NCBI GenBank assembly: GCA_964016885.1
Contig: OZ024755.1
Span: 21,328,001-21,392,000 of the forward strand
Direction of reading: 5' to 3'
Origin: Eledone cirrhosa
Lineage: Eukaryota
DNA: 64,000 bases
Shown here: positions 1 through 64,000 of the stretch, in pieces
Position numbering within the stretch: the first letter of the stretch is position 1
Layout of the letters: every line of letters starts with the position of its first letter
Program-made: the position numbers and the translations under genes
Notes under the pieces: model-generated
Told to the model about the DNA's origin: nothing
The model's input: only the letters and a program-made list of their open reading frames with translations
Database searches by the model: none

Positions 1-12809: not shown

Positions 12810-13410
12810 ATGAGTTCAAATCACACCGAGATTAACTTTGCCTTTCATCCTTACGGAGTCGATAAAATAAAGTACCAGTAACATACTGGGGCTGATTTAA
12901 TCGACTTTCCCCCTCCTCCAAATATTGTTGGTCTTGTGCCTATATAAGAAACCATTATTATTGTGTAATAATGTAGTACCAGTAATGCATTGGGTAATTG
13001 CTGGCCTTGTGCCAAAAGTAGAAACAATTATTATTTTGTAATTAAGGCAGATTAGTTCTAATCGGTAGAGCGTCGGGCAACATGCTTTGAGGTATTTAGT
13101 TATCGCCCTTTACGTTCTGAGTTCAAATCCCGACGAGGTTGGCTTTGCCTTTCATTCTTACGGGGTCGATAAAATTAAGTACCAGTAATGTACTGGGATT
13201 GATTTAATCGACTTACCCCCTCCTCCAACATTATTAACCTAGTGCCTAAATCATAAACATTTATTATGTAAATAAGGTGGATTGATAGTCTCATTAGAGG
13301 ATCGGCCATTTAAATTCTGAGTTCAAATCCTACTGAAATCAACTTTACCTTTCATCCTTCTGTGGTCAATAAAATAAAATACCAGTTAAGTAGAGTTAAT
13401 TGACTTTCCC
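12810..13410 (+). mobile_element. Cluster of Meta-type SINEs
   Basis: Three cores plus a tail fragment, all on +. Confidence 0.8.
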
Positions 13411-13442
13411 TCTTTTTCTTCTTCTTAAATAATAATGAAACT

Positions 13443-14215
13443 ATTGTGTACAGTGCTCAGGTGCACTACAACTCATCAAAGGTGCATGTATAGTACATAG
13501 AATAATGTACAAATGTCAGGCAAATGAATAGTGTACGAGTCATGACATACATGTGTACGTATGTATGGAGCGGGAGTGTACAGTGCTCAGGTGCACTATA
13601 ACTCATCAAAGGTGCATGTATAGTACATAGAATAATTGTTTCTACTTTTGGCACAAGGCCAGCAAATTACCCAGTGCATTACTGGTACTTTATTTTATCG
13701 ACCCCGTAAGGATGAAAGGCAAAGTCAACCTCGGCGGGATTTGAACTCAGATCGTAAAGGGACGTAACTATGCTGGAAAGCATGGCGTCCGACCCTCTAC
13801 CGATACTGCCAATCCACCGCCCATAGAATAATGTACAAATGTCAGGCAAATGAACAGTGTATGAGTCATGACATACATGTGTGCGTATGTATGGAGCGGG
13901 AATATCAGGTATAGTGTTGGCGAATGTCAGGAAGCATGGAGGCCTTAAAGGATGCAGTGTCTCGTCAGCTAACAACTGATGCAGGTCGTTTGTTCCATGC
14001 TTCAGCAACTCCGAGCGTGAAAAAATGTTTCCGAAAGTCATGGGAACTGTGTTAAACACATGGAAATCAAAAAGGTGCTCAGGGTTGTTGTTGGCAAGAT
14101 GGTTAATAATTTTGTGGGTGTTTACCAAGTCAGTTGCCAGGCGTCGGAGCTTCAATGTATCCATGCTCAGGGAAGCAAGGCGTTCAGAGTATGGTAGATG
14201 CCTGATGGAGGGTAT
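13443..14215 (-). mobile_element. CR1/L2-group LINE 3' end with duplicated 3' UTR, interrupted by a SINE
   Basis: TLKLRRLATDLVNTHKII...FFTLGVAEAWNK resembles the C-terminus of CR1/L2-group ORF2. The 3' UTR segment from about 13450 is repeated from 13578. Confidence 0.75.
13637..13821 (-). mobile_element. Meta-type SINE with 11-bp target site duplication
   Basis: CATAGAATAAT at 13626-13636 and 13822-13832 flanks a complete SINE. Confidence 0.9.
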
Positions 14216-14224
14216 TCTTCTACT

Positions 14225-14395
14225 TCGCCATCTTCTTCTTCGTCGCCGCCATCTTTTTCTTCTCCTCCTCTTCCCACTTATTCCTGAGAGGGTCGTGGGT
14301 GGGCAGAGTCCTCAAACACTCCCTCTAGCAGGTCCTGTCAGAAGCAACTGTCTCCAACTGATCCAGCTGGATCCCCAAGCGAAACCATCCAAGTT
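14225..14395 (-). mobile_element. 3' tail fragment of an RTE-clade LINE (family of 16330-16927)
   Basis: The reverse complement matches GACAGGACC...TTTGAGGACTCTGCCC...GACCCTCTCAGGAATAAGTGGG(AAG)n at 16850-16927 and 53460-53535. Confidence 0.75.
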
Positions 14396-14464
14396 CAATA
14401 ATCGACTTTCCCCGCTTTCCGAAATTGCTGACCTTGTGCCTGAATTAGAAACCATTATTTTGTA

Positions 14465-14720
14465 AGATTTGCAGTATCGGTAGGGGATCAAACGCCATGC
14501 TTTGTAACATAGAGTAACGCCCCTTTACGTTCTGAGTTCAAATCCCGCCGAGGTTAACTTTGCCTTTCATCCTTACGGGGGTCGATAAAATAAAGCACCA
14601 GTAATGCACTGGGTAATTGCTGGCCTTGTGCCAAAAATAGAAACCATTATTTTGTAAACAAGGGCGATGGATTGGCAGAATCGGTAGAGCGCCAGACAAA
14701 ATGCTTTGTGATATTTAGTT
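14465..14720 (+). mobile_element. Meta-type SINE plus a head fragment
   Basis: Same core as 2624. Confidence 0.8.
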
Positions 14721-14967
14721 ATGAATTTCTATTTTTTATAAATCAAATAAATAAACTAAAAATAATTTTATAAGCGGTTTCAGTGGAGGTAAGAGAGATA
14801 ACTCATCTTGTCCTGTATTTTTGTAGTCGGTTGGTGAATTTAATTCAAAACCCTTGTAAACGTTTAAAAGTATAGTTTATAGGAATAACATTTTATAACA
14901 GAGCCGACCTGGTACTGATGCTAGAAATAACAGCAGAAATATTTGAGTAAAAGAAACGTATCAGTTT

Positions 14968-15150
14968 AAATGGTCCGGTCCATGTTGTGTAGTCCCATTT
15001 CAGCCTCAATGGTCCGGTCCATGTTGTGTAGTCCCATTTCAGTCGTTATCGTGATCCGGTCCATGTTGTGTAGTCCCATGTCAGTCTCAATGGTCCGGTC
15101 CATCTTGTGCAGTCCCGTGTCAGTCTTGATTGTGGTCTGGCCCATGCTGT
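14968..15150. repeat. 39-bp minisatellite, about 4.5 copies
   Basis: Unit AATGGTCCGGTCCATGTTGTGTAGTCCCATTTCAGCCTC, with one 42-bp variant. Confidence 0.9.
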
Positions 15151-15849
15151 ATAACATCTAGCAACTGCATAGAGACCCCCACCCACCATTTGGCTCCATT
15201 ACAAATAAATATTCTGAGCAGGAACAATTGTAACAGGAATAACAAAATTGATTTGTAGTTTATAACTATGAAAAAATTATCTCCATTGTTGTAGAAATAG
15301 GCTTGGTAAGAAAACACCCCCTCGAAGTTATAACAAATTTGTTAAAAGGGAGACTACTCTGCATGAAAAAGGTGTTCCAAAAATATATTAAAAATACCTT
15401 TGTCAAAAAACTCCTTTTTTGCGATAAGAACCCTAAATATTACTAAAAGACTTATAAAGGACATTTAAACTTGATAATAAAAAGAATATATATGTACATA
15501 TTTTTTTCATTTTATTAAGAAAAAACATATCTTACATTAAACTTTAGACTGTCGTGAGGAACTGACAAACCCTGTAGGAAACCCCACCTTTTTTTTTCTT
15601 TCTCATGAATCCCAAAATATTTTAGTGAACCTTTGGATTTGTACAAACTCTGGTTTGATACCATTGTTCTATATGAGTATAAATGTCATATGGAACATCA
15701 CGTACAAATCGTGTTTAGAATTTCAATACTTAATAAATCGCGCGTTGTGTTTTTTTAATGTACTCACTCAAAGCAAGGCAATAAAGTCACTAAAATACAA
15801 GGAGTTGTTGAGAATGGAAAGGGATAAAAGAGAGAACATAATTCAAGGA

Positions 15850-16120
15850 GAAAGATGATGATGTTGCTTTTGACCTTTTGCAACTTATGGTGGTCAGGAA
15901 ACCAAGAAACCGGAAGAGAATTCCATAGGCGAGGTGCAAGGGAAGAAACTATTACAATAGAATTTGCAATTACATTTGGGAACTTCAACTGTAAAGGGGT
16001 GAAACCTAGCCCCAAATCTGGGGCTCTGTTTAAGACAAGGCAACAAAGAAGGAAACTCATCGGAACATTATTTTACAAAATACCCTCTCTTAATAGTCCC
16101 TCTTTCAGGTCAGTTGACTG
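15850..16120 (-). mobile_element. Decayed LINE (L2/CR1/Jockey group) ORF2 C-terminal fragment
   Basis: APRLWNSLP...KLQKVKSNI motif followed by a short (ATC)n tail. Confidence 0.6.
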
Positions 16121-16329
16121 AGTCAATATTTGCAGAGGCTAAAGTATAGCTGTTTCAACCAATCTTTTATCTCCCCACCACACTCACAATTTAATCATGG
16201 GTCAAGCAATATCGATGACCTTTGAAGAGACTCTCAGACTAGTGAGACTGATACAAGATGTATCATATCTGTCTACTTTAATATGTGGTCTACCATGTTA
16301 TCTGTAGTCAATGCTATGTAATGACCTGA

Positions 16330-16927
16330 CATGTCTCTACTGACTTGTGCTTGCTGTGTTCATGAGTGATGGAAGGCAGGAGGCTGAATCAAGTATAAGA
16401 ATTACAGGAGCTGGTGCAGTAATGCACCAGCTTCAGAAAGAGGGATGTAGGCATAAAAGCCAAACTTGCTATCTTCAATTCAGTATTCATGCCGACCCTT
16501 ACCTATGATCATGAATTTGGGGTAATGACTGAAAGAATACAATCACAAATACAAGTGACAGAAATGAGGTTCCTCTGAAGGGTCTTTGGAGTAACATTAC
16601 TCAATAGAGTGCGTAGCTCGGAGATCAGAGAGTCACTCAAGGTAGAGCCGCTACTTCTCTGTATTGAGAGGTCACAGCTCCGATACTATGGGCATGTGGT
16701 TAGAATGTCTCAGGAAGAATCACTGGACAGATTTTATGGGCAAAACCATCCGGTAGGAGTAGACATTGAGCAAGATAGTTGGATAACATCCATGTGCTTG
16801 GCTGGTCTCACTTGGAGATCCAGCCGGATCAGTTGGAGATGGTTGCTTCTGACAGGACCCGTTGGAAGGAGTATTTGAGGACTCTGCCCCCACGACCCTC
16901 TCAGGAATAAGTGGGTGAAGAAGAAGC
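16330..16927 (+). mobile_element. 5'-truncated RTE-clade LINE (Expander/Rex3-like)
   Basis: KAKLAIFNSVFMPTLTY...EMRFL*RVFGVTLLNRVRSSEIRESLKVEPLLLCIERSQLRYYGHVVRM, then an (AAG)n tail. Confidence 0.85.
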
Positions 16928-17254
16928 TTGCCATTTTGGTTTGTTTGGTTTTTTTTAAATCTTTTTCACAAATGCTCCTGGCCTGTCTATATAACATAGG
17001 AACCACCACCCACATCAATACTCTGACTTGCCTATATAAGATAGCAACCAACACCCACATCAATACTCCTCATTTATGGTACATAGCAACCAACACCCAC
17101 ATCAGTACCCTCACCTGTCTATATAAGATAGCAACCAACACCCACATCAGTATCATTCTCAATTTTATTATGATGATTAAATGTCATTAACAATAAATCA
17201 TTATCCAACTTTTTTTTATTTATTATACTGCAGTAATAAAGTTTTTTAAGTTGA

Positions 17255-17936
17255 GGTAGACTGTATACTGGACTGTAACTGTACAGGTAGACCCCTGACT
17301 GGACTGTAACTGTACAGGTAGGCCAGACTGGACTGTAACTGTACAGGTAGACCCCTGACTGGACTGTAACTGTACAGGTAGGCCAGACTGGACTGTACAG
17401 GTAGACCCCTGACTGGACTGTAACTGTACAGGTAGGCCACTGACTGGACTGTAACTGTACAGGTAGACCCCTGACTGGACTGTAACTGTACAGGTAGACC
17501 CCTGACTGTACAGGTAGGCCACTGACTGGACTGTAACTGTACAGGTAGGCCACTGACTGGACTGTAACTGTACATGTAGACCCCTGACTGGACTGTAACT
17601 GTACAGGTAGACCCCTGACTGGACTGTAACTGTACAGGTAGACCCCTGACTGGACTGTAACTGTACAGGTAGACCCCTGACTGGACTGTAACTGTACAGG
17701 TAGACCCCTGACTGGACTGTGACTGTACAGGTAGACCCCTGACTGTGCAGGTAGACTACTGACTGGACTGTAGCTGTACAGGTAGACTGTATACTGGACT
17801 GTAACTGTACAGGTAGACCCCTGACTGGACTGTACAGGTAGACCACTGACTGAACTGTAACTGTACAGGTAGACCACTGACTGGACTGTGACTGTACAGG
17901 TAGACTACTGACTGGACTGTAGCTGTACAGGTAGAC
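17255..17936. repeat. About 31-bp minisatellite with length variants, about 23 copies
   Basis: Unit GGACTGTAACTGTACAGGTAGACCCCTGACT. Confidence 0.95.
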
Positions 17937-18659
17937 AATATATTGATTTTGGGGCAGTTTGGAGCAAGACAGTATGAAGAGGGTTAATCCTACATATCAA
18001 TTTTCTGGAATATACAGGGTGAAATAATAAAAAAACTGAAAAATGGAATAAAATAAAACAAAACAATTGCATCTAGGAGGAACTATTTTAGCCAAATAAG
18101 AACACAAAAATATTCACTTTATTTCTTCAGTCAACACTTCTGCAAGTGAAATTATGTCAGTGAATAGGTTGCAAAGTGCAATGAAAATTTTAACACCTAT
18201 GGAAATACTCTCAGGTCTAAAATAATCACCTGCTGCTTAGTAATTTTTCCGATTTTTCCAACCCAAGTTCTTATTCCGCCGCTACCCCCATCCAGCTTAT
18301 TCCACCCATACCCAGCTTTTTAAATTTTGCAAATGTATCTCTGGCGAAACTTTATTTTATGTGGTAGCATTCCTGCAACATTAAAAAATATTAAACATGA
18401 CAAAAAAAAGAACATTACAAGAAATCCCATACATTATAAAATAAATAGAATAGGTTGGGGAAGGGGTCTCTATATGTAAACTAAATGACTAATTCTGGTT
18501 TTTAAAAAAAACCAAGGGAGACAACCTAGGAAAATTATCGATTTTTCAAACCCCTTCATCATTTGGGACCCGAGAGTAAAATAAAAATGTCTAAAATAGC
18601 TTGTTTCAAGACTGTCTTTCATCAGATTGTCAAACAAATACAATAAATAAATAAATATA

Positions 18660-19172
18660 TATGCGTATGAAGGATGACAGCTGCATGAAAAGATGCAGAG
18701 TGCTCAGTCAATGGAAGCCTTGGGATGAAGTGATAAAAAGCGACCTTACCCAATTGCACCTCTCAAAGGCGATGACACAGGACCGACATCTCTGGTGTTA
18801 TGCGGTATTACAGAAGACCCGACTTCCCACAAGCACAGGCCGAAGCTGAAGCATATATACAGTATGCACCACCCCACCCTCCCATACATCTCCCACAAGG
18901 ACAGGCTGAAACACTGTAAAGTGGTCATGATGGTGACACGGTAAAAAGCATCCAGCCCACACTGTGTAGGTGTCACAACAAAAAGCACCCAGCACTTACT
19001 GTAAATGAGGTTGGCATTAGGAAAGGTATCTAGCTGTAGAAACCAAGCCATAATCAGTTCTGTATGAGCAACACATGGTCAACTGATCTAACATTGCCCA
19101 CAACAGAACAACTCATCTAACCCATGCCAGCGTGGAAAAATAGACGTAAAATGATGATGATGATGATGATGA
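18660..19172 (+). mobile_element. 5'-truncated RTE LINE (family of 40557-42886)
   Basis: MRMKDDSCMKRCR...WDEVIKSDLTQLH matches ORF 40855-41118. It has the same 3' UTR and (GAT)n tail. Confidence 0.85.
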
Positions 19173-20755
19173 TATATAAAATATTAATAAAGTAACAAAA
19201 ATATTTTTTTCATTATTAAAAAATTTTTTATATATATTAATTTAAAATATATATTTTATTTTTCAGTTCTTTGGCATTACATTTTCATTTCAAAATCCAA
19301 TACAAATCAACTGATAGGTTTTCAAAGAAACAAGCCTGTGATGAAAATGTTCAAATGAAGATAATTTGTGAGTTTATGTCATCCAATTTAACACTTTTGT
19401 TACCAAATTACCTGAAATTGCCCCTGGTTCTCTACAATACAAAATATTTTGCTGTAAAGTGTTTCTATTTATCTCAAAACCCCCAGCTGTAATTTTAAGC
19501 TAGCATGTTTAAGCTATGCTAAAAAGGACCCAGCTTAGTACTAGGATAGTTAGTTATATTATTAAATTTCTCTATATTCTTGATTCTTTTGAAAATTATA
19601 GACCATATATTTCATTAGAAATATAAGAAAAGGGTTAAATATAATACATAAATATACTTAACAGTAATTTTTATCAAATTAAGAAGAGTATATCACAAAA
19701 TGACAATACATTTCAAAGGTATTGATTATTGGAGATAATCTTTTATTTTTATTAATTCCAGTCAATACAATTGAAGTCTAAATAATGTGTGTAAAAAATG
19801 GTCCAGAAACTGCTTAATTATAAATGTATCTGAGTTAATTGTTTCTTTGACATGATTCTTTGTGTGTGTGTGTGTGTATCTTAGCAGCTATTGTATATGT
19901 TTCTTCATGTAAGGTGCTGGAGTTAAGTCATGAAGAAAATATAATACGTACACACACACTCACTGACACCAACAGTGAACTTATATATGATAGTTTGTGA
20001 ACTATTCAAATGTTATAGAGAAAGAGATCCCAAATTAAGTTCATTTGACAATGTTTTGGACCTGCTCCTCAATATTCCAGACATTCAAACCTCTGACTGT
20101 GATGATATAAGTTCACAAAAAGTTAAGGAATCTCTGTATTTACCATATTCAAAACAGTTGGCACCAGGAAGGGCATCCAGCTGTAAAACATTGCTTCAAA
20201 AAAGCCCTCATGATGAATACGAAGCCTTTTATGGGATCTGCAAGACTAACTCCAGTTTTAATAAAGAAAAACTGTCTTAAAATGCTTTCTGCTACTGTTG
20301 TTAGCCCTGAATCTATTAACACACAAACTATAAGTTTCTAAGTTATATTGTTAGCTCAACACTTGCATTGTTCTGATATACACACTAAAAGCTGTAAAAT
20401 TAAAATAACATTTTTTTTAATATAAAAACCTATATTATTATCATCTTATCTCTTAACATCCTGGAATGAATTAGCAGAAACTATCTAAAACACGTTTGTT
20501 AATTCAAATGTTTGTAGTATCTTTACTACTGAACAGATCATTGTGAAAATTTGTATATTTGAGTAAAAGCTTTAATTTTTAATGTGATACAGTCAGAGTA
20601 TTGCCCTGTATATTTTTAAAGAATATCTTGCCAATGTGGTTTCCTGTGGTATAGAACGTTAAGAGTTAAAAGTAAAAAAAAAAACCTATATCATTATCAT
20701 AGAGAATAAGTAGATTAGGAGCCACCAGCTTGTAAGTCTAACAAAAGCTTAGACT

Positions 20756-21156
20756 TCAAAGTTGTGACAAAACTTTATTAACAAAACTGAACATGGGATG
20801 ACTAGCACATGTCTTCAACCAAACTTCAACATTTGGTGGAACACGTTTAGCAAGCTTGTAACTTTGGATTCCTGACCAACAAACAATATCAGCTAAAGAT
20901 AAATTATGACCGACCAACCATTTACTCTTTGCTAATGTGGAGTCAAGGTCTTTTATCATATTATTTTTTTGTTCAGCATCACCATTCCAAAGTAATAAAC
21001 TGGCTTTATCTATCCAACCATCAATCTGGGTTGACTGTACAGGATCTTTATCATAGGATGGGTTCATCAACCTAGAAAAGTACCGAGCAATGTTCACTTC
21101 TCCATAGATAAAGGTTTGTTTCTCAGGATTAATCATCAGTGAACATCCTTGATTAA
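20756..21156 (-). CDS. AIMP2: AIMP2 exon 4 (last; GST-like C-terminal domain)
   Basis: Acceptor TTTTTACTTTCAG|TT, phase 1. IYGEVNIARYFSRL...IDGWID...LAKSKWLVGHNLSLADIVCWS matches AIMP2 IEGEGNIARFL...WLAGNELTVADVVLWS. TGA stop at 20758-20756. Confidence 0.93.
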
Positions 21157-21220
21157 CTGAAAGTAAAAATAACAGAATTAAGAAACACAATTACAACTTT
21201 AATAATAGATTAATTTTTAA

Positions 21221-21442
21221 TTAACCCTTTCATGACCATATTTCTAATGAAATACACTCTATTTCAATTAGTTAATAAAGAATTTTTAAGTATTTACGAA
21301 AATTATCAATTATTTCATTACTAAGATAGTAACTTAATGTAAGGTTCATATATAAAATTATGGAAGATTTTAATTTAAAATGGGTGGCTTTATTTCATAG
21401 AACCAGAGCCTGTTTTGGCTGGGCTGGTAATTAAAGGGTTAA
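21221..21442. mobile_element. TTAA-flanked MITE (piggyBac-like ends)
   Basis: TTAA-CCCTTT...AAAGGG-TTAA. Related copies at about 19388-19638, 22510-22691, 52045, 58034-58226, 59305-59554 and 60318-60672. Confidence 0.75.
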
Positions 21443-21999
21443 AATAAGTCTATTAATTAATATAATGAATAAGCCTACACAGATATAGAGCACTAAAACA
21501 AAGGAGGAGAGAAGACCTGCAGATATGCAGTACTAAAGAAGGGACAAGAAAGTGGGAGAGAAGACCTGCAGTCAATCATACACCACCACAAGGGGGCGTT
21601 GGAGCATACCTCTAATAATTTTTGAGGCAAGCCAACACACTTGCAACATTGCAGTGGGTGATAGCGAGACTAAGACACTGGAATAACCAAGTACCCTTGC
21701 GAACAAAACCATACACCTTGGTAAAGTGATCCACCAACGAAAAGAACTTCGTTGTCAGTGGTCAAGTACCAAGGTATGGAGTGAACTTTGTGAAAGAGAA
21801 CCAGAGGCCATGTGGTGTGGTGTGGAGTGAACTTTGTGGAAAAGAAATTGAGATCATGTAGTCTGGAGTGAACTTTGTGGAAGAAAACCTGAGACTATGT
21901 GGTATCATGTGGTGCGAAGTGAACTTCTTCACTGCAAAAAAAATGTTCTGTAAAAAAAAGGTTAAAATATTGAAAAACTGATACTAATGGTTTTCTTAC

Positions 22000-22243
22000 C
22001 ATTTTTGTAAATAATGGTCAGCAGCAGATCATTTGAGAGGCGACCATCTTCAGGTTTCTTAGAAGGTGTGGCTAAGTCAAATAAATTGCATAGTTTTACT
22101 GAAGGCTTCTTCTTAACTGAAGAATGAACATATATGGTGGGTTTCACTTTGAGACTTCGAGAGAGTTCTTGATAGAGAATTAATAAAGATAGTGGAACTG
22201 AATTGGGGTCAACACCAATTACTATGTCTTGAAAGTTAACATT
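22000..22243 (-). CDS. AIMP2: AIMP2 exon 3
   Basis: Acceptor TTTATTCCACAG|AAT (phase 0), donor G|GTAAGA (phase 1). DIVIGVDPNSVPLSLLIL...VHSSVK...LTIIYKN matches human DIVINANPASPPLSLLVL...HSSVK...FTLIWKN. Confidence 0.93.
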
Positions 22244-22675
22244 CTGTGGAATAAAGTAAAATAATAGAAATAAATAAATAGAAGTAAAAGAAATCACAAG
22301 TAATTGTAAAGTTTGTTATATTGGAGTTGTAAAACTTGTTATGGTATGGTTTGTAGTGTGTATCTAGTTTAGAATACACCATATCGCTGAATGTAGTAAG
22401 AAGGGACATGGAGAAGGGATGACCACGAGGAAAGGCTGACATGGAGCCCATCTCCTCTCCAGGTCTGAATACAGAAAGAAAGGAAGTGAGAAAGAGATAT
22501 AAAGGAAGAATCAACCCGTGCTAGAAGGATTTAGTAATGTAACTAGCTTTCTTATTAAGTAAGTGTTTAGAATATAACTTAAGAAAAGGTTCTTAGAAAA
22601 AATTATTATGGAAGGTTTCAATTTAAAAATGAACAATTTTTCATCATAGAACCTGGGTCAGATTTAGAGAGGTTG

Positions 22676-23035
22676 GTATGAAAGGGGTTAAATAACCAAA
22701 TTAAAAATGTAGTTATTTGTAGAAAAGGGAGGGCTTCATGTCATGAAAAAGGGGTTAAATAACTAAATTAAAGGTGCACTTGTAGAAAAGGACTTCATAT
22801 CATGAAAAAGGGGTTAAAAACCAAATTAAAGATACGATTGTAGAAAAGGTTCTCGTGTCATGAAAAGGAGTTAAATAATCAAATTAAAGATGCACTTACT
22901 TGTAGAAAAGGACCTCATGTCATGAAAAAGGAGTTAGTTAAATAACCAAATTAAAGATACACTTACTTGTAGAAAAGGAGCTATCATGAAAAAGGAGGTC
23001 AAATAACCAAATTAAAGATGCACTTACTTGTAGAG
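22676..23035. repeat. About 60-bp tandem repeat, about 6 copies, overlapping the AIMP2 exon-2 donor
   Basis: Unit CATGAAAAAGGGGTTAAATAACCAAATTAAAGATGCACTTACTTGTAGAAAAGG. Confidence 0.88.
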
Positions 23036-23177
23036 AAGGGGCTGATGTTTGACTGTCTTGACATTCACTGCCACATGACATTTTATCCAATTCATCCTGT
23101 ATTCTTTTGAGCCGAGCAAATATAGCAGCTTGTTGGCTCTCAAGTTCAGCAATTGGGTCATTTGGTGATTGCTTTGT
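23028..23177 (-). CDS. AIMP2: AIMP2 exon 2 (coiled-coil/leucine zipper), 150 nt, phase 0-0
   Basis: Acceptor TTTCTTCTCCAG|ACA, donor CAA|GTAAGT. IAELESQQAAIFARLKRIQDELDKM matches human [25 protein letters not shown]. Confidence 0.92.
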
Positions 23178-24048
23178 CTGGAGAAGAAAGGAAACAATGT
23201 AGAAGAGATAATAGAACAGATGAAATAGGAATGGATATTGCATGAATGCATTGTCTGTTAACTCCTGATGGAGTCGTAGGGGCACCATAGTGACATACAG
23301 CATTTCTAGGACCTTTTTAAACCTGACAGAGCCCATCTCCTCTCCGATTACTGGGCCAAGCAGCACATTGTGTTCTTGAACAAGACACTTCATTTCATGC
23401 AGTTTTTCATGCAGTTTTTCATGCAGTTTTTCATCATTAAAACATCAAAAATATCTATGAGATTGTAGGAGGCCAGCTAAGCCTACATAGGTGTGAGCTG
23501 TAACAAAATGATAGGGCTGGGCTCCCTGTCATTAAAATATCCAAGAGACCTCCTATGAGATACAACCTTGTAGGAGGCCAGCTAAACCTGGAAAGATGTG
23601 AGCTGTTAATTTCATTTTTCATTTCGAATCATTGGAAGATGGATAAAATATCCCAGAAACGAACACTGGATGGTCATTGAGCATGTTTCTGTTTGATCAG
23701 GACTAACCAGAGACTAAGCAACAAGTATATTTGCTTTGACAATAGCACAGTACTGGTGTCGGGATAGAAACCACCAAACTCTTTATTCCACTATTGATAT
23801 AGCCAACTGCAATTTTAAAAAATACCAATGGAAGCTGGAATAGTCAGACACCAGCTCTCTTGGAAGAAAAACAAATTAAAAAGTGAGGAGAAATAAAATA
23901 AAACCATCCAACAAAATAAGCACAGCTGCTTCATTATATTACAAAACCAATTTCCTTGTCAAGATCATTAATTATCAAGAATTAATTGAAAAAACAGACC
24001 AGTAAAGAATTAAAGCTAAGAGTTGAGTTGTTTAATACTTTACATATA

Positions 24049-24263
24049 TGAGGGGGCACTGAAAAGTTCCAGGCTTGATCATTGCTACAGAGGCCTGGTT
24101 GGAGGCCCAACCTTACAAGTTCTTTTTACAGGGCTTAGAAAAACTAAAGGACTGCTGCAATAAGTGTGTGAATCTGAGGGAAATATGTTAAATAAAATCA
24201 TAATTAACTGATTCTCCTGTATTTTATTTTATCTAAAGCCAGGAACTTTCCAGCACCTTCACC
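24049..24263 (+). mobile_element. Internally deleted mariner element
   Basis: TIRs GAGGGGGCACTGAAAAGTTCCAGGCTT / AAGCCAGGAACTTTCCAGCACCTTC with TA flanks. The internal remnant FLQGLEKLKDCCNKCVNLR..YVK* resembles a mariner transposase C-terminus. Confidence 0.8.
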
Positions 24264-24280
24264 TATATATATATATATAT

Positions 24281-24483
24281 ATAAATGTAATCTGAGTTTT
24301 TCGAATATTAATAATAACATTCGATTCGTTTGCAATTATGCAAACAAGCCTCAATTTTATAGCCATGTCAGTAGAATGAACCCTTCATTCTACTGACATA
24401 GCTATAAAATTGAGGCTTGTTTGCATAATTACAAACGAATCGAATGTTATTATTAATATTAAAAAAACTCAGATTACATTTAT
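24281..24483. repeat. Fold-back inverted repeat H1: 100-bp arms, 3-nt loop
   Basis: Centre ...GTAGAATGAA-CCC-TTCATTCTAC...; 4 mismatches by manual alignment. Confidence 0.95.
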
Positions 24484-24558
24484 TGTAGTCAGCCATGTAG
24501 AGCAAAAAATTTTCTTTTATATATATATACACACATACACATATATACATATATATAT

Positions 24559-24670
24559 GAAAAGAGTCAGGACCCTGACGGCTGAGCTTCGGCTGTTTCG
24601 ACAGCTAGATCCAAATGGATCTAGCTGACAAAACGGCTGGAGCTCAGCCATCGAGGTCCTGACTCTTTTC
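24559..24670. repeat. Fold-back inverted repeat H2: about 55-bp imperfect arms
   Basis: GAAAAGAGTCAGGACC...CAGCTAGATCCA-AA-TGGATCTAGCTG...GGTCCTGACTCTTTTC. Confidence 0.92.
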
Positions 24671-25425
24671 CTATTACCCACTCAACTACCCCAAGTATCG
24701 AGTACTCTGATGCGTTATGGTCCACCTGTTATCTTACCACACCTTCTTTGTTATATATATATATATAGAGAGAGAGAGAGAAATAGACATAGTTATGTGG
24801 TTAAGGAGTTTACTTGCAACCATATGGTTTAGGGTTCAATCCCAGTGTGTGTGACAAGAGTCTGCTACTGAAGCTTTGGGTTAACCAATGGCCTTGTGAG
24901 TGAAATTTAGTATGGAAACTCTGTAAAAGCCCATCGTGTGTATGTATGTTTGAGTGAATGTGTGCATATATATATACATACATAAATATATATATCTTTT
25001 GGAAAATGATATATCCACTAACCTAAAAATCAAACAATTGCTTTATGAATAAAATCCCTGAGATATTTGATTTATATCCCATTAGGTAAATGGGTCATAT
25101 TTCTCCTTCTCTATCTACACACACACACACAGACATATATCTTGTCACTCTTGCTGTAAGAAATGTTTTACATCAAGTTATATATACTCCCTTGTCACTC
25201 TTGTTGTCAGAAATACAATAAACCAAAGATAAGCCCTTTGAAGACCTATATCCAATGATATTATCGTTCACAAACTATGACAATTAAAATAAATAAACTC
25301 TTAGCATCATGGTGCCCCAGCATGGCCAGTCAAATGACTGAAACCACCAAAAGAATTAAGAAATATGATTAATATATATGTATATATATATATGTGTGTG
25401 TGTGTGGTGTAAACATGTGTGCGTG

Positions 25426-25463
<38 letters not shown>

Positions 25464-25466
<3 letters not shown>

Positions 25467-25541
25467 GGTCTCTCCCCAACATTTATACATACTTTGATTA
25501 GAATGCTGTTGAAATGTGTATACATGTTTTGGGGCACCCTG
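25464..25541. mobile_element. Tiny Tc1-like MITE
   Basis: CAGGGT...CCCCAACATTTATACA / TGTATACATGTTTTGGGGCACCCTG-TA in a (TA)n context. Confidence 0.55.
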
Positions 25542-25773
25542 TATGTGTGTGTATACATAAGTATATATATATATATGTCTGTGTGTGTGTAGATAGAGAA
25601 GGAGAAATATGACCCATTTACAAAAGAAAGGTGCAAACACTCCAATTAGTTTATAAACACAAGTAATAACATAAGCTACTATTAAAGTTACTAATTATAA
25701 GCCCCCACCCATTTCTACTAACTAAAGGTGATTTATTTTGATGTTATTGTTACTAAAAGACCTGTATTTTTAC

Positions 25774-26301
25774 CTGAATATTTTCATCAACAATTCTCAG
25801 GAAATTTTTGTGACTCTTCTCACACGGACTGTTGTTTAATTTAGAAGATTTTTCAGAAGAAACACTGCTGGACATATGCTGTACACAAGAGTTCAGTTCT
25901 TGCTTATTTATATGGTCAGAGGTTACCGTTTCTTGCTGAGAATTCAAACTAGAACATTTATCTGTTTCTAATAAAGAAAATTTCATTTCATCTGTTACAT
26001 CCTCTGAAGGTATAGTTGTATTTTCTTTTTGTTGATTAGAAGACGAAACTAAAACATAGTCCCCAACTAAAGCAGTCTCAATGTTCCCATTGTTTTCACA
26101 ACACCCCATTATTTTCATTCCATCTTGATTATCAACTGGAGAATTGGTAAAACCAGTTGAAGAATTTTTCATATTTTTTGGTTGTTCTAAAGAGGTTTTA
26201 CCAGAAGACATGTCAGACTTTGATGATTTTTTCTTCTTAGTTCCACATGCAACATATCGGTGAATAAATTGTTCTGTAGCTTTAGATATGCTATTTCCCA
26301 T
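25774..26301 (-). CDS. Putative alternative first coding exon of AIMP2 (176 aa, N-myristoylation motif)
   Basis: ACAATGG Kozak context, 528 nt open and non-repetitive, donor CAG|GTAAAA in phase 0, compatible with the exon-2 acceptor. The ORF closes 6 codons after the donor. Confidence 0.65.
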
Positions 26302-26709
26302 TGTAGTAGTCAGCAGCCAACTAACACTAACACCAGAAAACAACTAACTTTCTAAGACTGCCAGAGAAGAGTAGAGGTGTGTGTAACCAAAATAGACTGG
26401 CAGAATAGTGAGTCAGTAATGCAGGACTTTATAAAGGCATCACTTGGGTGGATTCAATCTATTAATTCTTATAAAAACAGTCCTAGCTTTACCATCTTTC
26501 AAATGGTTTGCACCATTTCAGTCTTATTAACAAACAACTGAAGGAGTTTTTGAGGTAAGGTAAAGAAAGGGGGTTATTAGTTGAAAAAACAAAACAAAAT
26601 CCTCATCTTTTCAAACAAGGACACTTAACTGATATAATAATTTAGACACAACTCTTGGTATATATTTAAAAAAGTAAGACTTCCTAGATATTTAAAGATA
26701 CTCCCTACA

Positions 26710-26740
<31 letters not shown>

Positions 26741-26743
<3 letters not shown>

Positions 26744-26975
26744 TAGCAGAATGGCCCGGCATTGCTCGGGATTCTAAACATAGATTGGCATGTTTATCCC
26801 TTCTTTCTGAAACAGTACAGAGAAGTATGGAATACCTCGGCCTTGCGGCCGTCGAATAGCAGATTCCACTGACGATTCATTTACCCGCCTTGTTCTTTTT
26901 CTTGCCGCTTTCGCAGTATTTCGGCCAATGGAGTATCTCTTCCTTCGAGGAATGAACTGGTATCTATATATGATG
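26741..26975. mobile_element. Helentron/Helitron-like terminus inserted in (TA)n
   Basis: TACTAGC...CCCGGCATTGCTCGGG subterminal hairpin directly after a (TA)n tract. Confidence 0.5.
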
Positions 26976-27162
26976 CGGTGTGTGTATATATATATATCAT
27001 CATCAATATTTTATATATATATATATGATCTTGCTGAAATTATATTTGTATATATATATATTGCAAGAGATATCAACATGAATGGACCTGTTATTTTTAT
27101 CTAAAGACATTTTTTCTAATTCCATCCTGCCCCTCCCCTCAATCTATTTTATTTCTCATTCT

Positions 27163-27199
27163 TTCTTCCGATGAAGGACTAGCGTCCGAAACGTTAAGG
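27163..27199 (+). ncRNA. Minimal type-I hammerhead-ribozyme-like motif (PLE-type), U4C variant
   Basis: CCGATGA-A-GGAC-TAGC-GTCC-GAAA-CGTT-A, with a perfect 4-bp stem II, palindromic AACGTT and a weak 3-bp stem I. Confidence 0.6.
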
Positions 27200-27729
27200 C
27201 CCTCTTCCTGCTATATCAAGCGTTAACCTAATATATACCTTCCATATACTGTACCGATTGTGTTGTTATTTCTGTTTACCTTATGCACATATATATACAC
27301 ACACACCTATATTTCATTTACATTCATTTAAATCAATTACTCTCAGGTTTTGAATAATGCCCCCCACCGCTTATTAAATTTTGCTAATCTATCCCCAGCG
27401 AAATGTTATTGTAAGTGATTCATATCGATACAGCAACTAGAGAATCTAATAATAATTTTATTTTACATTAAAAAACATTATATATGACAAAGGACATTAC
27501 AAGAAATCCCATATTTATGAATGTGCACTATGCAATTACTGATTCCCCCGTGCCTTGCTTATAAGAATTTAAGTAAATATCCACCTGTCACCCACCCACC
27601 CCCCACCTATTTTTGGGGACCTGAGAGTACAATCATTTCCCTCCATATTTTTTCTAATCATTAACACATACACACACACATATATATATATGTGTGGATC
27701 CACCATAGATCCTTTCGGCCTCCCCCCCC

Positions 27730-28110
27730 CCCCCCTGCCTTCCACACCATGTTGCTTTCAAGGGTGGGGCTTGACCAACGGGACAGCAAAAGGCCAGACG
27801 GCATGACTATCTTCCCGTTCCACAGAGGTAAACCCCTCATCTGGGATGCCACATGCAGCGACACATTCTCCAGCAGCAACCTGGTGCAGTCTGCGACTAA
27901 CCCAGGCTCTGCTGCACTTTGGGCGAGGGTAAACTCTCCAAGTATCGGTCACTCTCTGACAGGTTTGCAGTCAAGCCCCTAGCAGTGGAGACTTCTGGTG
28001 TCCTTGGCCCTAGAGCTACCTCCCTACTCACCACCATAGGCGCCGAGCCGCAGGTGTGAGCCTTGCAAGATGGAATGGCTCTTCCAGTGTATCCCCCTAA
28101 ACATCCTCCG
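27730..28110 (+). mobile_element. Fragment of an RLE-type non-LTR retrotransposon (CRE-like)
   Basis: GLDQRDSKRPDGMTIFPFHRGKPLIWDATCSDT...[frameshift]...SKYRSLSDRFAVKPLAVETSGVLG resembles the PD..D restriction-like endonuclease with K..KY and VETxG motifs. Confidence 0.8.
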
Positions 28111-28464
28111 GGGAAACACCTTCTCTATTCTGTACACCAGTGCATGGGACCCCATTTGTTCATAATAGTGAGAGATAGGGAGGGCAAGAAAGATGGAGGC
28201 GATGACAGTGGGAGTTTGGTATATATGTGTGTCTGTCTGAACAATAAAAACAGAAGTCAGACATCTGTTTTCATTGTTCAAACACACATATATGTAAATG
28301 ACTCTGCAACCCAGATTGATTTTCATTGAGGATACCTTAGGTCGCTACCACCTACCACAAGAACTACTGGTCACACTGCCGATTCTCACCGCAACTATCC
28401 TTCCTAGGATACATTGAGTTCTAACAATGTTATCAGCCCCACCGCAACCATGTGGACACCGATA

Positions 28465-28945
28465 TATATATAAAGTTGTAGTTCCTCTCTGTCTGTTTGT
28501 TTGTTCACGAACTCCTCCTCCATAACCATATATATTCTGAAACTACATTGCCCAGGGTACTTGGATAAGTATATTTCATTTCAATGAAAGGGTTCCCCGG
28601 GGGCACAAACCCCCGCTGAAAATTTTTCCCCTTCGATTTATATGAAATTTAAACTATAGGTAAATGTCAAGATGGATGCCTATTCACAAAAGTTTTGAAT
28701 TGATATTTTGAAAAAAATTATTTCCAAGAAACAAAATAAGAATAAGATTTAATAATGTAATTTTGATTTTTATATATTACAAAAAATGTTTTTCAATTTT
28801 TCATGCATTACATTTTACATTGAGTAATATTGAAATGCAGAGTTTTTTCTCCATAAATTATATCACTGATTTAAAATCAATCATCATTTTCTTACAAAAA
28901 AAATATGTGAAACGCAGCATGGCGCAGGTAATTCGGCTAGTATAT
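28465..28945 (+). mobile_element. Non-autonomous Helentron-like (HINE/DINE-type) element
   Basis: It starts TATATAAAGTT...GTCTGTTTGTTTG...AACTCCTCC and ends with a GC-rich stretch plus GCTAGT followed by (TA)n. Confidence 0.55.
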
Positions 28946-29324
28946 ATATATTATAAATTAGAATTTATGGTTTGTTATTGTGGGTGGGTGAATGGATAGA
29001 GGGGGAAGAAAGTGAAACAGAATGACAGACAGATTTTTTTTTTATTGCCATAGATAGCAAGCAGCTACTCTGACCACTAATCATCTTGTCAACACTGTGA
29101 CAGAGAAAGAGGGTGGCAGGGAGGAAGATATCCAATTACAATTTCCCAAACAAATCTAGCACAAAGCAGTTGATACATAACACTTGCATTTTATTATGAA
29201 GATGTACTGTGTGTGTGTGTGTGTAAAAATACACATATGCAGACCATTATATATAAAAGTTAAGTAGAGTAGAGCAACAGTGTTTCGGGGTGAGATGGCG
29301 AGTTGTATGGCAGTGGATTATATA

Positions 29325-29359
<35 letters not shown>

Positions 29360-29731
29360 CACGTTTAAATTTGGTGGTTCACCACTGGGTAGAATTGATC
29401 TTTCCTTGAAGTAAACCATGATGTAATATTATGAAAACCCTCAAAGTTATGCAGTTTCTTCCAAAATATTATGCAATTATACACCTGATGATGTCACTAG
29501 GTTTAAACGTAAACTGGCCACTGAGATGACCATAGTGTTTGCAGTAACAAAAATTTTAAGGAATACAACCTGTCCAGCCTCATGTCATTTACCCTATAAT
29601 ATATATATATATATATATATACAGTATTTTCCGTAGTGTTGTAATATAAATATTACACACAGTAGATGGACAGCTCACGTAGAGTTTGCTCGACGGTTCC
29701 AGTTGTAGTTCCAAAAGTAATCCGGAGAAAA

Positions 29732-29966
29732 ATAGAAGGATTTTAATGGATACAGTTTAGTTAAAAGGAATTTATTGACACATGTTTCTATAACAGTTAC
29801 ATAACCTGAAAATAGGAAATGACAGTTGATAATAACATTGAAATATTGAATGTCTGCATAACTAATACCTTGTAGATAGCAGCTGTTTTCAGGTTATGTA
29901 ACTGTTATAGAAACACGTGTCAATAAATTCCTTTTAACTAAACTGTATCCATTAAAATCCTTCTAT
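29732..29966. repeat. Inverted repeat H3: about 84-bp arms, 67-nt spacer
   Basis: ATAGAAGGATTTTAATGGATAC...CCTGAAAATAG (29732-29815) vs CTGTTTTCAGG...ATTAAAATCCTTCTAT (29883-29966). Confidence 0.95.
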
Positions 29967-29986
29967 ATATATATATATAGATAGAC

Positions 29987-30110
29987 GTAGTAACACAACA
30001 GTTAGTTCACCATACCGAGAACAAATGTTTCACCTTGCGGAGTCCAAGCAGAAGATCCGCAAGGTGAAACATTTGTTCTCGGTATGGTGAACTAACTGTT
30101 GTGTTACTAC
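29987..30110. repeat. Inverted repeat H4: 55-bp perfect arms, 14-nt loop
   Basis: GTAGTAACAC...CCTTGCGGA-GTCCAAGCAGAAGA-TCCGCAAGG...GTGTTACTAC. Confidence 0.95.
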
Positions 30111-30176
30111 TTCTACCAAACTCGTCCCATGGACTGAGTGCTCTACTACTACGGATATAACCCTCCAGTGTTCTAC

Positions 30177-30217
<41 letters not shown>

Positions 30218-30220
<3 letters not shown>

Positions 30221-30545
30221 TCATCATCATTTTACGTCCGCTTTTCCCTGCTTGCAAGGGTGGGACGGGAACTGATTCTGGCTTGATTACTACAGCTGGA
30301 TGCCCTTCCTAAGACCAACCTCATTTACAGTGAGTGCTGTGTGCTTTTTTGCCGTGGCACCTCCACGACCACTTTACAGTGGAATGATAGGGATCCCAGT
30401 CCCTATCATCTCATTTCTACAGCTGAGTAAACTGGAGCAATGTGAAATAAAGTGTCTTGCTCAAGGAAACAACACATCACCCGGTCTGAGAATTGAACTC
30501 ACAACCTTTCGATTGCAAGGCCAATGCTCTAACCACTAAGCCATG
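30218..30545 (-). mobile_element. Young CORE-type SINE
   Basis: Near-identical to 1695-2034. Confidence 0.9.
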
Positions 30546-33213
30546 AATTTATATATGAATATATGAATTTGCAATCATAAGGTAAGGTTGTGAATTCGAT
30601 TCCTGGACTGGGTGATTCATTATGATCTTGAGCAAGACACTTTATTTTACGTTGCTCTTTCTTCCTGGACTTGCGACAGATAGATAATATTAGCAACTGG
30701 AAAGACCAATGGAAACACTGTTTCCTCAGTCTGGGATCTTGACAATTGGCTGTTGATGCAAAAATATATGTTGCATACCAAGGACCAGCCGGTAAAAGAC
30801 AAAACATTTTTTTTTGTCGTTTTTGTCACAGTTACTGTTGATGCCAATTCTTTTTCCAGCATATTTTCTACTGTGTTTTTGTATTAATAAGGTATTTCTA
30901 ATATATTTCAATATGCTATAGCCCACGAGATGACCAGTAAATTTGGTAGGTGAGTATTCTGAAAACCCGATCCTTTGTATATGTGCGTGTTTGTGTAGTC
31001 TTCGCCTCTAAAACACTGTCAAGTTGGTGAATCTTTACCATATTGAGAGGTAGGGGTTAGTGTCAGAAAGGGCACCCAGCCATAGAAATTTACTATAGAT
31101 AAAGCAAGGCATTAATACATATAATAAATAATTTTTACAAGAATTTTTTAAAACATATTTAATAAATGCAGCATGTTTTATGAATATGTTCCCTGCTCAT
31201 CATCATTATCATCACCATTTAACATCTTATTTTCTACGTTTGCATAGTTTAGATAGGTCCTCCACGTTGAAAAGGGTCTGGTCAGTTGGCCACGCCGAAC
31301 CTTGCTCAAACAAAACTATTTTGGCTGTTTTTACAGCTGGATGCTCTTCCTAACACCAACCATGTCTACAGTGATGACTGGGTGGTTTCACTTATTAGGC
31401 AAGTCTGGCCAGTTGCTCTTATGGGACTGCATTTTGGCAGGGTTTTACAGCTGCAGGATGCCCTTCCTAACACCAACCACATTTACAGTGTAGAACTGGG
31501 GTGATCCTGTTATGAGGTTCTGTCCAGCTGATCATGCTATAACCTGTGCTAGCTGAACGGACACATTATGAAATCATGAAATCAGCTATAGAAATGAAGT
31601 AATAAAAAGGGTTGGGAGGACTCGACAGTTATGTCAAGGGTATGGTAACCTCCTCAGTGTTGGTGCCACGATAAAATGCATCCATTAGACTCTGTAAAGT
31701 AGTTTGTGTTAAGAAGAGCATCCAGCTGTAGAAATAATGCTAAAACTAGATAATAAGTAAGGCATGGGCCCGGTCCATCTGCTTGAGCACTTTATACTGA
31801 CTTGGTGTCCAACAATCCATCTAACATACATTAGCATGGAAAAAATGGGTGTTAAATGATAACGATGATGGTGATAATAAACCAGACGTCAACAAAAAAG
31901 CTGTTAAAAAAAAATTGAGTCAAATAAATAGTTGGTTGTTAATTTCTTTAGAAACATGAAGCTAAGTGTAGTTCTGCTTCAGGTAATTGGAACAAAATAG
32001 TTGTATCTAATAAGGTTAGTCTTATAGAAGTCATTTATTTATTTATATATATATATATTCATTTTATTAAAGCTTGTTTCTCTGGAGTTTCGCCTGTTTA
32101 TCACAGTGTCATCAGACATATTTCAGCTGCAAAGCTATACCGGTGATTTGAGGTCCAAGAGTTTAGAGTTTATTTATTATGCAATTAGCTTTGTACTAAC
32201 TGTAATAATAGTCTAGACTCTACCACCTGTATTAAGAAATTATTTCGTTCGACACCATCAACATGTCTGAATATGCTTGCGCAAATGTGTGTCAGTATGT
32301 TTGTATCCCACAAAATTACTTACCTCTCTCTCTATATATATGTGGTTACCACCGATTTAACTCTGGATCTACATATATATATATATATATATATTGCAGA
32401 CTAGAACTGTTTCATTCGTATGAATATATATATACAAAAGAAGGGCTTTTACCTTCCTTTATACCCACTCTGCTTTTTTCCCATGCATTGATTACTACCC
32501 TGATTTATGGTCTCCCTAGTCTCGGCACCACAGACTTTATATATATATGAGAGTGGGGAAGATGGAGGAGCTGATCCTTGTTGAAACATGAAAACAATAC
32601 TAGTGATACTACGATGTAAGACGTGTACACAAACATTCTCAGTTTCGTTACATGTTTTACTTCAGGTAGCAATCCTTCACAAGCAATGTAACACTTGTTC
32701 ATATCAAATAGATCAAGACACAACCCGATACCCCGATAAAATAAGAAACGAACCCATCGTCAACTAGTTTACACTTAACTATCAGCAACGGTTGAGATCA
32801 ATTACTTGGAAAACGGCTGACGTAATAATGAAAATAAATTCGCTTACAAAATCAGTTCACTAGAAAAGATCTTCATCTTTTGAGGCTAACATATTAAAAT
32901 TCATTAACTAGTGTAGCATTGATTATAATTTCAGACATATTTGTATTATATATGTATATATTCATGGGATTTGAACTTGTAATAGAGTCGTAGGGGCGCC
33001 ATCATGTCGTACAGTGTGGAGTGTCTAGGGCATTTTAAAACATAGTACATCCCATCCATCTCCAGGATTATTATATACATGTTTTAAAGTTAAACTGGAC
33101 GTGTCCGTCTGGCAGCTATCCGTTTAATGTCTGTCCACGAATCACAGAGAACAAGAACATGACACGTGCTAAATAATACCAAAACCAAATTTTAGAAATT
33201 AAAATTTACTCAC

Positions 33214-33360
33214 ATCGGCTTCTGTATGACATGGGTTAATTGGTTTTATATAATACATATCTTCATTCGACAGATTTTGAAGTTTAAAAGAATGATAAGG
33301 TTTTACATAGTACATTTCACCGCTGGCGATTTGAGGCGGAAAAGAATTATCAGAAGACAT
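33214..33360 (-). CDS. AIMP2: AIMP2 exon 1 (49 codons; not in the ORF track)
   Basis: MSSDNSFPPQIASGEMYYVKPYHSFKLQNLSNEDMYYIKPINPCHTEAD|gtgagt. MYYVKPYH matches human MYQVKPYH (LysRS-binding motif). Donor is phase 0. The start could instead be the ATG at 33315. Confidence 0.9.
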
Positions 33361-35199
33361 GCTGTCGATCTGACAACACTTGATGGTGTTAGAAAGTTGT
33401 TGGCTGAATTACGCACGAAACAAATAGTGGTTCTTATTTCGTCACTGAAAATCTGGCCTGGTGCCAAATTTTACAAACAACCATGAAACAGACTCTTAAC
33501 AATAACTAAAAAGAAAAGAAAAAAAACGAATCGATTATGTCCCTTTCAAGATATTTAAAGCCCTTAATTTTTTTTTAAGGTTCTTTGATTAATATTTTAA
33601 GTTATCCTCTTAGATATTTTTTATTTAATTTTTTTAATGTATTCTATTTCAAGGGGAATCATAAAGCTTTGTTAAAAAGAATATAATGACAAATAATTCT
33701 AAAAAAAACACACATCAAATTACAACTACAAAACCTAATCTAGAGTTTGTCGCGAAATCCAATCAATAGGTATAAAATGTTATAGTAATTTGATTTAAGT
33801 AAGATTTAATGATCACCAATGATGCAATAATTAATATATTACAAACAAAGACAATGTCATTGTTCAATAATTATCTCCCTTGTGTTACATGGCTTCTTTG
33901 AAATTAACGAAACAATATAATAATGGGCAGATAATTCAATGCTTTCTATTGTAATTTTGTTTCGTTTTTTCTTTTATATTACACAAATATAAATGCTTAA
34001 TAATAAAATATTTACATAAAATACTTTATTACTTCTTTTCTTTTAATAAAAGTGCTATATTTTTTATCATGAGTTTAGGAATAATTATGAGTTGAGGAAT
34101 AATTATTTCATTTTCACTTTAACAATTATACTACGCACATACATATACAAAATGTCTGATGAAAAGAAATACGAAATGTTGTATATAAACGAGAATTGTA
34201 TATCGACAATACTTTAGTGAATAATTTACAATACCTCGTTTTAAATAAATTGAATTTAGTTTTTTTCAAAAATGATTTGATACTCTTTGTTTAGTATAAG
34301 AAACATTACCAACATTGCTGATATAAAATATTAGTATTGAATCAAACAAATATGTTCATCTTTGAATTGATATTATTAAATTCTAATCAATGTCTTTTTT
34401 TTTTTTTATATAATACTTTGTTTAATTTATAAGCATGAATTAGTATGCTTTTATATTATATTTGATCGAATACTTCGGTATGTCTTAAAAAATGAAAGTA
34501 CCTTAACAAACGAGACACTTGTGTAAAACGTAGTATATATATATGTATATATTCCTGTTAACGGATTTTTGTAATTACCAAGCTAGTTTTCAAGAATTGC
34601 TGATATATTACTTTGACCAGTTATTTAGAGTTATCCCTCTTATTCGAGAAATTCTATTTATAGATTTTTGTTTACCTAAAATAACAATATTTCATGTGAT
34701 ATTTGTTTAGAAGGAAATAGGTATAGCAAAGGAATCAACATGTAAACTTTCATAACATTCTTTTATCTGGGTGGGTTTCGTTTTTGTTTTTTTAAAATAA
34801 AAATTATATTGGGTATCTATTATAATGGTCATTTATTTATATTGTGGTGGTAGAATTTTTATAAATGATAGAGCGTCTGAGTGGACAGTGAAACATTCAG
34901 TAAGATGCTGTAGAGGTTTGACTCATACACTGTTCACTTTCCTAAAATTTGTACATTACTCTACTATACGTGCACCTTTGGAGAATTTTAGTGCACCTTA
35001 GCACTGTACACAACAATTTTCATTATTATTATTATTATTATTTATATTATATTTGATCAAACGAGGAAGCCTCTTCGTGGTCACACAAGTTGTTAGAAAT
35101 TGTTGTGAAATATCCCTCAATTTATATCATACAGTCTTAAAAGAGGAAACGACAGATTATATATATATATAGATAGATAAAAGAGAGAGAAGAAAAGGA

Positions 35200-38002
35200 G
35201 AAGTATGTTGTGTACAAAAAGTTAGATGGAGGGATGCCTCTGCGAGATTAATTATGGGCAAGCAACTTAGATATAAACTCTATTGGGTAGGAAATTACAA
35301 TGGGGTAGGAGGTGTAGGTGTCTTACTGGCTGAGAAATGGATTGATAAGGTGATAGAGTTAGTTAGAGTAAGTGATAAGATCACATCTACCCATGCTCTG
35401 CAGGCAGGGCTGGGTAAAGAACAAAAGGACAGGTTCTATGAAGAACTTTTACAGACAACTTCAGGTGTTGACGAAAGAGACTGCATCCTGGCAGGCAACT
35501 TAAATGTGGAACAATACCAGGATGGATTCAGCAGAGTTATGGTTATGGTTCTAGGATTGAAGAGGGGCTGAAACTCTTGGAATTCTGTAACGCAAATGAA
35601 CTAACCATCTGCAACACGAATTTCAGGAAACCAGCCAGCCACCTGGTTTCATATGAATCAGGTGAACACACAAGACAAACAGACTAATAAATACTAAGGC
35701 CTTCTCTGGGGAAGAATGCACTGCCCAGAAGAAGTTAGTTATTAGTGACATCAAAATAAACGAAAGACAACAAGACTTGCAGGAAAATATAGAGATGGAG
35801 AGTGTGGAAGCTAAAGGACCTCTCGGTTAAATATAAGTTTAGAAAGGCCCTACAGGATGCACTTGATGAGGATGAGCTAGATACATATAACGTAAAAGAC
35901 AACTGGAAATTCTTACGTGACAACCTTTTGCAAACTACTGATGAGACTTGTGGCTGGAGAAAAGCAGCAGACAGACAGAGAGTGGCCTGGTGGTGGAACA
36001 GCACAGTAGATACAGCTATTAAAGCCAAGAGACAAGCAAGAAAAGATTAGAAAAATGAGGGTAGCAGAGTCCAGTACCAAGTAGCTAAGAAAGAAGCTAG
36101 GTGACAGGTATACACAGCTCGGAGAGAGGCCGAAGAAAGTAAATTTACCAATATCTTGAGACGTGATAATCAGAGACGTGAAATGTTCCATATTGCAAGG
36201 CAGGATGTTAGTGTGAATCAAGATGTTGTTGGGGAAAAATGTGTTAGAAATGATGATGGTGCACTTAGCACCACTGATACTCAAAAGAAAGATGCCTGGA
36301 AATGTTACTATGAGAGATTGATGAAGGTAGAGAATGAATGGAAGGAAGGGAAATTAACCCCAACTTACCCAAAGTAAAGACCAGCTATTGAAGTTGATAG
36401 TTTTGGGGTCAAAGATGCAATCAAGGAGATGAAGAATAGTAAAGCTGTGAGACCATCAGAAATAGTTGCTGAGATGCTAAAGGCATCAGGAGAGGTAGGA
36501 CTCAAACTAGTAACCCATATAGTAAGTCAAGTAATACATGATGGAGCCATACCCAATGACTGGCGTACAATTATAAATTGCTACTAGGGCAAAGGTGATG
36601 CTCTAGAAAGGAGCAAGTATAGAGGACTAAAACTAATGGACCAAGATATGAGTGACAGAAAGAGTATAGTGCAGCTAATTAGGGAAAGAGTAAAAATTGT
36701 GCGATGCAGTTTGGTTTCATGCATGGGAAAAGTAATACAGAGACCCTCTTCTTAGTGAGGCAACTAAAAGAGAAGTTCCTAGCCAAAAATAAGCCTCTAT
36801 ATTTAGCTTTTGTTGATCTAGAGAAGGCCTTTGACAGAATACCTCAATCTGTTATCTTAAGGAAATTAAGTGTAGATGTAAGAGTGGCTTGTAAGAGCAC
36901 TGCAAACTATGCACAGAGTAGTTGTCAGTAAAGTGAGAGTAGAAAATAATAAGGTGCAGGAAGGAGTTCATCAAGGTTCAGTTCTTAGCCCACTGTTCAT
37001 CACAGTTCTTCAGGTCATGATAGAGGAGTTTAAAATGGGCTGCCCATGTGAACTTCTCTAAGCAGAGAAGTATAGTTATAGTATATAACTATATAGCTGA
37101 AACCAAAAAAGAACTAGAAAATAAATTCCAATTATGGAAACTGAATTTGGAATCAAAAGGTCTGAGAGTAAACTTAGCCAAAACTAAAGTGCTAATGAAT
37201 AGAAGAAAAGATAGGACCCAGATTCCCTCGGGGAAGTGGCCATGCTCAATATGCAGAGAAAGAATAAACTCCATACAATGTACAAAATGCAAATCTTGGG
37301 TACACAAAAGATGTGGTGGTATAATGAATAGACTAAAAGGGAGAGCTTTACATTTAGAAGATGCACAGGAGAAATCGAGAGGAAGAGTACTAATGATATA
37401 AATCTTTTCCTGTCACAGGAAGGATCCATAGATGTGGTTCATAGCTTCTGCTATCTAGGTGACCTAATTAGTAGTGGAGGAGGGTGTGCCAAGGGTATAA
37501 TAGCTGTAATAAGGATAGGATTGAAGAAGTTTAGAGAACTACTCCCACTGCTGACGAGAGAAAGGTTTCTCCTTACGTACAAAAGGAAGGCTGTATGACG
37601 CCTGCGTGTGGTGCGCGATGCTGCATCATAGTGAAACAGGGGCTGTGACTGCAAATGCGTAGACTGAAGCAACCATGTTTCATTGGATGTGCAATGTAAA
37701 TGTGAGAGAAAGGCAGAGCCTGGATGAGCTGAGGGAGAAACTAGGTTTAAGGGGAATCTGAGATGGTGTGCAGGATATGTGATACCGATGGGTGAAGAAA
37801 TGCCAGGAAATCCCAGTGAAAGGAAGCCACAGTAGAGGTAGACCAAGAAAGACTTGGGCAGAGATTGTGAGAGCTGATCTCAAATCACTAAGATTGAAAG
37901 AGATGATGATGGAACATGAAAAGAGGAGAGATGCTGTGCTGAGAAGGACTCATCCAACCCATGCAAGCATGGAAAAATGGATGTAAAATTGATGATGATG
38001 AT
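35200..38002 (+). mobile_element. Decayed, nearly full-length RTE-clade LINE (APE endonuclease + RT)
   Basis: VRWR..ARL..YKLYWVG..GVGVLL (APE), QFGF...LYLAFVDLEKAFD (RT), KWPCSIC...IQCTKCKSWVHKRC, RGRPRKTW, (GAT)n tail. Many stops and frameshifts. Confidence 0.92.
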
Positions 38003-38111
38003 ATATATATTGAAAACAAAACAAGGTTTCACATAGAGTGCTGGTTTTGGTACCCATCTCAGTAAACCATGAATCTACTGAACCACCTATTACTTTTATT
38101 ATATAATATAT

Positions 38112-38330
38112 AGGGCAGTGGATTGGCAGTATCGGTAGGGAGTCGGACAACATACTTTGTATCATAGAGTTACGGCCCTTTATGATCTGATTTCAAATCC
38201 CGTTGAGGTTAACTTTGCCTTTCATCCTTACGGGGTCGATAAAATAAAGTACCAGTCACGCACTGGGGTCGATTTAATCGACTTTTCCCTCCCCACGAAA
38301 TTGCTGGCCTTGTGCCAATATAAGAAAACA
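38112..38330 (+). mobile_element. Meta-type SINE
   Basis: Full head and core, as at 2624. Confidence 0.85.
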
Positions 38331-38634
38331 TTATATATATAATATATCATCGTCATCATTAGGTCAGATCAGGTGACCATGTTTTGCACATACAGAACTG
38401 TATCTGGCTTGGTTTCTACAGTTGGATGCTCTTCCTAACACCAACCACACTTACAGCGCGCCTTCAAAATGACCACCTTACACATATATATACACACACC
38501 GACATATATATATATATATATATATATGCTAGCATAGAAGATGGACGTTAAACGATAATGATGATATATATGTATACATACATATATATATATATATATA
38601 TATGTATACATATATATATATATGTATACATATG

Positions 38635-38666
<32 letters not shown>

Positions 38667-38667
38667 C

Positions 38668-38711
<44 letters not shown>

Positions 38712-38717
38712 GTATAC

Positions 38718-38766
<49 letters not shown>

Positions 38767-38806
38767 TATATATGTATGTGTATATATGTGTATATGTATA
38801 TATATG

Positions 38807-38837
<31 letters not shown>

Positions 38838-38911
38838 GTATGTGTATATATGTGTATATGTATATATATGTGTATATGTATATATACGAGTATGTATATA
38901 TATATATATAT

Positions 38912-39421
38912 GTCATCATCATCATCGTTTTACGTCTGTTCTTCCACACTAGCATGGATTAGATGGGTTGTCCTGTTGTGGGCAGTGTCCAGTCGGCTGA
39001 CTTTGTCTTGCTCATATGGGAACTGATTCTGGCTTGATTTCTACAGCTGGATGCCCTTCCTAACACCAACCTCATTTACAGTGAGTGCTGGGTTCTTTTT
39101 TGCCGTGGCACCTCCACGACCACTTTGCAGTGGAATGATATGGACCCCAGTCCTATCATCTCATTTCTACAGCTAGTAAACTGGAGCAATGTGAAGTGTC
39201 TTGCTCAAGGAAACAACACATCACCCGGTCTGAGAATTGAACTCACAACCTTTCAATTGCAAGCCCAATGCTCTAACCACTAAGCCATGTGTATATGTAT
39301 ATATATGTATATATGTATATGTATGTATATATATCTATATATATGTATATGTATATATATATGTATATATATATGTGTATATATATATATGTATATATAT
39401 ATATGTATATATATATATGTG

Positions 39422-39452
<31 letters not shown>

Positions 39453-39676
39453 GTATAGTAATAATAATAAATTTGAAGACTAAAATCCAAAGAGGGCTCG
39501 ATAAGGATAAATATATATCAAATATATAAGAACCGTAGAGCAAATATTTATTAAAATAACAGATTAAAGTTTAAGCAAAGAATCGCTGCTTTCACCCTTT
39601 GCTTAAACTTTAATGTTATTTTAATAAATATATCTATGTATATATATATGTATATATATATATGTATATATATATG

Positions 39677-39711
<35 letters not shown>

Positions 39712-40500
39712 GTATATATATATGTATATATATATGTATATATATCATCATCATCATCACCGTTTTATGTCCGTTCTTCCACGCTAGCATGGGTTAGACG
39801 GGTTGTCCTGTTGTGGGCAGTGTCTGGTCGGCTGACCATGCCTTGCTCATACAGGAACTGATTTGGCTTGATTTCTACAGCTGGATGCCCTTCCTAACAC
39901 CAACCTCATTTACAGTGAGTGCTGGGTTCTTTTTTGCCGTGGCACCTCCACGACCAATTTGCAGTGGAATGATATGGACCCCAGTCCTATCATCTCATTT
40001 CTACAGCTAGTAAACTGGAGCAATGTGAAGTGTCTTGCTCAAGGAAACAACACATCACCCGGTCTGAGAATTGAACTCACAACCTTTCAATTGCAAGCCC
40101 AATGCTCTAACCACTAAGCCATGTGTATATGTATATATATGTATGTATATGTATATATGTATATGTATGTATATATATCTATATATATGTATATGTATAT
40201 ATATATGTATATATATATATGTATATATATATATGTATATATATATATGTGTATATATATGTATGTATATATATATATATATGTATAGTAATAATAATAA
40301 ATTTGAAGACTAAAATCCAAAGAGGGCTCGATAAGGATAAATATATATCAAATATATAAGAACCGTAGAGCAAATATTTATTAAAATAACAGATTAAAGT
40401 TTAAGCAAAGAATCGCTGCTTTCACCCTTTGCTTAAACTTTAATGTTATTTTAATAAATATATCTATGTATATATATATGTATATATATATATGTATATA

Positions 40501-40547
<47 letters not shown>

Positions 40548-40560
40548 GTATATATATCAT
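38912..40560. repeat. About 830-bp near-identical tandem duplication (SINE-like + microsatellite + AT-rich hairpin)
   Basis: 39025-39745 matches 39855-40557. A third partial start at 40557 runs into the RTE 3' UTR. Confidence 0.9.
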
Positions 40561-42886
40561 CATCATCATCACCGTTTTATGTCCGTTCTTCCACGCTAGC
40601 ATGGGTTAGACGGGTTGTCCTGTTGTGGGCAGTGTCTGGTCGGCTGACCATGCCTTGCTCATACAGGAACTGATTTGGCTTGATTTCTACAGCTGGATGC
40701 CCTTCCTAACACCAACCTCATTTACAGTGAGTGCTGGGTGCTTTTTCGTGGCGCCTACACGTCCACTTTACAGTGTGGGCTGGGTGCTTTTTTGCCGTGG
40801 CACCTCCACGACCACCTTGCGGTGGGGGGTGTGGGGGCATATTGTCTATATGCTTCAGCTTGTACCCATGGGAGGTCGGGTACTCTGTATTACTGTGTGA
40901 CGCCAGAAGTCACGGTCGTGTAATTGGGTAAGGTCGGCTTTTATTACCTCATCCCAGGTCTTCTTGGGTCTCCCCACTCCGCAGTTTCCATCGACTTCTA
41001 GTGCTCTGCACCTTTTTATGCAGCTGTCATCCTTCATACGCATCACATGTCCATACCAACGCATCCGCCTCTCCTGCACACAGCATTTGATTCCTCTTAT
41101 GCTAAGTCTCTCTCTCAATTCATTTATGCTTTGCTATTCGCGTATATTACTATTACACATCCATCTGAGCATGCAGACTTCGTTTCTTTCTAATCTACGC
41201 AAGTCTTCCACATTCAGTGCCCAGGTCTCACTACCATGTAACATTGCTGTTCATATACATGCATCATACAGTCTGCCTTTCATTTTGAGGGAAAAGCCTT
41301 TTGCAGCTAGCAGTGGCAGTAGCTCCCTGAACTTCTTCCATCCCGTTCTTACCCTAGTTATTGTACTTTCTGAACACCCACCTCCGCTGTTAATTCGGTC
41401 ACCTAGGTAGCAGAAGCTGTCTACTGTTTCTACAGAGCCCTCCCATAAATTGGTGGTACTTGTTTCCTGTGGCTGTTTGCTGCTTGCTGTCCCAGCACAG
41501 CTGCTACATGTGAAGCCTACATTCTTAATTAAGCTTCCTGAGATCCTGCTACATCTCTTGTATACCCATTGTTTGCATTTGGGACAGAGAATGGCATTCC
41601 TACCTACACCTTTCCTACATACTGAGCAAGGCCATTTCCCTGAGGGGATCTGGGTTCTGTTTTCTCGTCTACTTACAAGGACCTTAGTTTTTGTCAGGTT
41701 GACTTTGAGACTCTTTCTTTCTAGTCCCTGCTTCCAAGTTTGGAATTTCTTCTCTAGTTCTACCATAGATTCAGCTATAAGTGCGAGGTCATCTGCATAC
41801 AGGAGTTCCGATGGGCATCCGGTCTTAAACTCCTCCGTTATTGCCTGCAGGACTATGATGAAGAGGAGAGGGCTAAGAACAGAACCCTGGTGGACACCGA
41901 CCTGTACGCTAAATTCCTCGCTATACTCATTGCTAATCCTAACTTTGCTGACTGATCCCCTATACATGGCTTGTACAGCTTTCACAAGCCATTCATCTAC
42001 TCCTAGTTTTCTAAGAGCCCACCATTGCATCTCATCTAGTTTCACCCGGTCCCCAATCAACTGTGCTATAACTCTTTCTGTTACTTTCATGACCTGGTCC
42101 ATCAGCTTTATACCTCTATAGTTTCCTCTATCTACTGCATCACCTTTACCTTTGTAGCAGTTGACAATGATGCTACTGCACCAATCCTTTGGTATGACAC
42201 CTTCTAGTATTACCTGGTTAACAAAACGTGTGGTTATAGTGTGACCTACCGACCCAGATGCCTTCAGCATCTCAGCAGCTATACCTGATGGACCGGTTGC
42301 CTTCCCTATCTTCATATCTTTGATTGCCTTACTTACTACGCTGCTGCTGACTTGTAATGCTGGCCCCTCTATAGGATCTACTTGGGGTAGGGTCTCTTCT
42401 TCCCATGCATTCTCCTCATTTAGTAATCTATCATAATGGCTCTTCTATGCATCTTTCTTCTCAGCACTTGTGAAGGCAAGCTCACCTTTGTCATTCCGGA
42501 TACACTTCTCTCCAATGACATCACAATTCTCTCTGACACACTGCCTCGCAATCTTGAACACCTCCTGTTTCTGGTCCTCACGTTGCAAAACATGCTGAAT
42601 TTTCTATCCTCTGCTTCCCTCCAAGCTAAGTATACTTGACGCCTAGCTTCCCTCCTGGTCTCTATGTAATGTACCCTGCTTCCCCCGTTCTTGCATTCTT
42701 TCCATGCCTGTCTCTTGGCCTTAACTGGCTCATCTACCTCATTGTTCTACCACCAAGTCACTCTCCTCCTGCCTGTGGTGTTACTCCAGCCACAGATCTC
42801 ATCCGTCGCCTCAAGTAAGTTATTTTTTAGGAATTCCCAGTGCACTTCTACATATCTGTTCTTCTGTACTGTCGTAGGCGTTGAGT
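40557..42886 (-). mobile_element. 5'-truncated RTE LINE, relatively young, with an internal RT deletion
   Basis: ORF 41251-42315 has KATGPSG, NYRGIKL, GVHQGSVLSPLLF and LLYADD. ORF 40855-41118 has RMRWYGHVMRM...GRPKKTW. (GAT)n tail. Confidence 0.95.
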
Positions 42887-43388
<502 letters not shown>

Positions 43389-43682
43389 ATATGTGGCTGA
43401 TTGGTTAGACAACTGGATTTACAGTCCACACTGTAAATGTGGTTGGCCTTAGGAAGGGCATCCAGTCATAGAAATCAAACCTGACCTGACATGTCTCAAA
43501 TGGGACAACTCGTCTAACCCATGCTAGTGTGGAAAAATTGATATTAAACGATGATGATGATATATAAATATATGCATCTGTATGTTTATATATATATATA
43601 ATACAAATTTAAAATTATATAGATTTTATATAAATGTATGTGTATATATGTTTATATATATATATATATACATAAAACACAC

Positions 43683-43713
<31 letters not shown>

Positions 43714-44024
43714 CATAAAACACACATACATGTATATATATATATATATATAAACACACACACACTTATACATGTATATCTCTATATATATAAATATATA
43801 TAAACACACACACACTTATACATATATATGTTTATTTATATAAAGATTTTATATAAATGTGTAATATAAATATACATATATATATATCAAAAGTATATAT
43901 AAATGTGTGTATATGAATGATTATATATATATATATATATGATACAAATATTTATATATATACAGATTTTATATATAAATATAAATTATATATATATTTT
44001 ATATATATAAATATTTATATATTT

Positions 44025-44057
<33 letters not shown>

Positions 44058-45289
44058 TATATATATATACACACACAAATAATAATTATATATAAACATA
44101 TATATATATATACATACATACACACACAAATTATAATTAGATATATATATTTATATATAAACATCTATATATATATATATATATATTTATTTATTTACAA
44201 ATGTACTATATGTATATATTTAGATAGATATAGATACATAATATAAATATAAAAGGCACAGATATATATAAGTCCATGTCGAAATCTTCGTATAATTTTA
44301 CGTCATATGAATTCCATTTACCAATAAGAAAAATAATTTACTAACAGAAAGACAATCATAAATTCCCGCCCTTCCATAATATATGGCATTGCGAGGTCGG
44401 GTTAAGTACACACACATGTTTATATAAACACAATAGTGGTCGGCTCTATAAATGTCCCACTTCGTGCCACTATTATTTTATTATGAAACCGCATCCATTT
44501 GTCAAATTCAGTTAAAGACGAGGCAGAAAATTAGATTTATTTAACAGAAACTTTATTGATATTAATAACGAATATAAAAATGTTATTCAATTTAAAAAGA
44601 AATCAAGCATCTTTGTTACTAGTGAAATCGATAAATATAATTAAGACGCTTTATAGACTATCAATTGCACAAAGCAATTAAGGTGTATGGTTCGTATTTC
44701 GTTTATTTCAGCTATGATTTCAGGTTTTTATTTAATTTATCACTGTTATCTCCTAACTACCATATTATACATGTAAGCTCGTCGCCCATTGGTTAATTCT
44801 GGTGTGTGTATACGCCAGACTTGGTCGTCTAATTCCCGAATCACGCCGACATAGGTACCAGGAAGCCGGTTGTACCCTGACATTTGATTGTAGATATTAT
44901 ACCAAAATAATATGAGAATCATGCCAGCCTTAAATGTGGAGTTGTCGTTAGAAAAAGCAGAAAAAAAGCCAGGAAACGATTGATCCAATTGTAAAATGCG
45001 TTACTGGACCGCTTGTTGTTCTACAACATTGAGAATCGGCCTGGCTTCTTGTTGTTGTCACTGGCTCCGTACTCCTCCGCCTTCCTATTCTGCATTTTCT
45101 TTTAATAGTTACGACACATAGTCATTGTGGGAGCCATTGCATATTTAAAGGACAATTTAATTCGTTTTGCTGTCTTGCAGGTGAGTGAACACTCTCCAAA
45201 CATTACTACTCGGCTTCAATCTAAGCATAGGGGGAAAACAACCCCGCTCCCGTTGCCTTTACAGCCATGCCCGTCCGTTAACATATAGT

Positions 45290-45340
45290 TGGCTGGTCAC
45301 GTGACTGCGATGGTGATGGGGGGAGAGAAAATGGCGGCTT
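45290..45340 (+). promoter_or_regulatory. Probable BPTF promoter/5' UTR motifs: palindromic E-box GTCACGTGAC (45296-45305) and YY1-like AAAATGGCGG (45328-45337)
   Basis: Motifs read directly in a repeat-free, CpG-richer segment about 150 nt upstream of the ATG. Confidence 0.55.
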
Positions 45341-45466
45341 TCCTAACTGTTCAACCTGGACCACTGTTAAAATGCTCGTAATCCGCGCCTAAATACGCTT
45401 TGTATTATCAAGATCTATTCTAAAAATATGCTTTATTCCATATAGATAACGTACTCATCACAAAAT

Positions 45467-46527
45467 ATGTCAACAAAATCGAGGCGTGCGAGAGGTCGTC
45501 CGCCAAAAACCCCATTGTCGGGTCGGACCAATTTTCTGAAAAGACCCAAAGCTTACTATCATGGTACCTTTGGAGATGGCCACAATTTTGACGGTGGAAT
45601 AAATAGTTCCACGGGAACATATGTTGGTGGTAGCTCTCATTTAACACCTCATAGTCACCATCATCACACGGGTAGAGCTGGCTCTACGGCCAGCGGCATT
45701 AGTATGAGCAGTGGTAGGGGTGCCCGTTTTAGGGAGGCCGCTCAGAAAAGCCGAAGCTACATCCTACAGATGCTCGAAGATGACGATGATGAACATAAAC
45801 ATTCAGAGGCAGATCCTGACAAATCTAGTGACTTAACAGATATGGATAATGTAGATGAAGACCATTGTTCGGATGATACCTACGAAGAGTCTGAATCAGT
45901 ATACAGCGAAGAGAGTTACAGTACTGTGGGTTCTGTGAGCAAGAGAAGATACCATTCACGGCGGCCCAAAACTCCGGATTTAGATGAAACCCGTGAAATT
46001 CCTCCTTTAAACCTGCCTGCACCCGCTACTGATCTTATGTTACCCATTGAATATTTAATGTCAGCATTAAGCGTCTACGAAGTACTTAGACATTTTCGGT
46101 CAATTTTACGATTATCTCCTTTTTTATTCGAAGATTTTTGCTCTGCTTTAAATAGTGATGAACAGTGTCTACTGCTGGCAGAGATCCATATAACACTGCT
46201 GAAAGCCCTTCAAAGGGAAGAGGAAGCAAATAATACCACATTCGGTGCCCACGATTTGAAAGACAGTATCAACATAGCTTTGTACTTTTTAGATGGAATG
46301 ACTTGGACAGAACTGGTCCGAGCCTATTTAGACAGTGACCGAAACCAAGAATTTAAAGATACTCTTGAGATTTTAGAGAAGACTGATTTCCCTTTTGTTG
46401 GCATCGAAGACAGGTTGAAAGTACTCCAGACTTTAACTGATTTGTTCCTTGCGACAAATTCTGTGAGAGAAGAGATTATGAACGAAGGTAACATCCAGTA
46501 TGATGACCATTGTCGTTCGTGCCATAA
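45467..46527 (+). CDS. BPTF: BPTF/NURF301 first coding exon (AT-hook, acidic region, DDT, WHIM1, start of PHD1)
   Basis: RGRPPK AT-hook; ALSVYEVLRHF..LRLSPF.FEDFC.AL...LAEIH..LLKAL (DDT); FGAHDLKDSIN; RLKVLQ; EGNIQYDDHCRSCHK matches human EGVIQYDDHCRVCHK. Donor AA|GTAAGT, phase 2. Confidence 0.96.
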
Positions 46528-47639
46528 GTAAGTATTTTGATTTTCTTTAACTTTAGTAAGTTTCATTGAGTTATATCTTAAAATGGTCAAATATAATCTA
46601 TTTATTTATCGACAGATATAATTCTTATTCGAAAGGAGTTATTGAATTCCTTGAAAATCACCCAAAAATTCATTTAATCGTGTTTATAATTTTGATTGAA
46701 ATTTTTTTAAAATAATTATTTTGGGGGAAAACTATATTTCCATTTTCAATGTAACAAAATATTATTGATATTATTATTATTATTATTAAATTTAAGTAAA
46801 TAACTACACATATCAAAGGCAGATAACTAGCAAATCATAATATATAAAAATAAAAAAAAATGTTTTTGTAAATAAATGAACGTGCATATTAGAGAAAGGT
46901 TTATTATCTTCCGGGAACCTTTCACCTATGCATCTCTTATGGTTTTATAATATAAAATCTCCAGTTAATAAGAATTGGAAGTATTCTTCTTCAAATTTAA
47001 CAACCACTAGTTTCTCGTCCTCCTTTTTGAAATTTGAATTATTTTTTGTCTGAATGTTTTTGAATTTGTGATTTCATGATAGATAATTTTAACAAAAGGC
47101 ATTTAATTTTTTTTATTAAATCAAGAATTAATTAATAAGAAAAAAAGTGGGGAGGGATATGACCTAACATTTATTGAAAACTCTTTTAATATATATCAAA
47201 GACATAGAAAGATATCTTCAATATATTTTACATAGCTTAGCTTTTGTTATCACCAAGGAAATAAATAGTGAGCTAATCATGATGTTACTAAACTTACTTG
47301 ATTCAAATCTTATTTAGGGTGGGATCCACTAGTGTTATTTTAATTATATTTTTAAAATATATGTGTTATAAAAGCTACATATTATTATTTAAAACAGGCA
47401 GCATACAAAGCTCAGTTGTAAATTAGTAACCATAAAGAACCTATGTAAAACCCCCAGTGTTATAATTCAGTAAAATTATGACCCATCTTACAATAGACAA
47501 CATTAGTTATGATGTCTTGTTAAGAGTATTCATAAAACAAAGATACTTCTAAAATTAGTTGGGATTTATTTTTGGGGGGAATGATATTCAAAATAAACAA
47601 TTGAAAAAGAAAAGAAAGATTCAAAGATTGACTGTGTCT

Positions 47640-47990
47640 TATATTGTGCATCTATTAAAATAAAAAGTGAAATTAATTTACAACTCACACCTATGTAGGT
47701 TTAGCTGGCTTCCTCCAAGGCTGCATTTCATATGGTGCATCTATTAAAAACACCTATGTAGGTTTAGTTGGCTTCCTCCAAAATTGCACTTTGCATGGTG
47801 CATCTATTAAAACGAAAAATGAAATTAACAGTTCACACCTATGCAGGGTTAGCTGGCTTGCTCCAAAGTTGTACCTCATATGGTGCATCTGTTAAATTGA
47901 AAAATGAAATTTACAACTCACACCTATGTAAGTTTAGCTGGCTTTCTCCAAGGTTGTACCTCATAGGAGGTTTCTCGTGTTTTAATGGTC
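47640..47990. repeat. Degenerate about 60-85-bp tandem repeat derived from a SINE tail
   Basis: CACACCTATGTAGGTTTAGCTGGCTTCCTCCAAGG occurs 4 times. Reverse complements at about 23460-23610 and 55950-56010. Confidence 0.7.
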
Positions 47991-48064
47991 AGATCCCCAG
48001 TCCTATCATGAAAAGCAATGTGAAATGAACTAGCTTGCTTAAGAACACACCTTGCCCAGTCTAA

Positions 48065-48399
48065 GCATGGCTTAGTGGTTAGAGCATTGGCCTTGCAATC
48101 GAGAGGTTGTGAGTTCAATTCTCAGACCGGGCGATGTGTTGTTTCCTTGAGCAAGACACTTTATTTCGCATTGCTCCAGTTTACTCAGCTGTAGAAATGA
48201 GATGATAGGGACTGGGGTCCATATCATTCCACTACAAAGTGGTTGTGGAGGTGCCACGGCAAAAAAGCACCCAGCACTCACTGTAAATGAGGTTGGTGTT
48301 AGGAAGGGCATCCAGCTGTAGAAATCAAGCCAGAATCAGTTCCTGTCTCACCCTTGCAAGCAGGGAAAAGCGGACGTAAAATGATGATGATGATGATGA
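48065..48399 (+). mobile_element. Young CORE-type SINE
   Basis: As 43079. Confidence 0.9.
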
Positions 48400-48939
48400 A
48401 TTCCCTCTATACTGAAGAATTAAAAGGTTGAAAAGGAATATTGTTGGGATTGGGGTAGTCTTTAGTAAATTAAGGTGGCAAATTGACAGAGTCGTTGGAA
48501 CATTGAATAGAATACTTGGCGGTATTCGTTTCGGTTCTCTGCTCTCTGAGTTCAAATCTATTCGAGGTTGATAAAAAAAAGTACCAGTCCAGTTCCGGGG
48601 TCAATTCTTCCTCTATATATCTCTCTCATTTCCATTTTCTCACTCTCTATCCTTCTCTGGAAGAAATCTGCTGTATTCAGACCTGGAGAGGAGATGGGCC
48701 CCCACCAGGTTTAGAAATGCTCTAGAAACTTTCTATGTCAATACGGCACCCCTGCGACTCATCCAGGAATTACTAGACCATCCATGCATCTTGAGAATAT
48801 AGTGGATGTATATATTACTTATTAATTAGAAATTAATATATGGTCAGTATTAGTCAAAAGGAAAATACAGAGGGAATTTTACAGTATCATAAATATTTCT
48901 GATGAGTATTAAATTACCCCTTTTGATATCAAATTTCGT

Positions 48940-49216
48940 GAAACTGGCCTCGGTTCTATGATACAAAACTTCCTGAAACTGTCCCCGATTCTTTGATACC
49001 AAACCACCTGAAACTGTCTCTGATTCTTTGATATCAAACCACCTGAAACTGCCCCTGGTTCTTTGATACCAAACTGCCTGAAACTGGCCCTGGTTCTATG
49101 ATACAAAACTTCCTAAAACTGTCCCTGATTCTTTGATACCCGACCACCTGAAACTGTCCATGATTCTTTGATATGAAACCACCTGAAACTGACCCTGGTT
49201 CTATGATACCAAACTG
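48940..49216. repeat. 35-bp minisatellite, about 8 copies, inside a TTAA-family MITE
   Basis: Unit CCTGAAACTGTCCCTGATTCTTTGATACCAAACCA. The flanks match the MITE body. Confidence 0.85.
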
Positions 49217-49919
49217 TTTAATCTAAAGTGTCTATATTCATCTTTACAACATTTATATTACATAATTTTTATGTAGGAACCTTTCTTAAGTTATGTTCCA
49301 AACATCAGCTTAATAATGAAAAGGTTAGTTATATTTGACTAAATCCCTCTTAATTCTTGAGTATTTTCAAAATTATTTGAAAATCTAGCAGTTTTTTCAT
49401 TAGAAATATAGTAATGAAGAGTTAAATAGATTCATTATATTAGACACATAAGAAATCTTTGAATATTTCTTTTATTTTTATCAATTGTTTATTCTTAAAG
49501 GTAAATCTTTTAATTAGTGAAATATTTCTAAAAGATTGGAGTAAAACCATGTATATTGGTAATTTACCCATTTGTCTACATTATTATTTTATTTCCCTTT
49601 TCATTTTAGCATAGAGATTATTTTAAAATATAGTTCTAGTGGAATTATGGTCCTATAACAATAGACTTAATGAGCAAATCAGATTCAGGAAGTTGATAGT
49701 AACCAGGATAGAACTAGAGAATATTGATAAAAATATAAACACACGAAAGAAGAATATGAGTGTCTTATGAGGGTTTCTGTTTATGATAAAAAGACAAAAT
49801 TACAAGTTTACAGACTATAAGCCTGGCTTACACCTGTAGGTGGGCAGTGTGGCATTCTCTTCATAAAAGCTGTCTCAAAAGATGCATTTATTAAATGTTT
49901 AAACTTTTTAGCAAGTAAT

Positions 49920-50430
49920 GTTAACTCTTAATGTCCTGTACCACATGAAACTGTATTAGCAAAACATTCTTGAAAAGTACAAAAATGCACTCTGGTTGTG
50001 TCACATTAAAAATTAAAATCTTTACTCTAATACTTTAAATTTTTGCAAGAATTTATCTAATAGTAAATATACTATAAACATTTGAATTAACAAACCCATT
50101 TTAAAATATGTTTCACTGAATCATTACAGGATGTTTAAAGTTAAAATATCGAAAGATTTTTGCATTTATTAAATGTTTAAACTTTTTTAGCAGGTAAAAC
50201 GATTTTTGCATTTATTAACTCTTAACATCCTGTACCACATGAATCTGCATTAGCAAAACATTCTTGAAAAGTATAAAATAGCACTGTGACTGCATCTCAT
50301 GAAAAATTGAAGTCTTTATTCTAATACTGCAAATTTTCACAATGACCTATTCACTAGTAAAGATATAAATATTTCAGTTAACACACCTGTTTTTAGATAT
50401 TTTCTGCTAAACAGGATGTTATGAGTTAAA
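49920..50430. mobile_element. Two tandem diverged copies of a second TTAA-flanked MITE
   Basis: TTAA-CTCTTAACATCCTGT...ACAGGATGTTATGAG-TTAA. A related copy lies at about 20450-20668. Confidence 0.65.
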
Positions 50431-50652
50431 TGATTCAACTTTTTAGCAGGTAATATTAACACTCTTATTACATATTTTAGTTTTTCATTGTAATCATCAT
50501 TATCATCAGCATACATCTAACCATTTTTTCCATGTTATCATGACAATAATATTCCTTCCTACAATTGTCTTTTTCTATGACCAGTAAAGTCATCTGTTAT
50601 TTTCCCACATTTAAATTCTTATTTATTTTTATTTAGTGTTTAATTTGAAATC

Positions 50653-51200
50653 TAGTGAAGACATGTGGCTTAATAGTTCAGTTACTAGACTCATGATTTA
50701 GTGAAGACATGTGGCTTAATAGTTCAGTTACTAGACTCATGATTTAGTGAAGACATGTGGCTTAATAGTTCAGTTACTAGACTCATGATTTAGTGAAGAC
50801 ATGTGGCTTAATAGTTCAGTTACTAGGCTCATAATATATTGAAACCATGTGGCTTAATAGTTCAGTTGCTAGGCTCACAATTGTAAGGTCGTTATTTGAA
50901 TTCCCAGTTCAGGTGGCATGTTGTGCCTTTGAGCAAGATACATTATTTCATGTTGCTCCAGTCCAGTCAGCTGGAAAAAAATTAGTTGTACCTGTATTTC
51001 CAAGAGCCAGTTTTGTCATGCCGAATCTCCCCAATAATTTGCCTTTTCCTTAGATAACATTGGTGGAATGAAGAGAGGAGAGACTAACATACATAGGTAA
51101 CTGTTAGTCTACGAAACATGTTACTTCGGCTTGCAACTTGCAGAGGAACTTTCCGGGTGTAAACTCATGCCCAGTTATGACCAAATGAGGCCTTTACATC
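50653..51200 (+). mobile_element. Old CORE-type SINE whose tRNA head is tandemly amplified (46 bp, about 5 copies)
   Basis: TAGTGAAGACATGTGGCTTAATAGTTCAGTTACTAGACTCATGATT repeats precede TTTGAGCAAGATACATTATTTC. Confidence 0.75.
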
Positions 51201-51471
51201 AGAAATTTAATTAAAAAAATGTTTTTGTTTTTTTTAATAATAAGCAAGTAATTAAAAATTTTCTTTTAGAAGCTGTTCAATTTTTAAAGTTATAGATATT
51301 TTTGTAATATAATTGAAGTATTAATATTTGTAAATCTGAATTGATGTTTAAATTAAAGTTGATATTATTTTGTGGTTTACCAGGCACCATGGGCATGTGT
51401 CTTCCACAATAACCTCTGGCTGATGAATGCTTTGTGAATGGATTCAGTAACTGGAAATTGTGGGGATGCTT

Positions 51472-51532
<61 letters not shown>

Positions 51533-53299
51533 ATCTACATATTGGTGTTATTTAAAGCAAATGGTAACATTTTTTTGTCCTGCATAAACAATACATCACA
51601 CAGCTAACAGGTTTGAGGAAGATAAGCAGTATGTACTACACTTAAAGAAATTAGGTATGAGTTAGCATCAGAAAGGGCATTTATCCATAGAAAAACTGCC
51701 TCAAAAGGTCTCATCCACCAAAGCCTTACCAAATTTTGGGGTTTTAACAATGGCATTATTGGTAATTTTCTAATGAGCTAATTACTGGTTCACTATACAA
51801 CTGTAAGGAATGGGAGAGATAAATACTACAAGGTATCTTTTTTTTTTGTTAGGCTTCTGCTTTATCAATGGTTTCCCACCAATGTTTATCTTTTGGTTGA
51901 AAGCTCGACAATTTACACAGCAGTCCCAACACTACTTTAAATACACATTGGTTCAATCCATTGATCTGTAAATATGTACCCTGGAGAAAAACAAGGGAAT
52001 CTTTGTTATTGCTCAACCTGTTAAAAATAGCAGCAAAATTTCTTTTAACCCTTTTGTTATCGCCTTTTTAATGAAATGCATAGTTTATTTGTTTCAATTA
52101 ATTTTGAAATAATAAAAGATTTGGAAGAATTTAATAAAATAATTAACTTTTCCATTAATAACTTGATGTTTGGAACATTATTTAACCTACAATTTCTTAA
52201 TAAGTATGAACATGTTACCCCTTTCATTACCATATTTCTAATGAAAGACATTACTTATAATTTTCAAATGATTTTGAAAATAATCAGGTATTTGGAGGAT
52301 TTAGTAATACAACAAGTAACTTTATCATTATTAAACTGGTGTTTGGATCATACTTAATAAGGGTTCTTACATAAAATTATGATGGAATGTTTTTAAATAA
52401 ATATAAACATTTTAAGGCAGTTTGTTATTGAAAGGGGCTTACATGATATGTATAGATATGAATGGCTTCCATGTTATGTGACACTGTGCAAACTGAAATA
52501 AGTTCTTTTATGAACAACCTTTTCCCTTCAATCACAGATTTGCAAAAATTCAAATTGAAAAAACTTCACTAACTTCATCCAGTTATTCCTAATCACTAGT
52601 CTTGGAGGGTTTCAAAAGCACTTCTGTATATGATTGGTTCAGAATGAGTCTAGCTGAGTAGATAGACTGCAATTATTGGATTTTCTTAAGCATTTGTTTT
52701 TGAATACATGCCAGACTTTTTCCAAACTTCATAAGTTGAAGTTCCCCCAAGTCTTGCTTGACAAGTTTTCTTTGCATTAAACTTATAGCTTTTAACAAGG
52801 AAAGCATGAAAAAATTACTAGATGCTTTTATCATAGCTGCTAATAAATATGGTTTGAAATTCTACATCAAATAGAAGCAAGAGTCACTTGAAATAGAAAC
52901 TCTTAATATATTTAACACTGATCTCATTGAAGTGAATTACTTTACTTATTTTAGCAGTATAATCAATTATTTGACCAGCAGGACAGACTAGCTGGTTGTA
53001 ATTGGGGCTCTTCATAATATCAAAATAAATCAACAGAACTAAACCAGAATTTTACAAAACAATAAAGAAAATGTTGCTGTTTGGTTTCCAGTATTTGTAC
53101 CAGTTAGATGCCCCTCCTATCATCAACCACTTACACAAGAGAGGCTGTCATGTCTTTGACACTACATACACATAAATATGTAAAACACAGTTAAAGTAAG
53201 TTGCAGGGGCTTTATTATGATCAGTAGATGAGTCTAGTATAATAGTAAAAACATTTTTTTTATCAGTGACATGGGTTGACTAATTATAAAAACAAAAAA

Positions 53300-53535
53300 A
53301 AATGTCTCAGGAAAGAATTGCTGGACAGATTTTATGGGCAAAACCAACTGGCAGGAGAGCCTGGGGTAGACCCCAAGCAAGATGGTTAGTTAACATCCAT
53401 GAGCTTGACTGGTCTCGCTTGGGAGATCCAGCCAGATCAGTTGGAGATTGTTGCTTTTGACAGGACCTGCTGGAAGGAGTGTTTGAGGACCCGCTCCTAT
53501 GACCCTCTCAGGAATAAGTGGGCAAAGAAGAAGAT
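53300..53535 (+). mobile_element. RTE 3' fragment (family of 16330)
   Basis: Matches 16705-16927. Confidence 0.8.
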
Positions 53536-53764
53536 AAAGGTTGACTGGATAAGGAAATTGAAAAGAGTCAGGGGGGAAAATGAGTGTTTCGCTTCAAACA
53601 TTTTTTAAACAAAGTAACCCTTAGACATCAAATACAGTGTTGACAAAGTTTTGATCCTGGAAGGGTTAAAAGCAAAGTTGACCTTAGTGGGATTTGAATC
53701 CAGAACAAACACTGTAAAGCATTCTATCCATTATTCTAGCAACTCAGCCAATTCACCACTTGCA

Positions 53765-53801
<37 letters not shown>

Positions 53802-55739
53802 GCACATACATAGTGCTGGGCTCACAATAAAATGTCACCAGTACACATTAAAACATGGTTGGTGTTAGGAAGGATATCCAGCCAAAGAAACAAAGCTAAA
53901 AATGGAATATATGTACAAAACATGGACACCTGACTAGTGATACCTAGCCTCAAAATGTGATAACTCGTCTAACCCATGCAGCTATGGAAAATAGATATTT
54001 AAGTGGTGATGAAGACACATGTGTACATGCACATGTATATACTCCACCCCATTAACTTGGAATTGGATTTGGGAATATCACCTATATTAGACTGGCTTCT
54101 TATCTCTGAGTGTTGGGGTGGCACTGAATATTAATGTGACAAAAACTGAAGTATTAAATAGTAGGGCTAGGTATTGATTAAATTGACCCCAGTACTTAAC
54201 TGGTATTTAAATGTTTATATAAAATAATGAAATTAATACTTATTTTTAAACTAAAAATAATTATTGAATTAAAATAACATTGAATAGAATCAATAGATAA
54301 ATAGATATAATTCACTTTGGCCACATTTGGCTAAAATGATTTACAGCATTGTTCACATTCAAATATTTGAGAAAAATAAAGAAAATTGAGAAATGGGATA
54401 TATACATTTCTCTATATGTATATATTTCATTTGTCAAATGAAAGAAGAAAAAGTGAAAATAAAACATTTCTTATAAATGCTATAAACATTCATTCCTCAT
54501 TCATAAGTTCCTATGTTAAAAGATCTATTAGTTTGCACCTCCCCTCTCATTAACATATACATCATCATTTAGGAGGGAAAATGGAAGTTGAATAATGATT
54601 ATATATGTGTGGATCCCAGGTTCAATCGGGAGTAACCACAGTAAGTAAGGTACTCAATACATAGTAGAGTATATACAATATTTAATATAGAAATAGCTTC
54701 TACAGGACTAGAACTGTTTCATTCGAAGGAAATAATCAGGAAAGCCCTATATATATATATATCAGTTATATAATAATTCAATGGGAATACTTTGTGTTCC
54801 AAAGGTGATGGACTAACTGATATTACACAGTAGAAACTCTATTAATAGATTAATCATCAGCGAATCCATCTACTTTAGCTTTAGTTGTGTAATATTTCTT
54901 CCACTCAACACTATCTACTTATTTATTTAGCTCACACACTTTATTAATCCCATTCACACTGCATTGATTGTTGTGGAAGTACCAGTTACGTATTACCTGC
55001 CCTCATCTGGTGGTGTGGGTCGCTGCTTCCTTGTGTCTCTTGTTGATGCCCAAATAGTCTCTCTGGTTGTAGGTATATTGTTGTATGTTGTGTCAAAGAC
55101 ATGACAGTCTCTCTAGTGTAGGTGCCATCCAGTACTCTGTAAAGTTGTTGATGATAGGAAGAGCATCCAACTGTAGAAACCATGCAAAAACCTTGAACGG
55201 CTGGCCCCTATCATTAGAATACCCAGCAAATCTCCTATGAGATGCAACACTAGGGGTGGTGGTGCAGCTAAATCTGCATGTAATTAAGATGGAGATATGT
55301 ATGACCATGAAGCTAAGATGGAAGCTTGCATGCCACCATGTGGCTGAGATGGGGGTTGGCATGGCACCATGTGGCTAAGATGGGGGGGATTGCAGGGCAC
55401 CATGTGGCTAAGATGGGGGCTTGCATGGCTAGCTGGACATAGGTATGACCATGTGGCTAAGAAGGCCGCTTGCATGGCTAGATGGACAGAGATATGACCA
55501 TGTGGTTAACATGGAAGCTTGCATGACTACATTGTTTAAGATGTTCACTTTACAAACACATGATTCTTTGGTTGATCTTTGTTCAGAAACCTTGCAAAAC
55601 TTTCAGGGTCCTTGTCTTTTCTCCTCTAACAATATAATATGTGGCTGGAAAATATTACAGGCAAAATTCATGATTTAATTTCTAAAGTAACCCTACAAGA
55701 AAAATTGAATAATAGGAAGTTATAGAGAAAAATAAAGAT

Positions 55740-55930
55740 TTGTGCCCAAGGGTTGAAAGGCTTATGATTTTGTTTAGATTCTTTTTATCAAACCCAGTAC
55801 TTCGATTATTATTGGCTGTTTTTACCACACCCCAATTTTTGTACATTTCAATTTCAAGATCCTTGTATTTTGATAGTATTTCCACTTCTTTTTGAGCAAT
55901 AATTTTTATAGTAGACCTGGGTCTCTATCA
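55740..55930 (-). mobile_element. R4/Dong-like RLE retrotransposon C-terminal fragment
   Basis: KEVEILSKYKDLEIEM..WG resembles the EK..KYKDLEIEI..MW motif. Confidence 0.6.
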
Positions 55931-56087
55931 TTAAAATAACTGAGAAACCCCTACAAAATACAACCTTGTTGGAGGCCAGTTAAACCTGCATAGGTGTGAG
56001 CTGTAAATTTCATTTTTTTTTTTTCATTTCAGTTATATTGTTCAGTATGTGTGTGTGTTACTCTCTCTCTCTCTCACACACACACAC

Positions 56088-56124
<37 letters not shown>

Positions 56125-56956
56125 TCTACTACAAAATCTCACACCAACCTATGCAAGCATGGAAAAAAGATGTAAAACCAATGATGATAACGATGATATA
56201 TAATACATTTATAAAATGTACAATATATAAACTGTATATAATTATGTGTATCTAATATATATATATATATATCATGCATATAATATATATGTATATATAT
56301 ATAAAATATGTATCATGCATATATATATATATACATACATACACATATTTATGAAATAATACTGTAAATTTTTTTTTTTTACTCTATTTTGTTAAATTTT
56401 AATAATTTTATTTCCTATTATCTTTTTTTACCCCCTCTTCAACTCCTTTTAATCTTCCTGACGACTAGAAGGTAATATACCATTCTTTGAGAATTTTTAC
56501 TCATTTGGAATGGTCTGGATTCTTTCCTCTTTTTTTATATATATTATTATTATTATTAGTTTTTTTTTGTTGCATGTTAAAAAAGAATAAAAGAGATTCT
56601 AATTCGCCACCTGTAACATTTCATCAGATGTTGCTTTTATATTTGGTGCATGTTAGCAATTATGTTTTGTTTTGTTATTATTGTTGTTGTTTTTTTTTCT
56701 ACTTCTTTTTCTACTGTACCTTTGTTGCAGTTTTTTGTTTACTTTCAAAACTTTGAAGGTGTTCTAAATAGTCTAATTAGCATAAATCAATTAATGGCTA
56801 AAGTTCAATTACATTTTAGTGATATTGATCTTTTATTTAATTTAATTTTTTTTCATTTGCCAGAATAGATTGGTTATGAATCAGTCAAGTTATAGATATT
56901 AGCTACACGAGCTAAATAGGGTCAAATTCTGCTCTTGGTGTTTGTTTATATATATA

Positions 56957-57456
56957 TGTTGGGTGCTGGAAAGTTCCCGGTAAAAGAAAATGCAGGAGGA
57001 TCAGTTAATTATGATTTTATTTAACATGGAGGCACATGGCTTAGTGGTTAGAGCATTGGGCTTGCAATTGAAAGGTTGTGAGTTCAATTCTCAGACTGGG
57101 TGATGTGTTGTTTCCTTGAGCAAGACACTTTATTTCACATTGCTCCAGTTTACTCAGCTGTAGAAATGAGATGATAGGGACTGGGGTCCCTATCATTCCA
57201 CTGCAAAGTGGTCGTGGAGGTGCCACGGCAAAAAAGCACCCAGCCCACCCTGTAAATGAGGTTGGTGTTAGGAAGGGCATCCAGCTGTAGAAATCAAGCC
57301 AGCATCAGTTCCCGTCCCACCCTTGCAAGCAGGGAAAAAGCGGACGTAAAATGAAATGATATTCACTTCTCAGATTCTCACGCTTATTGCAGCGGTCCTA
57401 TTACCCCTGTAAAGGTAACATCTCTACTCTTAAGCCAGGAACTTTTCAGCACCCTG
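56957..57456 (-). mobile_element. Mariner deletion derivative (family of 24049) containing a nested young CORE SINE (57028-57360, +)
   Basis: TIR-like GGGTGCTGGAAAGTTCC / GGAACTTTTCAGCACCC. The sequence on either side of the SINE is contiguous in the 24049 copy. Confidence 0.8.
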
Positions 57457-59304
57457 TCTTACACAAACAAACCTTGCCCAGGCTTGTTCCTCAGAGGAAA
57501 ACTTTCTAGGTGCAAAACCATGATCATTCGTGACCAATGGGGCCCTTAAAAAAGAAATATATATATATAAGGGTGACCAATGTTAACAAGCAACTGAAAT
57601 AGGATGATTTCTCATATTGGACACACAAAGCCATCAACCATTTCGTAAGCATATTTGTAATGAAATACACTTAATTCCAATTGGTTAATGAAGAATTTTG
57701 AAGGCTTTACTAAGATAATAACTTAAGATATGATTCTTATATAAAATTATTTTGGAAGATTTTTATTTTCATTTAAATAGGAATCCTTTAAAACGGGAGG
57801 CTCAGTTTCATTGATCCAGAGCCGTTTTTGTTCTGGTTGGTATCAAAACAGTTAAGTTTGGAATTTTGAGTTTCATGGAGCAGATAATTATCTTGAAATA
57901 GAGTGTGGGCATTAATTAGCTGACTAATTACAAAGAAACATGGTGATAGTATATTTGAAAACAGTTAGCATTTTGACAGTTTAAATGAACTATACAAAGA
58001 TTAATTTTCTATGTATTAATTTTGTAATAAATGTTAACCCTTTTAATACCAACTCAACTAAAACCAGCTGTATTTCTATGAAACAAAACCACACATTTTA
58101 AAGTGTTCTTATTTAGATTGAAATCTTCCAACATAATTTTATATAAGAATCATATGCTAAGTTTGCTCTTCATTAATTATTGAAATAGAGTGTACCTCAT
58201 TAGAAATATGGTCTGGAAAGGGTTGATAGAACTATGGTCTATTTTTTATTCCCATTTCTTAACTGTAGGCTTGTAAGTTAATTTTGTCCCACCCTGTAGA
58301 TGAGCTGGAATCTTGTAATTATCACAGAACAGGTGGGCTATAGTTACTAAAGTATTAAAATAATATAGAGTCTTCCTGCTTATGCAGTTAGCACTGAATA
58401 GATTGGCTTAGAGCCAGTAATGTATCATGGACTAGATAAAATAAAGTAGCAGATATCTTTTACAGAGTAAATGAGCTAGAACTAAGGAAGTGTTTTACAC
58501 TAAATAGGTGGGAACAATTAGATATTAGGAAATAGATGATTTAGAGTGATGGAGGTATGAGGAAATAGATGAGGATTTGTTTTAGTCATGGACAGGGCCG
58601 ATACACTGGTCCAGGGGCTTTGAGAGCCAAAGTGGAGCCTGTAAATATCTGATACACAATCTCCTTCAAAAATACCCTCACATAAAACCACTTTAGTAAG
58701 ACATTCTTGGAAAGTTAAAAACAATACTATGACTGGATTACTTTAAAAATTGAAGTGTTTATGCTGATATTGCAAATTTTGACAACCAGTAAAGATACTA
58801 TAAATATTTGAATTACTAAACCAATTTTTAGATATTTTCTCCTAAATTATTATAGGATATTTAGGGTTAATTTTAATAGAAACTCTGGTGATAGTGGAAT
58901 AGGTGAATTTGGAAAGGATAAAGAGGTGAAGTCACAATATTGTTACAAAATAAATGTGGTTAGGGTGTGGGAGTCAGGATCATAAGGTTGTAGGTTCGAC
59001 TCCTGGACTGGGCAAGGTGTTCTTGAGCAAGCTACTTCATTTCACATTGATTTTCATGATAGGACTGATAACCTGATCATTAAAATACCTAAGAAACCTC
59101 CTCACAGATGCAGCTCGTAGGAGGTAATCTAAAGCTGCATAGATGAGTTACTGTGCAGTAAGTAGTTTTGAATTTAGAATATTTCAAACATTCCACTCAG
59201 TGGTTGGAGAAAATTAGAGGGAATGCTGGTGTAGAGAAATAGGGGTTCTAGAATCTAACAATGGACTTATGAAGCCATTCAGTATACCCTACTGTACAAT
59301 TTAT

Positions 59305-60672
59305 TTAACCCTTTTATTACCATATATATTATGAAATATTATACTACCTATGATTTTCAATTAATTTTTTTAGATAAAAAAATATTTTTGGCATTTAGTA
59401 ATAAAACAAAATTTCTCATTATTAACTTGGTGTTTGGAACATAAGTTAAAGGTTTCTACATTAAATTATAATGGAAGATTTTTATATAAATACAAGCATT
59501 TTGAAACAAACAGTTTTGCCTGGTGTCAGGCAGTTTGGTTTCCGAAAGAGTTAATAAAGGGAAAGCCAGTTAAAGCAAGTTAGGTTTTCTTCAGAATGTG
59601 TTTTCGTCACTCAGTGTGGGATATTGTATATAACAAACCAGACCTTTGTGTATGATTTCTAATATGCCTCATAAAATATCTAATAAGCATTCTACTTCTC
59701 CTCTGTTTCTTTTGGTGGCAGCTTAATGTATATAATGCCTGGAATTTTAATCAGCAACCTTTTTTTGCTTGCAATAGTTTCTACAGTGTTTCCAAGAACT
59801 AAAATTTATTCACAAACACACACAGACATACACATATCTTATATTTTGGTATATACTGATATATATATTAATACTAGATTGAACTTCATTCATTACTTTA
59901 AACATTTAATGTATTGCATATGCTTGCACATTAACAAATATTCATATACATGCATGTCTCGATGTTTTCTATAACACAAAAAAAAACAACAACAAAAACA
60001 AAAACAACAAAACATACACTCACATCTACATGGTGTGGTGTGTGTATATATATGTGTATGTGTGTGTGATGTCAAAGATTCACAAGTTGTAGAAATGTAT
60101 CTTCAGTAGCTACTAACATTAATTTAGTAATGCTATATGGATGATATCCGATATAAAAGGATACATCCATATAGTGTTAACATAAATCTAACAATGGCTT
60201 TAAACTCACCTAATGTGTTTGTTATTATCAAATGATAAATTTCAAAAGATTCTAGAAATATTTCATTTTATGAAGAGAAATATTTTTTTCTGTTTAGTTT
60301 GTAATATGATTACTTGTTTAACTCTTTTGTTATCATATTTCTAATGAAAGATACTGCCTAAGATCTTCAAATAATTTTGAAAATAATCAAGAATTTGAAA
60401 GGATTTTGTTAATATATCTAATTTTGGTATTTGGAACGCAAGACAAAAAGTTCTTATTAAATTATGATGGACGATTTTTCGATAAATTTAGACCTGGAGA
60501 GGGATAGGCTCTGCCAGGTTTCAAAACGCCCTAGAAACAACCATATGTCAATACAGTGCCCCTACGACTTCCTCAGGAGTTATGGGATCATCCATCCAAA
60601 CCCTTTAAAACAAACAATTTTGTATCACAGAACCATGAACAGTTTCAGGCAGTTTAATAACGAAAGGGTTAA
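59305..60672. mobile_element. Two TTAA-family MITE copies (59305-59554; 60318-60672, the latter with an about 110-bp insert)
   Basis: TTAA-C(C/T)CTTT...AAAG(A/G)G-TTAA ends and a shared AT-rich body. Confidence 0.65.
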
Positions 60673-63600
60673 ACATTTTTGAAACTTATTTTTATATAGG
60701 TTTGTGTGTGTTTTATGTATGTATATATGTGTGTATGTGTATGTTATATATATATATATATATATATAAAGTGACATTTTGTATATTTATAAATATACAC
60801 TATGATAGACATAAGTTTGTGTGTGTGTACATTATGAAAAAATAATGGTATATTTATGGCTATATGTATACATAAAGTTGTTTGTGTGCGTACATTATGA
60901 AAAAATGGTGGTTGTGCATTATGAAAAAATGATGGTATATTTATGAATGTAAACATAAGGTTTGTGTGTGTGGACATTATGAACAAAAGTGACATAGCCT
61001 ATTTATGAATGAATACTATGTTTTACATGAATGCATGTGTGTGTATGTTTACATGATAGTGTAAAGTTCAGTCAGTGTAGACATTTATATTTTTAGAAAG
61101 TATTAATGAATATTCATATATATATACATACATGTCCTATTAATTTGTTTCCTGTATTTTAATGTATTGTAAAAACTCATTGAAAAATCTCATTATTTTC
61201 ATTAATATGCCAAATGTAAATAAATGATAAGTATTTTACTTCTGTTTTTCTCAAAGCAAATTACTAAATTTGTTTTGTATTCTCGTTAAAGTTTTATTGT
61301 TATCCTTTACATTTAAGAAGTTTACAAGGAAAAGAGTTGCTATTAATACTGTGATATGATTGTATGAGGCATGTATGTCATGTTGTGTTGTATTTTGTAT
61401 CTATAGGATAATAGAGGAAGGAAATGAAAGCTAGGGGGTTGATAAGGGGAGATGCAGCTGATTGGATACAAAATGGGGAAACTTGTAATGGGGCTTGTAA
61501 ACCTACCCTCTGTTTTAGCAGGGAAAATAGCTTTAACATGCTTGTAGTTTGTATCTATAAGCGGTGAATTGAAAGAGGTATTAAAGCCTCTCAATTTGTT
61601 CTAACTCACAACACTGAGTTCAAATTTCACTGATGTTAACTTTACCTGTCATCCTTTTGGGCTCGATAAATAAAGTATCAGTCCAGATGGAAGTTGATTG
61701 GGGGAGCTGTTAAAGAGTCAGATAGAATGTTTGGTGGTATCTAATCCAGTCTTGTGTATTCTGAGTTCAAATCCTACCTCCTGTCAGGAGCTACATATAG
61801 CAAATAGTATCAGAAAAAAACAATGAGAATATTGTTTTCATGATCAATATGACAATTAGCTCATTTTGTTTTTCTCTGACATATGCAACATGTGGCATAT
61901 TTACTGGACAATATTGCACTGTATATGTATGTATTCTACATATTTCTATTGTGTGTATGCTCCAGATTGGTATCTTATTACCATGTAGCTATATATTGTG
62001 TTGTACTATTCTGTATGTTGTATTGTGAGGCTGTGTCATTGTATCATGCATTCTTGACAGATATTTGTTGTGTTGTATTATGCATTTCATGTCTCCTCTG
62101 TTGTATGTAATTGATATTTAAGTATGGGATAATATCTAACAAGCTAGATATATCTGATATATATCAGATAAGATATGTTTACCATATCTGATATCTGATA
62201 TAGCTAATAGGTTGCTTAACTTGTTAAGGTAAGTAATTTAGAAGAAAAGTATTGAAATTTAAGTATCTACATTATATATATTTATTGTTATCTTTATATA
62301 CAAAGGATTATGAATAGATTTTAGGAAATGCTCAGCTGGAGATTTCTATCTTTCAAGCTGAAAGTGACTCAATTGGTTATCTTTTTTAACAATTTTATGA
62401 CTGTATCTTTAATGAAATACACTGTAGTTCAATTAATTGATGAGGCATTTATTAAAACTATTAATTATTTCATTATTAAGATGGCATTTGTAACTTAATA
62501 AAAGGACATTATATAAAATTATGTTGAAAGATTTTAATTGAAATAGGAGTGCTTTTAAATGGGTTGTTTTTGCTTAATAAAAGTGAAGGTGGTTAAAGGT
62601 GGTTTGGACTCAAGATGGTTATGGGTTAAGCTGCAGGCTTTCTTCTTAATTACAGTTATGGATCCAAACTCTCTCTTTGACTGCTATTAATAATCATTAA
62701 TCTTAACTATTGTTATGGAGTCCCATCTCTTCATTAGGGTTTATGTTTCATTTAGGACTGATGTGAAGGATGGAAGTTTTATAGTGCTCTGAAAAATTCC
62801 TGTTGCGTTTAAATCCAGATTTTGTTCATATTTACTATTATTAAAATTATTTATTATCCCAGCTATCATGAAGGTACATGGCTTAGTTGTTAAAGTGTTT
62901 GACTCATAATCGTAAGGGAGTGAGTTTGATTCCTAATAGTGTACTGTATCATTGTATCCTCCTAAAGTAAGATATTCATTTTAAACAAAACTATTTTTCT
63001 TCTAATAAACTTAGTCACATATCTTTTTTACAATATAATTACTTCTAATCATCTGAGGGTCAGTCCACCTCATGGTTCCAGAGGACAAAATGGAGAAAAT
63101 GTTGCCCTGGAGGATGATGAGGAATAGCAGGGCTCACACTTGCAGGTAGCCAATTCTGGTCCGATAGTAGAGAGATAGGGATGGGTCCAAGGGGCTAGAA
63201 CGCTGGAAGTCTCCTCAGCCACAAACTTATCAAAGAGTGACCAATACTTTAACAGTTTGCCCTTTTCTGCCATATATTTCTTATTGCTCCAGTCCAGTCA
63301 GCTGGCAAATTACACTTGTTATTCAAAGGGCCAGCTTTATCGCACATCATTTCATCCTGAGTACAACGTTATGTGCACATGTCTCGGGAAATCTCAGCCA
63401 CTTGCAAGTTAATTTCACAAGCAGGTAGTTCTGTTGTTCAACCAACTAGAACACTCATCAGCAGAACCGATGGAGCTCCAACACACCTGCTTTCTATATT
63501 CTTTTGTCACACTCTGGTATTTTCTATGTACTCTGTACTAGACATTATTTAAGTCCTTTGTTCATAGAATCACAGCCCTGTCTATGAATTTCTTTTCCCT

Positions 63601-64000
63601 GCCAACTCTTCTTATATTACACCTACTGTTGTTTATTTGTTAGCCTTATATCTTCAGATGATTGTCATTACTCCTTTGTTCCCTATTAGATATATTTACT
63701 AAACATTTATCTGAAACCTTTATTCCAAGAATCACAGCCATATCTATCGATTTTTCCCCTTCCCATCTCTTCTTACATTGCATCACAGCAATCTTCAATC
63801 ATTTTATTATCTACACCAATCTTATTCACCTGATTTATTTAATCTAAAAAGGTCCTTACAGGCTATAAGTAATACTCTTTCTTTTTCTTAGACCAGTGGT
63901 ACCCAAACTGCACCTCTGTACACTGGGGATCCACAAAAGAGCTAAGATACTATTTCAAAATAGGAAAAGATTCAAATTCAAATTTGTAATAAAATTCATA

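What the first reader, a model, noticed from the sequence alone, without database searches (positions are those of the whole stretch)
25774..26301. Cryptic alternative first exon predicting a membrane-anchored, LysRS-blind AIMP2 isoform
Seen: AIMP2 intron 1 contains a same-strand, non-repetitive 176-codon ORF with an ideal start (ACA-ATG-G). It ends at CAG|GTAAAA in phase 0, the same phase as the exon-2 acceptor, and the frame closes 6 codons after that donor. It begins MGNSISK, then has YVACGTKKKKSSK and a Ser/Asn/Glu-rich, probably disordered linker. An in-frame TAG lies 15 codons upstream, which argues for a start exon rather than a cassette. Known: MGxxxSK is a strong N-myristoylation consensus, and a nearby Cys plus polybasic run is the classic second membrane signal. 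The MYxVKPYH motif in canonical exon 1 is what tethers LysRS to the multisynthetase complex. Inference: a 440-aa isoform would keep the zipper and GST scaffold but swap LysRS binding for a lipid anchor, giving a membrane-tethered synthetase subcomplex. I know of no described equivalent.
Basis: partly seen in the sequence, partly recalled or inferred. Interest (0 to 1): 0.85.

Follow-up and report, generated by a model that had tools for sequence, protein, structure and literature searches.

The report
Lipid-anchor AIMP2 isoform in molluscs
An octopus gene for AIMP2, the scaffold of the tRNA-synthetase complex, uses a second first exon, matched by cuttlefish and mussel protein records, that replaces the motifs expected to bind lysyl-tRNA synthetase with a predicted lipid anchor, which would likely tie part of this normally soluble complex to membranes.

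Summary
The 176-codon frame (26301-25774, minus strand) is a real alternative first exon of AIMP2. In a spliced RNA run it is one contig ending at the predicted donor. Matching isoforms exist as automatic records in Octopus vulgaris, O. sinensis and three Mytilus assemblies, and as unnamed full-length cuttlefish-type proteins. All 12 Met-Gly-starting AIMP2 proteins retrieved begin MGN and lack the LysRS-type motif. Cephalopods also keep Lys7, Cys19 and a basic run, while the linker drifts. Best reading: an N-myristoylated, probably palmitoylated AIMP2 that keeps the zipper and GST core. Acylation, location and complex assembly are untested, and the mussel signal is weaker. It works like sperm hexokinase HK1S. 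A membrane-anchored synthetase complex is already known in Plasmodium (tRip), so 'no equivalent' overstates it. My paper searches found no animal case, and the scan's earlier notes hold no AIMP2 finding. New variant of a known kind; interest 0.68.

The parts
25774..26381 (-). Alternative first exon (1b) of AIMP2, the part covered by an RNA contig; the true start may lie further upstream
   Evidence: Run X4 contig 13, 638 nt, covers 25774-26381 at record letters 31-638, depth 18.5 against 2.4 for listed intronic contigs
25774..26301 (-). Coding part of exon 1b, 176 codons, ending at the phase-0 donor CAG|GT
   Evidence: orthologous N-termini in P0006, P0008, P0012, P0017, P0024, P0041
26218..26301 (-). 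Predicted acylation signal, codons 1-28: Gly2-Asn3, Ser6-Lys7, a candidate amphipathic stretch 5-19, Cys19, basic run K22-K25 and K28
   Evidence: M1 G2 N3 K7 C19 K24 invariant in 6 of 6 cephalopod rows; recalled PS00008 pattern met; hydrophobic moment 0.47, reached by 2.75% of 2000 shuffles. The modification itself is untested.
25774..26217 (-). Polar, fast-evolving linker, probably disordered
   Evidence: 58% S/N/E/Q/K/T and 2.7% aromatic in residues 31-176; octopus-cuttlefish identity 9 of 68 and 18 of 90 against 141 of 262 in the core
26302..26381 (-). Covered 5' UTR of exon 1b; holds the in-frame TAG (26346-26344) and no ATG
33214..33427 (-). Canonical exon 1 (ATG 33360, 49 codons) with two LysRS-type motifs, MYYVKPYH at 33315 and MYYIKPIN at 33258; phase-0 donor GAT|GTGAGT
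   Evidence: Contig 14, 244 nt, depth 27.1; weak Pfam AIMP2_LysRS_bd hit on residues 16-24, E 0.033, below the curated cut-off
23028..23177 (-). Exon 2, shared, 150 nt; encodes the heptad-like helix taken to be the zipper
   Evidence: Contig 10 stops flush at 23177; joint 22243-23028 with CT..AC ends in X4 and not in DNA run X1. Zipper identity rests on position and pattern; no Pfam hit.
22000..22243 (-). Exon 3, shared, start of the thioredoxin-like/GST core
   Evidence: Joints 21156-22000 and 22243-23028; orthologue P0001 matches human AIMP2 chains 5a34_B and 6iy6_C at E about 1e-28
20499..21156 (-). Exon 4, shared; GST C-terminal part, stop at 20758-20756, and covered 3' UTR
   Evidence: 86% identical to O. 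vulgaris AIMP2; one match in the own genome

Best explanation
This AIMP2 gene has a second first exon inside intron 1 that is transcribed and spliced at its phase-0 donor, very likely to exon 2, giving a predicted 440-aa protein that lacks the two LysRS-type motifs and is likely N-myristoylated and membrane-bound. Shown: the exon, its donor use, the open frame, the motif swap and its conservation in other molluscs. Inferred: a second promoter near or upstream of 26381; Met removal and myristoylation of Gly2; a second membrane signal from Cys19 palmitoylation plus the basic run; a flexible linker of about 150 residues; and a retained zipper and GST core that still bind AIMP1/ArgRS/GlnRS, AspRS and GluProRS. 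The cell would then choose by promoter between a soluble LysRS-holding scaffold and a membrane-held scaffold that does not itself hold LysRS.
For:: X4 is spliced (two CT..AC joints absent from DNA run X1). Contig 10 ends at exon 2's first base, and the exon 1 and exon 1b contigs each carry exactly 30 unaligned letters at their donors; a k=31 model with both first exons joined to exon 2 gives 244, 638, 1052 (observed 244, 638, 1053 with one inserted letter); an unspliced model gives 908, 1266 and a cassette model 60, 214, 630, 1052; in 7 long/short pairs from 4 clusters (Octopus, Sepia cluster, an unnamed decapodiform-like cluster, Mytilus) the MGN form and the canonical form share an identical C-terminal 256-283 residues and differ only before the zipper. 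P0012, P0017 and P0024 (475, 472, 451 aa) lie whole on contigs of at most 2125, 1664 and 1788 nt, which fits spliced mRNA; 12 of 45 proteins held start with MG; 12 of 12 have Asn3, 0 of 12 have an MY/MF motif before the zipper, 9 of 12 meet the recalled PS00008 pattern; octopus-cuttlefish identity is 10 of 27 at the N-terminus against 9 of 68 and 18 of 90 in the linker. The human AIMP2 N-terminus binds LysRS, the adjacent helix binds the ArgRS-GlnRS-AIMP1 subcomplex, and a form lacking the first 33 residues (and exon 2) still assembles with AspRS and the GluProRS GST domain (PMC6760448, passages). Myristate needs a second signal, usually a Cys or a basic cluster (PMC4736023, passages).
Against: No acylation, localisation, translation or binding data exist for this protein in my calls. 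The 30 junction letters were not printed and the joint table hid 200 rows, so the 1b-exon 2 join in this genome is deduced from contig geometry in one sample of one study, whose run type is not on record. The three Mytilus N-termini have Asp6, fail PS00008, have net charge -2 over residues 2-30 and no amphipathic signal; beyond MGNTL and a nearby Cys they do not align with the cephalopod exon. Cys19 is further from Gly2 than Cys5 in HK1S. No MG form was listed for Argonauta (1 member) or O. bimaculoides (1 record). LysRS binding by the mollusc canonical exon is assumed from motif likeness; the Pfam hit is below cut-off and a PDB search with the exon found 0 matches.
Confidence: 0.58

Rival explanations
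1. The long form is acylated and membrane-bound but works outside the synthetase complex, as a free AIMP2 signalling adaptor.
For: AIMP2 and other components have functions after release from the complex (PMC6760448 and PMC8053116, passages). An exon-2-less variant of AIMP2 acts outside the complex (PMC4394549, passages).
Against: The zipper exon and GST core are kept letter for letter in the long form, and N-terminally cut AIMP2 still assembles in vitro.
Confidence: 0.2
2. The exon is real but Gly2 is not myristoylated; the N-terminus is acetylated or acts as a Gly N-degron, and the basic run serves as a nuclear import or RNA-binding signal. The isoform would then simply be a LysRS-free AIMP2.
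For: Unmodified N-terminal Gly is a degron (PMC13082882, passages). The Mytilus form fails the consensus. K/R runs resemble nuclear localisation signals (recalled).
Against: MGN is kept in 12 of 12 MG-starting proteins while the linker drifts. Ser6/Lys7 or Gly6/Lys7 and Cys19 are kept in cephalopods. HK1S is myristoylated without Ser6/Thr6.
Confidence: 0.15
3. The exon is a cassette downstream of canonical exon 1, leaky intronic transcription, or belongs to another gene.
For: TAG|TTG at 26344 could be a phase-0 acceptor. One Mytilus record (P0035) has a third, unrelated N-terminus, so automatic annotation can add doubtful first exons. The junction letters were not shown.
Against: Contig lengths reject the cassette and unspliced models. 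Depth is 18.5 against 2.4 for listed intronic contigs. Full-length MGN-AIMP2 proteins occur on single short contigs in two unnamed clusters.
Confidence: 0.04
4. The cephalopod and mussel MGN exons arose independently; the swap evolved twice rather than once in an early mollusc. This can hold together with the best explanation.
For: Lengths differ (27 residues against 176-219), Cys is at 8 against 19, and only MGN plus one linker residue is invariant.
Against: MGNTL is shared between the Sepia-cluster and Mytilus forms, and both join just before the same zipper.
Confidence: 0.3

Closest known systems
Unremarked database isoforms: O. sinensis XP_029635515.1, O. vulgaris CAI9720823.1, Mytilus XP_076073561.1, XP_071130161.1, XP_063444520.1
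   Same: Same gene, MGN start, junction just before the zipper; the octopus records align with this exon (54% and 53%).
   Different: They carry only the automatic AIMP2 name. My searches found no paper that remarks on the N-terminus.
Sperm hexokinase HK1S (PMC4736023; abstract and passages read)
   Same: An alternative promoter gives a new N-terminus. Somatic HK1 docks through its N-terminal porin-binding domain; HK1S has a Gly2/Cys dual-acylation signal and goes to the plasma membrane.
   Different: HK1S is an enzyme, shown by experiment, sperm-specific, with Cys5. Here the protein is a scaffold, the Cys is at 19 (8 in mussels), and acylation and tissue are untested.
Plasmodium tRip and its Q- and M-complexes (PMC9136112; abstract and outline read)
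   Same: A GST-like AIMP scaffold that holds synthetases at a membrane.
   Different: tRip is a parasite surface membrane protein with an extracellular tRNA-binding module and three synthetase partners. It is not AIMP2 and not an alternative isoform of a soluble scaffold.
Human AIMP2-DX2 and AIMP2 lacking the first 33 residues (PMC4394549, PMC6760448; passages read)
   Same: AIMP2 forms that drop one binding module; the form cut at residue 34 lacks the LysRS-binding segment and still binds AspRS and GluProRS.
   Different: DX2 loses exon 2 (zipper) and keeps exon 1. Here exon 1 is replaced and a targeting signal is gained.
c-Abl 1a/1b (PMC4228975; passages read)
   Same: Two N-terminal variants, only 1b myristoylated.
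   Different: The Abl myristate binds a pocket in the kinase for autoinhibition, a reminder that myristate need not mean membrane binding.

Membership tests
AIMP2 (p38/JTV-1) gene | Thioredoxin-like plus GST C-terminal core homologous to human AIMP2 | tested here: met
   Exon 4 is 86% identical to O. vulgaris AIMP2; P0001 and P0006 hit PF18569 and PF00043 above cut-off; P0001 matches human AIMP2 chains at E about 1e-28
AIMP2 (p38/JTV-1) gene | N-terminal LysRS-binding motifs, canonical form | tested here: inconclusive
   Two MY-x-V/I-K-P motifs in exon 1; PF16780 hit at E 0.033, below cut-off; binding not tested; human motif wording recalled
AIMP2 (p38/JTV-1) gene | N-terminal LysRS-binding motifs, exon 1b form | tested here: not met
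   No MY/MF motif in exon 1b or before the zipper in 12 of 12 MG-starting proteins; no PF16780 hit in P0006 or P0012
AIMP2 (p38/JTV-1) gene | Leucine zipper after the N-terminal segment | tested here: inconclusive
   Conserved heptad-like helix in exon 2, not aligned to the human zipper; no Pfam hit
Alternative first exon | Transcribed, own donor used, joined to a shared downstream exon | tested here: met
   (geometry); full-length orthologous proteins on single short contigs
Alternative first exon | Own promoter and capped 5' end | not testable with these tools
   Contigs cannot show a start; contig 13 ends at 26381, not at an AG
N-myristoylated, dually acylated proteins | Gly2 in an N-myristoyltransferase-compatible context | tested here: met
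   Recalled PS00008 pattern met by the window protein and 9 of 12 retrieved MG proteins; not met by the 3 Mytilus ones
N-myristoylated, dually acylated proteins | Second signal: nearby Cys or basic cluster | tested here: met
   Cys19 and net +4 to +6 over residues 19-30 in 4 cephalopod rows; Mytilus has Cys8 but net -2
N-myristoylated, dually acylated proteins | Covalent myristate/palmitate and Gly2-dependent membrane location | not testable with these tools
   Needs labelling, mass spectrometry and G2A/C19S localisation
Membrane-anchored multi-synthetase complex (tRip-like) | Scaffold co-purifies synthetases from a membrane | not testable with these tools
   No binding data; binding surfaces are retained in sequence
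Transposon-derived ORF | Multi-copy sequence or mobile-element domain | tested here: not met
   One match in G000; no such Pfam domain

The most novel reading that the evidence does not exclude
Molluscs have kept, since before bivalves and cephalopods split, a promoter switch that turns the central scaffold of the animal multi-synthetase complex into a lipid-anchored, LysRS-free form. It would build a second, membrane-bound synthetase complex for local tRNA charging or signalling, and would free LysRS where it is expressed. This would be the first membrane-anchored form of the animal complex that my searches could find.
Probability: 0.4. Interest if true: 0.85.

Novelty: new variant of a known kind. 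Interest (0 to 1): 0.68.

Why it matters
Whether the multi-synthetase complex mainly channels charged tRNA or mainly stores synthetases for other jobs is an open question (PMC8053116, listing and passages). A natural AIMP2 that changes the complex's place and drops its direct LysRS tether is a ready test. If charging or translation moves to the membrane with it, that favours channelling. If the main effect is free LysRS, that favours the depot view. The AIMP2 N-terminal peptide also halves the Km of human LysRS for tRNA (bioRxiv 10.1101/2024.12.07.627298, passages), so the swap could tune lysylation. In the one RNA sample the exon is not a trace form (contig depth 18.5 against 27.1), though contig depth is a poor measure of expression. 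The finding also prompts a look for overlooked MG first exons in AIMP2 genes outside molluscs.

Tried and rejected
No RNA holder was listed on record; X4 was judged RNA from its splice joints; exon 1b alone against longer proteins gave 0 of 383 candidates, a miss of the word index, since such proteins turned up as cluster members; the profile search gave only 6 proteins among 8000 scored candidates, so gastropods, Nautilus, annelids and other phyla were not sampled; their absence means nothing; exon 1b against 1.84 billion representatives gave 1 hit (P0041, an octopod-like read-through of the exon); metagenome scan, 177 pattern matches, none confirmed. AlphaFold model of P0006 had mean pLDDT 30.5; not used; the Atlas returned AIMP2 clusters but no N-terminal sequences; canonical exon 1 found no PDB chain; a bacterial promoter scan, not relevant here. 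dN/dS was not computed, because only proteins of the relatives were available. No complex prediction was sent: no whole octopus LysRS or AIMP1 was at hand, and a negative result would not count. Paper searches for a prior description: AIMP2+myristoylation (7 papers), AIMP2+isoform+alternative first exon (1), multi-synthetase complex+AIMP2+LysRS+N-terminal+membrane (10), AIMP2+myristoylated (10), AIMP2+mollus (4). I saw listings and abstract starts, and none described such an isoform. I opened four of those papers as passages: PMC4394549, PMC8053116, PMC4228975 and PMC9808598, whose 'AIMp2' is a shell extract. PMC2940729 and PMC4735555 did not hold the position-3 rule. Utsumi 2004 is not held, so the point that Asn3, like Gln3, permits myristoylation without Ser6 is recalled. 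No supplements were read; myristoylome tables in them could bear on novelty, and most subscription journals are not searched. Rejected: transposon, chance ORF, cassette exon as the main form, nesting in the neighbouring BPTF-like gene (opposite strand, divergent).

Full report
Observation. The host gene is AIMP2. Exon 4 is 86% identical to Octopus vulgaris AIMP2, and that protein matches human AIMP2 chains at E about 1e-28. Canonical exon 1 ends at 33214 and exons 2-4 lie at 23177-23028, 22243-22000 and 21156-20756. The two products are 313 and 440 aa with no internal stop. The frame is the longest ATG-led one in the 10,036-nt intron, and 3 of 500 simulated introns reached its length. It has one match in the own genome and no real Pfam hit.

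The exon is used. Four runs of one study hold the stretch, none on record as RNA; I laid two of the four. X4 skips introns 2 and 3 at CT..AC ends and X1 does not, so X4 is spliced RNA. In X4, contig 10 (exons 2-4) ends flush at 23177. Contig 14 covers 33214-33427 and contig 13 covers 25774-26381, each with exactly 30 unaligned letters at its donor. That is the overlap expected where two upstream exons enter one downstream exon in a graph of 31-letter words. A simulation with both first exons joined to exon 2 gives 244, 638 and 1052; the run shows 244, 638 and 1053, the last with one inserted letter. An unspliced model gives 908 and 1266, and a cassette model 60, 214, 630 and 1052. The limits: the 30 letters were not printed, 200 joint rows were hidden, and this is one sample. 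Contig 13 crosses the upstream TAG unbroken and has no ATG in its 80-nt leader. This, not the TAG, is the evidence for a first exon, since TAG|TTG could be an acceptor. Depths are 18.5 (exon 1b), 27.1 (exon 1), 69.2 (shared) and 2.4 (listed intronic contigs); they are a rough guide only.

It is conserved. Cluster look-ups returned long siblings of canonical AIMP2: O. vulgaris CAI9720823.1 (447 aa), O. sinensis XP_029635515.1 (446 aa), and unnamed P0012 and P0017 (475, 472 aa) in the Sepia pharaonis cluster. A second unnamed, decapodiform-like cluster has P0024 (451 aa), and three Mytilus RefSeq isoforms (XP_076073561.1, XP_071130161.1, XP_063444520.1) begin MGNTLDFC. In 7 such pairs the two forms are identical over the last 256-283 residues and differ only before the zipper (an eighth pair, P0035, has an unrelated N-terminus). 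The unnamed long proteins lie whole on contigs of at most 1.7-2.1 kb, which fits spliced mRNA. Of 45 proteins held, 12 start with MG; all 12 have Asn3 and none has an MY/MF motif before the zipper. These 12 include near-duplicates and stand for about five lineages. In six cephalopod rows M1, G2, N3, K7, C19 and K24 are invariant. Octopus and cuttlefish share 10 of 27 N-terminal residues but 9 of 68 and 18 of 90 in the linker. No MG form was listed for Argonauta or O. bimaculoides, each a single record. Other phyla were not sampled.

How it likely works. In humans the AIMP2 N-terminus binds the LysRS dimer, the next helix binds the ArgRS-GlnRS-AIMP1 subcomplex, and the GST domain binds AspRS and GluProRS (PMC6760448, passages; PMC4394549, passages). 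Canonical exon 1 here has two motifs of the LysRS-binding type (weak PF16780 hit), and exon 1b has none. Exon 1b instead fits the MGXXXS/T myristoylation consensus and has both usual second signals, a Cys and a basic cluster (PMC4736023, passages). Residues 5-19 are modestly amphipathic in four cephalopod rows, with 1-8% of shuffles reaching the value. I infer a myristoylated, probably palmitoylated AIMP2 on a long flexible linker that still assembles the rest of the complex. None of this was tested. Because AIMP2 is present twice per human complex, mixed complexes could still hold LysRS. The mussel N-terminus is 27 residues, has Asp6 and net charge -2, and fails the recalled PS00008 pattern. 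HK1S shows that Ser6 is not required when position 3 is Gln; that Asn3 does the same is recalled, as the source paper is not held. Whether mussel and cephalopod exons share one origin is open. The AlphaFold model was too poor to use (pLDDT 30.5).

Comparison. It works like sperm hexokinase HK1S, where an alternative promoter yields a Gly2/Cys acylation signal and a new location (PMC4736023, abstract and passages), and like c-Abl 1b (PMC4228975, passages). A membrane-anchored synthetase complex exists in Plasmodium through tRip (PMC9136112, abstract), which is a surface membrane protein and not AIMP2. AIMP2-DX2 drops the zipper, not exon 1. So the claim of no equivalent is too strong for the idea. 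For AIMP2 itself, five searches showed no paper describing such an isoform. I saw mostly listings and read no supplements, and most subscription journals are outside the library. The scan's own notes hold no AIMP2 finding; they hold one parallel case for PTPN11, where the lipid-anchor start was not conserved (e1-7497275, unchecked here). Here it is conserved.

Verdict. My estimates: the exon is real and joins exon 2, about 0.95; the cephalopod form is myristoylated, about 0.8; the full chain through a membrane-held subcomplex, 0.58; the boldest reading, one ancient mollusc-wide switch that builds a second membrane complex, 0.4. The isoform already sits unremarked in public annotations and the mechanism type is known, so it is a new variant of a known kind. 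A specialist would still not expect a conserved lipid-anchor form of the central scaffold, and it makes the channelling-versus-depot question testable. Interest 0.68.

Noticed in passing
window 45470-46528 (+): Large exon with a DDT domain (E 8.7e-19) and WHIM1, BPTF-like by my recall; it points away from AIMP2, about 12 kb from exon 1.
   Followed up: partly
window 41251-42444 (-), probably also about 35200-37600 (+): Reverse-transcriptase (RVT_1, E 5e-16) LINE-like remnant; the second region looks similar in the ORF list but was not scanned.
   Followed up: partly
window 10790-10863 (+): A single tRNA-Ala(TGC) gene, about 10 kb downstream of AIMP2; no link suspected.
   Followed up: no
P0035 (XP_063444518.1, Mytilus): A third AIMP2 N-terminus, hydrophobic then basic, joined at the same point; it may be an intron read-through or another targeting variant.
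   Followed up: no
P0019 and P0041: Read-through products of the orthologous exon keep Gln then Val at the exon end, as in the window, which fits a conserved phase-0 CAG|GT donor.
   Followed up: partly
ESM Atlas rows: An arthropod cluster of 64 proteins joins the AIMP2 thioredoxin-like domain to a tRNA_edit domain (672 aa), and a phenylalanine-tRNA ligase cluster of 85 carries PF18569 in 96% of members. A 520-member chordate AIMP2 cluster does not list the LysRS-binding domain among its top three families. N-termini could not be seen.
   Followed up: no
window 22681-23039: A 58-67-nt tandem array starts at the exon 2 donor and repeats the donor-like word AAGTAAGT; the RNA contig uses the first copy.
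   Followed up: no
P0012 vs P0013; P0024 vs P0022: The long form is on about as many public contigs as the short one (11 vs 9; 4 vs 5), a weak hint that each dominates in different samples.
   Followed up: no
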